A stretch of DNA of 62,974 nucleotides, counting the filler, from Licmophora abbreviata (taxonomy: Eukaryota), in the NCBI GenBank assembly GCA_900291995.1. It is 29 parts of 29 records of this genome, joined end to end, with 100 filler letters (N's around TTAATTAATTAA, not from the genome) between each part and the next. Parts side by side here need not be neighbours in the genome. Positions count along the whole stretch, not along the records: positions 6,751 to 8,846 come from OLMU01005547.1; positions 8,947 to 10,885 come from OLMU01005548.1; 27 more parts are not named here. One strand, written 5' to 3'. The translations under genes and the position numbers were made by a program. The notes beneath the pieces are model-generated. The model was not told where the DNA came from, made no database searches, and worked only from the letters and a program-made list of their open reading frames with translations. Shown here one piece after another: positions 1 through 62,974 of this stretch (its first letter is position 1; each line of letters opens with the position of its first letter).

Positions 1-1
1 A

Positions 2-1537
2 GATTGTGACGGCCATAACGCTTCCACAAAGTACCGCGCGTATGTTGCCGTGGGATCCAACATGGGCGACAGGTTTGGAAATATTGCTTCTGCACTGAGG
101 CTTTTATGTGACCCAGAATGGTGTTCCGATCAACATGTGAATGTCCGTGTCATATGCACGTCATTTCTCTATGAGACTGCGCCAATGTACGTCACGGACC
201 AGCCAGCCTTTTTGAATGGGGCCGTTTTGTTGGAGACCGATCTGGCCCCACTTGACTTATTGAAACGGATCAAGCTTGTGGAGAACGAGTTGGGGCGTGA
301 TTTTGAGACTGCTAGGAACGGACCCCGTCCCGTTGACCTGGATATTTTATTGTATGACTCATTCGACGAGGAAGGCTCATCGCCTGTGGTTATGGATACG
401 CCAGAACTAACCGTTCCACATCCTCGTATCGACGAGCGTGAGTTTGTCTTAGGGCCGCTCTGTGAGCTTGGTGTGGAATCGCGACACCATCCTACTCTGA
501 ACGTAACTCTTGGGGACTTATTTGCTGGGCTGAAACACAGCGAGACGATTGTCGAGGATGAAGACAGACCTGTTCGAGTAATACCGCTTCAGCGAGGTCG
601 TATGCTGCGTTTCAACGGGACTCTTATCATGGGTATTCTCAATGTGACTCCGGACAGTTTTAGCGACGGGGGCAGATTGCAAGGCTCTGTGGACCTGGCT
701 GTTAAGCAAGCTGTGCAGATGGTACAGGAGGGCGTGGATGTCATCGACGTTGGCGGCGAGTCGACTCGCCCCGGGGCCAAGGAAGTCGCAATTGAAGAGG
801 AGATGAATAGAACGATTGCCACCATTCGAAGAATACGAGAAGGTAGGCGTGTATGTGGACAAAGGTATTTCTACGTACCGATGCCAGATAGGTGTTTTGG
901 CTCACACGCGCAATGAATCCACGAACGCACAATTGCAGTGTCACCAGATGTCCCAATTTCTATCGATACACGACACGCGGTGGTGGCTCGAGAAGCTGTT
1001 TTAGCCGGCGCTGATATCGTGAATGACGTTTCTGGTGGAACGTTTGATCCTGACATGCTGCCTACAGTCAGCAGCTTGCAAGTCCCAGTCGTTCTTATGC
1101 ACATGCGAGGGACGCCCGAAACTATGCAGACCATGACAAAATATGAGGACGTAGTTGTTGAGGTGGCTAGCGCTTTGAACAGTCAATCTTGTGCAGCGGA
1201 GGAGCTGGGCATTTTACAGTGGCTGCACATTCTCGACCCTGGTATCGGTTTTGCCAAAGACTTGCAAGGCAATCTACGGCTGTTGAAACGGCTGGGCGAG
1301 CTCAGGACACGGATCCACAACATGCCTGTCATGCTGGGAACAAGCCGAAAAGGGTTCATTGGGAAACTTTCTGGGGCGAATTCACCAGAGGATCGAGATT
1401 ACGGTACGATAGCATCCTGTGCAGCCGCCTTGTGTCTCGGGCACAAGCAGACAGACTGTAGCATTCTTCGAGTGCACGACGTGAAGGGGGCGAAGCAGGC
1501 CTTTTCGGTCGTGGATGCCATCGTCAACGCAAAATAG
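2..1537 (+). CDS. Bifunctional HPPK-dihydropteroate synthase (folate synthesis), 5' partial; intron 843-938
   Basis: HPPK motifs AYVAVGSNMGDR, YETAP, GPRPVDLDILLY, VPHPRI; DHPS motifs MGILNVTPDSFSDGG, DVGGESTRPGA, ISIDT, DPGIGFAK, GTSRKGF, LRVHDV. A GT..AG intron at 843-938 joins the two ORF-track frames. Confidence 0.95.
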
Positions 1538-1554
1538 AGACAGATTGTGATTAC

Positions 1555-2647
1555 TCATGTCATGATGCCCTCCCCAGAACCCATGCTAACGCTTGCTGCT
1601 CTAGCATTGTCTGCGGCCACTTCGTCGCCCAAACTATCGAGTATTCGGGAGTATCTGTACCACTCTTCTGGTGAATTGGGGCGGAGAGTGACTCCTTGAC
1701 TGCACCTTGATCTTGCAATACATAACGAGTTGTAGTCACCTGCCATACAAGCGGCGTGACAAAGAGCACTGTCCAGGATCGGTCGTGTGTCGATATCCCA
1801 TCCACCAAGCGAATGACTACCTGTGTCGTCGAAAGCGGATGCCAGCATGGATGTCGCTAAAATCCAGTTCTGCTTCTGCTCGTCTTCGAAATTATCTCCC
1901 ATCTCAACAGCTCTCGATCTTTCTCGAAGCTGAATAAGTTCTCCGAATAATTTCAATCCCTGTAAACTCTCGCTTCTGCAGGATAAACTACTGGGATCGT
2001 GAAGCAGTGACAGTGCCGCAGCAGTCAAAGGAAGTGCCTCCTCCAGCGGCTCGTTAGCGCATTTAGAAGAAAGTATTTCCGCTTGCAGCATTGTTTTCCA
2101 AGCATTTCGCAAGTTATCCCAACGCTCGTCTTCCGCATTTATCGTTTCGTTCAGGGTCAGTTGAAGTAGCACCAAGGTCGCCTCAGTCAACAATCGAGGG
2201 GAAGGAGGAAGCCACGTCAGTACATCTTCAATGGAAGCCGGGGGCACGTCTTTCTGCGAAAAATGCATAGACTGTGCCTCTCTTTTGTCATCGCTGTCGT
2301 CTTTGTTCCCTTGTTCGCCAAAAATAGACTGGAAGAACGATTGAGTGTGCTGCTCCGCAGATTCGAACATTCGATCGCTGATCGCCCTCGGGACCTGCAG
2401 CTGTGGCCGCTGCCATGGATCATTTCGCGCGTACCCACTGTACAAGAGGGCACGATCAAAACATGTGTCGTATTGGCGGAGAGCGATTCTGCCTTCCCCC
2501 ACCCCCTCTCGGTCTATGGAAAAGCGTGCACTATAACCACCCAGTCGAGCATCGAAAAAGAGAAACCCACAGCCCTCGTAGCGACGAGCCCCGTCCCCCA
2601 TCAATGCTGAAATACCCTCGGCAATTCGACCCTCCGCATCGTACACC
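1555..2647 (-). CDS. Hypothetical protein, 3' part; possible TPR-like helical C-terminus
   Basis: 363-aa open frame running into the spacer. C-terminal LRPNSPEEWYRYSRILDSLGDEVAADNARAA resembles a TPR. Confidence 0.55.
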
Positions 2648-2747
2648 NNNNNNNNNNNNNNNNNNNNNNNNNNNNNNNNNNNNNNNNNNNNTTAATTAAT
2701 TAANNNNNNNNNNNNNNNNNNNNNNNNNNNNNNNNNNNNNNNNNNNN
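2648..2747. other. Artificial contig spacer N44-TTAATTAATTAA-N44 (first of 28)
   Basis: Identical 100-bp unit with stops in all six frames. Cores at about 2692, 5218, 6695, 8891, 10930, 12362, 13964, 16834, 18683, 19937, 22927, 24442, 27043, 28495, 31936, 35888, 37846, 40849, 43054, 45240, 48044, 51537, 53151, 54273, 56593, 57719, 59576, 61321. Confidence 0.98.
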
Positions 2748-5173
2748 AACGTTTTGATGACATTTTCGATTCGACGCGCTACGCCAAGGCCCTCGAAACC
2801 ATTCGCAAGAGCAAGAAGGAGTACGGTGACAAGGCGAAGGATCTCAAGGCTGACTTGGAGGGACTCAAGGCGCACAAGCACGCGGCGCTGGGATTTCGCA
2901 AGGAGATGACCGACTTCAAAGAGCAGCTTGAGGAGCTCGAAGAAGACAAGCTCCAATGTCTCGACGAGGTTAGGAGCGCCGAGGCGGAAATGGAACGGAC
3001 GAAGAAGATCGCGGATCAGGTCGAGAATCTCAAAACCGATATCGAAGATGAAGAGTCCACCCTTGACAAGGAAGAGTCTGTCCTGGCGAAGCAACGTCAA
3101 ATGCTGGAAAACGACCTGACAAAAAAGCATACATTGCGAGAGCTCAAGACCATGCTTCGAGATTTTAGTTCCTCTCGTCAGCAGCAGCTGGATCAGAAGG
3201 ACACTCTCGAGGGCGACTGTGACAATTTGCGCAACGACATGGAGAGCATTCGTCAGGACGAAATGTCATTGCGCTCGCACATGGGCAAGTTTGAAGCCGA
3301 GAAGGAGTCTTACGATAGTCTTCTCAAGACGCGCTTGGAGAAGATGGAAGAGATCGCCAACCGGTACAGCATGGATCTTTCCGTGAGTCAGACGCAGACC
3401 ACTGCGTGGGCAGGGACCCAGGGTACGGTGGGGAGCGACATTGGCGGGACGCAGGACAGCGCAGCGACGGTCACTGTTTCACAAGAGGATATGGACGCTT
3501 TCTACCGTGCTCTGGAACTCAGGGAGAATGAGTTCAAAGAAAGTCTTGCTCGGCACCATCGTCAGAGTCAGGAGCAAGAGGATGAGCTACAAAAGGAACT
3601 GAATGAACTCATTGCATCGAAAAATGCGCTGCAGAATGGTGAGTTGTTGGATGTGAACCCATCTTGATGGTGAGTAAGAGCTTCTCATTCTTTCACTTCT
3701 TTTTGTGCTCTAGATAAGGAGAGGATCTCCAACCGAAGAGAAGCCTTACGCGAGGAGCTCAACAAACTTGGCTCGCAGGTCACGTTGCAGCGCCGGCCAC
3801 TGAAGAGGGTGGAAGTAAGTGTTTAGATATCATTAGACTCCGCGCTGTCGCGGATGGAGTTGGGCTGATCCTGTTTCTCCCCCTTCGTACGAATTTAGGT
3901 CGACACTGCCAAACAGCAGGCGGCAGACTTCGGTACGTTGCGTCGTATGCCTGAGATGCGTATGAGGTCATTGAGTTGTGAAAATATCTCAAGAGTTCTT
4001 TTTATCTTCTTATTTACCACGTAGCCAAGGAGCTTGAAAAGGTCACTCGAGAGCATGAGTTGCAGGATACTGCCACTAAAGTTCGCAGCGTCGAGCTGAA
4101 AATGGACGCCCTGAAACGCGAGATTGAAGACTATCAGGACGCTGTGAAATCACTGCGCGAGAGAAGCGACCAGCAGAATGAAATCAAGGTTCTCAGGGAT
4201 ACTGCCGAAAGAGAGCTCGATACGTTGCGCGACTTCCTTGAGGAACATTCTTCAACGTTCCAGCGTTTCAACATCCATGTCCCGAATCCTCTCCCGGGCA
4301 ATGACGACGACGAAGAAGGGGGCCAACTTGAGACTGCAGTGAGGGCCATGAGCGATGCCATTTTGGACAAGTTTGAAACTGCCAATCATGAATGGGAGAA
4401 AGCAAAAGAAGAAACGGAAAGCAAGCAGCACATCGTTGCAGAGAAGTCAGCGTTGCTGTCCCACAGTCGTTCGACCTTTGCTTCGCTTCGTCACAAGTTG
4501 GAAGGACTCTCCGCTGAAGGTGGTAGCGTGGAACGTTTTGAAAGGCTTGTCAAATCTATCAGAAAATTCGAAGTTGGGGCCGGTATCATGTCGAACATGG
4601 ACGCCAAGGATCCTCATGAAGTCATGAGCTATCTCACGTCCAGAATTGAGGCCGTGGATGCTTCATCTGCCGATACGGTGCCCCCTCACATGGTGGCGAA
4701 AGTCATCGATCAGCTCACTGACCTTGCAAACCAAAGAGATTCAAGCGGGAATGTCACAGAGCAGATTTGTCCCTGCTGCCGAAGAGGGATCGAACTCGTG
4801 GAGGACGCACGAAAGTTTAAGGCATCGATGAACGAACTAAAGAGTGAGAAGTCAGTTCTCGTCGAGACAGACAGAGAGAAGGCTCAGAAGGACGAGTTGG
4901 CAAAGTCGAATTACCAGCGTTGGAGAAAGGATGTCTCAGAATGTATCAGTGACGTTCTAGACTTTGCCCGGATGGAAAAAGAGGCGAAGGAGATCGAGAT
5001 CACTATTGGCGTCGCTGAAAAGGAGCTCGCTTTGGCAGAACAGGAGCTTCAGGAAGTGGTCTCCAATGGCGCGGAATTGCAGAAAGAAGCCGACGAGCTC
5101 CGCGGGATCACTGTCGTCTCCACAAGATGTGCAGAGCAGTCATCTAGAATTTCTGAGACCAAGACTCGCATTC
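2748..5173 (+). CDS. RAD50: DNA repair protein RAD50, central coiled coil with zinc hook (fragment; introns in about 3640-4023)
   Basis: RFDDIFDSTRYAKALETIRK at the fragment start, a long coiled coil, and the zinc-hook CPCC motif near 4768. Confidence 0.9.
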
Positions 5174-5273
5174 NNNNNNNNNNNNNNNNNNNNNNNNNNN
5201 NNNNNNNNNNNNNNNNNTTAATTAATTAANNNNNNNNNNNNNNNNNNNNNNNNNNNNNNNNNNNNNNNNNNNN

Positions 5274-6650
5274 CTTCACTGCGTTCGTCAAGGATTTGCG
5301 GGAACTGTCCAAGAGAATCCTCGACTACGATTCTTCTAACAAACCAGAAGACCTGAATCGCCTTCAAGAGGATATAGTTGCATTGGGTGGGAAAATGGAA
5401 AAGAAGAATGCACAGCTCAGTAGGTTGGAGCCGGAGCTCCATCGTCTTACGAAAGTTATCGAGGATCAAGAGAGAGAGAAAAAGAACATTGAGTCCAATA
5501 TTGATCTCATCAATGCTGGCCACCGTGTGCAAGAAATCGAGAAAAGGATCGAGGCTCTCAAGGAAGATTTGGGTCAGGTCGAAGGGCATGAGGCTTGCAT
5601 TGATGACTACAACGAGGCAAAAACAAGGAAGAGCGAGTATTCGTCGAATCTAGCTCGTCACGAGGGACGAACGATGGGACTCGTCGAGCAGATCCGATCA
5701 CTCCAGGTACGTTCTCAATTCCACGCGCAACAGCTGCCGCGCGGATGTTTCTCTAATATGGCGTCTGAATCGGATCTCCTCCGGTAGCGCAAGCTGGGAA
5801 CTGAAGAATACAAAGACATCGACAATCGGCATCGAATTGGGATGATCAGGCACAAGACGACTGAGCTTGCAGTAAAGGACATCCAGAAGTATTATGATGC
5901 CTTGGACAGGGCCCTGCTTCGATACCACAGCATCAAGATTGGTAATTTGGACATGGAATTTGTTGGCTTGGAGCTGACACGGAAGCACCTCTCATGTATC
6001 TACTTTTTTTCGTTTGGTTTTTCAGGCGAGATCAACAAAATCATCCGTGAGCTCTGGACTCTGACGTACAAAGGGCTCGACATCACCAACATCGAGATCG
6101 TTTCTGGTCGTCAAGACGGCGCCTCTGGAGCCATCACGAAAAAGCGGTCGTACGATTACAGGGTTGTGATGACCAAGGGAGGGCAGATGCTCGACATGCG
6201 CGGTAGATGCAGCGCAGGCCAGCGTGTTCTTGCGAGTATTGTCATTCGTCTGGCTCTTGCGGAGACGTTTTGTGTCCAGTGTGGCTGTATGGCGCTTGAT
6301 GAACCAACCGTGAATCTCGACTGGCGGTGAGACATGCACAGAATTTGCTTGCATTTCGTGGCTGTTGCTTCGCTCCTCTTCTTATGTCGTTTCTTTTCCT
6401 GATTTCAGCAACAAGAAGGGACTTGCTATTGCGTTGGCTCAGATCATCGCCTCGCGCGCTCAACAGTCAAACTTCCAGCTCATCGTCATCACTCACGACG
6501 AAGACTTTGTGGCAATGATGAAAAGCGAGCTCACACAACAAGCGACGGGTTTCGACATGCCTGATAAATATTTTCAGGTTCGCAGAGAGGAGGGAGCAGA
6601 CAATAAGTTCTACTCGAAGATCGAAGCGGTTGATTGGGATGAACTAGTCT
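5274..6650 (+). CDS. RAD50: RAD50 C-terminal ABC-ATPase half (multi-exon fragment)
   Basis: [16 protein letters not shown], signature [25 protein letters not shown], Walker [26 protein letters not shown] introns near 5707-5787, 5942-6026, 6328-6408. Confidence 0.95.
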
Positions 6651-6750
6651 NNNNNNNNNNNNNNNNNNNNNNNNNNNNNNNNNNNNNNNNNNNNTTAATT
6701 AATTAANNNNNNNNNNNNNNNNNNNNNNNNNNNNNNNNNNNNNNNNNNNN

Positions 6751-7036
6751 CTAAAGAGGCCGTCCTCGCCTCCCAATGAGGCGACGTCCATGGTAACAGA
6801 AAGTGGACCGTTCTGGTGGTTGCCAGGCCCAGCCATGCACCGACATCCCGAAAGATACGCGAACACAGGAGCGGAAGCGAAGCCATGATTGCCGGGATCA
6901 AGTTCTCCACGTAAAACTCGTAAACAGAGTCAGCCGTCACATTGACGGGATCTCTCCGGTCTCTTTTCTCGTTTGCTTTCATTCTCGAGGACGTTGTGTC
7001 TCCAGAAGACGCAGTTCGTTGCTTGGATTTACCCAT
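6751..7036 (-). CDS. Hypothetical (possibly membrane) protein, 5' fragment
   Basis: ATG at 7036 (MGKSKQRT...) is open to the spacer; hydrophobic stretch LIPAIMASLPLL. Confidence 0.45.
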
Positions 7037-7042
7037 GGTGGC

Positions 7043-7139
7043 AGTGGGTGTGAGTGTGAGTGTGAGTGTGAGTGTGGGAATGAATGATGGCTCGAATCGT
7101 ATCATAGCGAACAGCTGTGCTCACAGCTGTGCTCACAGG
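7043..7139. repeat. (GTGTGA)n microsatellite plus a 12-bp tandem ACAGCTGTGCTC x2
   Basis: Directly visible: gtgggtgtgagtgtgagtgtgagtgtgagtgtggg and acagctgtgctcacagctgtgctcacagg. Confidence 0.85.
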
Positions 7140-7232
7140 CCCGCTCGCGCGTTCACTCAATGACGCGCGTTCCTTACACGGCTGACAAGCAGACACTTAT
7201 GGTTTTCGCTGGCGTCACAACGACTTTTGAAG

Positions 7233-7249
7233 TTTGGGCGCGCCAAAAA
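7233..7249 (-). promoter_or_regulatory. E2F-like site (TTTGGCGC) in a near-palindrome TTTGGGCGCGCCAAAAA
   Basis: Match to the TTTSSCGC consensus on the minus strand (7240-7247), lying between two divergently oriented ORFs. Confidence 0.35.
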
Positions 7250-7400
7250 TTTCGTTAGATTTTCACAGGTTTTCATCGTCGCATCTTGCTTCGTTCGTGA
7301 TGCGGCACCACGGCACATCTCACTCATTGATTGCTTGACTGCAAAAAATGAAAGGCAAAGATTCGTCTCCTTACTTCATTATCCCTCTTGCTTCAGAAGG

Positions 7401-7991
7401 ATGCACCCTTGTCCAGTCCATCCTCGTTCCAACACGGAAACCAAGAACTCTTTTCTCAGTGTCATTTCCGTTCTGCCCAACTCCAAGAGCAGAAGCAGTT
7501 CCTATGAACAAGCCGTCCAGCGTCTCTTGGGTCCGAATCACAACGAGACCGTCGTTTCTGCCATGGAACAGCTTATTTGTGATACTCTTATTATCATGCA
7601 GTTTTGTCGCCGCCTGACCATCGAAGAGGCCGACGTTCGCCAGGCTGCGGACTGTCTAGGATACCAGGTGCCGGAGTCTATTGGTGACATTGCTCTTACT
7701 CACGACACTACTGTCTTTCGGACATTCTTCGTTGAGTGTATCATTGAGCGCTGCAACACTCAGATCCCCATTGACCACGAGCCCCTGATGGCTCTCCAAG
7801 TCATTCTAGAATCTCTCGAAACTGGAACGGTCACGACCACTCCAATGAAACACGGACGAGCCTTTCACCTCGAGTCCCCGACAGGAGTCACGGCTGCTGT
7901 ATTTGCTCGCGACTGGGAAACCTTCCTGGAGGAAGTTGGAAGCGATGAGGAGGACCAGACTGATGAGAGCAGGGTGACTGATCATGCGTGA
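7401..7991 (+). CDS. Divergent histone-fold protein with an H4-like then an H3-like segment (start uncertain)
   Basis: MEQLICDTLIIMQFCRRLTIEEADVRQAADCLGY resembles H4 alpha2-L2-alpha3. VFRTFFVECIIERCNTQIPIDHEPLMALQVILESL resembles H3 alpha1-L1-alpha2. Acidic C-terminal tail. Confidence 0.55.
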   Translation: MHPCPVHPRSNTETKNSFLSVISVLPNSKSRSSSYEQAVQRLLGPNHNETVVSAMEQLICDTLIIMQFCRRLTIEEADVRQAADCLGYQVPESIGDIALTHDTTVFRTFFVECIIERCNTQIPIDHEPLMALQVILESLETGTVTTTPMKHGRAFHLESPTGVTAAVFARDWETFLEEVGSDEEDQTDESRVTDHA

Positions 7992-8227
7992 CTGAATGTG
8001 CGATTCAGTCATGCGGGACTCATGACAAGAAAGTTTGGTTCGAAAAGTTGAAGGTGTCATCGCGATGCGAAGCCTGATGTTGTCCAAGATGACTAACCTA
8101 CTACTCCGTAGGAGCTAGGAGTTCTCGTCGCGGTGGCCACCCCCCACAACGACTGATCAGAAACAACAACAGTGGGCGCAATAAGGCAAGATCACTATCA
8201 AGAAGAAACGGAAAACAACAGGCAAGC

Positions 8228-8846
8228 ATGGCAGCTGAGAAAGCAGCTGCAAAGTTGCTTTCGGCCTCCGTCAACGGACGAGTGGTGGACGTTCCGAGTG
8301 GTGCCACCCTTTTGGACGCCATTAAAGCTGCTGGAGCTCGTGTCCCCACGCTTTGTTACCATCCAGCCTTCAAGGCGAGTGCTACTTGCCGAATGTGTCT
8401 TGTAGAGGTGGAGAATACTCAGCAAAGAGGAAGCCGGCGATCCGGAGGAGAAACCCACCTATCAGCCGCCTGCCACACTCCAGTCGAGCATGGGATGGTG
8501 GTGACTACAGATACAACGGAGCTCCAAAAGTTCCGAAAGCGAGATTTACAGCTTCTCCTTGCGAGACACCCCAACGAGTGCATGCGATGTGAAGCGTCTG
8601 GAAACTGCAAGTTGCAGGACTTAGTTCAGGAATTCCAGGTAGAAGAGCTGTGGCCCAAGTCCAGTCGTGGATCTCCCGAGCATCCGGAGCATCTTCTGCA
8701 CGACCATACTAGTCCTGCGATTTCTCGCGACATGGACAAATGCATCGAGTGTGGGCTGTGCGTCAAGGCCTGCGAGGATCAGCAGATCGGAGCAATTGGC
8801 TTCGCCGAGAGGGGATACGGCCAGCTTCCCATCACCGCCTTTGATA
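8228..8846 (+). CDS. hydA: [FeFe]-hydrogenase N-terminal FeS domains ([2Fe-2S], His-Cys3 [4Fe-4S], first 2x[4Fe-4S] ferredoxin motif); truncated by spacer
   Basis: VPTLCYHP..CRMCLVEV..AACHTP; HPNECMRCEASGNCKLQ; RDMDKCIECGLCVKAC..IGFAERG. An in-frame TGA at 8090 with no ATG before 8228 makes 8228 the start, barring an upstream exon. Confidence 0.88.
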
Positions 8847-8946
8847 NNNNNNNNNNNNNNNNNNNNNNNNNNNNNNNNNNNNNNNNNNNNTTAATTAATT
8901 AANNNNNNNNNNNNNNNNNNNNNNNNNNNNNNNNNNNNNNNNNNNN

Positions 8947-9939
8947 GAGCCACACGTGGTATCGATCATGCCCTGCACCGCCAAAAAGGAAGAGGCCGTC
9001 AGGCCTGGACAGCGAGGAGACATTGATGCTGTGTTGACCACACGTGAGCTCGCCAAGATGATCAAACATAGAGGTATTCCATTCGCCTCGCTTCCTGACG
9101 ACGGAGAGTTCGATAGTCCTCTCGGAGAGTCCACCGGCGCCGCGGCTCTCTTCGGTGCTAGTGGTGGAGTGCTCGAGGCGGCGCTGCGGACCGCAGCTGA
9201 TGCTCTAGGAATCAAAGATGCTCCGATAGATTGGCACGCTGTCAGAGGAGTAGACCGCCGAGTAAAGGTCGCCACTGTTCCTGGCGTGGGGTCTGTCGCA
9301 GCCTGTAACTCTATTGGTGCCGCGATCGATCTGTTGAGTAATGAATCTTGGAAAGACGATTACGTCATGATCGAAGTAATGTCATGTAAGGGTGGATGCC
9401 TGGGAGGGGGAGGTGAGCCAAAGAGCGATGATCCAGATATTCTGGAAAAGCGCGCGGACGGGATCTATTCCATCGACGAGAAGGCAACAGTACGAAAGAG
9501 TCATCAGAACAAGGAAGTCCTTAAGCTATACGACGACTTCCTCGGTCATCCTCTTTCCGAGCAGTCCGAAAAATATCTTCATGCCACGTACGCACAGAGA
9601 CGCTCTCCTCGCGAGAAGCTAATGCGTTTCCTAGATGCCGTCGACCACCGGGACGGCATGGTGGCTTCGAGTCTGTTCGCAGAATGTGGTGAGTGGCGTA
9701 CAAGTCCAGATACAGAAGCCATCCAAGGAAGAGAAGCCATAAGCACATTCATTAGCACCATCCTTCCTCCTCTTCCAAAACTGAAGCCTGGAGTGGATCG
9801 TCCTCGTCATAAGATGGTAAATCATGCAGAAGGCACAGACGTGAGGACGCCCATGGGCGATACAGTACATTTCGACATTGATATCGATTCTGAAACAGGT
9901 CTCATTGCAGCCTTGACCCGTATACCGTTGGAGAGCTAA
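8947..9939 (+). CDS. hydA: [FeFe]-hydrogenase H-domain C-terminal part, small-subunit segment and C-terminal SnoaL/NTF2-like extension
   Basis: L2 motif SIMPCTAKKEE, VLTTRELA, FDSPLGESTGAAALFGASGGVLEAALRTA, L3 motif EVMSCKGGCLGGGGEP, small-subunit RKSHQN..LYDDFLGHPLSEQSEKYLHATY, then about 110 extra residues. Confidence 0.93.
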   Translation, partial: EPHVVSIMPCTAKKEEAVRPGQRGDIDAVLTTRELAKMIKHRGIPFASLPDDGEFDSPLGESTGAAALFGASGGVLEAALRTAADALGIKDAPIDWHAVRGVDRRVKVATVPGVGSVAACNSIGAAIDLLSNESWKDDYVMIEVMSCKGGCLGGGGEPKSDDPDILEKRADGIYSIDEKATVRKSHQNKEVLKLYDDFLGHPLSEQSEKYLHATYAQRRSPREKLMRFLDAVDHRDGMVASSLFAECGEWRTSPDTEAIQGREAISTFISTILPPLPKLKPGVDRPRHKMVNHAEGTDVRTPMGDTVHFDIDIDSETGLIAALTRIPLES

Positions 9940-10548
9940 GATTGCAGAAATGTTCAGTCTCCGGTGGAAATATTACAAGCCAGTCAGTTCGCAACATGTT
10001 GCTCCTCTCTAGCTAGAGTTGGGGCCCTCCTTTCAGCATCTACCTACGAGTAGTATTCAAATTTATCCTTCCACTCTTGTTGTCATTCTACAAGCCCACC
10101 AAATATCCGGCCTCTTTTGTTGAAGCTCCATTTCAGTCTCAGAAGAGAATTCAAACGGTCCGGCAGGTCGACACTCAACAGATTTAGACTCTTAGCTTCC
10201 TGAAAGACCGGAAGATCGCCACCAGAGGAAGCGTCTGTGGAAAACTGCTCTTTATTGTGAGATTTCTTCAATGGCGACGCGGAATCGCCACAGCCAACAA
10301 GGTGCATTATCCTGACGCACACGCAAGCTAGCCCACTGGTTGTTTCCTGGCTGATTCCTCACAAACACTTCCAAGTATTGTACGTGCGCGATTCATTCAC
10401 TGCAAGCGGAAAAGGAAGGAAGATGAGCCCCCGCGACCTCGAAGCCCTTTGATCTCCATACAGTAGAGGTAAGTCTGTTTATTAACTTGTTCCATAGTTT
10501 CTCTGTAAACATCTATTCCTATTACCAGTACCAACACTTTCAATATAG

Positions 10549-10885
10549 CTAAAGACGGGCAGCAGTGCCCGTGTAAACACCAGCACCGCCAACGATGAGG
10601 CGCCTCAAATGCTCCTTGTAGCCTGGACCTGGTTCGGTCTGGTTGAGTGGATCGCGTCGCGCGGCCTCCATAATTGCCGGATAGACATCACCGTCAGACT
10701 TTCCAAGTGCACTTTTAAGCATAAAGTCTGAAAAGTCACGGGCATCCACTAGCGCAACCGCATTGGGACGAATCGCGTCCAGCATTGTGAGCACATTTGA
10801 CCTCACCCACGTTGCCTGCTTGGCGGACAAGTAGCCGTCCTCCAAGAAGTCGCCCATGTCCTCTTCGAGCCAGTATAGACCAAAG
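10549..10885 (-). CDS. ACOX: Peroxisomal acyl-CoA oxidase, C-terminal fragment
   Basis: IRPNAVALVDARDFSD..LKSALGKSDGDVY..ARRDPLN; C-terminal ARL is a PTS1-type signal. Confidence 0.9.
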
Positions 10886-11262
10886 NNNNNNNNNNNNNNN
10901 NNNNNNNNNNNNNNNNNNNNNNNNNNNNNTTAATTAATTAANNNNNNNNNNNNNNNNNNNNNNNNNNNNNNNNNNNNNNNNNNNNACAGTCAATGGCGGT
11001 GTCCATGTCAGGGGGGTCAAGGTCGATCACACTGAACATTGAGCATCAACAACACCCACCCACTCCTCTCACGAAAGAGAAAACGTCGAAAGACAGACGC
11101 ACTCAAGATTGAAGATGCGATGCGTGATGAGTGATGGAATTTGGAATGTGAAAATGAAAACCCAACACAGTGATGACAACAACACATCCAACAGTCGACG
11201 GGCTCCTCCGTCTTGTTCTGTCGCTCGCTCTTTGCATCGCCTTCCTCTTCGAACCAGTGGCC

Positions 11263-12317
11263 ATGAGTACCTCTACTGAACGGCCTGGATCATCGCCAGA
11301 TTTGTTGTTGGAACGCCTGGCTCAGAACGCCGCATCGTTTCCCGAAAAGACGGCGATTACATTCCTTGCGAGCGGTCCAAATGGTGGCAAGGTCCAGCAA
11401 TCCTTGACGTATCAACAGTTGACGAGAGAAACCAATCAGCTTGCTCACAGACTGCTTCAGAGCGGTCTCAAGCACGGAGATACGGCAGTATTGGTTTATC
11501 CCCCGTCTCTCGACTACATGGTAGCCTTTTTGGCCTGTCTCCAAGCTGGCATCACCGCTGTCCCGACTTTTCCACCCAATCCGGCTCGCAAGGATACCTT
11601 GTGGATGTTTTCGCGCATTGTTCAGGGATGTGGAGCTCAATTTGCTCTTACCAATGCCACGTACAATCATATGAAGAAATTGACTGGAATCAAAGACACC
11701 TTGACTCGCTTGAAACGACAACCCGCAGCCTCGTGGCCAGGAGACTTGAACTGGATCGTCACCAATGATCGCAAAGCCAACGCTACGGCAAAGTCTTTTT
11801 TGCCTGCACCGGCAGCCTCCGACTTGGCTTTTCTACAGTACACATCGGGATCTACTAGTGAGCCTAAAGGAGTCATGATTACTCATGGAAATTTGGCGCA
11901 CAATCTCACCATCATCACTCACGAACTCAAAGCTTCCTCCGATACCGTTGTCGTCTCCTGGCTACCGCAGTATCACGACATGGGACTGATTGGATCGTAC
12001 CTGGGTGTATTATACTGCGGTGGGAGTGGCTATTATATGTCTCCGTTGAGTTTCCTACAACGACCCATGTTGTGGATGGAAGCAGTGTCCAGGTATCAGG
12101 CGACACACTTGCAGGCACCCAACTTCGCGTTTCGACTGACGGCGCGCAAGTTCAACGAGGAGTCGCCTCTCACGCTGTCTTCCGTTCGACACATGATCAA
12201 TGGCGCGGAGCCGGTGGACGAAGAGAGCATAGGAGCGTTTGTGGACGTATTTGGAAAGTTTGGATTGAACCCAAAGGTCATTTATCCAACGTATGGATTG
12301 GCAGAACACACTGTGTT
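11263..12317 (+). CDS. Fatty acyl-AMP ligase (FAAL), N-terminal part
   Basis: LAFLQYTSGSTSEPKGVMITHGNL, SWLPQYHDMGLIG, APNFAF, NGAEPV, YGLAEHTV. Confidence 0.9.
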
Positions 12318-12417
12318 NNNNNNNNNNNNNNNNNNNNNNNNNNNNNNNNNNNNNNNNNNNNTTAATTAATTAANNNNNNNNNNNNNNNNNNNNNNNNNNN
12401 NNNNNNNNNNNNNNNNN

Positions 12418-13629
12418 GTAGACAAACAAGCATTGGAAGTGGATGGGATTGTTAGACTGGTTTCGGATGAGGAGGACGCCGCCGCCACCACCCGACTTCT
12501 GGGATGCGGTGTCCCTTCCCGGCAAGGTGTCGAGGTTCGGATTGTCCAGACGGAAACGCTGCAAGATCTAACGGAAGATGAGGTTGGAGAAATATGGATC
12601 CACTCGGCGAGCAAAGCCGCTGGCTACTACGGCAAGCCAGTCGAGACGAAGGACGACTTTCACGCCCATCTAGCTGGCACAGACGATAACGATGGCTACC
12701 TCCGAACTGGGGATCTCGGGTTTTTGCACAAGCAAGAGCTCTTTATCTGCGGGCGATTGAAGGATCTTATCATTGTTGGCGGTCGGAATTATTACCCACA
12801 AGACGTCGAGGCGACAGCGGAAGCAGCGTCAGAATCGCTTCGGCCTGGATGCTCTGCTGCTTTTACCATTGATCCAACTCAGCAGGGCGGTGAAGAAGTG
12901 GCGTTGCTTGCCGAGCTCCGTGAGGTTCCCTCCACCGGGGACACAAAAGCTGTCTGCGTGCCAATTGTGGAATCGATTCGTTCGGCCGTGACCCAAGAGC
13001 AGTCGTTGGCGCTCTTTGAAATTGTCCTTCTTCAACCCAGAACGGTTCCAAAGACAACCAGTGGCAAGATTGCCCGAGCTTGGTGTCGAAAAGCTTTCAA
13101 GAAGGAATCTTTGAATGTTGTTTTCCGGAAGCAATTCAAACTAACAACATCGACTGAACCGTTCGAGATTGAACAAGGGGCCAACGATGTAGTATCATCG
13201 CAGCCCCAGTCCCCGCAGCGTCGCATCGGTACAGAAGATGTCCAGAAATTACGTGCCATGAATCGCGACGATTTGTTGGGCAAGCTTGTTGCAGATATTG
13301 CGAGGATTGGTAATCTGTCCACAGAAGACATCCAGGAGGATGCCGCTATCGTTACCATGATGGACAGCCTAAGCATTTCCCAGTTCAAAGGCCTGCTGAC
13401 AGCAGAGTATGCAGTCAAAATTTCAGACGAATACTTATTTCGAGAGTCGACAACACCACACAAACTCGTGGAAGTGGTAAGACTCGGCTATGCTCCCGAC
13501 GATGATGAGGGTAACAATAGTTCAGGAGCTGATGGGTCACCAACAGCGACACCTACCAGTACCGGTAGCGCAGGCGGTCTGGCAGGTGCCCTTGGCTGCC
13601 CACCCGGCGTCTGCTGCGCTATACTTTGA
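12418..13629 (+). CDS. FAAL C-terminal part, acyl-carrier (phosphopantetheine) domain and CaaX tail
   Basis: FAAL-type insertion VDKQALEVDG...RLLGCG, YLRTGDLGF, GRLKDLIIVGGRNYYPQDVE, PKTTSGKIAR; ACP-like MMDSLSISQFKGLL..YAVKISDEYLF; ends CCAIL-stop. Confidence 0.88.
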   Translation, partial: VDKQALEVDGIVRLVSDEEDAAATTRLLGCGVPSRQGVEVRIVQTETLQDLTEDEVGEIWIHSASKAAGYYGKPVETKDDFHAHLAGTDDNDGYLRTGDLGFLHKQELFICGRLKDLIIVGGRNYYPQDVEATAEAASESLRPGCSAAFTIDPTQQGGEEVALLAELREVPSTGDTKAVCVPIVESIRSAVTQEQSLALFEIVLLQPRTVPKTTSGKIARAWCRKAFKKESLNVVFRKQFKLTTSTEPFEIEQGANDVVSSQPQSPQRRIGTEDVQKLRAMNRDDLLGKLVADIARIGNLSTEDIQEDAAIVTMMDSLSISQFKGLLTAEYAVKISDEYLFRESTTPHKLVEVVRLGYAPDDDEGNNSSGADGSPTATPTSTGSAGGLAGALGCPPGVCCAIL

Positions 13630-14222
13630 CAAAGAATGTGAAGTGCTCTGCCAGGGTACCAGTATCATCACATCAGGTTAGTCTTCTACCGGGTATCTCA
13701 AACCCTCTGGTAATCTCGACAGACCCTACCATGTTGCACCCGGCAGCCATGTATGCATGAGAAACAGTAATCATAGCTGCTCATCATCCGAAGAATAATG
13801 AAAAGTATAAATTCAACACCTGGCATCTTCTGTGGCACTTCAAGGGTGTCGTAGGGTAGGTAGGTCTATGTTGCAGAAAGAGGGCTTCACGTACTCGTAG
13901 ACTAGTCTTAGTATCTACTNNNNNNNNNNNNNNNNNNNNNNNNNNNNNNNNNNNNNNNNNNNNTTAATTAATTAANNNNNNNNNNNNNNNNNNNNNNNNN
14001 NNNNNNNNNNNNNNNNNNNGAGTACATATGTAGCAAAGACCTTTCACAAAGAGCTGGGGTCATTCATCATATCATCTGGATCCAAGCCAGGCCCAATAGG
14101 TGTGATATGTATGTGGTTCTCGACAATCTGCGTACATTGGGATTAATGCGTCGAAATGTTGTAAAAAAGTAGATGCTGTTTCCACAAAATAATACCTGTG
14201 ATGAAAAAAACGAGGTAAAGGA

Positions 14223-14301
14223 CTCCTGCCTAATCACGACAATGTTATTTGCTCAGCGAGGTAGGTCTCCAGGCTAATCAAGACAAATGACTTGCTCAGC
14301 G
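14223..14301. repeat. Degenerate direct repeat, 2 copies of about 36 bp
   Basis: ctcctgcctaatcacgacaatgttatttgctcagcg versus ctccaggctaatcaagacaaatgacttgctcagcg. Confidence 0.7.
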
Positions 14302-15928
14302 GATTTCGCATCTCAGATCATATAGGGGAAGGCTCCCACTATTTCCTTCCTACTTCAAACTTATAAGCTTCGACCCGTGTCAGAGCTGTGCGTTGGCTGT
14401 TCTTCTATTATCGACCGGTTTGCCGATGAGAACAACCGTAGCGGTGCCACTCATGACATAGCTGCAACTACGAGCAGTGCTGCCGGTCGATTGAAAGGCA
14501 TTTCAACATAGTCCAACAAAAAACACACACAAAATACCACGTAGAGTACGAAATGATAGTACTCAGCAACTGTTAGTGTTCGCACAGACAATCTCACATT
14601 CACATGCGATCTCGAAGGATGAAAAGTATGAAGCAGAACAATACTCCTCGTCATCCCGAACAATCATCGAACGAATTCAATTCATTACGCTGCCGGTTTC
14701 GAATAACCGTATTATCAACATCCCGTTGAGTGCCTTGAGATAACAAGCAAATTTTACTAAACGTTGCACTAGTGGTAAAGTCATACAGTTCACTTAGATG
14801 CGTAACAGTGTAGTACATAAAATTTATCAATTTTCATATCAACTAATTCCCTGAGATTAGAAAATAGTCAAGGGATGTTTCCTTGTCTTATAATTCAGTT
14901 TAGTGTGTACCAGTGTAGCAGCTTCATAAACAGCCATGACAATGAAAATACACAATATCTGCTAGAGAGCTCTACTGGTAATGTCATTCAGTTTAATTCA
15001 ATTTATGGCAGTGAAGCAGCCTCGAAAAAAGTGTTGATTCTCAATGGCAATGAATGCCCTGAGATGAGAAAAATTCTGGAAAACGTTCTTCTGCTGGTTG
15101 AATATGATTCTGTACAGTGTATAAGCCTCAAAAGTAAGGATGGCCATGACAATAAAATTACACGGTTTCTGCTAGAGAGCATAAAACAATCCAGGGGGTG
15201 GAAATCTAGTCTGTAAATGGCCTGATAAGTGGCACTAGACTCGCCAGGGAAACCGCTAGGAAAAGCTGTTTCGACTGATTGATTGATCGTCAACTACAAA
15301 CTCTAGGAGCTGGGCTCGGTCCCGTCCGAGGATGAGCCGCTGTTTATTCATGGCTCGTACATACCCATTTCTTCACACCCAGAGGAAGTTTTTTCATTCG
15401 TTTAGTGTCCTTTGACTAAGAATATTTGTGGAAAGAGGAGAGAACACGCCAAACAGACAAACCGATGCATGCCGCCTCTTTTCCTAGGCCCTTTTTTCAC
15501 TTGCGAAAGAGCAATACTGGAATGTAGCCACGCATTTCGTACTCTACCTGGTATTTTGTGTGTGTCGTTTGTTGAGCTGCGTTTAAGGTACTAGGCATAT
15601 GGTGCCAACCTGTGTCGGTCGGTACGGATGACGTCGACAAATATGATGATGAAAACACGGCCCATGTAGGTGGTGAGCATGGTGCCGATGATCTGAGCCA
15701 TGGCGGCTTGCGTAAGATGGATATGGAAGCGAGCAACAAACTACCCGGTACGAGAAAAGACGAGGGCCGAAGCAGCATCGACGACATCCAGCAACGCCCG
15801 CTGGCGAAGAATATTCTATCATAAATTTAGAAGGGACTCACTCAAAGAAGGATTTGTTTGTTTGACTCTCTATCTATCTTGTTGCACAGGTCATCATCGG
15901 CTTTGTCGGCCATGGAAAGGGATAAGTC

Positions 15929-16046
15929 ATCGAAATCAATGCCAGATGCATGCATTATCGAAATCAAATCTTTGACATGCCAGGTGCATTATCGAAATCA
16001 AATCTTTGACCGTACCGTGAAGGCCGGTATACATCATCGAAATCAA
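15929..16046. repeat. Short tandem array with core ATCGAAATCAA x4
   Basis: Cores at 15929, 15957, 15991, 16036. The middle two extend to an exact 26-bp tgcattatcgaaatcaaatctttgac. Confidence 0.8.
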
Positions 16047-16497
16047 GGAATCTCTGGCCCTACTGGTACCGTCAGGCCGATTCTAATCGGAGAGCCAATC
16101 TACATTCTACTCGTACATCATCACTTCACGTCGTCGTTTTTGCCAGGATACCAGGCACTTGCTAGCAATCAAGCACTGTACGATTATGTAATAAGTTTAC
16201 GTACGAGAACCAAGTTGCGTATGACAGAGCCGTTATTGCCACGACCTGGCTGGTATCAGTAGTAAAACATAACACTGAATGTCAGTCTATCTAATTTCTC
16301 ATTCCACACGCAGAACTCGATCGAGTCTTGTTGAAGCCGAAGTGATCATTCGACTTGATTGGATGTATTGGGTGCGCGAAGCGAAGCGAAAAGGATCAGG
16401 ACTTTCTCATCGACTGTATTTCATCGCCGTAGTGCGATATGACGTTGTGCAGTGGACGCATTTATTTTTGCAGCTCAATCAAGGCGCGTCTCAACAC

Positions 16498-16789
16498 TCA
16501 CCCTGGCGTTAGCCTTTGACCCGTCTCCTTCCAGACGATTCTAGCCCGCGCCCGAGACTTGACGCGAGCGAACGCGAGCCTACTTTCGGCCTTAACCACC
16601 GTCGAGTGGTCGTTCTCGTCCACCCGGTCTAGTGTCCAAGAATTCAATAGAGTCATCCCATGCCCGTCGTCCTCCTCGAACCCACCCGCTGTCGATAGAG
16701 AGGACTTGTTCCACTGAATGTTTTCTGAGGGACTGACGTGCATAGTTACGGGAAACCACGTCGAGAACAAGCGCTCGACATTGAATGGC
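16498..16789 (-). CDS. Hypothetical protein, 3' fragment
   Basis: Frame open from the spacer to the stop at 16498, with coding-like GC; no motif recognised. Confidence 0.35.
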
Positions 16790-16889
16790 NNNNNNNNNNN
16801 NNNNNNNNNNNNNNNNNNNNNNNNNNNNNNNNNTTAATTAATTAANNNNNNNNNNNNNNNNNNNNNNNNNNNNNNNNNNNNNNNNNNNN

Positions 16890-18069
16890 CCAAGGTCACG
16901 TTCGGCGCCAGATGTGACAGCATCTCTGGAAATCAAAGAAGACGAATGGGCACCAGGGACACGTGGTGGTCACGCCGGTGTGCCGCCTCCGCCGCCCAAA
17001 CTGGGACACCTACCACCCAACAGGCAGCGCTGCGATTCGAGTCCGGTAGTAATGCAAGCAGCACGAAAGCATGCATCAAAGGATGAGAAATCCCTCAGAA
17101 GGCCCATTCATTCCGTCCTCGACAGCATAATGGGACAACATGACTCAAACGGGAGAGGCATGACGCAGGCCGTTGTCACAGAGCTCGCAATGCTTCTCTG
17201 GATGATCATGGATGCAGGGAATGCATGGACTGCCATGGCTCTTCATCTGCTTTCGATGGATCAATCCGCCTGCGACATTGTCCAACAGGAACTGGATGGG
17301 CTAGCAGACTTGCACGGGAAAGAAAAGTTGTTCAGTCCTAGGGTCCTGGCCGAAATGAAGACCTTGGATGCCTTGATTTGGGAAGCTATTCGTCTGACGC
17401 CTCCATTTCTTGGCGGGATGAAGGTTGTCTCTCACACAATCGAGTTTCCCGAAGATGGCTTACAAATACCCCAAAACACGAATGTAATATTCTGTCAACC
17501 AACGGACGGGGCCTTCAATCTTTCTCGGGCTATGGGAAAGAAACCTGAGTCAATGGCCCACAGCTATCCAAGCGTCGAACTGTAAGCTATGAACTCCTGT
17601 TTTCGCGGTGTACTGGAGAACATGTTTTTGGCTCACATTGTTTTTCTTGTGCTGATCGTGCTACAGGCATGGCTTTCTCCCCTTTCAAGGACAGGAGGTA
17701 CCGCTCATGGTTCTCCAGAGCAAGGTGTTCCTTGCTGTTCTTCTTCAGCGTTGTTCACCGTTTGTTTCAAGGAAACGCACTTTCATTCGGCGAGTCAAGG
17801 CTGCAATAACAAAATCGCCCATCGTGGTCGATGAATTGGCTCACGAAGGCGAACAGACGTCGTTACATGGAAAGTCGCGTTCGTCCAACTCATTAAGCTC
17901 ACCTGCCGATACCTGCGACGATTTGATCTGCGAGCCCTGCGAGATGACCCAGACCGAGGCAATGAAAGTCTTTACCAAGATTCCTTTCCCAGAGCCTAGG
18001 AGAGTACTCCACTTCACCGAGCGAAACTCGATGGAGCTTTTACACAAGGTTTCAGGTTCAATATTATAA
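16890..18069 (+). CDS. Cytochrome P450-fold protein, 3' part, lacking the heme-thiolate Cys; intron 17582-17666
   Basis: I-helix-like MDAGNAWT, VQQELD, K-helix LDALIWEAIRLTPP, LQIPQNTNV; the spliced product reads HGFLPFQGQEVPLMVLQSKVFLAVLLQR. Confidence 0.75.
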
Positions 18070-18125
18070 AGTGGTCTTTACTAGTTTTAGAGGATTCACA
18101 GACATCATACTCAACGACAACGCTA

Positions 18126-19293
18126 TTATTTCTTCAGTAGATTCTCAAAGAAACTAGATACAGCTTCATCGTCATCTTTCTTGGGGGCGGGGCTCGGCGT
18201 CGCTGTTGCTGCCTGCTCCGACCTCTCTGTCGTCCCGCCTACGGACTGCTGCAACTGGGACAACCACGCCTCATCACCAGATGATTTAGGCCCCTTTCCG
18301 GCGCCGCCTATGGAAGCGCTCGGGGGTGACGGAGGCAGCGCCGCCCAGAGAGAGTCCTTGGCAGCATCCCAGTGACCAGGACACTCGGCATTTCGCAACA
18401 GCACACTTTCAACCATGTCTGCGTGGGGCTTCTCAGGCCCGTAGATGGGCGTTTGTCCATCGTCACGATAATATTCAGAAAGGTTCGACTGGTCTCCCAG
18501 GGAGAATGCTTTCCAGACGCGAGTCAATTGAGACACAGTCAACGCTGGCTGTTGTTGCTCGTCACCGTCACTCTGGGAACCCATCTGTACCAAACAAAGA
18601 GAGGCGTTCAGCGCTGCGGCGTACCGGCGGAGGTGATANNNNNNNNNNNNNNNNNNNNNNNNNNNNNNNNNNNNNNNNNNNNTTAATTAATTAANNNNNN
18701 NNNNNNNNNNNNNNNNNNNNNNNNNNNNNNNNNNNNNNAATCGCGCAAATGATCAAACCGAAACGCACTCCGCGATCTTCCTCTTCGGGTGCCAAACTCG
18801 ATGTCGGGTTGCTGTCTTTTGGTGCAAGACCAAATTGATTGGACTTCAAATCATACAGGGTTGTCGCGCAATTCTTGTCGCCACGGGGCGAAGCCGAGAT
18901 CACAAGCCTCACCAACGCCTCGTGAAGCACGGAAAGTGTGGGTTCGACTTGCGATGGATCCGCCAAATCGACAGTGAAACAAAAGTATGGTGTCTTTGGT
19001 ATCCTCAGCAAGTGATCCGCGAGCGCCACGGGCTGACAACGACAATTCCAGACCCCGAGATCGGGTCGATGCGGAATGGACTTGTTGCCCGCGGCTTTCC
19101 GTTTGTGTCCAAAGAGCTCTTCCTCGGTCGATTCAGTCGAAGCTGATTCAACGTCGATGGCCTGAAAGGAAAGCACAGCATGCCTTGGGGAGTCTTCAAC
19201 GTTCGGATGAAGTGTCAAAGCATGCTCGGTGTATAGCTGTACCAGCGTTGGAATAGACTTTTTTGAGGACGATAGTGTTGAGAACAGGACCAT
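18126..19293 (-). CDS. Cytoplasmic dynein light intermediate chain-like protein (split by spacer 18639-18738)
   Basis: G-domain-like LGVWN, FCFTVDLADPSQV, GLIICAI; C-terminal amphipathic helices AWLSQLQQSV and EAVSSFFENLLKK, as in LIC tails. Confidence 0.55.
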
Positions 19294-19673
19294 CTTACAA
19301 GATTGACAAATTTCTCGGTAGTCCTAGGCTTCGGGTAGCTTGGCAACCAGCTGGGGAGTGCAGTGGGGAGGAGCAAGAGAAGAAAAGAAAGGGCGAACAG
19401 TAACGTAGCTGTATCTTCACACCACCGTCAAATGCAATCAAATCAAATCCAGCATTGTGAGAAATTGATGGAGAGACAGAATGTGAGCGCCAGAGTATTG
19501 CGGTAGGAAGGGCGGACGGTGCGAGCTACGATGCCGAATCGAGCGTTGCGCGTGTTGCCGTTTCAAACAACTGTGGGAGCACGGGAGCACACAAAACGCA
19601 CGAACCCCCACCACCCTCAGCACCGCCGATGCCCCACCACCCCACGGCGCATCATCTGAGATCGAGGAGAAAG

Positions 19674-20794
19674 ATGAAGGAACCAGAAGTGACAGAAAAC
19701 GACCCAGTGACACTTCAGCGAGAAAATGAGCTGCTCAAAGACCAGCTTGGAGCGATACAAACCCAGATGGAAGAGTTGAAGCGGCAACACTACACCTCCA
19801 GATTTGCCAGCTTCCAAAAGTCGAAACACCTTAAGAACTGGTAGGAAAAACCAAAAACAGCGGGGGCGGAGCCCAGCGCCCGACAAAGATCCNNNNNNNN
19901 NNNNNNNNNNNNNNNNNNNNNNNNNNNNNNNNNNNNTTAATTAATTAANNNNNNNNNNNNNNNNNNNNNNNNNNNNNNNNNNNNNNNNNNNNGGAGCTTT
20001 CAACGATCGAGCTCGTCGATGTCGAGGTGGCCGGCCCGGCGGGCCTTCACCACCGACACACACACCACGATCAGGGTCGTGCGCCTCCTATACCACCGAG
20101 CTCACCCCCGAGAACAATCAAGTCCAAGTGTTCAGATGTGGACCTTGGAGAGAGAGGTGATGGCGTGGAGGCCGAATCTCTACTTTCTGCGTCGTCATCT
20201 GACCGGCCGATGGATCACGAAGACTGGCAAGGCCGGTCGTTTCTCGCCGACGTCTCCGATCGGGCAGGGTGGCTTGTCGGCTTGCTGATTATGCAATCTT
20301 GCAGTTCGTTCATTTTGAGAGGGCACAAAGACCTTCTTCAGGCTCATTCAGTGCTAGTGGAATATCTTACAATGCTTGTTGGCTCAGGTGGAAATGCGGG
20401 AAATCAGGCCAGTGTGCGAGTAATTCGAGGACTGGCGACAGGTGACATCACGTCCGACAATGTTAGAAGCTATCTCATGACAGAACTGAAAATGGGCGTC
20501 TGTTTAAGTCTTCTGTTGGCGCTCACGGGGTGCCTCCGTGCGGCCGTCTTTATGACTCCCTTCCTCGAAACTTTGGCAATCACAGTCAGTTTGCTGGCAA
20601 TCGTCATGACGAGCGTCGTTCTGGGGGCTGCTCTCCCCCTTGTTATGTACCATGTTGGAATCGACCCAGCTCACTCAAGCACTTCAATTCAGGTCATCAT
20701 GGACATAACAGGAGTCTCCATAACTGTTGCTGTGAGCAGTTTCATATTAGATTCGGCGTTGAGTACTCTGAGGAACGAAAATTCCTCTGGATGA
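19674..20794 (+). CDS. MgtE-family Mg2+ transporter (integral membrane domain); N-terminal coiled-coil exon tentatively joined across the spacer
   Basis: RAGWLVGLL, LTMLVGSGGNAGNQASVRVIRGLA, GIDPAHSSTSIQVIMDITG. Confidence 0.8.
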
Positions 20795-20898
20795 AAGAAC
20801 AGGCAGTCTCAGTTCAAGACGGATGGCTACGAATATTCCAATGGCTAAGAATGTTCCTTTTAATAGAGATAGACCTTTAAACAGTGTGCTACCACACT

Positions 20899-22836
20899 TT
20901 ACTGCATGGTGAAACTTTCCATCTTGAGCATTGACGCAGCGTCAATTTGCGCCAAGGCCAGTGTGCGCATAGCGCACAAGTCCTTGAGCTCCTCAGGTGT
21001 CCTGCAGTTTTCCAGTCCGCGGTCGTAAAGGGCCACGACATGACGAGCTGTTTCCAAGTCGGCAGCCAAACTCAACTTCAGCTGCCCGAGGTGGACGTAT
21101 GCTGCATGGAATTGCGGATCGACCTCAACCGCCTTCTCCAAGAGCCGAATCGCCTCCGGCGCATCAGGCAGCGCTCCATTCTCTGGAGGAGTATTTAGCA
21201 CAGCCAGTGCAGCATTCATGAAAGCGGCTGCATTCGTTGGGTCCATTTCGATCGCTTTGTCAAACTGTCTGCGAGCTTCGGCGAACTCCCTCTGTGCAAA
21301 ACTCATTTCGCCCCGGTAAGAGTGGACTTCAGAGGAATTGGGGTCTTCCGCCGCAGCGGCATCGAGAGCAGCCTTTGCTCCGGGTATGTCGTTCGTTGAC
21401 ATAAGGACCGTCGCGAGGCGAAGATGTGCCAAAAGGTGATTCGGGCGTAGCTTCAGGCACTTCTGCAGATCAGCCGTAGCTTCTGGTACCTTCTGCTGTA
21501 GCAAGTATAGGTTAGCGCGATGCAACAAGGCATCTACTGCGTCCGGATCCAAACCAAGCGCCGTATCAAAAATCGTCAAAGCTTCCGCGTGCTTCCCACC
21601 ATCCATTTTCACGCCAGCCTGTTTCACCAAGACTTCGACCTATGAAAAACGAAGAGAGAAAGACCGCCGCATCAGATAATACATCATAGTGAGCCCTTCC
21701 CCACTCCCACATAACCAGCTAGAGAACAGAGAACGTACGTTCATGGGTTCAAGCTCACTGCACTTCTCATAACACTGAGAGGCGCCGTCGAGATTGTATG
21801 ACCAATGTCGAACCATACCCGTCCATTCGAGGATACGAGCGTACTCGTCATCAGACAGGGAATCCGGGTTCACTCCCTCGATAAGCGTATACGCTTCTTC
21901 GAAATCCGCTCTAGCCAAATCGTAGTGCCGGTCAAACACATGACGCCGTCCCCTTTTCCAGAAAGCACTCGCACGCTCAACTGGATTTTCACTAGAGCTG
22001 TCTATCTGAGTCGTGAGCGAATCCACGGTTCCCCCTTTTGCTGCCTGAGACATCCATGCATGGTATCCGGTAAAACTCTGGAGCAATTGCAGAATAGTGT
22101 GGTTGGACGGCAGAGGTTTATCTTCTTTAGTCGACAGAACGGCCATGTACTTTTCAACTTCCTGAGGAAGCATGTGACCAAGAATTTCCTCCAGTTTCGC
22201 CGGTGGAACGGGAGGCGTCACCGGCAGACCCATACGCAGCTGTTCCCGATGCTGCTGCATGAAGAGAAGTTGAAGAGCACACACCTCTACCAAAGCCTCC
22301 TGGTAATGTTTCTGGTGCTCGAGTATGCGCAAGGCGCGTACACGCGCCTTGGTGTGCTTCATGTCGCGATCCAAGATCTGCCGACAGTCTTCCAGAGCCA
22401 AGTCTGGAAGGCTTCCTTTTTCATACATGGCACTTCTGTTGTTCATCAGTGTAACGATTTGCTTCGATAGGGACGACGAGGACGCGCTGCTTTCGTCAAT
22501 GAGATCCAGTGCCTCAGTGAATGCGTGTGCGGCCTCGAGATACTCCTTGTTTTTGAAGAGAGCTTTGCCTTTCTTGTCCAGCAATTCAATGTGTTCATGA
22601 AGCTGCATTTCATCTTTAGAAGTATTGGAGACAAGAGGAGTCCTTGCCTGCGAGACGGGAGTGCGAGACTGATCGACGGATTTTTTTTTCTTGAGGGGGG
22701 TGGCCGGATCACTATCGTCGTCCTTACCGTTCAGTGTAGAGCGCCTGCTGTACGTGTACCAAAGAAAAAAGCTTGCGATGGCGGCTGCCGTCAGGCTTGC
22801 TACCACGACAGGCGTCTGCTTGGAAGAACGTGCCAT
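20899..22836 (-). CDS. TOM70: TOM70-like mitochondrial import receptor (N-terminal anchor plus TPRs); intron 21640-21738
   Basis: Hydrophobic N-terminal anchor VVVASLTAAAIASFFLWYTY, clamp TPR KKGKALFKNKEYLEAAHAFTEAL..NNRSAMYE, LPSNHTI, and many C-terminal TPRs. Confidence 0.8.
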
Positions 22837-22982
22837 GGGTGAACAATAGCTATACGTACTGTGATGCAAGTCCAGTAGTGCANNNNNNNNNNNNNNNNNN
22901 NNNNNNNNNNNNNNNNNNNNNNNNNNTTAATTAATTAANNNNNNNNNNNNNNNNNNNNNNNNNNNNNNNNNNNNNNNNNNNN

Positions 22983-23432
22983 TCAGACGACCTCTTCCAC
23001 CGGAACTTCGTCACCAAGATTGTCAAGTACGAGAAGGTCGTCAACGTTCCCAACTCGATGACTGTCCTCCACGAGATGCTCCCCGCCTCCTTGGCCATGG
23101 CCAAGAAAGGCTTGACCGGTGTGTACAACTTCACCAACCCTGGGTGCATTTCGCATAACGAGGTTTTGGACTTGTACAAGAAGTACATTGATCCGACGTA
23201 CACGTACACTAACTTCACCTTGGAAGAGCAAGCCAAGGTCATTAAGGCGGGTCGTTCCAACAACGAGCTCGATACGACCAAGCTCATGCGTGACATGCCC
23301 AAGGGAGTTGTGATTTCAGACATCCATACCGCATATGAGCTTTCCTTCCAGCGTATGAAGAAGAATCTTGAGGAAATGGGATGGCTTCCAGACAATCTCC
23401 CAGCAGAGTTTGTTCGTCCACCAAAGAACTAG
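22983..23432 (+). CDS. NDP-4-keto-6-deoxyglucose 3,5-epimerase/4-reductase (NRS/ER, rhamnose synthesis), 3' part
   Basis: RNFVTKIVKYEKVVNVPNSMTVL, TGVYNFTNPGCISHNEVL, EEQAKVIKAGRSNNELD. Confidence 0.9.
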   Translation, partial: SDDLFHRNFVTKIVKYEKVVNVPNSMTVLHEMLPASLAMAKKGLTGVYNFTNPGCISHNEVLDLYKKYIDPTYTYTNFTLEEQAKVIKAGRSNNELDTTKLMRDMPKGVVISDIHTAYELSFQRMKKNLEEMGWLPDNLPAEFVRPPKN

Positions 23433-24049
23433 ACTTTGAACTTGCGAGGACCGCGGGCTCTTTCTTTCTCAGCAAGACTACAGGCTCCAAAGCCAACAAC
23501 TTACCATGATTAGTAACGATTCGTTCAAAAACTTTAAACTGGTAGCGCGGCTAACTAGAACAATGCAGATGAATGGTGTTTCATCCGATGCTTCCGGCAC
23601 CCCTCTCTACCAGCTCCATGTGCATATCGGAATACTCCCTCACTAGTCTGTCGTAGTCAATCTTACCAAGACCCGGCCGATGGACGGATGGCACGACCGC
23701 AACAGTCTTTCGTCTGGTCGTCTCACCAACTCAATTTATACTTTCATATATTTATATACCTTAATCGCTGAATCATGGTTATAGTAATTAAGGTATGTAT
23801 ACTATATTTCAACATCTATTTACAGCCCGAGCGCCCAACGCATTTGCTTCGATTGCTCACAATTTGTGTATCGTCAGTATCGTCGGTATTCACACAGGCT
23901 GTACTGCAATCAAGAAGTGGAAGGTCACTTGTTGGTTATCCTCTCTTTCTACTGCACCCCCCCCCCCCCACCATGCGTTGGACAGCCTCGTTTGAAAGAA
24001 AGTCAACCCTTCCCATTCGCTTATCATACTTTCAAGCACACGTCTCGAC

Positions 24050-25859
24050 ATGAAAGATAGCTTCGTCGGGCGAGAGTCTCCAAAGTTGAGTTCGTATCGG
24101 GATTTCCCTGGTGACCGCGACCCAATATCACCTGCCCGTACGGACATGACCTCCCCCACGTCCAATTCGTTCGTGACATACGATATTCCTAGTCAATCTC
24201 ATCCGCATGCAGGTCCGGCAGAATATTACACCAAGAACACGCGAGACGAGTACACAACCGCAGGCCCGCCGAGTTTAACCTGGCGACTCGACCCGGATGA
24301 GAGCCTCAGTGATTGGACATTGACTGTGGTGAGCAACGACTCCATCAACGAAGTGCTTAGTGGAGATGCTGACCATTCTCAAGCCAGTGAAAACAACNNN
24401 NNNNNNNNNNNNNNNNNNNNNNNNNNNNNNNNNNNNNNNNNTTAATTAATTAANNNNNNNNNNNNNNNNNNNNNNNNNNNNNNNNNNNNNNNNNNNNACC
24501 ATGTCTCCTCGCTCCTCGGCGCTTAGCCCGTCGTCTCTACATGCTACCCAGAAGTATTTTGTGCATCGAACACAGCTCGCTGTTGGACCCCGAAGGTGTG
24601 AGTACTTTTCAAAACTTTTTCGAGCCAAAGGCCGAAAGCCGATGAAGACTGGTAATACCCGAATCGAGCTAAGACCATCGGCAGCGCGCGCCTTCCCAAA
24701 AATGCTGGACTTTGTGTATGCTCCCTTGGGAGCCCCACCTAATGTCACCACCGACACTGCTGTCGCTCTACGACACCTGGCTACCTGCTTTGGGATCCGA
24801 GAACTCTTTGACTCAGTGACCGCGTTCATCAAGCAAGACCTCTCACCAGAGACGGCACCGACATACCTCCTGGAGGCAGATGTCTTTCAGAACGAAAAGC
24901 TGACCACATTGTCCTTGAGCGTCTGTGCTGAACATTTCGAAGCAATCAAGTTCAGTCGAATGGTGACACTAACACCAGAGCTCTTTGAGCGCGTCGTAGT
25001 ATCCCCCGAGATGCAGTGCTCCAGCGAAGTGCTTAGCGCTCGGGTTGCTGCATATTGTAGATGTCGCCCGGGGATGGTCGATTCCGACATGCTGAAGCGC
25101 CTCACGGACTCGAAAATCATGCCACGTGTTGCGGCAGAGGAATCGATCTTTTTCCTGCGATTGCTCGTAGAGATGCAAAATGATGACGACAGTATTAGCA
25201 ACGCAAGTTCGGCACTCGGTCGGACGTATGACTTGTATCGGCGATGCGTCGAAAAATCGACAGACATTGTTCGCATGGCCATAGCTAACAACAAGAGAGA
25301 TTCGACGAACTCGCGATCACCTCAAGTCAATCGACAACAGCGACAACTGATCAAGGAATACAACAGCTTACCTTCTACTATGAAAGTCGACTTGCTCGAG
25401 CATGCTCTAGGTGGAAGTCCTTCTCCGCAAGATAGGGCAGAGGTGGAGCGCGCCAGAAGTGAGGAGGAACACACCAACAGAGCCCTTGAAAAGGCAAAAG
25501 AAGTCGAACGGGAAATGAAGCAACTGTGTGACATGTATGAGACGAAATTAAAGTCATACGAATCCGCCATGGAAGCCCAAGAAGGAGAACTTCGAGCCTA
25601 CGCCAGAGAACTCTCCAAGTTCAAGCGTGTTCCAAACGATCATCGAGTAGCACCCCTCCTTTCTGAGTACACTTACAAGGAACGGCCAGAGCACGACGAA
25701 TATGGGGAAAGCGTCTTTGGTCAAGTTCCGCCATCGTCCTTACCTCAATTCGGTAGACAAATTTCTGACGGGTGGGTTATTCGCGAGGAACGGTGGACAC
25801 AAGACGGACACCACGATGATCGGTGCTGGCCGATGTACTTTTATCACGGGGACTCGTGA
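24050..25859 (+). CDS. BTB/POZ domain protein (split by spacer)
   Basis: LTWRLDPDESLSDWTLTV ... YFVHRTQLAVGPRRCEYFSKLF ... AFPKMLDFVY ... AVALRHLATCFGIREL; C-terminal coiled coil. Confidence 0.8.
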
Positions 25860-25928
25860 ACTTGTGAATCAGTTGACACTGGGGTGGTAAATCTAGTAGC
25901 TGGGATGTAGCTCTTTTCATAGGGGTTA

Positions 25929-26998
25929 TTAAACTTGATGTACTTGAGATCTCAGTCTTGCCTCATCAGACATTTGTAGCATCCCCTCATCAGGCAGAGC
26001 ATCATTCGGAAGATGTGGCTTTTTAACGCCGCCACTCGATTCTGTCTCATCACCATCTTCTCGTTGCTCTCTCTCAAAGAGTGCAATGAGAGGGAATGTA
26101 GCAACAAACTGAATTCCAGCCGTCACGCAGAAATTGAACAAAATTCCCTCATAGCCCACCAGCAGGCCGCCAATCGCAGCGCTGCCGCTCCACGAGAACA
26201 TATTCACTGATTCTAGGGCGCTCCATTTGCCTCGCTCGTGCTTCGGCACTGCGTCCATCAGCACACTCTTAGTAAGCGCCGAGGTTGCATTCATAAACGA
26301 AGTGCGACACAGATACAGTATGCATACGATCCAAATAGGCGTGTGCGATATACATGACACAATCATGGCGAGCATACAACTGACTCCGACCCACTTGAAA
26401 GCGACAGCCATGCGACAGCGCCCTATACGTTTTGCCAAGCCTTGTCCAACATGCATGAGCGTGGCCTGTCCCAATGGGGCCAGTGCATACAGGACTTGCA
26501 CGACGACCGGACTGAGCTGAAGATTGTCGAGAAAGAAGATTGGAAAGTACCGAATAGACATGCCGCTGCCTAAACCCGATGCAATGTCCGCCATTGCGAT
26601 AAGCACGGGAACCACTCGATTATCGGGTATACAGCCACAGAGCCATCGAGAGGTATCCGGGAGCCCCTCCTGTATCATGGAACTGTCAGAATCTGTTGCC
26701 AAGGTCATTTCTCGATTCGATATTTCTCGTCGATCGGAAGTAGTGTCTGCTGCATCGCCATGCGACTCGGCATAGTCATCACTGAGCCAGCACAGGAGGC
26801 AAATCCCTGGAACGCAGAGCATCTGTCCAGCACACATGACAATCGCGCAGTCTCTCACGGTCCATTGATCTCCCAGACATCCAAACAAAACCAGAGCCAC
26901 TATGGGTCCCGTCGTATTTCCAAAATTAATGAGAATGGAGCGTTTCGTAAAGTAATACGAGCGTTCTCCGTCGCGAATGGAGTCCGCAAAAAGAGCAG
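25929..26998 (-). CDS. MFS transporter, 3' part
   Basis: Multiple TM helices, LAKRIGRCR loop, SVLMDAVPKHERGKWSALES. Confidence 0.8.
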
Positions 26999-27098
26999 NN
27001 NNNNNNNNNNNNNNNNNNNNNNNNNNNNNNNNNNNNNNNNNNTTAATTAATTAANNNNNNNNNNNNNNNNNNNNNNNNNNNNNNNNNNNNNNNNNNNN

Positions 27099-27942
27099 CC
27101 TGCGTCGTACTCAGCGGACGATGTTCCACGATAGACCGAGCAATGCGTTTGGCCCTTGGTTCATCGCCGTAGATTTTGAAAAGTTGTCGCAGTTGAGTTT
27201 CTTCGAATTCATTGCAAATGTCGGCTGCTGTCATGCTACTCCCCATGTTCCCCATGCGCATGTCCAGCGGCCCATCCTTCATGAAGGCGAACCCGCGTTC
27301 TGCTGTGTCGATCTGATGAGAACTGACGCCCAAATCCAACAAAATTCCGTCCACAGACTGATCCTTAGTATCAAGGATGGGCTGTTGAGTTGTGGGATGC
27401 AAGACGGAAGGGAGTGTTTTCGCCAGATCGCAAAAGTTGGACTGAACAGGAACAAAGAGAGGAAGCAAAGAATCCCCCTGTGTGTAACGCTCGAGTCGCT
27501 TCGACGCTGTTTCGAGCGCCGCCATATCGACATCGCATCCAAACAGAATATCTTTGGGCCGGAGGCGTTTGAGTATTGCCGCAGAATGCCCACCTCCGCC
27601 GAGCGTTCCATCTACAAATATAAGTGGTTCCTCCTCTGATCTCTCCATCACCGCTCGCTGACAACCCATCAAGGCATCGACACATTCACGCCACATGACG
27701 GGTGCGTGGTACGTCGTGGCAAACGAGGAAGAATCTTCGACGTTAGTTTCTATATGATTCGGAGAGGCAGGTTCTGACGATCGCAAGACTCTTCCAGAAC
27801 GAAAAGACCGTCTCCCGACTTGATTATTCGCGAGCGCGAGCGGTCGCATCGTGGCCCCCGAGACACAGCGGTAGGCTCTCCCCGAAACGAAACAGAGCAT
27901 GCCTGACGTCGTCAACAGTAGAAGATCCAAGAGGGTATTCAT
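27099..27942 (-). CDS. rsmH: Organellar rRNA small-subunit methyltransferase H (MraW), 5' part, with a targeting presequence
   Basis: YHAPVM, VDGTLGGGGHS, DGILLDLGVSSHQID..RGFAF..DGPLDMRM, YGDEPRAKRIARSIV. Confidence 0.93.
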
Positions 27943-28241
27943 GTGCCGATGCTGAGTGGATGCTGCCTGGTGAGATCTGTGGCGTGTGGCGTTAGAGGTT
28001 ATCATCATTGTTGACAAGACTGTTGACAAAGGATTTTCGAAAAAGTTCATCCTTTACTTCGCGCGCGACACACTGAAAACCATCAAAATTACGGGTGCTG
28101 GCCAGACTGAACCAGTACAGAAAGTACGTAGACACCACCGTAAGACCGCCAGGGTGCCTGCTGCCATCAGTTTTTGAAGTTTTCAGATTGGACCATGAAG
28201 ATGACGCCGAGGAGACCATCACCGACCAGCAGATCATCACC

Positions 28242-28784
28242 ATGAGTTTGTCTCTTCGTCGAACCGACATACTGGAACTTTCGAATCTCCGCAATGATGG
28301 AAGAAAGCCGCATGAGATTCGGCGCATGCGCGTTCAAATGGGTCCTCTGGCCGTCACAGATGCGACCATCAAGAGCACTACAACGGCAACCATCTTGGGC
28401 GAGAGCAGCAACGGTAGTGCCCTTGCAGAAATGGGTCTGACGGTGGTCTTNNNNNNNNNNNNNNNNNNNNNNNNNNNNNNNNNNNNNNNNNNNNTTAATT
28501 AATTAANNNNNNNNNNNNNNNNNNNNNNNNNNNNNNNNNNNNNNNNNNNNGCGGTATACTTGCCTTGCGCCATATTGCCACAACGAGGGACTGTAGTTTT
28601 GGCACAATGTGAGGCGCGTCTACCGAACTTAGCAAGTCTGGAACGTGTCTTGGATGCCGCCATGGATGCTTGTCGCGCTGTCTTTGATATACTACAAGCG
28701 GCGATACGAGAACGAGCGTCAGCCTTGTTGGCGGCTCGAGCCGGACATGCGACCGTGGAAGATGCATTCTCAGGCAGCAGGTGA
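28242..28784 (+). CDS. RRP41: Exosome complex RNase PH-type subunit RRP41 (split by spacer)
   Basis: LRNDGRKPHEIRRM, NGSALAEMGLTVV; C-terminal VVLAQCEARL...LERVLDAAMDACRAVFDIL. Confidence 0.8.
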
Positions 28785-29340
28785 TACGAACAAATGTAAG
28801 CGGTGAGCTTCCAAGAATCCTTTCCTATAGTTCTGAGAAGAAAATTGGAGCTAGGCTTGACATGCTGGGTATGAGCGCTCTCGGGTGAACAAATGATGGA
28901 AAACAGACTTAACTTTTCATTACTTGTCCGACCATGCCTTGGGGATTGTCCTGTGGTTCTGATGTTGACTCGTTTGCGATCATACCTGGCAGCATTTCCT
29001 TGACGCGCACGCGGCCATGACGAAACTATTTCATTCTTGATGTGCATGCCGCACGTTGGAAGTTATAATCTTTGAGATCGGCAGCCGTGAATGCGCCGCT
29101 CCTTTCGAAAGTCACGAAACGGGGTTCTGCTGATTGTTGCGCTTACTGACGATTCTGTTGCTCCCTGTTGTTGTGGACTTTTACAGGGGAGGTATCCTCG
29201 ACGGCTAGAGTTTGCGGTGACACTCGTTTCGCGGTGTGCTACAGAGGGAACGATCGTCATCTTCTTTCAAATGACTACGATCTTGCCACTGTTTGTGATT
29301 TCAATAGAGTATGATTATGCGATTGCTAGTCGGAGTGGCC

Positions 29341-30090
29341 CTAGGGCAGCTGCAGACAGGAATGGGGCTTTTGATAGCTCCTGACCTTCATGTCTCCCTT
29401 CGAGAAGCTTTTGATCTGTTCTGCATGGTCGTGAATGAGATCAACACCGCATTGATCGCTTCCAATGTGCTCGACAAAGACTCCTTTGGGAATATTCTTG
29501 TAATGAAGATCCATTTTGCCAATGTTGTTGAAGAAAACCTCAAACAAGGGATCACACTGGCGAACGGGTGTTGCTAGATTCTTCATTTGGCGCACGTGGA
29601 GTCGAAGTAGAGCTGTAACATCCTCATCATTCGACCATGTTGTGCTGTTGACACCAATGTTTGTGTAGACAACTTCCCGCTTGATCGTTCCTTGCTTTCC
29701 GGCTAGGGCGAGAGCCTGAATGGTCTCCTGTACTTCTTCAGTCATGCCACCGCCGTGACCCTGGCGATGCCCTCCGCCGCCTCCTCCTCTGCCGCCGCCA
29801 TCACCACCAGCACTAGTTCGGCCCTTTCCTCCACTCCATCCTCTCAATCCACTGTAGAGACCGGTGGATCGATCCCACCAAGTCTCTTTATCGTCAGCTG
29901 ATGATTCTTGCGTGTTGGAGTCAGCTTCAAGACCGCCTCGGAGTTTGCGTTGGAAGTCCTCCAGCTGCTTTGGAGACATGAATCGACTGTGAAGTGCCAT
30001 CAAATCTTCTTCAGAGAGATATGCATGCGAGATGACAGTAGACAAAGCTGAAATTAGAAGAGAGATAGGCAAAAGGATACTGGTACGCAT
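29341..30090 (-). CDS. Secreted uncharacterised protein with a Gly-rich linker
   Basis: Signal peptide MRTSILLPISLLISALSTVISHA; 249-aa intronless ORF. Confidence 0.7.
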   Translation of the reverse strand: MRTSILLPISLLISALSTVISHAYLSEEDLMALHSRFMSPKQLEDFQRKLRGGLEADSNTQESSADDKETWWDRSTGLYSGLRGWSGGKGRTSAGGDGGGRGGGGGGHRQGHGGGMTEEVQETIQALALAGKQGTIKREVVYTNIGVNSTTWSNDEDVTALLRLHVRQMKNLATPVRQCDPLFEVFFNNIGKMDLHYKNIPKGVFVEHIGSDQCGVDLIHDHAEQIKSFSKGDMKVRSYQKPHSCLQLP

Positions 30091-30561
30091 TTGATCTGGA
30101 TTGCTTCGATGAGAAGGCCAACGAATATTTCTGATTTATGAGATCTTTGTAGCTTTCGTGACTGCAAAAAAGAGCCTTGCAAAATCCGTGGATCCTACGT
30201 GAGACATGTTCTCGTAGAGCCTGCTTGTACTTCTTGGGGTTCTAGTCGACTCAGTGAGCAATGAATGGCCTTTTTCACAACTCACTTCGGAGAATTGAGA
30301 ATTGGCATCATTCGCTCGAGGTTGCACCGAGGTTGCGTGAAAGGCGTGCTCGCCCGGCGCGCATGCTACTTACTCGTATGTTTGGGGTCTGGCCGTCGCT
30401 CTCGAATCCCACCAAGCGCGTTGCGCGTGATGGTTGCGTCATCAGGATCGAACGAAGATGGCGCTGGACGACAAGAGCGGACCTGGAAGCGAGAACAACG
30501 AGGAAGAACGGAGATACGCTTGAAAAGTGGAGACTGAAGACGGCGGTAGTAGACCAGAAAG

Positions 30562-31891
30562 ATGGCGCAGCCCTCGTTGCCCGCCCAGTCATTGCAGCAA
30601 ATGAAAGACTACCGCAGTGCTTCCAGCCACTCAGACTCGGACGATGGCCCGGATCATACCGGTATTGAAAATGGATCCGTAGGCTCGTTGGGAATCTCAT
30701 CGTCTCCCTTCCAGCCTCACAGGGCGCGTCCCGTAGAAGTGGCGCTCCTGTTTCTGTCAGCTGCAGGATGTACCATGGGATGGACCGCCCTGCTGTCGAA
30801 TCTAGTGCTCTATACAAAGAATTTTGGTCCCAATTCCTTCTTGATTCTAAATCTGTGCACCTACACTCCACTCTTACCCATGGCGATTGCACAGGCAAGA
30901 TATGACTTTGCATTTGACAGGCAGTACAGAAGCTGGGTCTCCTTCTCTTTTCGAGGACATTTCGGATTCTTCCTGACCGTCATGGCGGTGCTTCTCCTGC
31001 CATGGAGCAGTTCCAATCTGCTGTGTCTTTCATTACTTGCTATCGTACTTGGGACAGCGTCAGGGATACTTCAAGGGTCGCTCAAACAAATGGCGTCTAT
31101 TGTTTACCACTCCTGTGGGCGTCTACCCGCGGCCGTCACCTCAGGCATGCAGGCCTCTGCTGGCTTTGTCTTGCTTGTATCTGCGTTTTGTCGTGGTGAC
31201 GATATCCTTCGTTTGTATCGTGGCACGGCCCTGCTGGTGACGTGCTGTTGGATCGCTTTCTTGTTGCTCATGTCAAATAGTCGCGATGTTGTGCACGCAC
31301 TGGCGCGGCGGGATGAGTCGATGCGTTTGATGCTCCGGGAACCCTTGTTGGGAAGAATTGCGAACGCGTCATACCCTGATCTCGAGGAGGACTTACACCT
31401 TGACGTTCAGGATGGCGTATGTTGCACGGGCGACGAACTCAGCTACCGAGATCTATGGAGACGAACATGGCCTTACTGCTTTTCCTTGATGATAACCGTG
31501 GCATCTTCCATGTCAGTAGCCTCCTGTCTGAACCGAGTGCACAGTTCTGATCCTACGAACGAGTCCTTGCCAGAGGTACTCTTTTATACACGTCTCTTCG
31601 GAGATCTCCTGGGTCGCCCCGCAACGCTTTTATTGGAAGAGCCACTCTCTCCTCTGCTCATTGGGATTGTGTCTGCGCTGCGACTTTCTTTTTTACCGCT
31701 CTTCTTTATGTATGCATCGTCCAGCTCCACTATACCACGCAGCGATGCTCTCGCGTTCGTCGGGGTTGCAGGCTTTGCCTTTTCGTCTGGCTTCATCGTG
31801 ACACTGTGCTATCAGGCGGCACCGATGCGACTGGCTGACGGCGAGAAAGATGCTAGTTCTAGGCAGAATGGGTTGATCAATGTTTGCTTTA
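30562..31891 (+). CDS. Equilibrative nucleoside transporter (ENT)-like protein, 3' truncated
   Basis: About 10 TM helices, GCTMGWTALL, AVTSGMQASAG, FGDLLGR. Confidence 0.7.
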
Positions 31892-31991
31892 NNNNNNNNN
31901 NNNNNNNNNNNNNNNNNNNNNNNNNNNNNNNNNNNTTAATTAATTAANNNNNNNNNNNNNNNNNNNNNNNNNNNNNNNNNNNNNNNNNNNN

Positions 31992-33754
31992 GCATCTCCA
32001 GGTTCAGTCGTATTCTCTTGCTCTTCCTTTTTCCGCTGTATTTCGGCCATTTTGGCCTTGAGTTCCCGCAAGCGAGCCAATCGCTTCTTTTCCTGGACTT
32101 TGGGGTCGGCATCCCGCATTGCCCGACGGCGCTTCATGGCTTCCAACTTACCGCCCTCGTAGACACCATCAAAGACTATCCTGGGCAACTCCTTGACACT
32201 GAACGACTTGCACAATACATCCATCCCCGGCACAAGTGGCTGGAACTTCGACAGTTCCCATTCCCGAAAGTTGTGAAGCTGCAGTTCGACGTTGAGCTGT
32301 GTACCTCGCATACGAAGTCTGTCCACCTGATAGCCAACAAAATAGGTGGCTGAATTTTTGCGTTGCGCCAAAGTCAAAAGTGCCGACTTGTCGGCTACAC
32401 AGGCTTCCAACTTTTTCGGCCACAGCTGAATCTTGCTGAGAGGCAGGGACCGGCCTAGCATGTCAGAGACGAGCTTGCGGAAACGAGACTCGACGAAACC
32501 CGACCAGGCTTGTGCGTCCGCCTGCGACGGACCCACAATGCAGAGACTGAGATACTGGGGGTAGGCAATGAAGAAATCAGAAGGTTCAAAAAGTTGATTC
32601 CACTGCAATGGAGGTTCCTTGCTGGCAGTATGTGACTTCCAAAGCTTGTCGACAATGTCGTGTCCTCGACAAAACTCTTCGTGCATAATTTGAAGCGTCT
32701 GCCTGGAGACAGACAGAGTTGAGTTCATGGCGGGATAGGCAGGTGTAATAATGGGCGCCACCTGACGCGCATTGTGCACATGCTGAGCATTCCACACCGA
32801 TAGACCAAATCCTGCATCATGTGGCTTGGTCAACATGACTGGGTTTGGCCATCTCCAGCTCTTGAAGACCAAGAAGAACTTGCGCAAAAGAGTGGCAGGA
32901 TTAGCCTGAGGATAGAGCTGCACGACGAGAGCCACAGCGATATTGATGTTGACGCCACCCCAATAACCCATTTTGTTGGAATACAGCCCTCTTGCTTTGG
33001 CCCATTTACGAACGCAGCGAACCACGGTAAGAAAGGTTTGATAGCGTTGCGGCGTACCGGATACGAGAGCTGCAATGAGGTTGGTGACGCGGGGACCGTT
33101 AAGACTCTTTTCAGTGGCACTATCAACGCCATCCAGAACAGCATCATTGTCAATGTCAAGCGTAGGAGGGACCGATGCAGAATTGAGGCGGGCGAAGAGC
33201 AAGTCAATGTTGACTCCCTCCCAGTCAAAGGTGAGGATGGGGACGGCTGCACCTTCGACTGGGACGAAGTTGGTCACGTCCGGATGAGTCCGAATCCTCT
33301 CCGCGAGAGATTCTGGGTCTCTCAGTGCAGTTCCGTCCTCTTGCTCTTCCAAAATTGCCCCGAAAAAGTCCTGACGCGAACACATGTTTGGGGCCACAAG
33401 AATGGTATCAATATCAGCCCCGGGCTCGTGCACTCCGAGACGATAAGAGCCAGACGTGAAAAGCTGCCCCCCTGCAGCATCAATGACATCCGACGGAAGC
33501 CCCTTTCGGGCGCAAACAGATCGAATCCACTCCCTCGAGAGTACTCCCATGCGATTGAGTGCTCTCTCACGCCGCTGGATGCCATCCTTGGATTCGAGTG
33601 GAATTCCTTGAACGTATTCGCTTAGGCTTTCATTGAAACTGATTTCCACTGCAGAAGGCTCTGCTGAGTCTACAATAGGGAGAGCGGGTGACACTTCGCG
33701 TCCCCCGACCTTGGTCGACAGGACAATCGTCGTCTTCGTCGTGCTCGTTGCCAT
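31992..33754 (-). CDS. PAP: Canonical nuclear poly(A) polymerase, 3' truncated
   Basis: FTSGSYRLGVHEPGADIDT, VPILTF..IDLLFA, SLNGPRV, KWAKARGLYSNKMGYWGG, WRWPNPVML, PIITPAYPAMNST. Confidence 0.95.
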
Positions 33755-34090
33755 GGTCAGTTTGTGGTGAGAGGTGAGAGATGCTTTCGCCGGTGGTACG
33801 CCATGTGACAAGGAATCCGGAATCACATAGCACAGAAGTATAGACGCCATTAAGACGTCATGCAATTTTTTCCAGAATGACCGATTTTGAAATTTTTGGG
33901 CGACGGAAGTTTGGCCGGTGGCCGCACCCCAACTTGAAACTATCCTCAACGCCCACAAGGACGGAGTGGACCGGAACATCGCATTGTTTGTCTCTCGAAG
34001 GGAGCCGTCTGAAGCGTTGCGGAGACATCCCTTGAGTCAAGAGGCAACAGTAGAAGACTAACAGTCCAATCCTCTGCTCCCTTCTGCAAA

Positions 34091-35188
34091 ATGGCGATTC
34101 CAGCGAGTCTTGAGGTGCCGCTGGCCGTGGTTGCCTACTCGATATGCTCCGGTACTCTCGTGCTCGTCAACAAGCTCATTCTTCATTTGCTTCCGTATCC
34201 TAGTCTAGTCATTACTGTGCAGCTCTGGGCTGCGCTTGCCTTCATCTTTACTGCAAAATACCTTCGTTGGCTGCCGGTCGATCCCATTCGATGGAAATTC
34301 GTCGTCCCCTACCTCGCCTACACCATTGCCTTCTCCCTCGGCGTATACTGCAACATGAAGTCCCTCTCGGTATCCAACGTTGAAACCGTCATTGTCTTTC
34401 GCGCCATGGCACCGCTCTTTGTCAGCTTCCTAGACTACATATTCTTGGGAAGAGAGCTGCCTTCCGCGCGCAGCTGGCTCGCACTCTCCTTGATTATTCT
34501 CGGTGCCTACGGGTATGCCTCCACCGACGTGGCCTTCCAAACGCAAGGCTGGAATGCATACTTTTGGCCTGTTCTGTACCTCATGATTATCAGCTTTGAA
34601 ATGGCGTATGGAAAGAAGATCGTCAAGAGTGTCGATCTCAAAACGAGGAGTGGGCCTGTCTTGTATACGAACTTACTCGGCTGGCCGCCCATGTTGCTCT
34701 TTGCGGAAATGGGAGGAGAGTTTACACGATTCCGTGATAACTATTGGCTTCAAGACGATGCTCGGTTCCCATCAGGAAGTTTTCCTTTGCTGTTCCTGGG
34801 GTGCGTCGTAGGCACTGGAATCGGATACAGCAGCTGGTACTGCCGAGGCAAGGTCAGCGCCACCAGCTTTACGTTGATCGGAGTCATGAACAAATGTCTA
34901 ACGGTACTGCTGAATCTGGTGGTATGGGACCAGCATGCAGCTCCGGCAGGCATTGCGAGTCTCTTTCTCTGCCTCGTTGGAGGGTCCATCTACAAGCAGG
35001 CGCCTATGCGACAGGTCATGACGAAACCTTCTCTCCGCGCCGTTGTCTCAACGGGTGATGACGCATGGGATTCTGACGTGAAAAGCATGGGAGAAAAGTC
35101 GGCAGATGACGAAATGGAAATGCTGCTGCATCCCGGGCCTTTGGATACACCCGACCGAATCAGTCACCGAAGAGGGTCGCAGCCATGA
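34091..35188 (+). CDS. GDP-sugar (GDP-mannose/fucose) nucleotide-sugar transporter
   Basis: LVLVNK, SNVETVIVFR, SATSFTLIGVMNKCLT (GxLNK-type GDP-sugar motif); multi-TM. Confidence 0.85.
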   Translation: MAIPASLEVPLAVVAYSICSGTLVLVNKLILHLLPYPSLVITVQLWAALAFIFTAKYLRWLPVDPIRWKFVVPYLAYTIAFSLGVYCNMKSLSVSNVETVIVFRAMAPLFVSFLDYIFLGRELPSARSWLALSLIILGAYGYASTDVAFQTQGWNAYFWPVLYLMIISFEMAYGKKIVKSVDLKTRSGPVLYTNLLGWPPMLLFAEMGGEFTRFRDNYWLQDDARFPSGSFPLLFLGCVVGTGIGYSSWYCRGKVSATSFTLIGVMNKCLTVLLNLVVWDQHAAPAGIASLFLCLVGGSIYKQAPMRQVMTKPSLRAVVSTGDDAWDSDVKSMGEKSADDEMEMLLHPGPLDTPDRISHRRGSQP

Positions 35189-35323
35189 AGGGGTGGAACA
35201 CACACTAGTAATACGACGTACAGCCACACGATGTGTGCGCGAAGGAATTCGACGATCGTAGTCTACATGAAACCTGTACACCTATTTTTCTTTTAGAGGA
35301 AGCTCACCCACCAAAGTAGCTCG

Positions 35324-38300
35324 CTAGAAATCATCAAAGTTCCACCCGTCGCTGTCGTCATCTTCTATTGCATCAGCTTGGCCTTCCTTTCCATCACGAG
35401 CATCCGTCTTCGGTGGGACGGGTCGCGTTTTCAAAACAGACGAGGCTTGTACGCGAGAACGAAGTGGGTAGCGAGGCGTTGGCGTTGTCGCATCACCTTG
35501 TTTATTGGCCCGTGATTGCTCTAGAAGACGCCTGCCTTCTTCAATAAGACGCTTCCGTTCTTCCTTGTCGACGATTGCGGATGCACTCTTGGACATATCG
35601 CGAGCAGCTTCACCCTGTTGACGGAGTGCCGATCGGTCAGACCGGGCAGGTGAGGGAGCTGATCTCGGAGTCGAACCGGTTTGTGGGAGGCTTCTCATGC
35701 TTCGGGTTATAGCACCCGATCCAGCAGTCGCCACATCGAGTCTCTTGGTGACAGCAGATATTGTCGGGTGGCGAACTGATGCTGAGGGAGGAGGATCTCG
35801 GGGTTTTGAGACGGCGCCGCTCGGCGCCTGCGGGACACGAGATNNNNNNNNNNNNNNNNNNNNNNNNNNNNNNNNNNNNNNNNNNNNTTAATTAATTAAN
35901 NNNNNNNNNNNNNNNNNNNNNNNNNNNNNNNNNNNNNNNNNNNATCAACGCCGCACGCTTCCATTCGGCCGAAGCGCCAGCTCTTACCAATGCACCGTTA
36001 GGAGTAAGAACCTTCTTTCGCAATTGAGTGTCCTCTGGAGACTGAACCTGGCGACATGGCAAGAGAGTACCCAGGGCTACCGCTCCTTCGGATGATTTCC
36101 GCATCGACTCCAGGGTGTCTTGCACAGTTTTAATGACAGTCTGTTCCAAGGATCGTGGACCTAGCGCGGAACCGTCCTGCGATGCAAGAAAAACCATCGG
36201 ATCATCGAAACCCGGTTGCAATGTGTGGCTCACAGCCCATGCCAAAGCAGCCTCATAACTCTCGTTCCCGCTCATGATAGCTGATCGCCGGGCACCATTC
36301 TCGGAGTATCCACGCCCGACAAGGCCCCGAACTATCTCTGGATCAGGAAAAAGAAGACTTGGCTCCGCAGACGTGCGCTCCATTCCTGCAGACATCTGCT
36401 GTACGACGATTTCTTTCATCTCATCGGCAGTGGACCTCAGCTCTTTCGTATCAATCATCTGTAGGAGGAGCGACGCGGCTAGGCCGACAAAATCCCTGGA
36501 GACCGATCGTTCGCGAGAATTGTGAAGGCTTCCTTGGCGACCGCCGACAGCGTCTGAAATGCACCAGAACATAATCAATCGACCTAGCGCGAGAAGCAAT
36601 GGGTCATCAAGATCAGCAGAGGCAGACTTGGCTTGGAGGATCGAGAACAGAACATGAATATCTGTTGAATAGTCTGTCAAAATAGACCGATATACCTGAA
36701 CAGCTGGGTCCACTGCCAACGGAGAATCAACGATATGCACGGGAGGTTCGACCTTTGAAGCTCCCGGAAGAGCCGACACGCGCCTTGCAACCATCCCGGC
36801 AGCACGAAACACGAAAAAGTCTGCCTGAGGCCGCGACTGAGAAGATGCTTGTCTCACATTGTCACTTTCTGCAGACCGACCGAAGAGGACTTCCCGATTG
36901 TCAGTACTAGCCGATGCGTGAAGGCAGCTAATCTGACTCTCGAGAACCGGGAACGACAACAGGACTGATTCGAGGGCCTCATCGGCAATTTCTGACACCA
37001 ACCTCTTAGAATACGAGAACACTCCAAGGCACAGATTCATTTTCGTCAAAATATCTTCGTAAGCTTCCATCGACAGCACTTCCGAGACCGTGTTCAGTAT
37101 TAGTACAGAAGTATCCTCCACGTCTAGTAAAGAGTCCGTTTCATACAGCATAGTGAGGCACACAGCAGCCGCAGCACCGAAAACGCAGGATCTCAATGCG
37201 TAATGAACGATCCGTGCCTTGACGACCAACTGAGAGAGTTCGTCGGACTGCCCTAGCATTCTGGCGAGATGTAGCACAGCTGATCCTGGGAGGGTAGGTA
37301 GACCTTCACCTTGCCTAGATGCCATCTCCGCACCTGGATTTTCGAGCGAGCGATAATGGGTATGGATCGCACGGTTTGCATTGCTAGCAAATGGCGGGTC
37401 CCTCCAATCGACACAACCTTCCAGCACACAGAATGGATTGGATGCCAGAACCTGCTCGATAGTGTCGATTGGTGGTATATCCCGGATCTCCCCCGGATGA
37501 ACCCCAACCCTGTCCTCTGCACGATTCAGGACAGAGTTTACAAAGTGGGCAGCATCAAGATACCGCCGCATCGAGCTGAACTCGACTTGTAGACCCGGAA
37601 AGAGTGGAAGCAGAATGTCCTGACATTGTATTGCAGAATGCACACGAGACTTGCTAGACGTGGAAGACTCGCCTTCAGAAAACATGCACTCGTTCGCGAA
37701 CGCCTGGACAATGGCCTGAATCCGCTGCCTCTCAAATAAAGTGCCCCGTATCTTTTCAGAAATCTCACCCACCACGTCGAATTTTCCTTTTTGAAGCAAA
37801 GNNNNNNNNNNNNNNNNNNNNNNNNNNNNNNNNNNNNNNNNNNNNTTAATTAATTAANNNNNNNNNNNNNNNNNNNNNNNNNNNNNNNNNNNNNNNNNNN
37901 NCCACGTCGAATTTTCCTTTTTGAAGCAAAGGCTTGATTAGATCGAATTCGAGAGCCGACGACAAGTTCAGCGTCTTGTTGAATGTTACATCCCGAAGCT
38001 GTTCCACATCGGATAGGAAGGCGCCTACGAGGCGTGACGTATCAGCAGCTGCAGCGGCTTTCGGGGAGACAGATACCTCAACGCAGAAGGCGCGGCAAAG
38101 CTTGGACATGGTTGCGAGAGACTGCATGTCGGAACTCGGCTGGTTGGCGCTGATGAGGTCGTTCAGAGTCGATATTGAGTCAGCAATCGACCAACTAGAA
38201 AGAATGTCAACCCCCACCAGGCTTCGATAGAGGCTGTCCACTTGGTTGAACAAGGATGCCTGAACTGGGAGCTCATCACGTGGAGAGCGAACCGGCACGC

Positions 38301-41300
38301 ATTCGTAGATTTCCCATAACACATCGACAATGAAGCGGCAATCCGAGGGCAATAGAGAAAGAAACTCGCAGGTGCGACCGCACTGAGATATGACCTGAAC
38401 GGCGAATGCCACCAAAAGCGATATGTCTCTGATGAGTCTTCGCGGCGAAGCAATCGACAGTCGACTGGCCTTCGCAACGGCTGCACAAAACGAAAGCGCG
38501 TTGCGCACCGCCTCAACAGCATTCGAACCTTCTCTAGTGTGTCGCGCAAGCTTAGGAGATCCACTGACAAGCCCAAGGCAGTACTCAACAACAAATTCGT
38601 CCACTGAAGTTTCCTGGTTCGGAGTACAAAAGTGATCCAAGGAGTCTAACAGTGGTTTCACAAACGATTCGAACTTTGAGAACATTTTCGTAGATTCATC
38701 CGGTGGCCCGAGCAGCAAAGAAATCACATCGATGCGCTTCATGCAAAGCAAGTCGTTAATACTGACTTGCAGAAGTGAGGAAGAAGCATATGTTGATGAC
38801 AGGTGTGTTCCGCCATCGAGAAGTGCGAGGTCGAGACTCGAGGCTACAACGCACAGAGAATTCAACTCTCGTACTTTATCTGGGATCTTCTGCCCCGACG
38901 ATGACTCGAGAGGAAAGTTCAGGCATTTCAGTACGTAGTCGCAAAACGACGCAACAAGAGACGGACTTCCAGTTGCCTGATCTATCCGGAAGGCCCGGAT
39001 GCGAGCCCAGTCTGCTACAGACATCCGCCGCTCGTCGTCAGAAGGCCAGTGGGCCTCTGTCGACTTTTTGCCGACGAGATTCTCATCGAAGGCGTCCATA
39101 TAAGGACTCTGACCATACTCATCCTCGAAGAAGACGCCAAGCTGAGACCATTGAAGAAAGCACACTTCCTCTCCCTCTGGCACGCAGAAATACTTGCTTT
39201 CACTCGCACTAGCTCGCCAAGCTGGAATCAAGTGGCAAAAAGTCGAAGGATGAATAGCCAGCGGGATATGCGACAATATTTTCAGCCAGGAAGATGTGAA
39301 TTCTCCGTAACTTCGGCACAGCAGCAACGTCACTGCCGGTACATCTCCCATCGACGCAAACGACGACGCCAATTTTTCCAATGGGATGCCCAGAAATTGC
39401 TCTTGAAAGCTCACAAAGGTCGGTACGATATCGTACAAGCGGCATAGCAAGAGAAAAGTTGACAGTTGCAAGTAATTGGAGCGCAATAGCGCCTTCATGT
39501 CCTCCACGCCATCCAGACCTCCGACTTGAAGTGCAGAAGCTAGTCGAACACTCTCTAAGCGCACTAAAGTCGCCTTCGTCAACTCTAAGACCGACTCCAA
39601 AGAATCAACACCAAGAAAGTGAGTTGAATCTGCTTCTCTCGTGTAGATCCTGAGCAACTCTCTACTAGTGTAAGTAGCGTCCGAAACGGATCGAAGGCTC
39701 TGGACACTTCCATCTCGTTCCCACAGCCGCTGATGACACTTCTCGATGAGACTTTGGAATCGACTGTCCTTTCCCATGTCGACCGCATCAACAAGAGAAA
39801 TGGCCCTCTGAAAGCTTCCTACTTGCATCAGCGATTCAACTATGACTCTCAAGTCCAAAGCTCCCAAAGCAAGAAAGCGAAATAGTGTCTGCTTCAGCGT
39901 GGGCTGCCGCCGATACATCGCGAGCCCGAGACGGCCATCACTATCAAGATCAAGAACGCTCATCCCCAGATGAGACAGTTCTTGTTCAAGCGTACCAAGC
40001 ACTTTATTCTCACCATCACGGTCAAAGCTGAGAGTAAGAAGCCGGCCCAGCTCCTTCACAACCAGCAACGTGTGCGCCGATCCAGGTCCTCTTGAATCCC
40101 CAAGCCAACCTATGTCGGCAATATGCTCGCAATGGCTTTTCTCGAGAGCTGACATTCCCATTATGCTTCGCTCAAGTATGAGTCGAATCGGAGCGGCCCC
40201 TTGATCTTCCGACTCATACATTGCTTCGTATTGACCTTTCGAAATGGCCTGTACCGCTAGTCTCACAACTTCAGAACAGTTCAGGGCTGAAACAGCGCCA
40301 TTGGCGTCCAAGATGGCAAGTAGGACAGGATCTTGCTGGTAAGGATCTGAAGGGCGACTGAAGCGCATCCGGGCGATTGGGGAAGCCACAGTCAATGTGG
40401 ATATGGAAGGCCCTCCGAGCAGGGTCTCCGACCGGTTGCTTTCATTGGCACGGGACTTTTGTTGATTGGTTGCCCCAGACGTCTCCCCGGCAGACCTTAG
40501 TTCTACATGGCGTGCTCTTCGCCAATGACGTAAGATCGCATCATTGGTAAAGATTGTCATGTCAGCGCCCTCAGCATCCAGTTGAATTCCATCCAAGAAG
40601 GCAACGTGCAGCGAAAAATGACTGGGAATGTCGGGGTTTTGAAACACAGTCGTTAAACCCCAAAACGTCACTACCTCGCCAGGTCGTTCGTGCCGGCCGC
40701 ATGCGGCGAGCACGTACTCAGACGGAGGAGCATCCGGGAAGGCTTGCTCATCCCATTCAGTGTCACCCCTCACAGACGTTCGGAATATCTCCAGACCCAT
40801 AATANNNNNNNNNNNNNNNNNNNNNNNNNNNNNNNNNNNNNNNNNNNNTTAATTAATTAANNNNNNNNNNNNNNNNNNNNNNNNNNNNNNNNNNNNNNNN
40901 NNNNCTCCAGACCCATAATATCCACGTGGTGATCGGAAGTCATGATTGCAGCAATATTCGCTGCCGACTCCAATACATTGGGAACACTTCCGACGCAGTA
41001 GTGCTCTTGCGGACGCTTTCGTTTCCGGCGAGGCGATCTATGATTCTTGGTCGTCAGAACAGGTCCATTCCACATATTGCCTGGTAAGGGGACTAGCTCC
41101 ATGAACCCTCCAAGCCGTGCGATGGCTAGAGTAGCGATAGTTTCCGACCCACTGGGTGCATCAACAAGGAGGAGAACCATATCTGCGATACACAAAAGGC
41201 TCGACATTGCTAACCCTCCTCCATCCTGAAGCGCAAAAAGATCTGGCATGTTGTCCAGAACGAGCTGCGATGGAGAAATCATACCCACGCACTCCCATGC

Positions 41301-42071
41301 CACTTGAAAGGCGGCATTACTTTTTTCCGACTTGTTGATGCGACGATAAATACAAACAACACCGTCCGGAAAGCCCCAAGACACCGCGACACAGTTCTGG
41401 CTGATACAGGTCCCCCGTACATAGCTCGGATCATATGATGACTTTCCAATGAGCGACGATCTGTAGGCCAACAGATCCTCTCGGTCCGAAGTGTGCCTGA
41501 TCAGTGGGTCGTTCGTATCATCGAGAGGAACCTCGGCAATTTCCCCAAGTCCAATGACAACGAGTCCGTTCGAGCCACGAATAGCGTTTGGTCTATTTCC
41601 CCTCGTTATACGAGACACCAGATGAAACCGTGCCGAAGCATGAGCCTCTGGTGGAATACAAGACGACTCCACCATGGATGTGCTCCCACACAGGGCCATT
41701 TCTACCTGCGGGGCACAATCCTCGCCGACATCCTCGCTGTAGACGAGTATCTCATCTTCCTTCGGAGCCTCATCCTTCTTTTCTACTACCGGCTCTTCCA
41801 CCTGCTTGCTCCTCCATAAGAAAGCAAACGGGCTGCGTCGCTTGTTACCTCGCCTTGTCGACGCGTCGATTTGCTCAGCATGCGTAGCATGATAATGCGC
41901 TTCCATGAGTCGATCCCGCTCGGCGTATTCTTCCGCGAGGTTCGGATTGGGATACAGTTCCGCATAGGATTGGTAAATTTCAGTGATTTCATGTCGGATG
42001 TCATCCTCAGATGACGTCTCCCCGACCTGGACTGGCGCCGAACAAGACACAAGCGCGTAGTTGGATGCCAT
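35324..42071 (-). CDS. NBAS/Sec39-like ER tethering subunit, very large, spanning four fragments, with a UBA domain near the C-terminus
   Basis: Beta-propeller-like N-terminal region; Sec39-like LKILSHIPLAIHPSTFCHLIP and WARIRAFRIDQATG. Fragments overlap by about 30 bp (37772-37801 = 37902-37931) and 16 bp (40789-40804 = 40905-40920) across spacers. Confidence 0.7.
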
Positions 42072-42476
42072 TGTGCTGCGGCTACACAAAGGGTGATGCG
42101 GACGCGGTGTTCTCCGTGTGGTCACCCGTCGAACTTTTTTCCAAGCGTTCTCAAGGGATCCGCACCTCAAGACAAGCACACGCACCAGCCAGAGATGCAA
42201 AGGCCATGTGCAGAGAGGAGAGCTTTCAAGGAGCCGCCGTCGAAACCATCCGTCGTGCCGTCATTGTGGACTGTCCTCACAGGATGGCGATGGCGCGTAC
42301 GTACGTCTGTCCTCTCGAACGTCGACCGACTGCAAGACCGACATCATGCATCGCATTGCGATCGCGATGAAGTGCCGCCGCGACTGTGAGATGCGATGAC
42401 AACCGTGAGTATGAGAACGACGACAAGATGAATGCGGCGAGACAAGACTATTCATTGGATTGAAAATCGCGATCCG

Positions 42477-43009
42477 ATGGGGGAAGAGAGCCCTGAAAAG
42501 AGCGCGAGCGATGTGCTTATCCACGAGCGACAGAGTCTGCAGCTATGTGCCATCCATGCATTGAACAATCTGCTACAGCTGTCGGAAGACTCCCGGGATA
42601 TGCCATGGAGGTGTGGATCCATGGTAGTCCCTAGGACTGTGTCACAGCTTGCCGTAGCCACCAAATCAGAGTTCGATCAGATCGCTGATGAGCTCTGCGT
42701 CGCTGAGAACGACCTTTTGGCGGTACGACAAGACGCATCTGAACATGACTCGCAGAAAGAACAGACCAGGACTGCAGGCGGGATGTCACTATACGACAAG
42801 CTCACCAGCTCTCACAGGACCATTCTTTTCGGTAACTACAGCTATGAGGTCCTTCAGGTGGCTTTCGGAAACAGAGAAGTTGAACTGTCGTGGTTTGTCC
42901 CCGACTCTGTCACTACAATGCTTGCAGTAAATCCTGGAGAGCGTGCCGCTGGCTTCATCGTCAATGCCAAAGTGGAAGAAGCCTTTGGTACGAATGGCTA
43001 TCTGCAACG
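42477..43009 (+). CDS. Josephin-domain deubiquitinase, 5' part
   Basis: HERQSLQLCAIHALNNLLQ (catalytic Cys), EFDQIADEL, GNYSYEVL. Confidence 0.88.
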
Positions 43010-43446
43010 NNNNNNNNNNNNNNNNNNNNNNNNNNNNNNNNNNNNNNNNNNNNTTAATTAATTAANNNNNNNNNNNNNNNNNNNNNNNNNNNNNNNNNNN
43101 NNNNNNNNNTTGTTATGCTCACGCTATACGGGTTTCTAAGGGACGACAAGGGAGAACGAGCAAGCGCCGGGCCAGAAGGCCAGACCATGGCATCTTCGCT
43201 CCGTGAGAGGAAGTCCTCTCACAAGTCGGATTTCGATCACCGTGGTGAGACGAGCCTCTTGGTATTGAAGTAAGTCCAATTACTGTACCAGCGCAAAAGG
43301 GACTCGCCTCACGTTCATCGGACAGTTGAATTTTTGCAATGATTGTTGGTGAAGATATTTTGTCGATACTGCGTTGACATTCAATTTGTTTTTTTATTTA
43401 TAGTTACTATTTATACAATCAAGTTGCAACAATGTACCAGAGAGTT

Positions 43447-43522
43447 GGACGTGTAGCTCAGCCTTGGCAGTAGCACTGGATTCCAGACCCAGAGGTCGCG
43501 TGTTCGAATCACGTCGCGTTCA
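43447..43522 (+). tRNA. tRNA-Trp (anticodon CCA at 43483-43485)
   Basis: Acceptor GGACGTG/CGCGTTC+A, A-box TAGCTCAG..TGG, T arm GCGTG-TTCGAAT-CACGT, anticodon loop TTCCAGA. Confidence 0.92.
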
Positions 43523-43523
43523 C

Positions 43524-43529
43524 TTTTTT
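43524..43529 (+). terminator. Pol III oligo-T terminator
   Basis: TTTTTT immediately after the tRNA. Confidence 0.75.
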
Positions 43530-44816
43530 ATGCCTATACCCGGTATGATACCACACAACCTCACAAAGTTCTCTAAGATCGATTGCCTGCCTCCAAAACT
43601 CGCACTCTTTATTTGACTAGTTGATTCTCGTTTTATCTACGTGCATTTGGCGTGTAGGGGATTCTCATCTTTCCTGGTATTGCCCAAGTTCAATCTAGAG
43701 TATCAGTCAGTCAGAACCTCCAAATTTTGTAGCTGTAGCAAGCAGCATGGATCTATCTCACAGACCATAGGCAGCCCAACACGAGCCCCCGCGCATCAGC
43801 TCTTATCAATCCTGAGCTGCTACTTTTCAGTCGAAGCCCAGCATTTTTTTCCAGCAAGAGAAGATTTCCTTCCCTTCGAGCTCGTTTACCAGGCTTCCTC
43901 ATGTTGAATGTGGTGTTGATACCATCTACGGGTACCGGTACAGACCGCCCTCTCCCTCGCTCTACTCAAAGGAGCATCATTTATTATATTCATCGTAGAA
44001 TTACTGGTACTTCGAAATACATAATTGGTGAGCTCCCGAATCGAATCAATCAGAATCAGGTGCACATGACACATCGGTTGACGCGACGTCTCAAAAGCAC
44101 CAGAGAACTCACAAAATCACACCTTGCAATCCTGTCCAATCTCCCATCTCCAAACTCATCGCCCTTCTTGCTTCCTACCGTCAAGACGTACGTGTTGTGT
44201 GCGGTGATGTGCGGTCCGTTCTCATTTCGTTTATGGAGCTTTCTTCCCTTCTTCACTGCAAAGTTCGAAAGTTCATTTTCGAGTTTTCTCGTTCCTGTAC
44301 TTGTTCTGTGAGAGGTAGAAGTTCCTTCTTGTGCTGTACGATCACGTAAAATCACTACTGCGCAGAGGAATCCGTGTACCTTCTTCTCGCGAGTTTTCGG
44401 AAAGAGAACATCTGACGCCAACCTTGACGGAAGGATTGGAATGCTTGTGAATGCGCATATCATAGATCTTCTTGCAGCGGCTGATGCATTGTGGGCAAGG
44501 ATCCACCATCGCAGCATAGTACTTGTAGCTCGTCTGACAGGACCGATGTTTGACGGTTTCGAATGTTCTTCGAGATGTCGCGGTCGCGGTCGCGATCAAA
44601 CATCATGAATATCGTCGGAGCAATTTCAATTGCTCGACCTTGCTCTCTCCTAAGCTCACGGATCGTTCTCTGTCCCTTTATTTTTCATCTGTCATCAGTA
44701 GGATCACACGTACAGATTGTTGGATTCCCTGAGCTTGATACGTGACACCCTTTGGACAAGGCACGATTCAGTCGCCATACGTTCTTCGCATATTCCAGTG
44801 ACTGAGAGGAACAAGC

Positions 44817-45195
44817 ATGTCAACCGGTGAGTTTCGAAGTTGTTGTTGAGCTGCTCGACACTTCCGGGGATGATTGCGCACCGGCAGGCCGCTTCTCATT
44901 ACAGGGCTTCCATCCCTCACTTCCGCCTACACCTCCCAATTTGCAGCCCCGACGAATGAACCACAGAGGAGAGAGACCAGCAACAACCCCGTTCGCCTTT
45001 CCACTGATTCTCCCCGCAGCGGTGCGACAGCTGCCCCTGTAAGTAACTCCCTCGCTTCATTTACTAGAATTCCCAGCCGTCAGTCATCAGCATCTGGTCT
45101 ACCAGTTGAGGACATTTCGTCGTTTCCATCATCATCATCACCATCATCATCGCTCGCTCGACACTCCTCGGCTTCTGATCAACCCTCACACAACC
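44817..45195 (+). CDS. Hypothetical Ser-rich protein, 5' fragment; intron about 44827-44904
   Basis: ATG TCA ACC G|GTGAG...TTACAG|GG splices into the open frame that runs to the spacer. Confidence 0.4.
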
Positions 45196-45587
45196 NNNNN
45201 NNNNNNNNNNNNNNNNNNNNNNNNNNNNNNNNNNNNNNNTTAATTAATTAANNNNNNNNNNNNNNNNNNNNNNNNNNNNNNNNNNNNNNNNNNNNCGACT
45301 CGGCAGTTCTGCTCTCCAGCGAAGAAGCTCTGACACGTTCTTCGGAGGACCGGCGATGCCCCCGTTGTAGACTAGATAGCTACTATTTGTCTTGAGAGCT
45401 TCTTCCTCGAAGAGTGGGACGTAGCGAATTTTCTAATTAAACTTTTAATTCATTGCCACGATGGAAGTACTTCTTGCACTAGCTCTCCTCGTACCATTTC
45501 CGTTCTGGCTTGTTCCACACTGTCTTAAACATGAAATACAACTTCGGCGACTTCCTCACAGGGTGCTCTCCATTCCAAGGTTCTACT

Positions 45588-46496
45588 CTAGGTACCAGTT
45601 GCTCGTTTGTTCCATTTCCGAAGGCAACCGAGCTTTCGCAGCTTTCGACTTCTAATTCTGTAAGGGCTGCCGACAGGTTTCCCACCTGAGGATGACCCGG
45701 ACGTTGAAATGGTTGGCGGATGCGATTCGATGGTTCGCTTAGGTTCTATTGTGGCGCTAGTGGAATCTCTATTGGGGGCATAAGTTTGTTCGGACTTCTC
45801 CATGGTACGAAACGTCATCTGCTCTAGGACAGTCGTCCTTGAGATTCTCTTCGGAGATGAAGTAGTTCGGTGCTCGATGGTGCGGCCCTTGGCGTTTTCG
45901 GCCGTCGACCGACGGTGAGTAGACTTGCTACTTGAATGCGGCAGGAGGACATCCCCATTCATGGGCGGGGACGCAGGACCATACCCTTCAATAGTCTGAG
46001 CTTGCGACGGCCTTCGCCCAGGGGGAGAATGAACCATGTTCTCGAGCGTTAGAGAAGACAATGCAGAGATGTTATCGTCGAAACTATCTTGCTCGGCTGC
46101 TGGCACAGAGACTATTTCCCCTTCTCGGTGAACAGGTTCAGGCCTGCAGCGACCGCTTCGAGACGACTTCCGTCGTTTGGTGACGGCTTCGCGCTTTTGA
46201 ACGACATCAGACATTGGACTTCGGAAGGCGTCAGCGAAACGTGTTGAGCGAAGGAAGAAGGCTGCGGTACTCACGACGCTGTTGCAAGAGCTGAAGGCTG
46301 CACTAAAAAAAGACGGAATATCGGGTTCCGGAGATCTTGCGTCAACGACGGGATCTTCAGGTGCGAAGAAGTATGGAATGCCCCACGCCTCATTCTGTCC
46401 ACTTTCTTCCTTCAGGGACGAAACAGCCCCGACGGCAGGTTCCTGCCGTTTGTAATTAAGTTTGCTCGGTGACCCCATACCGGTACAGGTCGGCAT
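45588..46496 (-). CDS. Hypothetical low-complexity protein
   Basis: 302-aa ORF rich in S/R/P; no family motif seen, ends uncertain. Confidence 0.45.
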   Translation of the reverse strand: MPTCTGMGSPSKLNYKRQEPAVGAVSSLKEESGQNEAWGIPYFFAPEDPVVDARSPEPDIPSFFSAAFSSCNSVVSTAAFFLRSTRFADAFRSPMSDVVQKREAVTKRRKSSRSGRCRPEPVHREGEIVSVPAAEQDSFDDNISALSSLTLENMVHSPPGRRPSQAQTIEGYGPASPPMNGDVLLPHSSSKSTHRRSTAENAKGRTIEHRTTSSPKRISRTTVLEQMTFRTMEKSEQTYAPNRDSTSATIEPKRTIESHPPTISTSGSSSGGKPVGSPYRIRSRKLRKLGCLRKWNKRATGT

Positions 46497-47356
46497 ACAA
46501 AAGTCCGTCGATCTACAAAAATCTTGTCTTGTGCCGTAGCTGCACGCAATGGAGCCGCAGTTGACTTCAAGTGTTAACCACCTCTCCTCCTGGGTCGCTG
46601 GACGACGATAGACCTCGTTTCAACCGGGAGCTACTGTTCCTGCACTGTCATCAATCAAGTGATGCACATGAAAAAGTGTAATGGTGAAGTTGGCAAGGAA
46701 AACAAGCTGTCACGCTATCACATAGAGGAGCGGCTGTAAATCGACAAGACTCATAGAAATTTTGCTAGAACTATACTACGTACAAGGCTGAAGGGTACTA
46801 TACGAGTTTCCCGCCAAAACTCAAAACTCAACTCTTGTGTGTATGTCGCAGTATACATATCATAATATACACAAAGAATGGTCCGAGCCAGCCGCGCTGA
46901 AGAATGCGGGTTCACGATTGTGCCTGAGGTATGATGCAATTATACCGGTACCCTGGTACCAACCATGGAGAGTACCGTACCGCCGTAAAGTACCATAACA
47001 GGATCATACCACCAGTACCTGTACCTGGTGCCGCTACTGGCAACCAGGTATGATATGGGTGTTGGTGAGGTTTAGGGAAGACCCAATATCGAATCGAATC
47101 CTGGTACTGGCTAGACCTAGCAACCTGTAGCAACTTACCACCTTACAAGTGCGAAAGAGGGCTGTCGAAGATGATGGGTAAGGAGCAGGTCTAACCCACG
47201 GTGATAGATTTGTAGGGGTACCGTTTATGCTTGTTTATGCGTACCAGGCATTACTCTCAACCTCACGGCACCATCTGCGGAGAGACATCGCCTCATCTGC
47301 TGACAGTCTGTCGGTACTTGCACAAACTATCTCTATGATCGTACTGGTAGAGCTCT

Positions 47357-47999
47357 CTAGTGGCCCAGCGCAGCCAGAGCTTCTTTCAGTCTAGCAGCCC
47401 CGACGTTAGTGTCCTTGCTTTTCAACGCAGATAGTGCGAACTTCGTCAACTCGATCGCATCGGAAAGCTGGGCTTTCGAGACGTTTCCAGTCGGAGCCTT
47501 CTTCTTGCCCATTCCGAACAACCCGGTCGACTTTTTCACTGGAGGGAGAGGTGTGGAGCTTTTGGCAACAGGCTTTATCGGTGGTCGGTTCATAGGCGGT
47601 GGTGGATCATGCCCAAACACTTCTTCCGGTGGCGAGACTGGGTCACTTCCTGGATATGCCGGTGGTGCTCCCAGGCCGACTTCCGTGCCTTCCAGCGACC
47701 TTTCGTCCTCTTCCTCTACCTTTCTCGCCTCTTCTTCTTCTTCTTCTTCGTCGTCATCCTCCTCGACAGTTTCCACTGGAGGCAGGAAGGGCATAGGAAT
47801 CGATGGCGCGGGTGGGAGGAAGGTATCTGCTTTCCCCTCCTCTTCAGGTTCCGTTTCCTCCTCTTCCTGATTGTCTGCTTCTCCGTACCCTCCTGGCGTT
47901 GGCTCTCGTCCCTCCTTGATGGCTTTCAAATATTTCCGTCGCCTTCCACTTGCTGTACACAGTGCGCTCCTTCTCCTCTTGCTGCTCTTCCGACGGTTC
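47357..47999 (-). CDS. VTA1: VTA1/LIP5 ESCRT regulator, 3' part
   Basis: YSKWKATEILKAIKEGREPTPG (end of MIT region), acidic/Pro linker, VSL domain DAIELTKFALSALKSKD..AARLKEAL. Confidence 0.88.
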
Positions 48000-48099
48000 N
48001 NNNNNNNNNNNNNNNNNNNNNNNNNNNNNNNNNNNNNNNNNNNTTAATTAATTAANNNNNNNNNNNNNNNNNNNNNNNNNNNNNNNNNNNNNNNNNNNN

Positions 48100-48918
48100 G
48101 CCGTCGCTGCCGCACCGGCGGCTACTCCAGCTCCAGCTACTACAGCTGCACCCCCTCCCGCCGCAGCCCAACTGGTCGATTTGGCCATTCCTCAAGTGGA
48201 CACCCTGGGAACGTTCGAAGATGTTGCCAACAACAACATGCGCAAGATTATTGCACGTCGTCTTACGGAAAGCAAGAGCCAAGTGCCCCATTTCTACTCC
48301 TCTGTCGAAGTCGACCTAGACGAGGTCATGAAATTGCGCAAAAAGCTCGCCTCCAAGCACGAAATCAAGGTGTCTGTCAATGACTTGATCATCCGTTCTT
48401 CCGCCTTGGCACTACGCGATGTCCCGGAAGTGAACGCGACGTTGAATGCATCGACGGGCCAAGTCCAGCTACAAGATTCGATCGATATCAGTGTTGCTGT
48501 AGCGACACCGACAGGACTGATTACTCCGATTGTCCCCTCCACGGACTGTTTAGGTTTAGCCGATATTACCAATAAGGTTCGGGATCTAGCCGGACGTGCC
48601 CGTGAAGGCAAACTGCAACCTGAAGAATACCAAGGCGGCACTTTCTGCATTAGTAATTTGGGCATGTTTGGAGTGAATGAATTCAGTGCCGTGATCAATC
48701 CGCCGCAGGCTGCCATTCTTGCTGTCGGTGGTGGCACCAAGCGAATTGTGCCGACGCCGTACGTGGAAGGCGCTGAGGTGCAACCAAAACCGTCGATTCG
48801 TACTACCATGACGGCAAGGTTGAGTGCGGATCGTCGGGTTGTTGATGAAGCGACTGCAGCGCTGTTCTTATCTGTGTTTCGTGAATACTTGAGCAAACCT
48901 GACTTGCTGCTGTTGTAG
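48100..48918 (+). CDS. Pyruvate dehydrogenase E2-type core domain, E3BP/PDHX-like, 3' part
   Basis: MRKIIARRLTESKSQVPHFY, DISVAVATPTGLITPIV, GGTFCISNLGMFG, INPPQAAILAVG; the catalytic DHRxxDG reads DRRVVDE. Confidence 0.85.
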   Translation, partial: AVAAAPAATPAPATTAAPPPAAAQLVDLAIPQVDTLGTFEDVANNNMRKIIARRLTESKSQVPHFYSSVEVDLDEVMKLRKKLASKHEIKVSVNDLIIRSSALALRDVPEVNATLNASTGQVQLQDSIDISVAVATPTGLITPIVPSTDCLGLADITNKVRDLAGRAREGKLQPEEYQGGTFCISNLGMFGVNEFSAVINPPQAAILAVGGGTKRIVPTPYVEGAEVQPKPSIRTTMTARLSADRRVVDEATAALFLSVFREYLSKPDLLLL

Positions 48919-49472
48919 AGAAGAATGAAGTACCAACTCCGACTCTTCTAAGCGTAGGACGAAATGTGACCGGATTGTTGTTTTGAGGTTCTATTCTTAC
49001 AAACTTATATATGACACCTGCCATCCTTGGCAGAGTTCGTCTAGAGGCTTGCAACTTGTAGTCTACCTTCGATCGGAAGTGACTTGCCCTAACTTGACTC
49101 GACTCGACTCATCCTGTCGACTGGATCGACTCGACTCCTCACTAGACTTGGCCGCTTTTTTGTCAGAATCCCCAGGAAACCAAGAAAACTCTTCGAACCA
49201 CAGTTTTGGACGAAAAGGATACGAGTACGTAGAAAGTTTCCAAAACCACGCACGAGACCTGTACGGCAGATTCAGTAGCTCTTTCTACGGAGATGCAGCC
49301 ATGAGTGAGCGTTCCGCCGACGAGAGACGCTGAGCCGCCTGCCTGCCGTCATGGCATTGACCGTCTGCTCAGTATTCCTCTCGAGCCCACGACGACTCTC
49401 ACTGTAAACCTTTGCTAATCGTCGAAGCCTCGGTAAGATCTCTTTGCAGAACAATTCTCTTCTACCTTCAGA

Positions 49473-50711
49473 ATGGCATCGTACAGTCGCCAGTCCTCGG
49501 GAAACATTCAGGAAGACGGGACAATTACGGCAGCAGGAAAGGGCCAAGTCTGCCTTCCAACGGCCGAGAAGAACTCTCAGTTTCGCAAGCTCAAGGCTGT
49601 TCGTGACAATCAGGTTTGCTTTGATTGTCCCAATACCAAGCCCACCTGGGCCTCTGTGACGTACGGTAAGTGTCGAAGTCGGCCAATGACTTGTTCTGTC
49701 GGAGCCTTTTCTCCAGGCATTTCGTAGTCTAGTCGTGTGCTTGGAAGAGCGTCATTTTCCCTCTCATGCACTTCCAATTCCCCTCTTTCAGGCGTATTTC
49801 TTTGCTTGGATTGCTCTGCAACACACCGTGCCATGGGTGTGCATTTGACCTTCGTTCGGAGTGTCGATCTGGACGAGTGGACGCAGCGCCAAGTCGATGC
49901 CATGCGCCTTGGGGGTAACGGCAACGCACGGACCTTCTTCCGAAAGCATGGGCTGACGGACTTGTATGGAGGAAAAACGGAGAAGAAGTACAAGTCGAAA
50001 GCAGCAGCATCGTATCGCTCTGAGCTAGCGAAACTTGTCGAGGGCGAAGCTTCCAAGCGCGGGGAAGGAACCCAAGCTGTCGACGAGGCTGTGAATGGAG
50101 CTGCTAGCTTGTTGGACAATCTCGACTTTGCCGCTGCGACGGAGCAGAGCGAGCTGGCTAAGAAGAAGTTGGCGGAAGCCCGTGCCAGTGGATCAGCCCC
50201 GGTGCAGTCTGTCGCCAAGTTGGCGTCGGACCACCCGTCCGCGTCAAAGTTGGTCATCAGCAAGCCTCCCGCAGGTGGTGGCAAGACGATTCAGCTGCGC
50301 AAGCCTTCGTCGTTCGGGACGGGATCGAAAGTGTTGAAGAAAAAGTCGAGCAGCCTGGGACTTCGTGTCAACAAGCTGTCGGTGAATGGATCTGCGACGT
50401 CGAATGCAAGTGAAGATGACGATGGCTTCGAAGACATTGAAGCGACACAGAAGGCAGCGGCTGAAGCTGAAAAGGAATCCAAGCAGATGGCCTCAGACGA
50501 AGAGATGGCGCGCAAGCTGCAAGCGGAACTAAATGCCGGTACTCTAGTGCCTGTGTCAAACGGAATGTCGTCAGCGACCAAACCGCCCACGCCGCCTAAA
50601 CCGGTCGAGAAAAAGGAAGAAACAAAGGACAAGATACCCCCGGTGTCAGCGATGGAAGAGAACATGGCTCGCTTGAAGGCGATGAACAACGATTTCTTTT
50701 CCTCGGTTTAG
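49473..50711 (+). CDS. ArfGAP (ArfGAP2/3, Glo3-like); intron 49666-49791
   Basis: [53 protein letters not shown]. Confidence 0.92.
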
Positions 50712-50810
50712 AATTAGCCATCTAACCAGATCCTTTAACAGCACGCGGGAGCGCCTGACTAGGATCCTAGAGCTCATTTTGAAATGATCCGCCTACCGGT
50801 TGCCGACTAC

Positions 50811-51979
50811 CTAGTCTAGATCAGTGGATAAAGTAGTTCCAGGGGGAGCCCACAAGCGCAAGAGGTTGCCACACGCTGTGCACTTCGAAGACACATCCCT
50901 CAAAAATCGATCGCCTTCGGACGCAAGCTGCTCTCTCGTGGTCGGCTCCAGGTGCAGATTGAGCACGCGTAGATCCCCATACTGCGAGGGCAAGATCCCA
51001 AAACTGTCCATGTCAAATCGGTCAACGACCTCGACGACTCGAACATTCCCACTGGTCACATTAGCGTCGTGTTCTCCCTGCATAGCCAATGTTGTGGCGA
51101 AGCCCTTCTCTCCCGGCAGGTTGGGATACAGCATGACGCTTCCCCGTGCATACATGAAATCGACCATGAATCGCTTCCAGGATTTGGGCCACACGTTACT
51201 GCGCGCATCGGGAATGAAGAGCTCCCTAGGAGACAAGAGGAGGCCATCGTAGTGACCTGGCTGGGCTAACTCCTCGGCATGTAAGTCGTAATATGGAGCC
51301 TTCGCCCTCACATCTACAAATACCGAGAATTCATTCCAGCGGTCACTCCAGTACGCAACGCCCCAGCTTCCGGGCAGCCCTGACAAATAAGCAGGTTGCG
51401 TGGTTGCATTAGAAAACTGTAGACCTGGAGCTTTTCGTGCATCCCAACGTTTGAATGGCTTTCGTAGCTCCTGAATGCGGTTAGGGCTCAGCNNNNNNNN
51501 NNNNNNNNNNNNNNNNNNNNNNNNNNNNNNNNNNNNTTAATTAATTAANNNNNNNNNNNNNNNNNNNNNNNNNNNNNNNNNNNNNNNNNNNNCAGCGAAA
51601 ACCCCATCAGACTTGAATCGCGGCATTTTGGGTTGCGCCCGTAAGCATCAACCACCGCAAGAATCCATTGAAAATAATCTCTTGAGACGAGCATATCATC
51701 CTCAAGGCATAAAAGAAGTGAGTTCTCTCCCGCTTTGAAGGCGGCCTCTCCCATGGAGCTTAGCCACATTTCACGAATTCCGCTCTTTCGAGTCTTGGAT
51801 CCAACGTATTTCGGTCCATGTGGCCAGACGAGCTTGTTTGCTACTGCCAACACGTCACCATATGCACCAGAATCGATGTGGATGTACAAAGGAACAGGGA
51901 TATCCCATCCGTCATAGGTTGCAGAACCTAGCTGGTCAAGTAGAAGCTCTAGGGACTTGGGTCTACGCCAGCCGATCAA
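50811..51979 (-). CDS. GT-A fold glycosyltransferase-like protein (split by spacer; 5' end unresolved)
   Basis: RPKSLELLL, LYIHID, WPHGPK, LCLEDDMLVS, PGSWG, SWKRFM, MLYPN. Confidence 0.7.
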
Positions 51980-52391
51980 GAAGCGGCGCGGCGAGGATCA
52001 GTATGATAAAAGCGCCAAGTGTACAGAGTGCCAGCAACTCACAAATATTGACAAAGCATCGAAAAACGCTGTGCAGCACTTGGCGTATTCTTCTACTGGA
52101 ATTTACACTTGAAGAAACTGTGAACTATGATAGACAGACGCGTGACAGGTTCACTCAGAATTTTGACCCGTGATTGTGTTGACATTCGAGAAGACGGGCG
52201 GATCATGTTCTCGGATGCACTCTCTTTGCGCGAGCCTGATTGTATGAATATGCTTATACTTGTTACTCGAGACCGTATGCTAATAAAGTTCGATGTGTCT
52301 GGCCATCGTAGGGTAGTAGTAGGTTCGTCACCGTCGCACCGCGCACCGTACGTTTGTTTTGAAAGACAGCGAGACAATTCTCGATCGGACC

Positions 52392-53106
52392 ATGAGATTG
52401 TTACCTACGATCGTGCTCCTCTCCGCTGTGGAATCATGCTGTGGTTTCACTCTCCCATCAGGCGCTTTTCGCTTAACCAGTAGAAAATCCATTCTATCGT
52501 TGGCACTCAGCTCAGGAGGGAGCAGCGACACCCCGAAGCAATCGCGAATTGAGGGAAACCAACGGGAACCAAACAAGGAAGAGCTCGCCATTATGGATGA
52601 TATGATCACCAAGCTGGCAAATGCTAAGCCGTATGACCTTCCGAATGCTGTTCGAAGGGCGTTCCGGGTCTGTTCGAGTCCTCGATTTTTCATGAGGATC
52701 GCCGAACGCGCTGACTCGACTGACGACGAGGAAGAACAGGCGAAACTCTCAGCTCTTGCGTCGAACCTTGTCGCCACGTTGGAGGCTGTTGTTTCTACGA
52801 CGGAAGACCAGCTAGATGAAAGGGCCAAGGAGGTGGAGTCTGTCGTTGCGGCAGCTGCTGAACCAGACTCGGGCGAGTTTCTAGTGCCCTTGACGAAGGA
52901 ACGAGTCGATGCTATGAGACTTGCTCTAGATAAGCTGGAACCGTCGTCCCTGGATGAGGGTTTCTTGTCCACAGTAGACGCTTGGATGAATAAGAGCCAT
53001 GAGGATGGGATGGATGGAATGGTCGGAATTCTACAAAAGGTTTTGCAAGTCTACGCAGGAAAACAGCTCTTTCTTGCCCGTGCCTCGCATGAGGCAACCG
53101 ACAATG
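52392..53106 (+). CDS. Plastid-targeted uncharacterised protein, 3' truncated
   Basis: Signal peptide ending CCG|F (ASAF-like) plus a Ser/Arg transit peptide; conserved-looking LDEGFLSTV..LQKVLQVYA. Confidence 0.7.
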
Positions 53107-53206
53107 NNNNNNNNNNNNNNNNNNNNNNNNNNNNNNNNNNNNNNNNNNNNTTAATTAATTAANNNNNNNNNNNNNNNNNNNNNNNNNNNNNNNNNNNNNN
53201 NNNNNN

Positions 53207-56200
53207 AATATCAACAGTTCCCAAAAGGTGACTTACCCGAGAAGAAGTTATTGATCCCGATGTAGACAGAAGCAAGAATCTGCGCTGTCTTCATGCCCCT
53301 AACAGAACAAACGAAGAGCTGTCCAAAGTACGAGTAAAGCGCCGTGTTAAAAGTGAAGAAGCCCCAATACGCGAAGGATCTACCAACATTCGTGGGATTA
53401 AAACCCATCATGGGAATGAATATCACGCAGAACAAGAACGAAGAGAGCAAGATAAACCATTTCTCGGCAACGCCAAGTGCGAAAGCAACAGGGAGGTCAG
53501 ACACCATGCCTGCCGCTCGATGGCGATAGAATATGTCGCGAATCTCCAGCATGACAGGTAGCACAGAATTGATTGCTAGCACCCCTATGATGATAAAAGA
53601 GATGAAGACAGTCGAGAGGACACTCGACATTTCCTGCTCACTGTAAACCGAAGGATTTCTACGGGTGACGAACACCGACCCTAGAATGAAAGCAATGATA
53701 AGCGAGATGACCATTCGTGCAAGGTTGTAAGCTGGGGAGCGCCAGTAGATTGTACGGAGCCGCTGATTCACCAGGACCTGTTGGTCCTTCTTGGAAGCCG
53801 CAAACTCAGTCTGGAATTTTATTTCCATGTCTGGATCTCTCGTTTCGACAACATCCTTCAGACTCGACTTGAGCTTTTCGAATTCTTCCGAGTCAAGAAA
53901 CTTCTCCGCATAGTCGATGTCTGATTCTTCCGATGTAATGGCCGACAGCATCCAATTCGCTGGATTTCCTCCATGCCCGATCTTACTTGCACCAAGTCCT
54001 TCAAAGTAACGCACGAGGTAATGGCTTTCTTCGCCCAGTTCTCCGAAGAAGACGGTGCGCCCCCCTGTCATGAGCAACTGCAAAGCATCCTGTTTAACAT
54101 ACATAGCAGGGTCGCACGGGATCTCTTCAGGTGAGAAGGCAATCTTGAAGCCTCAGCCCGGCCACAATTGACGATTTGATCGCGCCCACTTACAAACATC
54201 TCGAACACCGCCGACGAGGGTTGGTGAANNNNNNNNNNNNNNNNNNNNNNNNNNNNNNNNNNNNNNNNNNNNTTAATTAATTAANNNNNNNNNNNNNNNN
54301 NNNNNNNNNNNNNNNNNNNNNNNNNNNNCAATTAGCGCAGCTCTTGAGTCCAACCCAGATGTCGGCTGCGTTGCCGCATCAAAGAGGGCGACAGAAAACT
54401 GCTTAGGACTATCACAAAACGTTTGGAGCACCACCCATTTTTCGCAGCACTTACCTCATCCAAGAAGAGAATGGACGGGGAGGCTGCTAGCTCTACGGCA
54501 ATGGAGACACGCTTTCTCTGCTCAAAGCTCAAGCCGCCTTCGCCCTCACGACCAACAAGACTGTCGGCAAGAGGTACAAGCTCCAGCATGCGAAGGACTT
54601 GATCTACAAACTTCTGCTTTATCTCGTCGTCGGCCGTGGCAGGGTCAGCAGAGTCAAGACGCAGGCGAGCCGAGAAGAGGACAGTCTCACGTACGCTCAG
54701 CTCAGCCGCCTGCACGTCGAACTGCTCCACGTAACCCGAGCACCTCCTGAATGATACCGCCTGCTGCTCGAAGCCGTTGAGTCGAACATCCCCTGTCACG
54801 GTTCCCGAAGTCTTTCGCAGAGCGATGACGTCCTAAAACACGAGATCATGAAACTACGTGAGATGTATGTTCCGTTGGCATGAACGAAAGCCCGTTGACC
54901 AACTTACCATCAGAGTCGTCTTTCCCGCGCCACTGCTACCCATTAAAGCGGTCATGCAACCAGACTTGAAAACTCCACAAATGTCATTCAGCAATCTAAG
55001 AGTTCCCTTTCCCGTAGACGCTTTTACATCATAGCATACATTCTCAAACGAGAGAGTGACTGGCGTAAACGGAATCTCCACATTATCGTCAGGCTGAACG
55101 GGTTCTTCTACGTCGTCTTTAAGAATGCCATCGTCCGACGTGCCCTTCGCTGCCTGAGCAGGGTCGGCGCGCACGGTCTTGAGGAAAAACCCAGTTAGCA
55201 TTGTACAAAGAACTGCATACGGCACAAGATAAGCGAATGCATATCCTATCCATTCGGTACCGAATGGTTCCCCGTTGTGAACTTGCCCTGCCGATGTAAG
55301 AATCAGCTCTCCATACGTGATGCCGGTATCAGAACCCGGGTATGGGGCACTGTACTTGTCGCTCTGGAACTCATTCACAAGGACAGCACGATATGCCCAC
55401 GCAAGAGGATTCCACCAGAATAGCCAGCTGTAGTAGTCGGGTATGACGGTGGGATTGACGATGAAGCCGCAGAAGATAATCTGGAAAAAGAGAATGACTG
55501 CGCTGTAGCCTTGGACTTCCGCCTTCGTTTTCGCAAAAGCGGCAAAGATGCCCAACATCTGGTTCATGACAACTGCGAAAACAAACAGTATTGCAATGAA
55601 GATGAAAAAGTTGGAAGCCGACTTCTCCAAACCGACCATCCAGTAGATGATCGTCCCGAAAATCGACACATCAATAAGCGCCTGCGAATACAATCGAGAA
55701 ACGACGCACTTAGCCTTGAGACGCGCATCATCCATCGACGGTGACCTCATCCCATTGCTGCTTACCTGAGGGACCAGGGAAAGCCCCAAGCCAATTGCAT
55801 ACGTGAACGGACCGTAGAAATTCGCATCGGCGTGCTTGTAGTAAATGATCCTATCGGAGACCTGCTCTGGGATCGACACCATGGCACCTGCTCAAATGTT
55901 AAATGTTACAACTGGTTAGACATTTACCTTGTCAAACCGAGCGCACATACCGCAACTTCTTACCTAACATGATGAACAGCATGATTTGAAACATGACACC
56001 GAAGATTGAAGCGATGCTGTCTGTGTCGAAAAAGACTCCTCCACACTGACACCCATAATAAGGTTCTTCACGCCATTGGCAATGAGAAAGCGTTTGTCTC
56101 GCAACCAAATGAGAATGTTTCGCTTGAAGTTTAGCCAGATCATGCGCGGCACTGAGTTTCGGTACTATGCCTTGAGCATAGCCATAGTGAGTCTACCAAC

Positions 56201-56548
56201 AAGCGATGGCTCCTTTGCGTTTTCCCACTGGTTGTACCAGGGCTCACTCATCCGCTTGGACACGCTTTCTCTGCGGCTGCTGGCGTCAAAGATTTCCGCC
56301 AGTTCCTTGACGGAATATGGGGAAGTCTTATCGTTGTCAGAGGGTCGATAAAGCGACGCCCCGTCAGGTGTAGCTGAAAGTAAAAGGTGAACACAAACAC
56401 AACAATCATTGAGTAACATACAAGACCGAAGCAAGAAACTGACACACACTTCGTACGAACCAACGAGCTGCAAAAAGTCGGCAACATCCACGTGGTCGGG
56501 ACATTTATATCCGAGATCAGCAAAATAATCTTCCACAGTGTCGATTGG
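53207..56548 (-). CDS. Full-size ABCG (PDR-type) transporter, multi-exon internal fragment
   Basis: DVADFLQ, TM domain 1, Walker A GSSGAGKTT, GYVEQFD, GLSFEQRKRVSIAVELAASPSILFLDE, NPANWML, YWRSPAYN. Confidence 0.93.
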
Positions 56549-56648
56549 NNNNNNNNNNNNNNNNNNNNNNNNNNNNNNNNNNNNNNNNNNNNTTAATTAA
56601 TTAANNNNNNNNNNNNNNNNNNNNNNNNNNNNNNNNNNNNNNNNNNNN

Positions 56649-57674
56649 CGTGTTGACAAACTCCTGATACCCGTAGGTGAACTTGTTCGTGGCAAAGTGG
56701 GTTGGAGGCGTCGGCCATGGCTGTGGAACATGGTCCACGAGGGATGGCATGGAGATCCCCATGTTTGCATGGGCCTTGTCAACAGCATCGCGTACATCAC
56801 CAAACGATTCCGCAATGACCCAGCCTTCCCCACGAAGCATGCCCGACACGTCCGCCTTGAACATGTTCAAAGAGTGATAGACGGCCTTCTCGCGAAGGAC
56901 AACCCACGTCCAGCGTTCCGTGTGCTTGGCAAGCATCTGGCAGAGACGGAAGCGCGTATCCTGGTTCTTGAGGAGGACTGTACGTGAATCAACAAGCTCC
57001 TGAGCGTTCTCCGTGAGCATGCGATCAACAGCAGGGGCGTCGTCCATGTCGGGGAGGGAGTAGCGGTGGGCATCAAAGGCGTCGCAGATCTTCTTCAACT
57101 TGGTCTCGATAGCCATCGACTTGTAAAAGACGATAAAGACGCACTTTTCGATAAGTGCACCAGTCTCCGGATCGGTAATAGGCTGCTGGATGGGGGCAAA
57201 GCGAACGTAGCAATTTCCTCGCGTGGCCCGGAAAATCATGCGCTCGAAGCGAACCTTTTCTTCCGTCGACACCACACCGGTAATGGACGAGAAACGCATG
57301 TCCATGTCGCGGACAGCAGCCACACCATCCGACTCCAGCAAGCCCTCGGTACGATCCTCCGGCAGAGCACCTTCGTCACGGCCGCCGGTAGTAAGTTCCG
57401 AAACAGCCAACCTTGGGGCATCGGCGATGAAGAAGCGACGGGCTTTCTCCAAGGTCTCCTGCAACTCTACTTTCTGTGGTCAAAGATTAAAAAAAAGAAT
57501 CAGTAAAATATTTGAACCGTCGACTAAACTGCATCAATGCCAGACGATGATCACGGCGAACATCACACGAACCTCGTTGTACTCCGTCGTGAGTTTCTCA
57601 CTGTAATTGTTCAGTTCCCGTAGCTGAGACTCATAGCCCTCAAGCTCGACTTCCATGCTCTCGAGAAGCTGAGC
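56649..57674 (-). CDS. V-type H+-ATPase V0 subunit a, N-terminal cytosolic part (fragment with intron)
   Basis: FERMIFRATRGN, KKICDAFDA, REKAVYHSLN, EGWV, PPTHFATNKFTYGYQEFVNT. Confidence 0.93.
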
Positions 57675-58133
57675 NNNNNNNNNNNNNNNNNNNNNNNNNN
57701 NNNNNNNNNNNNNNNNNNTTAATTAATTAANNNNNNNNNNNNNNNNNNNNNNNNNNNNNNNNNNNNNNNNNNNNACCGGAGACAAAGATTTACCTCGCAA
57801 ATCCCAAAACGTGGATGTACCCGAGGAGAGACGTCTATGACCGATATCTTCTCCCTCGATGTGGGATAAGGAAGGAGGGCAAGCAGAAGGTTGAAGAGCC
57901 GAAGGACAACCACAGAGACCAGAGCGAGCCAGACGAACTCCGCGGTCTCTCTTTCGTTGAAGAGTAAAGTGTTTAGCACTCGCGATGCATTCACTATCTG
58001 GGACCAGGGAAAAGCGTACTCTAGATCGGGAACTAGAGACAACTCAAACTAGAATTTTTGGAGCTTTCGATCTATCATTATCTCAGCATCTAGTTCTATT
58101 GTATACCCGCTTCTTCCTCCATTTGCCTTGTCT

Positions 58134-60133
58134 CTACAACAGACTAACCCCGGCCTTTGCAAGCATGTGCTGGAGACCAGCAGAGAGTTTCGGGTCCGCG
58201 CCCAGTCCTTCGTGAATGATAGGTTCCAGGCAACCAGGCTGCGCGGAACTCAGTCCATGAAGAGCTTGGGCGAAGGCAAGAACGGGATCCGAGACTTCAG
58301 AAAATGGGTCTTCCGTCGGCTTCCGCGCGAACTGAAGGCTTGAGTAAGCGGAATCGTACGTGATTTCCTCTTCGACGACAATGTCCACACTATCAGCCTT
58401 GGAATCCGAAAAGGTCGAGCCGGAGAGTGTCAATATGGACACGACAAGCGCTAGAGCCTGGGATAAAACCTTCTGGCCGCTGGGATCCTGAAGAAGGGAC
58501 GACGAGTCAGAAATCAGTCGCGCAAGCCCCACGACCTGAATCTTGGCTTGCATTTGGACAGGAGGGCTGCTCTTCATCGAGGGAACCCAAATTTGGCTGA
58601 GCAGGATAGTGCCGAGCCCTGGCTGTATCGCATTCAACTGCCCAAAATAGGACTCGCCTCCAAGCTTCCCAACGAAGAGGGCCAAGAAGTGCGAAACAAG
58701 ATTACACAGCTTCGGCGTCTTTGAATTCTGCAGGCGAGTCAGAATCATCTCGAAAACAGTGCGAAGGTATTGATGCAAGTCAGTCGATGGAATATGCTGG
58801 ACCAAAGAGCTCAATAAGTCGAAGGCATAAGCTTCGTTGGCTCGGCTCGCGATCAACTTTTGATAGATGCCAAGAATGGTGACCAGATGGCCCATTTTCG
58901 CTATCTCAACACCAGAGTTTCCAAGATATGCGCGGAGCAGACGAGTTAATGCCGGAATGTTGCCCTTTCGTCCCCAAAGGTTTTTATGAAGCAAAGGCAC
59001 AAAAAGAAGGGTGTATGCCTCACCCAGTCCAGCATTACGCGGTCGATACTCCAAGAGCTGTGCCAGCACCTGGAAGACATAGGGAGTGAACTCCGACACG
59101 TCCATCTGTAGGATCATTTGAAAAGGCGGAAAGAGCGCCGCCTCGAATGCAGCAGCTGCATTCGGATCCTTCGAACAGACCGCCCGAACAATGACGGCAA
59201 TCGATTCGAAAACGTAGTGGTTGTACTGAGGATTGCGGGGATTTTTCGCCACCCGGGCGAGACTTGCAGTGAGTTTTTCGAGAACAATCTGCATGAGCGG
59301 CAGCAGATCTTGTTGGCCTACAGCAAGCGACCGCATCACGCATTTCATGACATACGAGTTCTCGTTGAGGCTCTCTGCATCGACGATCTTGAAGAGCGAA
59401 GTGAACAGCTGCTCAAGGTACGGTTTCAGGTCTGATGCGCCAAACTTGGCCTTTTTCTCACCACCCGACGGCCCGTCTCCATCTTGCTTGGTAGTAAGCG
59501 TTCTTTCGATGGCATGAGCCGCATATGTGTGNNNNNNNNNNNNNNNNNNNNNNNNNNNNNNNNNNNNNNNNNNNNTTAATTAATTAANNNNNNNNNNNNN
59601 NNNNNNNNNNNNNNNNNNNNNNNNNNNNNNNTTGGTCGGGAAAATCCACAGCCGCAATCAGACTGATGGCTTCGGAACACTGCGACTGAATACTTGGAGG
59701 GACGGTGCACATGAGTTCGACGAGGTGACTCTTGATCAAGCCACGATCTTTGACGGAAATGTGAATGTCCTTGGTCTTGTCGTGTTCGTCCCAGCCGTTC
59801 TTGACGATGTTTTTGAAATGAACGGCGGCGGCCTGTCGGACGCTTGGATTCGGGACGTTCGCGTTGGCGACTATCTGAAGGACGGCCAAGGGGTGCCCAT
59901 CGATCTTCTGTGCCTGATCTAGCTGCTGTTCGGCTGGAATAGAAAGAGAAGCAGCCAACGGGTGAGAACGGGCTACTGACAGAGTCGGTCGTTCGTTGAT
60001 GGTAGCAAACTTTCTTGCTCTGGCAAGGAGCCGCATTTCTTCGCTTACCGCTACGACGGATGTCTTCCTGCGGCGACAGTGTCTGCTCCAACACAGCATT
60101 GAGCTGTTCGGGACTGAGATGAGACGATGCCAT
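58134..60133 (-). CDS. CSE1: Exportin-2 / CSE1 (split by spacer; intron near 59937-60048)
   Basis: Importin-beta N-domain VRQAAAVHFKN..IKSHLVELM..SEAISLIAAVDFPDQ; ENSYVMKCVMR, NPRNPQYNHYVFESIA, EFTPYVFQVLAQLLE, GNIPALTRLL. Confidence 0.93.
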
Positions 60134-60577
60134 GGTTCAGATACGGTGAAACGCGAGACAAAAAGTCGACTACAGACGGCTCATGCTCATTACAGCATTG
60201 CCACAAGATGTGGCCACAGGATTCATTCTTATTCTCCAACAAGGTGACCGTTATCCCGGACATCAGTTGCGAACCCCGTGGAGAAACTTACTTAATGAGA
60301 GCGAGCCACCACGTACAGTTTGTACTGAAATATACACAATGGATCTTTCTGATTTCGCTTCTTGCAATTCGAAGCTCGCATCAAAATCATGGACCATGGC
60401 GGTCGGAGATCTCTGTTGACATGTTCCCTCTATCAGCTCCCTCTTGCTGCTTCTAACGCTCTGAGACATAGCCCCGTTTCTAAGGGGATGATAATGACAA
60501 GCGGGCCCATGTCAAGAAACGAAATGGCGTGAACAGGAGGATGTGGAAGACTGACGCCAAGAAGGACAATTTCGGAC

Positions 60578-60943
60578 ATGATGGATCGTAAACGAACAGA
60601 CAATTCGCTTCCATCCATTGTCTTTTTGTCAATAGTACTGTTGATCTTAATCCTATATACGATAAGAAAGTCTTCGATTCTGTTGCAGCAGATGCGAGAA
60701 CGACATAATAACGCCACTACTGCTGCTTTCACGACGGCTTCATCCCAAGCAGAGACGTTGGCGGCAAGTGCGCGTCAGTCGCATCAGACGCAACAACAAG
60801 AGCTGGAAGAAGAACTGCGATCCACAAAGAAGGTGCAGGCACAAGTCAAGACACAGCTGAGAGATCTCAAGAGGATGGTGGCCCAGTATCAAGCCAATCA
60901 GCAGGAGAGGGAACAACAAGGAAACGACGCAAAGCATGACTAG
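60578..60943 (+). CDS. Small single-TM coiled-coil protein
   Basis: Hydrophobic IVFLSIVLLILILY followed by a Q/E-rich coiled coil. Confidence 0.5.
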   Translation: MMDRKRTDNSLPSIVFLSIVLLILILYTIRKSSILLQQMRERHNNATTAAFTTASSQAETLAASARQSHQTQQQELEEELRSTKKVQAQVKTQLRDLKRMVAQYQANQQEREQQGNDAKHD

Positions 60944-61056
60944 CTAGCGTCTTACTACAAGTAGAGAGGCAGGTATTGTAGTCAATGTCCAAGCTGTATT
61001 ACAGAGCTTTCTAAAAATTCAATACCTGCTATAAGTATTAGCTGGAATCAGTCTGT

Positions 61057-61276
61057 TCACTCGACCTTCTTGGTCGTCTCCACTTCCCATGGACGCGCAG
61101 GAGGTTTTGGCAGCGGCACGTTGTTGGCACGGTCACGGTCTCGTCGAGCCCGACCCATCGCCCATGCCGCAGCCCCCCGCTTCCTTCCCCATACAAGTCC
61201 GACAGCGGCAAGCATGTCGATGAACAGCTTGGAAGGGTTGAACTGAGATGAAATACCGAATTCAGATGCGGCATAG
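61057..61276 (-). CDS. Acyl-CoA/acyl-lipid delta-9 desaturase, C-terminal fragment (not in the ORF track)
   Basis: Manual translation: YAASEFGISSQFNPSKLFIDMLAAVGLVWGRKRGAAAWAMGRARRD...KKVE-stop, matching the SCD/OLE1-type DY..SE....NP.K.FID tail. Confidence 0.8.
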
Positions 61277-62061
61277 NNNNNNNNNNNNNNNNNNNNNNNN
61301 NNNNNNNNNNNNNNNNNNNNTTAATTAATTAANNNNNNNNNNNNNNNNNNNNNNNNNNNNNNNNNNNNNNNNNNNNTTTTCCTTTTGCATGAGTTTCATG
61401 ACGCTCTGCTCAGTACCTAATAGCTTTTTCGACCTCGTTGGAGCTTTCCATGAGATCACGAATCCAGACTTCGCACACGGACAGGCGGTTTGCGCGGGCA
61501 TTTTCCCGCAGTGTTTTTCGGCACAACTTTTCACCTCGCGCAAACCATGATGGCTTCCATTCGTTCCAAAAACATATCCTCTGATAAAGTGGGTTAAGAG
61601 AAACTCGAGACTGCAGTTTCGTGGAGATCAGACTGATTTCTGGCTCAGAATCGTCGTATTCGTGTCTTCACCGGTTGCATCTTGCTTTCGGAGCTTCGGC
61701 GCGATCACAGACATCGACTTTTTCCATCTTGCGAAAGCTTGTTTCGTTTGTACCGCCATTTTACGTAGAATTGTACGGCAAAACAGTCGCAATGCTGATA
61801 CTTTCGCGGGTGAGCCATTTTTGAAAAGCACGTTCTGACAGCACACACGTCACTTCATGCCGATCTTGACACAATGTTAAATACTGATGGCGTCACTCGT
61901 GAATCGCCATTTTCAATTTACGGGACTGGCACCCTTCTCATTCTGAGTTTCTCTCCTCGCCCCGGAATCGAATCTAGAATCTACTCCGAGTAGTCCTCGA
62001 GTCACTCTCATATTCAATATTCTTCTTTGCCTCGCTCGCTCCCGTTTCAACAGAAGCAACC

Positions 62062-62974
62062 ATGGCATCGGCATTCAACCCTGCCTTGTTTCCGGAGGAC
62101 CCACTTGGAAATACCGATATCAATCCGATGTTCCCCGACGCAGGAATGATTGAGGACAATCAGCAGGAGGAAAATCTCCCTCGATCATGGCACCCTTCAC
62201 CAGAGAGATCAGATGACGAAGAAACGGAAGACGAAGAAGTAAAACTAAATTGTATGGGCGGAATCCATGCGTACGAAGAATCCGACATGAGCAGTGAGGA
62301 AGAAGATAGCGACGATGCCGACAGATCGGTCGAAGACGGAGAATCCCCTGTCGAAAAGATCATGAAAAGGTATGTGTTATATCTTTTATCTACACCAGGG
62401 CATGTGACAAACCTCGCTAAGCATTGCTCTGTCGGTTGCCCAAATGCTTTTAGATCGGATGTTGGCGTAGTTCATTTTGTCGCACGACAAGTCGACTCGC
62501 CCGGATCAAATTCTCAGATAGAGCGCCCAGAACCTATTGCTATGCATCGGGCCCATGATGTAGACTCAGATATGGACGAATCCGATGCGTAAGTGAAATA
62601 AACGATGCTTTTGATAGGTCGAAGTCTATTGCAACACCTTACGTCGTTTTCTTGGTGCCTCGCTGAACCAGGTCTTCCGAGGGAGCACGAGGACTGGGAT
62701 TGTCCTTTGGGACAAATATGACTCATGAAGACGACGAGGGAGAAGACTCCTCCGTGCTGGATACCGAGACTTCGCTCGGCGGTGAGGATGTCAGCGTTCA
62801 GGTTGACACCGACGAGAGCGAGTCTGAACTCGACAGCCAGGAGTCTGGGCATGTTGACAGCGGGGACGATGACCAATCAGATGAGTCCGTCGCCGCATCG
62901 CTGTCGCAGGATGAATTTGACGATTTGGAGACGCCGGCAGAGCTCAAGGAGCTTGAAAGTGCCCTAATCAATTC
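62062..62974 (+). CDS. Highly acidic hypothetical protein, probably multi-exon, running off the window end
   Basis: D/E-rich ORF from ATG 62062; donor-like GTATGT at 62370 and GTAAGT at 62589; a further D/E-rich frame from about 62718 to the end. Confidence 0.5.

Follow-up and report, generated by a model that had tools for sequence, protein, structure and literature searches.

Single-chain histone pairs occur in archaea and bacteria, in giant viruses and in a small number of protein families of animals. To our knowledge, an H4-then-H3 order in which the H4 and H3 sequences are still recognizable has until now been characteristic of the doublets of giant viruses. Among transcription factors, TAF6 is an H4-like and TAF9 an H3-like TAF, and their folds bind proteins, do not wrap DNA and are often acidic. 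In the H4-H3 (Hdelta-Hgamma) doublet of the Marseilleviridae, represented by Melbournevirus 7N8N and 9CVT and Marseillevirus 7LV8, the H3 fold is complete and nucleosome-like particles are formed, according to the available part of PMC8357426. The double histone folds known from eukaryotes, as named in excerpts of PMC13088155 and PMC13520046, comprise the N-terminal domain of Sos, ABTB2/Cca3, Cca3S, SPT3 and animal 'high sequence identity' H3-H4 fusions. In the same excerpts Cca3S is described as H2B/H2A-like, at least 60% identity to histones is given for the high-identity fusions (PMC13088155), and H3-H4 doublets of at least 88% identity are given for animals only (PMC13520046). The accessible text of PMC13088155, a 2026 review, contains no occurrence of 'diatom', 'stramenopile' or 'alga' and presents no algal or stramenopile case.

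Here we describe an open reading frame (ORF) of the diatom Licmophora abbreviata, whose product P0001 belongs to a family with the same one-chain order of an H4-like followed by an H3-like part as the Marseilleviridae doublet. This doublet was the top match of the diatom family both in sequence (E 1.2e-8, 5.6e-9) and in structure (Z 9.4-9.6). In contrast to the doublet, the diatom family is predicted to have no H3 alpha2 beyond its first half, no H3 loop 2 and no H3 alpha3, and to be closed by a beta cap; its proteins also carry a tail that is acidic. Compared by charge only, the viral protein is a basic DNA wrapper whereas the diatom family is acidic (pI 4.05-7.09). The viral doublet is encoded in a giant-virus genome, the diatom ORF in a nuclear genome beside an [FeFe]-hydrogenase gene.

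With core histone H4 (PF00125) the family shares the alpha2-loop2-alpha3 motif, which reads M-E-H-x-R-R-M-T-I-x-E-x-D-V in the diatom proteins, and with core histone H3 (PF00125) it shares alpha1, loop 1 and the start of alpha2, with A-L-x-x-L-Q-x-x-x-E-A. It differs from the core histones as a single-chain fusion with a truncated H3 part, without basic tails and with a net acidic charge. Proteins of the Sos, Cca3 and SPT3 type resemble it as intramolecular histone pseudo-dimers that are, as we suppose for the diatom family, used beyond bulk chromatin. Unlike the known eukaryotic double histone folds, however, the family is found in diatom-type sequences, resembles H4 and H3, shares about 20-24% identity with the viral doublet, and is predicted to be truncated and beta-capped. 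TAF6 and TAF9 exist as separate proteins and contain additional domains, whereas the diatom protein is one chain with no Pfam match at threshold and Z about 3 to such folds. Searches of main texts on histone doublets, the double histone fold and diatom histone folds returned no description of the family, and term look-ups in PMC11222145, PMC13088155 and PMC9145170 gave none either. We consider it highly probable that the ORF is an intron-free diatom nuclear gene and that its product belongs to a small family, conserved in sequence, whose members are histone pseudo-dimers in one chain. In these a complete H4-like fold would precede an H3-like fold that breaks off in mid-alpha2, an L-E-S-P-x-G-V beta unit replacing the rest, and an Asp/Glu-rich tail would come last.

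The reading frame and its genomic setting

The window, i.e. the whole stretch of 62,974 nucleotides analyzed (filler included), contains the ORF on a single assembly piece. The frame opens with ATG at 7401 and closes with a stop codon at 7989-7991, and its translation without internal stop showed that the ORF originally predicted at 7401..7991 is real and runs uninterrupted over 196 residues. The following features were assigned:

7401..7991, plus strand: whole ORF, P0001, 196 residues and stop codon, single exon, on the assembly piece 6751-8846
7434..7469, plus strand: extra N-terminal helix, residues 12-23, with the family motif s-F-L-d-r-m (DSSP and alignment; low confidence, pLDDT about 60)
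7497..7655, plus strand: H4-like histone fold, residues 33-85 (profile alignment and AlphaFold2 model)
7659..7676, plus strand: G-[FY]-x-[VLI]-P-E stretch after alpha3, with a short strand at 88-89 (column counts; DSSP, both models)
7707..7823, plus strand: predicted truncated H3-like fold, residues 103-141 (profile alignment and both models)
7827..7910, plus strand: predicted three-stranded beta unit, residues 143-149, 152-158 and 164-170 (DSSP, two models; pLDDT about 94 in P0001)
7869..7889, plus strand: signature motif L-E-S-P-T-G-V, residues 157-163 (column counts, 24 sequences)
7914..7988, plus strand: acidic C-terminal tail, residues 172-196, net charge -9 (charge count and model)

In the model the H4-like fold consists of alpha1 (33-43), alpha2 (51-68), loop 2 with R-R-x-T (70-73) and alpha3 (76-85). 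The H3-like part is predicted to contain alpha1 (103-118) and loop 1 and to break off 16 residues into alpha2 (126-141), within which M-A-L-Q occupies residues 130-133. By a strict count the prediction thus amounts to one and a half folds, the first being complete (33-85) and the second (103-141) comprising alpha1, loop 1 and 16 residues of alpha2. The beta unit would take the place of the remaining H3 alpha2, loop 2 and alpha3, and the acidic tail appears to begin with a short helix (172-180).

Histone similarity had been proposed for two segments, and the family profile indeed matched the first (MEQLICDT...CLGY, residues 55-88, nt 7563-7664) to H4-like and the second (VFRTFF...LESL, residues 105-139, nt 7713-7817) to H3-like sequence. 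A third stretch, AVFARDWETFLEEVG (residues 165-179, nt 7893-7937), had been suggested as a possible alpha3. Residues 164-170 are modeled as a beta strand instead, and what stands of this suggestion is the short helix at 172-180, modeled at lower confidence and running into the acidic tail. An acidic C-terminus without basic tail had been noted and is seen in the net charge of -9 over residues 172-196.

As noted in the original prediction, the ORF lies just upstream of hydA, which starts at 8228 on this assembly piece in the same orientation, leaving a gap of 236 nt. The product of this [FeFe]-hydrogenase gene shows the domains Fer2_4, NADH-G_4Fe-4S_3 and Fer4. No hydrogenase was found near the only other family locus with context (L011/L012, from one organism), whose neighbors are ankyrin, ABC1 kinase and FGE-sulfatase genes. 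A functional link between ORF and hydA was rejected and the adjacency, which is not kept at L011/L012, is treated as incidental.

The host of the ORF is the diatom nuclear genome. The ORFs of the window are eukaryotic housekeeping genes and do not include histones of the organism, an exportin-2 fragment among them has exclusively diatoms as best named matches, and the G+C content of the ORF (0.521) is close to that of its contig (0.525). Back-translated to a DNA pattern, the signature motif has one occurrence in the window (0 expected).

Family members, conserved positions and charge

An exhaustive phmmer search yielded 20 representatives at E ≤ 1e-3, nine of these at E ≤ 1e-10. The 19 retained relatives are 30-37% identical and aligned along the whole length, which answers positively whether the protein is conserved. 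A spurious phmmer match, the 1863-residue repeat protein P0017, was removed from the family. With P0001 as query a word-index homologue search gave no match among 89 candidates, and with the alignment as query it gave five proteins only.

The most conserved stretch of the family is the signature motif, with S, P, G and V present in all 24 aligned sequences, L in 23 and E in 21. In the H3-like part, L132 (23/24), A128 (22/24), F106 (21/24), E137 (18/24) and Q133 (15/24) stand out. Among the H4-like columns V79 is kept in 19, D78 in 14, R71 in 12 and R70 in 11 of the 24 sequences, the R-R of loop 2 being present in about half of the members. The stretch following alpha3 retains G87 and F/Y88 (19/24 each) and P91 (17/24). 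At the end of the H4-like alpha2, P0001 departs from the family consensus, showing Q-F where most members have E-H.

The proteins are acidic: for 18 of the 20 the pI lies between 4.05 and 5.39, the highest value in the family is 7.09, and P0001 has 4.73. The tail is net negative in 17/20 members (range -4 to -48) and the core in 15/20. Since the core is slightly positive (+1 to +5) in the other five, weak DNA contact at the single retained loop site may occur.

Transcription is on record for one member of the family, a relative of P0001: P0031 is a transcript ORF from the MMETSP collection (cultured marine protist) and shares a 90% cluster with P0021. Sequencing runs matching the ORF stretch consisted of small near-identical contig fragments from marine metagenomes and one coded organism (shares 0.05-0.25), with no RNA run listed among them, and are uninformative on expression. 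L011 and L012 differ at 77 positions, all at the two contig ends, and are identical over the middle 5.9 kb, so the 0 differences in the family ORF carry no information on purifying selection. As a degenerate DNA pattern the signature motif was detected at 13 loci in metagenome_contigs; ten of these 13 were discarded as chance pattern matches without a family match by tblastn.

Similarity to histones in sequence and predicted fold

A Pfam scan of P0001 returned no family at E ≤ 1, and the sole match of the single protein, at E=1, aligned residues 55-87 with the H4-like chain of the Marseillevirus nucleosome. As judged from sequence, similarity to histones exceeds chance at the level of the family only. 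When the profile of 20 family sequences was compared with PDB sequences, H4-H3 doublet chains ranked first (E 1.2e-8 and 2e-8), the Melbournevirus doublet on top, and a repeat with 24 sequences gave E 5.6e-9 and 9.3e-9 for the doublet and 135 distinct sequences at E ≤ 0.01. Profile positions 45-82 aligned with the H4-like part of 9cvt_C and 7n8n_A and with yeast H4 in 2l5a, and positions 87-128 with the H3-like part of the doublet, colinearly and with the H4-like stretch before the H3-like one. The domain i-E for the doublet stretches was 0.02-0.07. Many H3 chains followed at about 1e-4, with profile positions 89-136 on H3 63-110 and a best domain i-E of 0.002. All of the best 60 rows were H3, H4-H3 doublet or Cse4-Scm3-H4 chains. 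The histone alignments stop at profile position 128-136, and no histone sequence match of the family profile to PDB sequences covers the beta-unit stretch with either the 20- or the 24-sequence alignment.

Domain by domain, the viral doublet does not outscore the cellular histones. The H3 part reached 16.6 bits against the viral doublet and 21.1 bits against an H3 chain, the H4 part 16.6 bits against the viral doublet and 17.0 bits against yeast H4. The top rank of the viral doublet is explained by its being the sole chain that holds both halves in H4-H3 order. In Pfam all 20 members stay below threshold; PF00125 is touched by two of them (best E 0.012) and PF02969 by two (best E 0.06), and PF02269 and PF00808 are absent among the 12 Pfam families listed for the 20 members.

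The AlphaFold2 model of P0001 reached pLDDT 83.5 and pTM 0.75. A second member (pLDDT 79.9) showed the same order of helices and strands, the two models not being independent because they were built from overlapping alignments. In both models the H3-like alpha2 measures 16 residues and is followed by strands. The two folds are predicted to pack intramolecularly in the manner of a histone heterodimer. For two copies of P0001 a homodimer prediction scored 0.00, with the tool verdict 'no answer'.

In a Foldseek search against the PDB the best three matches were Melbournevirus H4-H3 chains (E 3.6e-4 to 2.8e-3), and the same doublet was top in BFVD (E 8.3e-4). VIA-align gave Z 9.6 and 9.4 for the doublet (119 and 123 residues, rmsd 4.3-4.4, 23-24% identity) and Z 8.0 with 12-14% identity for the next-best matches. 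In a structural search of 48,161 representative chains the Melbournevirus H4-H3 doublet again ranked first (Z 9.4), followed from Z 7.6 by a single-chain H2A-H2B, the Melbournevirus H2B-H2A variant and the M. kandleri histone, and lower by the Sos histone domain (Z 6.4) and two SAGA chains (Z 5.8 and 5.3). All entries listed at Z ≥ 5 were single-chain histone pairs or two-fold SAGA chains, the best seven being aligned across both halves, and identity in the structural alignment was 23-24% with the doublet versus 9-14% with other histone pairs. TM-scores of the structural matches are about 0.4 with rmsd above 4 Å. Since a Z of 9-10 on a mostly helical model lies within the range for which the tool warns of common arrangements, the case leans on the agreement of sequence and structure. 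Profile statistics and predicted fold together support the degenerate H4-then-H3 doublet proposed at the outset, and the AlphaFold and Foldseek checks named with that proposal yielded a histone-fold prediction with the doublet as best match.

Competing readings and proposed mechanism

Conceivably the histone likeness is convergent or a prediction artefact, and P0001 an unrelated alpha/beta domain with the L-E-S-P-x-G-V beta unit as functional core. The modest domain matches to doublet and H3, the low TM-scores, the missing Pfam match of P0001 and the location of the most conserved residues outside the histone-like helices would fit such a domain. Two separate stretches nevertheless align with H4 and H3 in the expected order, the whole-sequence E falling as low as 5.6e-9, the profile rows listed include no non-histone, and a template-free model ranks the same doublet first of 48,161 chains, with higher identity than to other histone pairs; we regard this explanation as very unlikely. 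Still less probable, in our view, is an endogenized giant-virus H4-H3 doublet that continues to bind and compact DNA in nucleosome-like particles. It would account for the H4-then-H3 order and for the Marseilleviridae doublets as top matches in sequence and structure, and the ESM Atlas clusters closest to P0001 and P0003, taken as leads only, are Nucleocytoviricota clusters without a name, whose scores of 0.84-0.85 stay below the 0.9 mark. Endogenized giant-virus DNA is moreover common in aquatic protists, as stated in the accessible part of Talbert et al. 2022 (PMC9145170). The viral origin raised in the original prediction finds little support, however, in the domain scores, in the G+C content and the cellular neighbors of the ORF, the latter seen on short pieces (2.1 kb), or in the scan of the 2.9 million contigs of viral_contigs, which gave 0 matches of the signature-motif pattern. 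Continued DNA compaction is in addition made improbable by the acidic charge and the predicted loss of the H3 C-terminal half. Quite improbable, too, is that the family descends from a domesticated giant-virus H4-H3 doublet, or represents the cellular lineage that was the source of such doublets, and was retained in diatoms and remodeled to an acidic, beta-capped H3-H4 decoy. Were this true, viral histone repeats would gain their first vertically inherited relative in cells, and the protein would be a naturally 'poisoned' H3-H4 dimer regulating histone supply or nucleosome assembly.

Acidic histone folds that do not wrap DNA are the rule in complexes of the TFIID/SAGA/NC2 type. P0001 could belong to a lineage-specific module of this machinery, a fused TAF6/TAF9-like or SPT3-like protein docking on histone-fold subunits or TBP, which we judge unlikely. 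Its charge and the H4-like and H3-like nature of TAF6 and TAF9 agree with such a role, as do the two members touching PF02969 (E ≥ 0.06), the alignment of two SAGA core chains over both folds and an ESM Atlas cluster of TFIID subunit 13 at 0.81, a lead only. Against it, no member reaches E ≤ 0.01 for the TAF, SPT3, NC2 or CBFD_NFYB Pfam models, the best 60 profile rows are H3, H4-H3 or H4-containing chains without any TAF, single TAF, NC2 and NF-Y chains score Z about 3 in the 48,161-chain search, and the beta cap with L-E-S-P-x-G-V has no counterpart there. For CENP-S/T/W/X there is no Pfam match and the structural match is poorer than to histones, with Z 3.4 for the CENP-T fold and 2.8-2.9 for MHF as compared with 9.4 for the doublet. 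Orthology to an ordinary TAF or CENP subunit was thus not found for any member.

The best overall explanation, which we favor tentatively, is a capped H3-H4 mimic that does not wrap DNA and acts by protein binding. In nucleosomes the H3 segment predicted to be missing here joins two H3-H4 dimers into a tetramer. P0001 is acidic throughout, appears to lack this segment and would retain a single loop-loop DNA site, where an H3-H4 dimer has two; taken together, these properties suggest that it would not wrap DNA as a nucleosomal or Marseillevirus doublet does. In more detail, and with more reserve, we infer a soluble protein, probably located in the nucleus, that imitates one H3-H4 dimer in capped form and may bind basic chromatin proteins, histones or other histone-fold partners. 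The retained face of the H4-like alpha2 and alpha3 would form the binding surface together with the beta cap and the tail. The protein could serve as a histone mimic or chaperone-like adaptor, a role already considered in the original prediction and consistent with the acidic charge and the predicted loss of the H3 C-terminal half.

A conserved cellular family in H4-H3 order that is acidic, truncated and capped adds to the diversity known among double histone folds. It provides a naturally occurring blueprint for an H3-H4 look-alike that would be monomeric and unable to tetramerize, and a fresh data point on histone exchange between giant viruses and eukaryotes, and the diatom family may serve as a test case for the re-use of histone pairs as protein-binding modules.

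The gene and its surroundings

The window holds 28 identical linkers of 100 nt between 2648 and 61376 (44 N, TTAATTAATTAA and 44 N, e.g. 6651–6750 and 8847–8946). They join 29 short assembly pieces, and adjacency across a linker is therefore no evidence of linkage. The ORF of P0001, the protein under study, shares its piece with the beginning of an [FeFe]-hydrogenase gene (hydA).

Gene features
6751–8846: piece carrying the P0001 ORF
7401–7991, + strand: P0001 ORF, ATG at 7401, stop codon at 7989–7991, 196 aa
8228–8846, + strand: [FeFe]-hydrogenase, N-terminal part (Fer2_4, E = 9.7e-19; NADH-G_4Fe-4S_3; Fer4), 236 nt downstream of the P0001 ORF on the same piece
8956–9939, + strand: [FeFe]-hydrogenase, C-terminal part (Fe_hyd_lg_C, Fe_hyd_SSU), on the next piece
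58137–59531 and 59632–60180, − strand: exportin-2/CSE1 C-terminal and importin-beta N-terminal domains, on neighbouring pieces

Upstream of 7401 the P0001 frame is open back to 7227 and contains no earlier ATG, and in the family alignment the N-termini of the relatives align close to the ATG at 7401. In G+C content the ORF (0.521) matches its piece (0.525). Among 53 ORFs scanned, the larger ones are ordinary eukaryotic genes, including poly(A) polymerase, V-ATPase subunit a, exportin-2/CSE1, ArfGAP, Josephin and acyl-CoA oxidase. With the exportin-2 fragment 297 proteins were retrieved at E ≤ 1e-20; the named proteins among the best matches (58–42% identity) all belong to diatoms, among them Odontella, Thalassiosira, Stephanocyclus, Cylindrotheca, Nitzschia and Fistulifera, and non-diatom matches begin at 40% identity or less. 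Since even the best relatives do not exceed 58% identity, the host is a diatom to which nothing closely related has been sequenced within the searched collection.

The proximity of the P0001 gene to hydA is regarded as incidental. The hydrogenase gene itself is interrupted between two successive pieces, where the first 123 positions of its catalytic-domain model are missing. Its C-terminal ORF runs on for about 110 aa past the small-subunit domain and shows a weak match of SnoaL-like type (E = 0.0018, below the cut-off). A microsatellite of the (GTGTGA)n type at 7036–7085 lies in the 5’ region of the divergent upstream ORF 6695–7105 (− strand), on which it reads T-L-T-L-T-L; 7035–7085 is flagged as a skipped repeat in read placement. 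At 5275–6649 (+ strand) three ORFs follow one another with short gaps between them, maybe small introns; by eye, the Walker B and ABC-ATPase signature of an SMC/Rad50-type protein can be recognised in them, and none of the three matched a Pfam family at E ≤ 1e-5.

Relatives and histone homology

Searched alone, P0001 gave no Pfam family at E ≤ 1 and no homologue in a word-index search. Its sole match among PDB sequences (E = 1) aligned residues 55–87 to the H4-like chain of the Marseillevirus nucleosome. An exhaustive phmmer search of 1.84 billion representatives returned 20 proteins at E ≤ 1e-3, nine of them at ≤ 1e-10, the best at 2e-24 with 37% identity. P0017, a repeat protein of 1863 aa, matched only at query positions 151–182, was rejected as a relative and left out; the remaining 19 align over their whole length.

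Source look-ups covered 18 sequences of the family alignment together with P0007 and P0025, 20 proteins altogether. Every one derives from a metagenome or run assembly (JGI, Logan, ENA) and sits in a cluster of 1–4 members; none has an NCBI or UniRef record. One cluster includes P0031, a transcript ORF of 488 aa from the MMETSP collection of cultured marine protists. Ahead of the family domain its residues 63–107 are rich in Cys and weakly resemble IBR (PF22191, E = 0.0082, below the cut-off); this region could be a ubiquitin-ligase-type fusion or the product of an over-extended ORF. Of 13 loci at which the signature-motif pattern occurred in metagenome contigs, three were genuine: one is the contig of the family member P0003, and the other two belong to one organism. 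The pattern had 0 matches in 2.9 million viral contigs. At the two-contig locus a single ORF once more makes up the family gene; the genes next to it encode ankyrin-repeat, ABC1 kinase and FGE-sulfatase-domain proteins, and no hydrogenase is found among them. These two contigs, L011 (2434–9223) and L012, are identical over about 5.9 kb; the 77 sites at which they differ cluster towards the two ends, a pattern suggestive of mixed strains or of chimeric assembly ends.

A profile of 20 family sequences was searched against 177,635 distinct PDB sequences. Two chains of the Melbournevirus H4-H3 doublet, the single-chain histone pair of Marseilleviridae, ranked first (E = 1.2e-8 and 2e-8), matching in two colinear stretches: profile positions 45–82 on the H4-like alpha2-loop2-alpha3 and 87–128 on the H3-like alpha1-loop1-alpha2. 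A Cse4-Scm3-H4 single-chain construct followed at 1.1e-7 via its H4 part, then dozens of H3 chains at about 1e-4 (profile 89–136 on H3 63–110). All of the best 60 matches listed for this profile are histones. The matched stretches are named after what we take to be the corresponding H3 and H4 helices of nucleosome structures. With a wider alignment of 24 sequences the doublets reached 5.6e-9 and 9.3e-9, and 135 distinct sequences had E ≤ 0.01. The likeness is carried by the consensus M-E-H-x-R-R-M-T-I-x-E-x-D-V-R-x-A-A and A-L-x-x-L-Q-x-V-F-E-A-L, from which P0001 is somewhat eroded, with Q-F in place of E-H. The two histone-like segments of the original prediction are located at residues 55–88 (nt 7563–7664) and 105–139 (nt 7713–7817).

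Predicted fold and departures from a histone pair

A template-free AlphaFold2 run on the family alignment modelled P0001 at pLDDT 83.5 and pTM 0.75, with residues 51–170 lying above a pLDDT of 89.

Elements of the P0001 model
12–23: N-terminal helix
33–43: alpha1
51–68: alpha2, then a loop with a bridge residue
76–85: alpha3
88–89: short strand
103–118: alpha1’, then a loop with a bridge residue
126–141: alpha2’
143–149, 152–158, 164–170: three strands
172–180: short helix

The P0003 model has the same element order (pLDDT 79.9); its alignment overlaps with that of P0001, so this agreement is a consistency check and no independent proof. In Foldseek on the PDB the top three ranks went to H4-H3 chains of Melbournevirus (E = 3.6e-4, 2.2e-3 and 2.8e-3, probability 1.00), and in a library of viral models the same doublet was again top (E = 8.3e-4). 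VIA-align gave Z scores of 9.6 and 9.4 for Melbournevirus H4-H3 chains (119 and 123 residues, rmsd 4.3–4.4, 23–24% identity) and at most 8.0 for engineered H2A-H2B single chains (12–14% identity), values to be read knowing that for helical models Z under about 13 can reflect a common arrangement. A Foldseek-independent scan of 48,161 representative chains had the doublet chain 7n8n_A on top (Z 9.4). After it, Z fell to 7.6 for a fused H2A-H2B, 7.4 for the Melbournevirus H2B-H2A variant, 6.7 for the histone of Methanopyrus kandleri, 6.4 for the histone domain of Sos, and 5.8 and 5.3 for two SAGA chains that extend over two folds; unrelated folds appeared only below 4.6. Because these Z scores lie in the range of common arrangements, the weight comes from sequence and structure agreeing on one protein. 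Both the predicted fold and the homology of the family have good computational support.

The family departs from a histone pair in several respects. The H3-like alpha2 has 16 residues in both models, all histone alignments of the family profile end at position 128–136 with no H3-type loop 2 or alpha3 after it, and a beta unit stands where the H3-like half is cut off. This unit holds the most conserved residues of the family (L157 in 23 and E158 in 21 of 24 sequences; S159, P160, G162 and V163 in all 24). The proposed later alpha3, AVFARDWETFLEEVG, is modelled as a strand and then a short helix merging with the tail. Unlike a histone pair the family is acidic, with a pI of 4.05–5.39 in 18 of 20 members and of 6.3 and 7.09 in the other two. 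The core is net negative in 15/20 and the tail in 17/20 members (−4 to −48); the tail of P0001 is acidic, as had been claimed. The two basic residues in loop 2 of the H4-type half persist in only about half of the members (R70 11/24, R71 12/24). The core idea of a degenerate H4-H3 doublet was right; strictly, the protein is very probably a complete H4-like fold with half an H3-like fold, capped by beta strands.

Origin and possible role

An endogenised viral doublet had also been considered. The viral doublet owes its top rank to being the sole solved chain that contains both halves in H4-then-H3 order; per domain, cellular histones score as well or better (H3 21.1 and H4 17.0 bits, viral halves 16.6 and 16.6 bits). 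In the ESM Atlas the nearest entries to P0001 and P0003 are unnamed clusters of Nucleocytoviricota (giant viruses) at 0.84–0.85, below the mark of 0.9 from which matches are meaningful, and thus at most a lead towards giant-virus relatives. A viral origin was therefore not adopted and appears quite improbable.

Among eukaryotic double histone folds, passages of the review PMC13088155 describe Sos, ABTB2/Cca3, Cca3S, SPT proteins and animal high-identity fusions; its text has 0 occurrences of diatom, stramenopile or alga. Animal H3-H4 fusions with at least 88% identity to human histones are described in passages of PMC13520046 (ACS Omega), and those of PMC11222145 and PMC9145170 contain no diatom case. 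Searches of article full texts found no description of the P0001 family.

The family retains the H4-like alpha2-loop2-alpha3 together with the conserved G-F-x-x-P-E strand that follows, as well as a single loop-loop site; the invariant beta motif and the acidic tail are additions. In nucleosomes the H3 part missing here pairs with the alpha1-loop1 end of H4 and joins two H3-H4 dimers. Its loss, together with the acidic charge, speaks against the wrapping of DNA and the assembly of tetramers. The main rival, a transcription-complex module of TAF or SPT3 type specific to the lineage, would fit the non-basic character of the family, but Pfam comparisons gave it no sequence support. The most economical reading, which we infer tentatively and at somewhat less than even confidence, is a soluble look-alike of a single H3-H4 dimer, acting by protein binding. 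Its partners would be histones or other histone-fold proteins, and in the diatom it may serve in the manner of a histone mimic or a chaperone-like adaptor.

Follow-up and report, generated by a model that had tools for sequence, protein, structure and literature searches.

Group-A [FeFe]-hydrogenases carry an L1 motif of the form TSCCPxW, which supplies a cluster-ligand cysteine and a proton-relay cysteine, an L2 motif of the form MPCxxKxxE and an L3 motif of the form ExMxCxxGCxxGG, and we take the L2 lysine, the L2 and L3 methionines and the L1 cysteine pair to be the residues that contact the [2Fe] subcluster in known enzymes. Nar1/NARF proteins, on the other hand, have an H-domain-like fold but lack both a ferredoxin-type F-domain and the L1-L3 signatures of hydrogenases. 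The prototype of the M3 type is CpI of Clostridium pasteurianum (4xdc, 3c8y), and CpI-type enzymes need the maturases HydE, HydF and HydG. Among diatoms, HYDA of Thalassiosira pseudonana (B8CGB6 / XP_002295160.1) has long been known from published work (PMC10407231, PMC8003979, PMC7449678). According to these reports, HYDEF and HYDG were not found in T. pseudonana, which evolved barely detectable H2, with no stimulation by anoxia or light (PMC10407231, PMC8003979); in addition, no sustained hydrogenase activity was measured, and HYDA was reported to group with Proteobacteria (PMC10407231). The gene described below is thus not new in kind, and the puzzle of a hydrogenase without maturases is a long-standing one.

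In the window (the whole 62,974-nucleotide stretch of Licmophora abbreviata DNA that was analysed), we found a single group-A [FeFe]-hydrogenase (HydA) represented by its two ends, at positions 8228-8845 and 8947-9936, both on the (+) strand, as are all of the hydrogenase features listed here. The N-terminal half (8228..8845, 206 codons running into an assembly gap) contains a 2Fe-2S domain (~8258-8515; Pfam Fer2_4, E 9.9e-19), a His/Cys3 4Fe-4S motif (~8534-8647; Pfam NADH-G_4Fe-4S_3, E 1.1e-13) and the first CxxCxxCxxxC ferredoxin motif (~8717-8812; Pfam Fer4, E 9.6e-06), and the Cys/His patterns named in the initial annotation are visible directly in its translation. On the other side of the gap, Pfam and TIGR02512 identify the C-terminal part of the H-domain and a fused small-subunit-like segment (8947..9600), within which the L2 motif MPCTAKKEE (8968-8994) and the L3 motif EVMSCKGGCLGGGGEP (9373-9420) were read in translation and the small-subunit-like segment itself (~9436-9600) was matched by Pfam Fe_hyd_SSU (E 6.5e-21). 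The F-domain, L2, L3 and small-subunit segment reported earlier are therefore confirmed by Pfam and translation. The protein ends with an NTF2/SnoaL-like domain of ~110 residues (9601..9939, including the stop codon at 9937-9939). We are highly confident of this identity and architecture, namely a single-subunit protein of ~700 residues that belongs to the group-A [FeFe]-hydrogenase family and is encoded by one nuclear diatom gene, the orthologue of T. pseudonana HYDA.

Comparison with family models and solved structures places the protein within group A but outside the CpI and HydABC types. The C-terminal half matches the H-domain family Fe_hyd_lg_C (PF02906, E 3.1e-30), covering only profile positions 123-245 of 245, and has both L2 and L3. 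When each half was scored alone against TIGR02512, for which the curated cut-off of 405.95 bits refers to a whole protein, the C-terminal half obtained 149.1 bits (positions 211-374 of 375) and the N-terminal half 22.8 bits; a full-length member of the family from Thioclava passes this 'FeFe hydrogenase group A' model with 439.4 bits. CpI resembles the window protein in its accessory clusters, H-domain motifs and fused small-subunit segment, but it stops after that segment, where the window protein has a further ~110-residue domain, and the CpI-type model NF040762 (cut-off 900 bits) yields 82.6 and 173.6 bits for the two halves and 444.7 bits for a full-length relative. HydA1 of the electron-bifurcating or NADH-dependent HydABC complexes is more similar, with an F-domain and H-domain that are alike: the solved structures closest to the relative P0002 are HydA1 of HydABC (8a6t, 497 bits; 7q4v, 452 bits), with CpI (4xdc) at 374 bits, and the HydABC model NF040763 is the best-scoring NCBIfam model, above NF040762. 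The description of the gene as clostridial-type M3 is accordingly one that we do not retain. Even so, a full-length relative reaches 654.6 bits against an NF040763 cut-off of 765 bits, and, unlike HydABC, these proteins have the extra NTF2-like domain and no HydB/HydC (NuoF/NuoE-like) partners, either beside the gene at three bacterial loci or among 35 open reading frames (ORFs) of the window. We refer to the family as HydA-NTF2.

The best matches to the window protein are 699-747-residue proteins of Attheya, Thalassiosira (profunda, exigua and the pseudonana cluster with XP_002295160.1) and Skeletonema, all of which have the same architecture, including the NTF2-like domain. These diatom orthologues are 61-65% identical to the C-terminal half, the nearest named one (Attheya) being just 65% identical. 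The nearest relatives of all (P0003 and P0001) are 65-71% identical, and the window protein lies on another sub-branch than the T. pseudonana orthologues. Its N-terminal half is 57-70% identical to 13 proteins of the diatom clade and differs from the diatom orthologues by a loop insertion of 13-14 residues in the 2Fe-2S domain. The same domain order, including the SnoaL-like end, is found in 690-residue proteins named '[FeFe] hydrogenase, group A' from marine Proteobacteria (Thioclava, Seohaeicola, Alloyangia, Thiomicrospira, Hydrogenovibrio and Thiomicrorhabdus), which show 52-56% identity over 95-100% of the C-terminal half. In a tree of 54 rows, SH-aLRT support was 99 for the family clade, 100 for a 16-row diatom clade containing the window protein and its diatom orthologues, and 100 for a separate, monophyletic proteobacterial clade, also of 16 rows, whose members have no N-terminal leader. 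HydA-NTF2 is a distinct clade common to marine Proteobacteria and a few aerobic eukaryotes, and the window gene is a member of it. The lateral history suggested earlier is upheld, in the form of an exchange with Proteobacteria, by this tree and by PMC10407231.

Distribution of the family is patchy even inside one bacterial genus, where 7 of 18 genomes carry it. Scans of wider collections recovered 2 diatom-like loci among the 74 metagenome loci listed, and, among the best 80 genome loci, 1 from the close bacterial clade. Presence of the family in Paulinella, a choanoflagellate and a fungus was newly seen here. Its carriers (diatoms, Paulinella, Salpingoeca, Hyaloraphidium, Thioclava and Thiomicrospira-type bacteria) are aerobes or phototrophs.

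The C-terminal domain had been overlooked in the initial annotation. In the window protein, Pfam SnoaL_4 gives a weak match of 18.7 bits, below the cut-off of 24, which is exceeded in two bacterial members (27.6 and 28.5 bits). An AlphaFold model of the domain has a pLDDT of 92.7, and a Foldseek search of the PDB returned 5tgn and ketosteroid isomerases with probability 1.00 and TM scores of 0.53-0.69. By fold and Pfam, the domain belongs to the NTF2-like/SnoaL superfamily, a membership that does not imply a catalytic function. Across 49 family members, the polar residues D18, R20 and H73 (numbered along the 115-residue piece at 9592-9936) are invariant, and D21 and W35 are nearly so. We propose that the domain may act as a module for ligand binding or docking, through which the enzyme would be gated or localized. 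The open-access literature searched yielded nothing on the extra domain (SnoaL, NTF2) or on the bacterial clade (Thioclava).

The initial annotation also held that such enzymes need HydE/F/G and inferred a fermentative hydrogenase for survival in the dark or under anoxia. This view is at odds with the T. pseudonana observations cited above and with the bacterial sister clade, in which canonical maturases were likewise not found. HydG at E<=0.001 and HydE over the cut-off were each absent from all nine proteobacterial genomes carrying HydA-NTF2, whereas HydG exceeded the cut-off in four of five control genomes with ordinary HydA; HydF, searched in three of the nine carriers, returned generic GTPase matches only. 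No HydE/F/G maturase occurs among the 35 window ORFs scanned, and no neighbour that might hint at a partner or a new maturase is common to the three bacterial loci. At the same time, ligands and second-sphere residues of the H-cluster site are fully conserved, motif residues vary little or not at all in alignments of 13 and 49 sequences, and the classes of [2Fe]-contacting residues are kept family-wide (the L2 lysine, the L2 and L3 methionines and, in the relatives, the L1 cysteine pair).

The explanation that we favour, with somewhat better than even confidence in the whole of it, includes a working H2 site with non-canonical maturation. Electrons would come from a low-potential donor, likely ferredoxin or flavodoxin since no HydB/HydC adjoins the three bacterial genes examined. 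From there they would travel along a chain of FeS clusters to the H-cluster site, where H+ and H2 would be interconverted; the order along the protein is 2Fe-2S, His-ligated 4Fe-4S, two ferredoxin-type 4Fe-4S clusters (one of them in the gap), H-domain, small-subunit segment and NTF2-like domain. Since the HydA-NTF2 family seems to lack canonical HydE/F/G, its [2Fe] subcluster would have to be assembled along a non-canonical pathway, of the kind suggested for maturase-less archaea, Giardia and Entamoeba. For real H2 catalysis in vivo, the sequence data leave the odds evenly balanced, and fermentative H2 production is a candidate role.

A different reading of the same data is that the protein is not a working hydrogenase and holds FeS clusters only, with an apo H-site that keeps its 4Fe-4S, and that it functions in electron transfer or in sensing redox state, oxygen or small molecules, with the conserved NTF2-like pocket as its working or regulatory site. 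The contrast between carriers and controls in HydG (0/9 against 4/5, with HydE also at 0/9) fits such a protein, as do the lack of maturases and of sustained H2 activity reported for T. pseudonana (PMC10407231), the aerobic or phototrophic habit of the carriers, the invariant D, R and H positions of the NTF2-like domain, and a gene that stands alone with hydrogenase partners absent. However, retention of every class of [2Fe]-contacting residue among family members that are only 52-71% identical to the query is hard to explain without a [2Fe] site, and maturase-less yet active HydA enzymes are a recognized situation (PMC11216029). We therefore regard a non-hydrogenase function as possible, though rather unlikely, and retain a working H2 site as the preferred reading.

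Both readings bear on what the family may represent. Tentatively, and with considerable doubt, HydA-NTF2 may be a distinct [FeFe]-hydrogenase-type lineage kept without HydE/F/G by aerobic marine organisms (diatoms, Paulinella, a choanoflagellate, a monoblepharid fungus, Thioclava and Thiomicrospira-type bacteria), which either assemble the H-cluster by an as yet undescribed maturation route or use the intact H-site pocket jointly with the NTF2-like ligand pocket for reactions distinct from bulk H2 production by fermentation. At the level of the window, the main outcome is a correct annotation, by which the known diatom HYDA family gains one lineage; what is new is that HydG and HydE over the cut-off were absent from the nine bacterial carriers and that the family occurs in further eukaryotes. 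A fully conserved H-cluster site, an NTF2-like domain and a lack of canonical maturases are thereby found together in diatoms, as the literature has it, and in easily grown marine bacteria (the nine genomes analysed here). If the lineage reading is true, these culturable, genetically simple members would make the maturase puzzle directly testable. Active proteins would point to an alternative route of H-cluster assembly, inactive ones to a hydrogenase scaffold reused in aerobes, and either outcome would bear on diatom survival under anoxia and on hydrogenase engineering.

The gap between the two halves is a scaffold placeholder (8847..8946) composed of 44 N, the 12-base six-frame stop linker TTAATTAATTAA and another 44 N, and 28 identical placeholders connect the 29 contigs of the window. 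Since coverage of NF040763 stops at position 181 in the N-terminal half (4-181) and resumes at 349 in the C-terminal half (349-571), the gap should conceal ~170 residues, comprising the second ferredoxin cluster, the first half of the H-domain and L1. All 13 aligned full-length relatives have FTSCCPGW and CISCGQCTxxCP within the stretch hidden here, in agreement with the earlier placement of L1 and the second ferredoxin cluster in the gap; the window sequence thus shows neither L1 nor the proton-relay residues, and only half of the H-domain. The visible parts are collinear with these 13 relatives and require no introns there, which bears out the reported lack of introns in them; a Thalassiosirales-like metagenome locus (L127) carries an orthologue with two intron-like interruptions, for which the window gene has no counterpart. 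Marine metagenomes were the sole sequencing-run matches listed (<=22% of sampled words), with no RNA run among them. Mapping of four such runs on 8947-10885 gave seven unitigs of 151-304 nt with 0-4 letter differences each, covering parts of 9366-10174 and 10483-10780, none of which reaches the gap or joins the gene to the acyl-CoA oxidase (ACOX) described below.

Contiguity of the halves is given by scaffold order alone, and it is conceivable that the gap conceals a disruption or that the scaffolder set together halves from different loci or paralogues. The scaffold is of low contiguity (29 short contigs), nothing bridges the gap, and the contig with the N-terminal half has no other recognizable gene. 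Yet the halves lie on the same strand, in order, and cover NF040763 in a complementary manner, without overlap and with nothing odd left at the join, and both consist of long open frames that are 57-71% identical to diatom orthologues. At least one further gene, for an AMP-binding enzyme at 11170-12315, likewise appears to continue past a placeholder, with the open frame at 12433-13626 as candidate continuation. We consider a damaged or incomplete gene very unlikely.

The gene is diatom nuclear DNA, because a diatom-type ACOX gene lies on the same contig as the C-terminal half, its composition resembles that of neighbouring eukaryotic genes, and the tree groups it with diatoms at full support. 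The ACOX piece (10552..10857, - strand; Pfam ACOX, E 5.4e-31) encodes the C-terminal domain or last exon, ends in -ARL, and is convergent with the hydrogenase C-terminal half on contig 8947-10885; its best match is 86% identical, and its named matches are diatoms (Helicotheca tamesis, 75%). The 35 long ORFs scanned in the window include poly(A) polymerase, ArfGAP, V-ATPase subunit a, CSE1 and Josephin. Hydrogenase GC (0.53-0.55) is within the 0.48-0.56 spanned by 21 other ORFs of the window, GC3 (0.51-0.56, with 0.509 in the C-terminal half) is at or just under theirs (0.515-0.68), and the RSCU correlation is 0.38 (0.15-0.69 in other window ORFs). The contig of the N-terminal half offers no independent marker of origin, since its ORF at 7227-7988 lacks a Pfam match and gave no homologue at E<=0.001 in a search of proteins 139-445 residues long. 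Synteny with locus L127 is absent, the downstream gene there not being ACOX. A bacterial contaminant contig, or a cytosolic iron-sulfur assembly factor of the Nar1/NARF type, might be suspected from the 52-56% identity of bacterial relatives and from the intronless visible parts, but both are exceedingly improbable given, for the former, the diatom clade (support 100) apart from the bacterial one, the diatom-type ACOX and the neighbour-like composition and, for the latter, the F-domain, the intact L2 with its lysine, the full L3, group-A hydrogenases as the best family models and a place in a 99%-supported clade of group-A-type proteins, in a tree that took in no Nar1 sequences. Eukaryotic origin and group-A identity, both proposed in the initial annotation, thus stand, and the gene is a resident of the nuclear genome.

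Counted from the ATG at 8228, the leader has only ~10 residues, much shorter than those of the diatom orthologues; orthologue leaders are acid-free and 20-90 residues long. The 5' region at 8065..8227 (+) could be a leader exon or merely 5'UTR, and with the 5' end ambiguous in this way, the earlier conclusion that the protein has no presequence and is hence cytosolic was overstated; a cytosolic location is a candidate reading. The ATG at 8065, in another frame, starts MRSL, like the Thalassiosira exigua orthologue. An upstream exon beginning there was considered and not adopted, as 19 GT..AG joins run in frame from this ATG to the main ORF and none of the 19 has a strong donor. Upstream of 8228, the main frame itself is open back to 8093, a stretch of 45 codons that encodes 11 basic and 0 acidic residues.

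Profile searches and comparison with relatives confirm the observation in the initial annotation as a whole, whereas its interpretation is supported in part. The N-terminal half of the gene, from ATG 8228 to the gap at 8846 on the plus strand, matches the Pfam families Fer2_4 (E 9.9e-19), NADH-G_4Fe-4S_3 (1.1e-13) and Fer4 (9.6e-06), while the C-terminal half (8947-9936, plus strand, stop codon 9937-9939) matches Fe_hyd_lg_C (3.1e-30, limited to profile positions 123-245 of 245) and Fe_hyd_SSU (6.5e-21) and carries, in translation, the L2 (8968-8994, plus strand) and L3 (9373-9420, plus strand) motifs. On the 571 positions of the NCBIfam model NF040763 they cover 4-181 and 349-571, and are therefore complementary halves with about 170 residues missing. 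Both are collinear in an alignment with 13 full-length relatives, so the F-domain, L2, L3 and small-subunit segment originally described are borne out.

The C-terminal half also encodes about 110 residues 3' of the small-subunit segment that had been overlooked. Their match to the Pfam SnoaL-like family is weak (18.7 bits, cut-off 24), a cut-off passed by two bacterial family members. An AlphaFold model of 9592-9936, built from 49 sequences, has a pLDDT of 92.7, and Foldseek aligns it with 5tgn and ketosteroid isomerases, which are NTF2-like (probability 1.00, TM 0.53-0.69). Among the polar positions of this domain, D18, R20 and H73 are invariant across the 49 sequences and D21 and W35 nearly so.

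Searching longer proteins with the C-terminal half gave 5801 with E<=0.001 among 7998 candidates. The top matches (699-747 residues, 61-71% identity) cover 98-100% of the query, including the NTF2-like end, and fall in clusters named for Attheya, Skeletonema marinoi, S. menzelii, Thalassiosira profunda, T. exigua and T. pseudonana XP_002295160.1. The next-ranked eukaryotes, at 53-57% identity, are Paulinella chromatophora, Salpingoeca urceolata and Hyaloraphidium curvatum, and many 690-residue bacterial proteins match at 52-56% (Thioclava, Seohaeicola, Alloyangia, Roseibacterium, Thiomicrospira, Hydrogenovibrio, Thiomicrorhabdus). According to passages of PMC10407231, T. pseudonana encodes HYDA (B8CGB6), which groups with Proteobacteria (bootstrap 100) and among diatoms is shared by a restricted group of centric species; excerpts of PMC7449678 use this protein as a HYDA query, and excerpts of PMC4989108 place the Thalassiosira hydrogenase separately. 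The window gene is therefore a further member of a known diatom family, and its kind is not new.

In a quick maximum-likelihood tree of 54 hand-chosen rows (42 from the family and 12 M3-length outgroups, with Nar1 sequences left out and SH-aLRT as the only support measure), the family clade has a support of 99, and two separate clades of 16 rows each, one diatom (the window included) and one proteobacterial, have 100. The remaining eukaryotes lie outside both. This arrangement is compatible with transfer in either direction, as passages of PMC10407231 also state. When a relative serves as query, HydA1 of HydABC complexes comes out as the closest solved match (8a6t, 497 bits; 7q4v, 452 bits), ahead of CpI (4xdc, 374 bits), and NF040763 ranks above the clostridial model, yet under its own cut-off. 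Thus "clostridial-type" holds for the cluster set and not for the lineage.

Overall, we favour reading this gene as an intact diatom HYDA orthologue, a group-A-type, single-subunit enzyme with ferredoxin as its probable redox partner, whose H-cluster, if made at all, would require a non-canonical maturation route. Identity as a HYDA orthologue is highly probable, while real H2 catalysis has about even chances. The main rival, a maturase-less protein with a non-hydrogenase redox or sensor role, is possible but doubtful. Passages of PMC10407231, citing Atteia et al. 2013, report that HYDEF and HYDG were not found for T. pseudonana, and describe its H2 evolution as barely detectable and not stimulated by anoxia or light. 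Among nine close-clade bacterial carriers of the family (genome completeness not stated), none has a HydG match at E<=0.001 or a HydE match over cut-off, and HydF searches in three of them returned only generic GTPases (<=80 bits, cut-off 325). As a control, HydG exceeded its cut-off in four of five genomes with ordinary group-A HydA loci, the fifth being a 2.6-Mb metagenome-assembled genome. According to excerpts of PMC11216029, maturases are missing from most archaeal HydA-encoding genomes, Giardia and Entamoeba have active enzyme without them, and an alternative pathway is proposed.

The bacterial distribution is patchy in the samples searched: 7 of 18 Thioclava genomes, 3 of 201 in the family sample (two of them close-clade) and 3 of 401 in the phylum sample. 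In Thioclava sediminum the 690-residue gene stands by itself, flanked by a lytic transglycosylase on one side and a MacAB-type efflux system on the other. No neighbour is conserved among three bacterial loci, and HydB/HydC are missing from all of them. On a 22-kb contig of one bacterial carrier (G230 contig C4, locus L094) the gene at 7626-9737 is accompanied by a MobC/NikA-type mobilisation gene (13129-13530), which would fit lateral spread among bacteria. Separately, a Rhodobacteraceae-family genome carries a more distant group-A-like hydrogenase frame (L091, G091:C8:283736-284431), which is open over 899 codons and matches the query at E 1e-41; neither HydG nor HydE exceeds its cut-off in this genome.

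Damage concealed in the gap is improbable. The initial annotation placed L1 and the second ferredoxin cluster there, and in all 13 aligned relatives CISCGQCTxxCP and FTSCCPGW indeed fall within the missing stretch; L1 is unreadable in the window. The 62,974 bases are discontinuous: 29 contigs, each about 1.1-3.9 kb long, are strung together with 28 placeholders that are all identical and 100 bp in size (44 N, TTAATTAATTAA, 44 N; e.g. 2648-2747, 8847-8946, 61277-61376), of which that at 8847-8946 interrupts the hydrogenase. Placeholder sizes are uninformative about gap length, and features crossing them, including the contiguity of the two halves, rest on scaffold order. Public sequencing runs gave short metagenome unitigs only, none bridging anything. 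At least one other gene seemingly spans a placeholder likewise, an acyl-activating enzyme at 11170-12315 (plus strand) with an open frame at 12433-13629 (plus strand) beyond; Pfam confirmation covers its AMP-binding domain only. The second piece has a DSLSISQ-type stretch resembling a carrier-protein site and a CaaX-like terminus, CAIL.

That the gene is a contaminant or a Nar1 is very unlikely. As originally noted, its C-terminal half shares a contig (8947-10885) with the C-terminal domain of a convergent acyl-CoA oxidase ending in -ARL, whose best matches reach 86% identity, the named ones being diatoms (Helicotheca tamesis, 75%). The 35 long window ORFs scanned include many of clearly eukaryotic type (poly(A) polymerase, ArfGAP, V-ATPase subunit a, CSE1, Josephin, BTB, ENT and TPT transporters), and none is a radical-SAM enzyme. 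Compared with 21 other window ORFs, the hydrogenase lies inside the range of GC and the spread of RSCU correlation, with a GC3 of 0.51-0.56 at or slightly under theirs (0.515-0.68). The N-terminal half shares 57-70% identity with 13 proteins of the diatom clade and 54-59% with four from bacteria. Its contig is without an independent marker of origin because the upstream ORF at 7227-7988 (plus strand, 254 codons), either an orphan gene or no gene, matches no Pfam family, and a search of proteins of 139-445 residues gave no homologue at E<=0.001. A GT/CA repeat at 7029-7105, translated as His-Thr, Cys-Glu or Val-Ser runs, looks like an ordinary microsatellite.

Only about 10 residues separate ATG 8228 from the conserved core. 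Orthologue leaders range from roughly 13 to more than 80 residues and are basic, hydroxyl-rich and nearly acid-free; by eye they look mitochondrial-type and unlike a plastid signal. Downstream of an in-frame stop at 8090-8092, the 45 in-frame codons preceding ATG 8228 are open, with no acidic and 11 basic residues, and arginine-rich if translated. In another frame, ATG 8065 begins MRSL, like the T. exigua protein, and 19 GT..AG joins, none with a strong donor, would link it in frame to the main ORF; 8065-8227 may be a leader concealed by an intron or indel. The earlier argument that the protein has no presequence and is hence cytosolic is therefore unsafe. In a Thalassiosirales-like metagenome, the orthologue at L127 3893-6246, which does not have the acyl-CoA oxidase as its downstream neighbour, has a 40-residue acid-free leader and two intron-like N-terminal interruptions at sites uninterrupted in the window, one interrupting the 2Fe-2S domain within its CRMC motif, the other ahead of DLQFLL.

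What the first reader, a model, noticed from the sequence alone, without database searches (positions are those of the whole stretch)
9607..9939. Hydrogenase carries an extra C-terminal SnoaL/NTF2-like domain
Seen: after the usual hydrogenase end (LHATY) the frame continues about 110 aa: PREKLMRFLDAVDHRDGMVASSLFAECGEWRTSPDTEAIQGREAISTFISTIL... This fits the SnoaL/ketosteroid-isomerase pattern (F.dA....D......LFA.d..w......i.GreAI..f). Known: eukaryotic HydA fusions I am aware of involve flavodoxin/CysJ or NuoG-like modules. I do not know of a SnoaL fusion, but cannot search. Inference: a hydrophobic-pocket domain for ligand sensing, dimerisation or oxygen protection.
Basis: partly seen in the sequence, partly recalled or inferred. 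Interest (0 to 1): 0.82.

Follow-up and report, generated by a model that had tools for sequence, protein, structure and literature searches.

The report
NTF2-tailed orphan hydrogenase, eukaryotic copy
The iron-only hydrogenase gene in this eukaryotic window really carries an extra NTF2/SnoaL-type domain at its end, but the same fusion is common in oxygen-respiring Proteobacteria and occurs in other protists, in a family whose biochemistry is untested.

Summary
Observation confirmed. The frame runs 112 codons past the hydrogenase small-subunit-like segment to a stop at 9937-9939. The tail folds confidently (pLDDT 93.7) into an NTF2/ketosteroid-isomerase-like cone (Foldseek, 325 PDB chains at E<=0.001). 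Its own Pfam SnoaL scores stay below threshold.

The novelty claim fails. A tail-only profile found 70 longer proteins, all with both hydrogenase domains. Several are NCBI-named "[FeFe] hydrogenase, group A" from Proteobacteria. The tail is present in 79 of 80 bacterial species loci. Choanoflagellate transcript-derived proteins carry it too.

A tree splits a eukaryote-type group, which includes the window, from a proteobacterial group. The bacterial genes stand alone. HydG was found in 0 of 20 host genomes. A 2023 paper reports no maturases and barely detectable H2 evolution for a diatom HydA that groups with Proteobacteria (PMC10407231).

Active-site motifs and proton-path residues are invariant, and the tail lacks the ketosteroid isomerase catalytic residues.

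Best reading: a non-catalytic ligand-binding or regulatory module of an orphan hydrogenase-like enzyme. Its function is unproven. The scan had already noted this family on other, bacterial DNA (e1-5279509).

The parts
8228..8846 (+). 5' part of the gene. ATG at 8228. It encodes a short N-terminal extension, a [2Fe-2S] Fer2_4 domain, the NuoG-type 4Fe-4S region and the first 4Fe-4S ferredoxin motif (the F-domain of an M3-type HydA).
   Evidence: Fer2_4 E 9.9e-19; NADH-G_4Fe-4S_3 E 1.1e-13; Fer4 E 9.6e-6. NF040763 profile positions 4-181.
8847..8946 (.). N44-TTAATTAATTAA-N44 spacer. It hides about 168 residues of the H-domain, including the L1 (TSCCP) motif.
   Evidence: The gap size is inferred from profile positions 181 and 349. 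The nearest relative P0076 has FTSCCPGW there.
8956..9411 (+). C-terminal part of the H-cluster domain, with motif L2 (IMPCTAKKEEA) and motif L3 (EVMSCKGGCLGGGGEP).
   Evidence: Fe_hyd_lg_C E 6.4e-30, residues 1-152.
9436..9600 (+). Small-subunit-like segment (Fe_hyd_SSU), ending ...YLHATYAQR. This is where canonical enzymes end.
   Evidence: E 6.4e-21, residues 161-215..
9598..9936 (+). Junction (RRSPR) plus the NTF2/SnoaL-like tail, 113 aa (P0002). Family-conserved residues are D16 (9643-9645), R18-D19 (9649-9654), W33 (9694-9696), T35 (9700-9702), H71 (9808-9810), F92 (9871-9873) and R108 (9919-9921).
9937..9939 (+). TAA stop codon.

Best explanation
Shown: bases 9598-9936 encode a genuine NTF2-like (SnoaL-type) domain, translated in one frame with an M3-type, group-A [FeFe]-hydrogenase homologue. 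The fusion is not a peculiarity of this organism. It defines a conserved family with a large branch in oxygen-respiring Pseudomonadota and a sister branch holding this window, choanoflagellate proteins and many environmental sequences. In the bacterial branch the gene stands alone, and the genomes searched lack HydG, HydE and HydF, although the H-cluster cysteines and proton-path residues are invariant. Inferred: the tail joins the enzyme through a short junction with invariant residues (Arg, Arg; Ser near-invariant). It keeps a conserved pocket, with Phe and Thr at the positions that hold the catalytic Tyr and Asp in ketosteroid isomerase, a Trp two residues before that Thr, and conserved Asp, Arg, Asp, His and Arg elsewhere. 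It most likely works as a non-catalytic ligand-binding or regulatory module seated next to the H-domain. In that role it would tune or gate a redox enzyme that works in oxic cells without the classical maturases, and probably not as a classical H2-evolving hydrogenase.
For: Domain identity:
- AF2 model with pLDDT 93.7 and pTM 0.86.
- Foldseek: 325 PDB chains at E<=0.001, all top hits NTF2-like, TM 0.58-0.70.
- Tail profile against PDB: 5tgn at E 1.9e-4.
- ESM Atlas nearest clusters are SnoaL/NTF2, 0.94-0.95.
- Bacterial orthologues pass SnoaL_4 with 28.3 and 28.5 bits against a cut-off of 24.

One polypeptide:
- The frame is continuous.
- The same junction occurs in complete ORFs from choanoflagellate transcript assemblies of 755 and 776 aa.

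Family:
- 70 of 70 longer proteins found with the tail profile carry PF02906 and PF02256.
- The tail HMM hits 79 of 80 bacterial loci; the miss is cut by a contig end.
- A 97% supported split separates 25 eukaryote-type rows from 86 proteobacterial rows.

Orphan status:
- HydG 0 of 20 genomes.
- HydE 0 of 10 over cut-off.
- HydF 0 of 5 over cut-off.
- Positive controls pass in all these searches.
- The largest shared neighbour cluster within 5 kb covers 7 of 79 loci.
- A diatom HydA that groups with Proteobacteria has no HYDEF/HYDG and barely detectable H2 evolution (PMC10407231, passages).

Conserved chemistry:
- C337, C338, S357, M391, C393, K396, E399, C530, C534, E313, E314 and E317 are invariant in 56 sequences. 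So are tail residues R601, R605, D616, R618, D619, W633, H672 and F695.

Not ketosteroid-isomerase-like:
- Phe and Thr align to chain positions 16 and 40 of 1e97.

Junction:
- It is predicted at pLDDT 94-95 in a full-length model. This is weak evidence.
Against: No experiment or docking result bears on what the tail does. The complex prediction was not run, so contact with the H-domain is inferred only from the short conserved junction. The full-length model has pTM 0.74, and its coordinates could not be inspected. Which conserved residues line the pocket is known only for the three mapped through the ketosteroid isomerase alignment. The invariant proton-path and H-cluster residues argue for real hydrogenase chemistry, which fits poorly with 'not a classical hydrogenase'. 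An unknown maturation route, or maturases missing from incomplete genomes, cannot be excluded; the tool gave no completeness values. The window's own genome could not be searched for HydEFG. No RNA data exist for this organism. I did not verify by sequence that the diatom protein in PMC10407231 belongs to this family. The window's own tail is below Pfam's SnoaL thresholds.
Confidence: 0.5

Rival explanations
1. The tail is an assembly module. NTF2-like domains commonly pair through their sheets, so the tail would make the enzyme a homodimer or higher oligomer, or dock an unlinked redox partner, without binding any ligand.
For: The closest solved relative, 5tgn, has 4 chains with the same sequence in its one entry. 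Ketosteroid isomerases and the beta subunits of ring-hydroxylating dioxygenases appear among the structural or sequence neighbours; that these are oligomeric or structural proteins is recalled knowledge. The hydrogenase body is closest to HydA1 of the multi-subunit HydABC complexes (461 bits against 356 for CpI), yet no partner gene is conserved nearby. An assembly role could fill that gap.
Against: Conserved residues sit at positions that face the cavity in ketosteroid isomerase, which an interface-only role does not explain. No oligomer prediction or measurement was obtained.
Confidence: 0.2
2. The tail is an oxygen-related device. It would be either a cap that shields the H-cluster or its gas channel, or a sensor that switches the enzyme off in air. 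That would explain why the fusion is found in oxygen-respiring hosts.
For: The named bacterial hosts are genera such as Thiomicrorhabdus, Hydrogenovibrio, Mariprofundus, Gallionella, Nitrosomonas, Hyphomonas, Duganella and Variovorax. Their aerobic or microaerophilic lifestyle is from my own knowledge. In an even sample of 401 genomes of the phylum, the only group-A [FeFe] hydrogenases (3 of 401) were the three tail-bearing ones. The window is nuclear DNA of a eukaryote.
Against: There are no cysteines or metal-site motifs conserved in the tail. The known O2-protection mechanism of CbA5H uses a cysteine near the H-cluster, not an added domain (PMC7854748, abstract only). The position of the tail relative to the gas channel is unknown. 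If no [2Fe] subcluster is made, because maturases are absent, there is little to protect.
Confidence: 0.12
3. The tail is an enzyme in its own right, an isomerase, dehydratase, cyclase or hydrolase of the SnoaL/ketosteroid isomerase/limonene epoxide hydrolase type. It would act on a small substrate whose redox step is served by the iron-sulfur chain.
For: Many NTF2-like relatives among the hits are enzymes. The family has conserved Asp, Arg, Asp, His and Arg residues.
Against: The ketosteroid isomerase catalytic Tyr and Asp positions hold Phe and Thr. No substrate-pathway genes are conserved nearby. NCBIfam has no model matching the tail.
Confidence: 0.08
4. The tail is not part of the protein. 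It would be read-through of untranslated sequence, a mis-join of assembly pieces, or a separate downstream gene.
For: No RNA run holds this stretch. The gene crosses an N spacer further upstream.
Against: The junction and tail lie on one uninterrupted piece (8947-10885). The tail is conserved at 39-67% identity in proteins from bacteria to choanoflagellates, always directly behind the hydrogenase. It folds with pLDDT 93.7.
Confidence: 0.02

Closest known systems
NTF2-fused '[FeFe] hydrogenase, group A' of Pseudomonadota, for example the 691-aa Variovorax ureilyticus protein P0094. Catalogued in databases and biochemically untested.
   Same: Domain order is identical: Fer2_4, NuoG-type 4Fe-4S, two 4Fe-4S, H-domain, SSU-like segment, then the NTF2 tail at the same junction. 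The tails are homologous: 39% identity over 98 aa, E 2e-13.
   Different: The window's copy sits in a eukaryotic nuclear context and falls in a separate, well supported group with choanoflagellate sequences. It has a short N-terminal extension. Its tail is below Pfam's SnoaL cut-off, whereas the bacterial tails pass.
HydA1 of the electron-bifurcating HydABC hydrogenases (PDB 8a6t, 7q4v) and Clostridium pasteurianum CpI (4xdc, 1feh)
   Same: The best solved relatives of the hydrogenase body score 461, 413 and 356 bits. The M3 cluster-binding layout and the L1-L3 motifs are the same.
   Different: They end a few residues after the LHT.Y motif and have no NTF2 tail. From general knowledge, they work with HydB/HydC partners or ferredoxin and depend on HydEFG. 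The tail-bearing bacterial genes have no conserved partner, and their genomes lack HydG (0 of 20).
Sthe_2403 of Sphaerobacter thermophilus (PDB 5tgn), a free-standing NTF2-like protein of unknown function
   Same: It is the closest solved relative of the tail by sequence (E 1.9e-4 with the family profile) and by fold (E 1.5e-6, TM 0.58-0.60). The RDG and H(R) motifs align.
   Different: It is a stand-alone 111-aa protein, about 23% identical, with no hydrogenase attached and no known function.
Thalassiosira pseudonana HYDA (B8CGB6), described in PMC10407231
   Same: It is a diatom [FeFe]-hydrogenase homologue that groups with Proteobacteria (bootstrap 100), lacks HYDEF/HYDG and shows barely detectable H2 evolution (passages). 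This matches the phylogenetic position and orphan status found here.
   Different: I did not see its sequence, so membership in the NTF2-tailed family is unverified. The paper never mentions a C-terminal domain (0 occurrences of 'C-terminal', 'domain', 'SnoaL' or 'NTF2').
ECF sigma factors with a C-terminal SnoaL_2 extension (recalled from memory, not searched here)
   Same: A SnoaL-like domain fused at the C-terminus of a larger protein acts as an intramolecular regulatory module rather than as an enzyme. This is an analogy for how the tail might work.
   Different: The host protein and process are unrelated, and no homology was tested.

Membership tests
Group A [FeFe]-hydrogenase catalytic subunit (HydA, M3 architecture) | N-terminal F-domain: [2Fe-2S] Fer2_4, NuoG-type 4Fe-4S and 4Fe-4S ferredoxin motifs | tested here: met
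   Fer2_4 E 9.9e-19, NADH-G_4Fe-4S_3 E 1.1e-13, Fer4 E 9.6e-6. The second ferredoxin motif would lie under the spacer.
Group A [FeFe]-hydrogenase catalytic subunit (HydA, M3 architecture) | H-cluster motif L1 (TSCCPxW) | not testable with these tools
   It lies in the stretch replaced by N at 8847-8946. It is present in the 79%-identical relative P0076 and invariant in 56 family members.
Group A [FeFe]-hydrogenase catalytic subunit (HydA, M3 architecture) | H-cluster motifs L2 (MPCxxKxxE) and L3 (ExMxCxxGCxxGGGxP). The motif patterns are recalled. | tested here: met
   IMPCTAKKEEA and EVMSCKGGCLGGGGEP.
Group A [FeFe]-hydrogenase catalytic subunit (HydA, M3 architecture) | Score over the NCBIfam TIGR02512 cut-off (405.95 bits) | tested here: inconclusive
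   The visible C-terminal piece scores 148.4 bits on profile positions 211-374, and about 168 residues are masked. Bacterial orthologues score 431.6-440.1 bits.
Group A [FeFe]-hydrogenase catalytic subunit (HydA, M3 architecture) | Maturases HydE, HydF and HydG in the same genome | not testable with these tools
   No genome is held for the window, and none was seen among 28 window ORFs. In bacterial family members, HydG was found in 0 of 20, HydE in 0 of 10 and HydF in 0 of 5 over cut-off.
Group A [FeFe]-hydrogenase catalytic subunit (HydA, M3 architecture) | H2 evolution or uptake activity | not testable with these tools
   The literature reports barely detectable H2 evolution in a diatom carrying a probable orthologue (PMC10407231).
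Pfam SnoaL-like domains (SnoaL_4 PF13577, SnoaL_2 PF12680; NTF2-like clan) | Score at or above Pfam's gathering threshold | tested here: not met
   The window tail scores 20.7 bits against 24 and 19.0 bits against 27. Bacterial orthologues score 28.3 and 28.5 bits against 24.
Pfam SnoaL-like domains (SnoaL_4 PF13577, SnoaL_2 PF12680; NTF2-like clan) | Alpha+beta cone fold: three helices packed on a curved sheet | tested here: met
   AF2 pLDDT 93.7, with elements H4-16, H20-25, E27-34, H45-54, E81-83, E89-96 and E103-110. Foldseek gives 325 chains at E<=0.001, with NTF2-like top hits.
Ketosteroid isomerase | Catalytic Tyr16 and Asp40 (P. putida numbering; the residue roles are recalled) | tested here: not met
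   In the profile alignment to chain 1e97_A, chain position 16 aligns to the family's Phe and Asp40 aligns to the near-invariant Thr. The alignment does not reach position 103.
NTF2-tailed orphan HydA family (database family, no formal name) | A homologous tail directly behind the SSU-like segment, with the conserved junction and the D.RD, W.T, RH, F and R residues | tested here: met
   The window groups with family members in the tree.

The most novel reading that the evidence does not exclude
The NTF2-tailed HydA proteins may be a separate functional class of hydrogenase-like enzymes that work in oxic cells without HydE, HydF and HydG. One possibility is that they use only the [4Fe-4S] part of the site. 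Another is that they acquire their cofactor by an unknown route. In either case the tail's conserved pocket would bind the small molecule that is sensed, reduced or delivered. The eukaryotic branch (this organism, choanoflagellates and others) would then show that such an enzyme was kept in aerobic protists for a role other than fermentative H2 production.
Probability: 0.2. Interest if true: 0.85.

Novelty: new variant of a known kind. Interest (0 to 1): 0.55.

Why it matters
[FeFe]-hydrogenases are held to be oxygen-sensitive enzymes of anaerobes that need three dedicated maturases. This family keeps every active-site and proton-path residue, yet it lives in oxygen-respiring bacteria without those maturases, and in aerobic protists. 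It always carries an extra NTF2-type domain that no paper I could find mentions. Learning what the tail binds or touches is the most direct handle on what these 'orphan hydrogenases' do, a question noted since at least 2016 (PMC4967309) and sharpened by the negative H2 measurements in a diatom (PMC10407231). The window adds a eukaryotic nuclear copy. Together with the choanoflagellate sequences, it shows that the fusion predates the split between the bacterial and eukaryotic branches. The family is common in databases, so the window's gene itself is one more member.

Tried and rejected
- **RNA evidence.** The look-up of sequencing runs listed no RNA holder, only one run of guessed kind with a 0.07 share. 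Laying it gave a single 163-base contig piece over 9903-10041 with adapter-like loose ends. Nothing can be said about expression.
- **Complex prediction.** The hydrogenase body was paired with the tail (residues 28-600 and 601-719 of A3). The tool answered NOT FOLDED and gave no verdict. Docking of the tail is therefore untested.
- **Full-length fold of P0121.** Mean pLDDT 78.4 and pTM 0.74, with the iron-sulfur N-domain poorly modelled (32-52). No coordinates were available, so there is no information on where the tail sits.
- **Word-based protein searches with single sequences.** Both found nothing. The profile search showed these were sensitivity misses, not absences.
- **The search for related loci with the tail alignment.** It failed for lack of a conserved 7-10 column stretch. 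I used the single protein P0094 instead.
- **Rooting the tree.** An even sample of 401 genomes of the phylum yielded no tail-less group-A hydrogenase to serve as outgroup. The direction of transfer between bacteria and eukaryotes stays open.
- **Spurious hits.** Two hits of the representative search, P0018 (1548 aa) and P0020 (2287 aa), are repeat proteins matching a short GEW motif many times. I dropped them as spurious.
- **Conserved neighbours in bacteria.** None found. The largest cluster covers 7 of 79 loci.
- **Whole-genome search of the window's organism.** Not possible.
- **Papers that added nothing.** PMC3660698 (passages) says nothing on the diatom hydrogenase. PMC8003979 (passages) only repeats that T. 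pseudonana has the gene without identified maturation factors.
Full report
**What is in the sequence**

On the + strand an ATG at 8228 opens a frame encoding a [2Fe-2S] Fer2_4 domain, the NuoG-type 4Fe-4S region and a 4Fe-4S ferredoxin motif. The frame runs into an N44-TTAATTAATTAA-N44 spacer at 8847-8946. The window has 28 such spacers, so it is 29 pieces.

After the spacer the same strand carries a 327-codon frame, 8956-9939. It holds the C-terminal part of the H-cluster domain (Fe_hyd_lg_C, E 6.4e-30) with the motifs IMPCTAKKEEA and EVMSCKGGCLGGGGEP. It then holds the small-subunit-like segment (Fe_hyd_SSU, E 6.4e-21, residues 161-215).

The two halves cover positions 4-181 and 349-571 of NCBIfam's 571-position group A6 model. 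About 168 residues, including the TSCCP motif, are therefore hidden. That the halves form one gene is an inference from order, strand and complementary coverage.

Behind ...YLHATYAQR the frame continues for 112 codons to TAA at 9937-9939.

**Is the tail real?**

- Chance alone would leave 112 codons open about 0.5% of the time (own arithmetic).
- The tail is conserved as protein. The whole 327-aa piece is 79% identical (260/329) to an environmental protein, P0076.
- A search of 1.84 billion representatives with the tail alone gave 31 hits at E<=0.001. I dropped two as repeat-protein artefacts (P0018, P0020).
- Every remaining hit with enough upstream sequence shows the hydrogenase end (LHT.YA.R.S.R) directly before the tail.
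- Two clusters contain complete ORFs from EukProt transcript-style records of the choanoflagellates Acanthoeca spectabilis (755 aa) and Helgoeca nana (776 aa). One contains an MMETSP transcript. Fused ORFs are thus recorded in transcript assemblies of relatives.
- For this organism no RNA data could be had.

**What fold is it?**

Pfam gives only sub-threshold SnoaL_4 and SnoaL_2 matches for the window's tail: 20.7 bits against a cut-off of 24, and 19.0 against 27. NCBIfam gives nothing.

With a 26-row alignment, AlphaFold2 gives pLDDT 93.7 and pTM 0.86, with three helices on a curved sheet. Foldseek finds 325 PDB chains at E<=0.001. The top hit is the uncharacterised NTF2-like protein 5tgn, followed by ketosteroid isomerases, an epoxide hydrolase of lasalocid biosynthesis and limonene epoxide hydrolase, with TM 0.58-0.70.

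A family profile hits 5tgn at E 1.9e-4. The ESM Atlas's nearest clusters are all SnoaL/NTF2. The fold assignment stands.

**Is the fusion new?**

It is not new to databases. A tail-only profile (A2) searched against longer proteins found 70 at E<=0.001. All 70 carry both hydrogenase Pfam domains, and most are about 690-720 aa. By my reading of the table, 26 already carry precomputed SnoaL hits.

Five are named by NCBI as [FeFe] hydrogenase, or as an [Fe-Fe] hydrogenase large subunit domain protein. They come from Variovorax ureilyticus, a Thioalkalispiraceae MAG, two Pseudomonadota MAGs and an Aquabacterium.

A scan of one genome per prokaryote species with P0094 confirmed 565 hydrogenase relatives and kept the best 80. 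These were almost all Pseudomonadota and about 70-76% identical over the whole 690 residues. My tail HMM hits 79 of these 80; the miss is cut by a contig end. Two of these proteins pass Pfam's SnoaL_4 threshold.

In an even sample of 401 genomes of that phylum, 3 carry the fused gene. These same 3 are the only genomes with any group-A [FeFe] hydrogenase over NCBIfam's cut-off.

My results were reached independently and agree with it.

**Where the window's copy belongs**

A FastTree of 111 C-terminal regions splits, with 97% local support, into two groups. One has 25 rows: the window, both choanoflagellates and unnamed environmental sequences. The other has 86 rows: all named Pseudomonadota, plus two loci labelled from other phyla.

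The tree is unrooted, because no tail-less outgroup could be obtained. The direction of transfer is therefore open.

The window itself is eukaryotic nuclear DNA. It encodes poly(A) polymerase, CAS/CSE1, V-ATPase subunit a, ArfGAP, Josephin and others. No prokaryote genome is held for it.

**The context that gives the tail its interest**

In bacteria the gene stands alone. Within 5 kb, the largest shared neighbour family covers 7 of 79 loci. Two inspected loci show unrelated neighbours and no maturases or NuoE/F-like partners.

| Maturase | Genomes with the fused gene that have it |
|---|---|
| HydG | 0 of 20, even at E<=0.001 |
| HydE | 0 of 10 over cut-off |
| HydF | 0 of 5 over cut-off |

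The same searches ring over cut-off in Thermotoga and Bacteroides controls. Completeness of the genomes was not reported, and some are MAGs.

Across 56 family members the H-cluster cysteines are nevertheless invariant. So are the Lys and Met next to the cluster and the Glu/Ser/Cys residues that I take to be the proton path (C337, C338, S357, M391, C393, K396, E399, C530, C534, E313, E314, E317 in P0121 numbering). The body is closest to HydA1 of the bifurcating HydABC enzymes.

Literature:
- PMC4967309 (passages) recalls that alpha-proteobacterial HydA without maturases had been judged inactive or differently used. It never mentions a C-terminal domain.
- PMC10407231 (passages) reports that the T. 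pseudonana HYDA groups with Proteobacteria at bootstrap 100. It occurs in a few centric diatoms, lacks HYDEF/HYDG and gives barely detectable H2 evolution. It also says nothing about an extra domain.
- I did not see that protein's sequence, so its membership in this family is probable but unverified.

**What the tail may do**

The tail-side invariant residues are R601, R605, D616, R618, D619, W633, H672 and F695. Near-invariant are S603, D613, T635, R671, D682, P686, G688 and R711. In the window these include D16, R18, D19, W33, T35, H71, F92 and R108 of P0002.

The junction is short and conserved, and it is predicted with pLDDT 94-95 in a full-length model. This suggests a fixed rather than tethered domain, but it is weak evidence.

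In the profile alignment to ketosteroid isomerase, the family's Phe and Thr take the places of chain positions 16 and 40. A conserved Trp lies two residues before that Thr. The catalytic residues of that enzyme are therefore absent, but conserved side chains occupy cavity-facing positions. No cysteine is conserved in the tail.

I therefore favour a non-catalytic ligand-binding or regulatory module seated on the H-domain (confidence 0.5 for the whole statement; the identity part is far higher). The rivals are an assembly module (0.2), an oxygen-related cap or sensor (0.12), a true enzyme domain (0.08) and an artefact (0.02). None of the functional readings was tested, because the one complex prediction was not run.

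**Novelty and verdict**

The fusion is common in databases and was seen before by this scan in bacteria. I found no paper describing it:
- 'hydrogenase' + 'SnoaL': 4 papers, none relevant.
- 'FeFe hydrogenase' + 'NTF2': 0 papers.
- 'hydrogenase' + 'nuclear transport factor 2': 8 papers, none relevant.

Subscription journals and supplements were not searched.

The window adds a eukaryotic nuclear member and, with the choanoflagellates, a eukaryote-type branch. I rate it a new variant of a known kind, an undescribed accessory-domain class of group-A [FeFe] hydrogenase. Interest is 0.55.

Noticed in passing
window 2648-61376 (56 N runs): The window is 29 pieces joined by 28 spacers of the form N44-TTAATTAATTAA-N44. 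Many ORFs, including the hydrogenase, an AMP-binding enzyme and an acyl-CoA oxidase, are cut by them.
   Followed up: partly
window 7046-7078: A (GTGTGA)n-type microsatellite lies about 1.15 kb upstream of the hydrogenase start codon.
   Followed up: no
window 10549-10857 (-): This is the C-terminal fragment of an acyl-CoA oxidase (ACOX, E 5.4e-31), convergent with the hydrogenase gene. Its last residues are ARL, which looks like a peroxisomal PTS1-type ending; the PTS1 pattern is recalled.
   Followed up: no
window 8228-8260; P0079, P0081, P0121, P0037, P0063: Members of the eukaryote-type group have N-terminal extensions before the Fer2_4 domain that the bacterial proteins lack. They are about 10-40 aa in the window's relatives and about 45-60 aa and rich in Arg/Ser in the two choanoflagellate proteins, which looks like a targeting presequence.
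   Followed up: no
P0031, P0036, P0024 (environmental relatives): Some relatives carry long acidic, Gln-rich or Ala/Gly-rich low-complexity insertions inside the H-domain and inside the NTF2 tail, between the W.T strand and the following helix. That loop therefore tolerates large inserts.
   Followed up: no
G001, G023, G134 (genomes of the phylum sample); loci L081-L083: In an even sample of 401 genomes of the phylum, the only group-A [FeFe] hydrogenases over NCBIfam's cut-off were the three NTF2-tailed ones. Eight other genomes had weak tail-profile matches (27.8-35.3 bits) in free-standing 163-201 aa frames.
   Followed up: partly
window 2-916 (+): An HPPK domain is followed by the start of a pterin-binding (DHPS) domain in one frame. 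This is the fused folate-synthesis enzyme.
   Followed up: no
L058 and L078: Two of the 80 bacterial loci with the fused gene are labelled outside Pseudomonadota: a Polyangiaceae MAG and a Sulfurimonadaceae MAG. In the tree, L058 sits beside a Burkholderiales row, which hints at transfer or a binning error.
   Followed up: no
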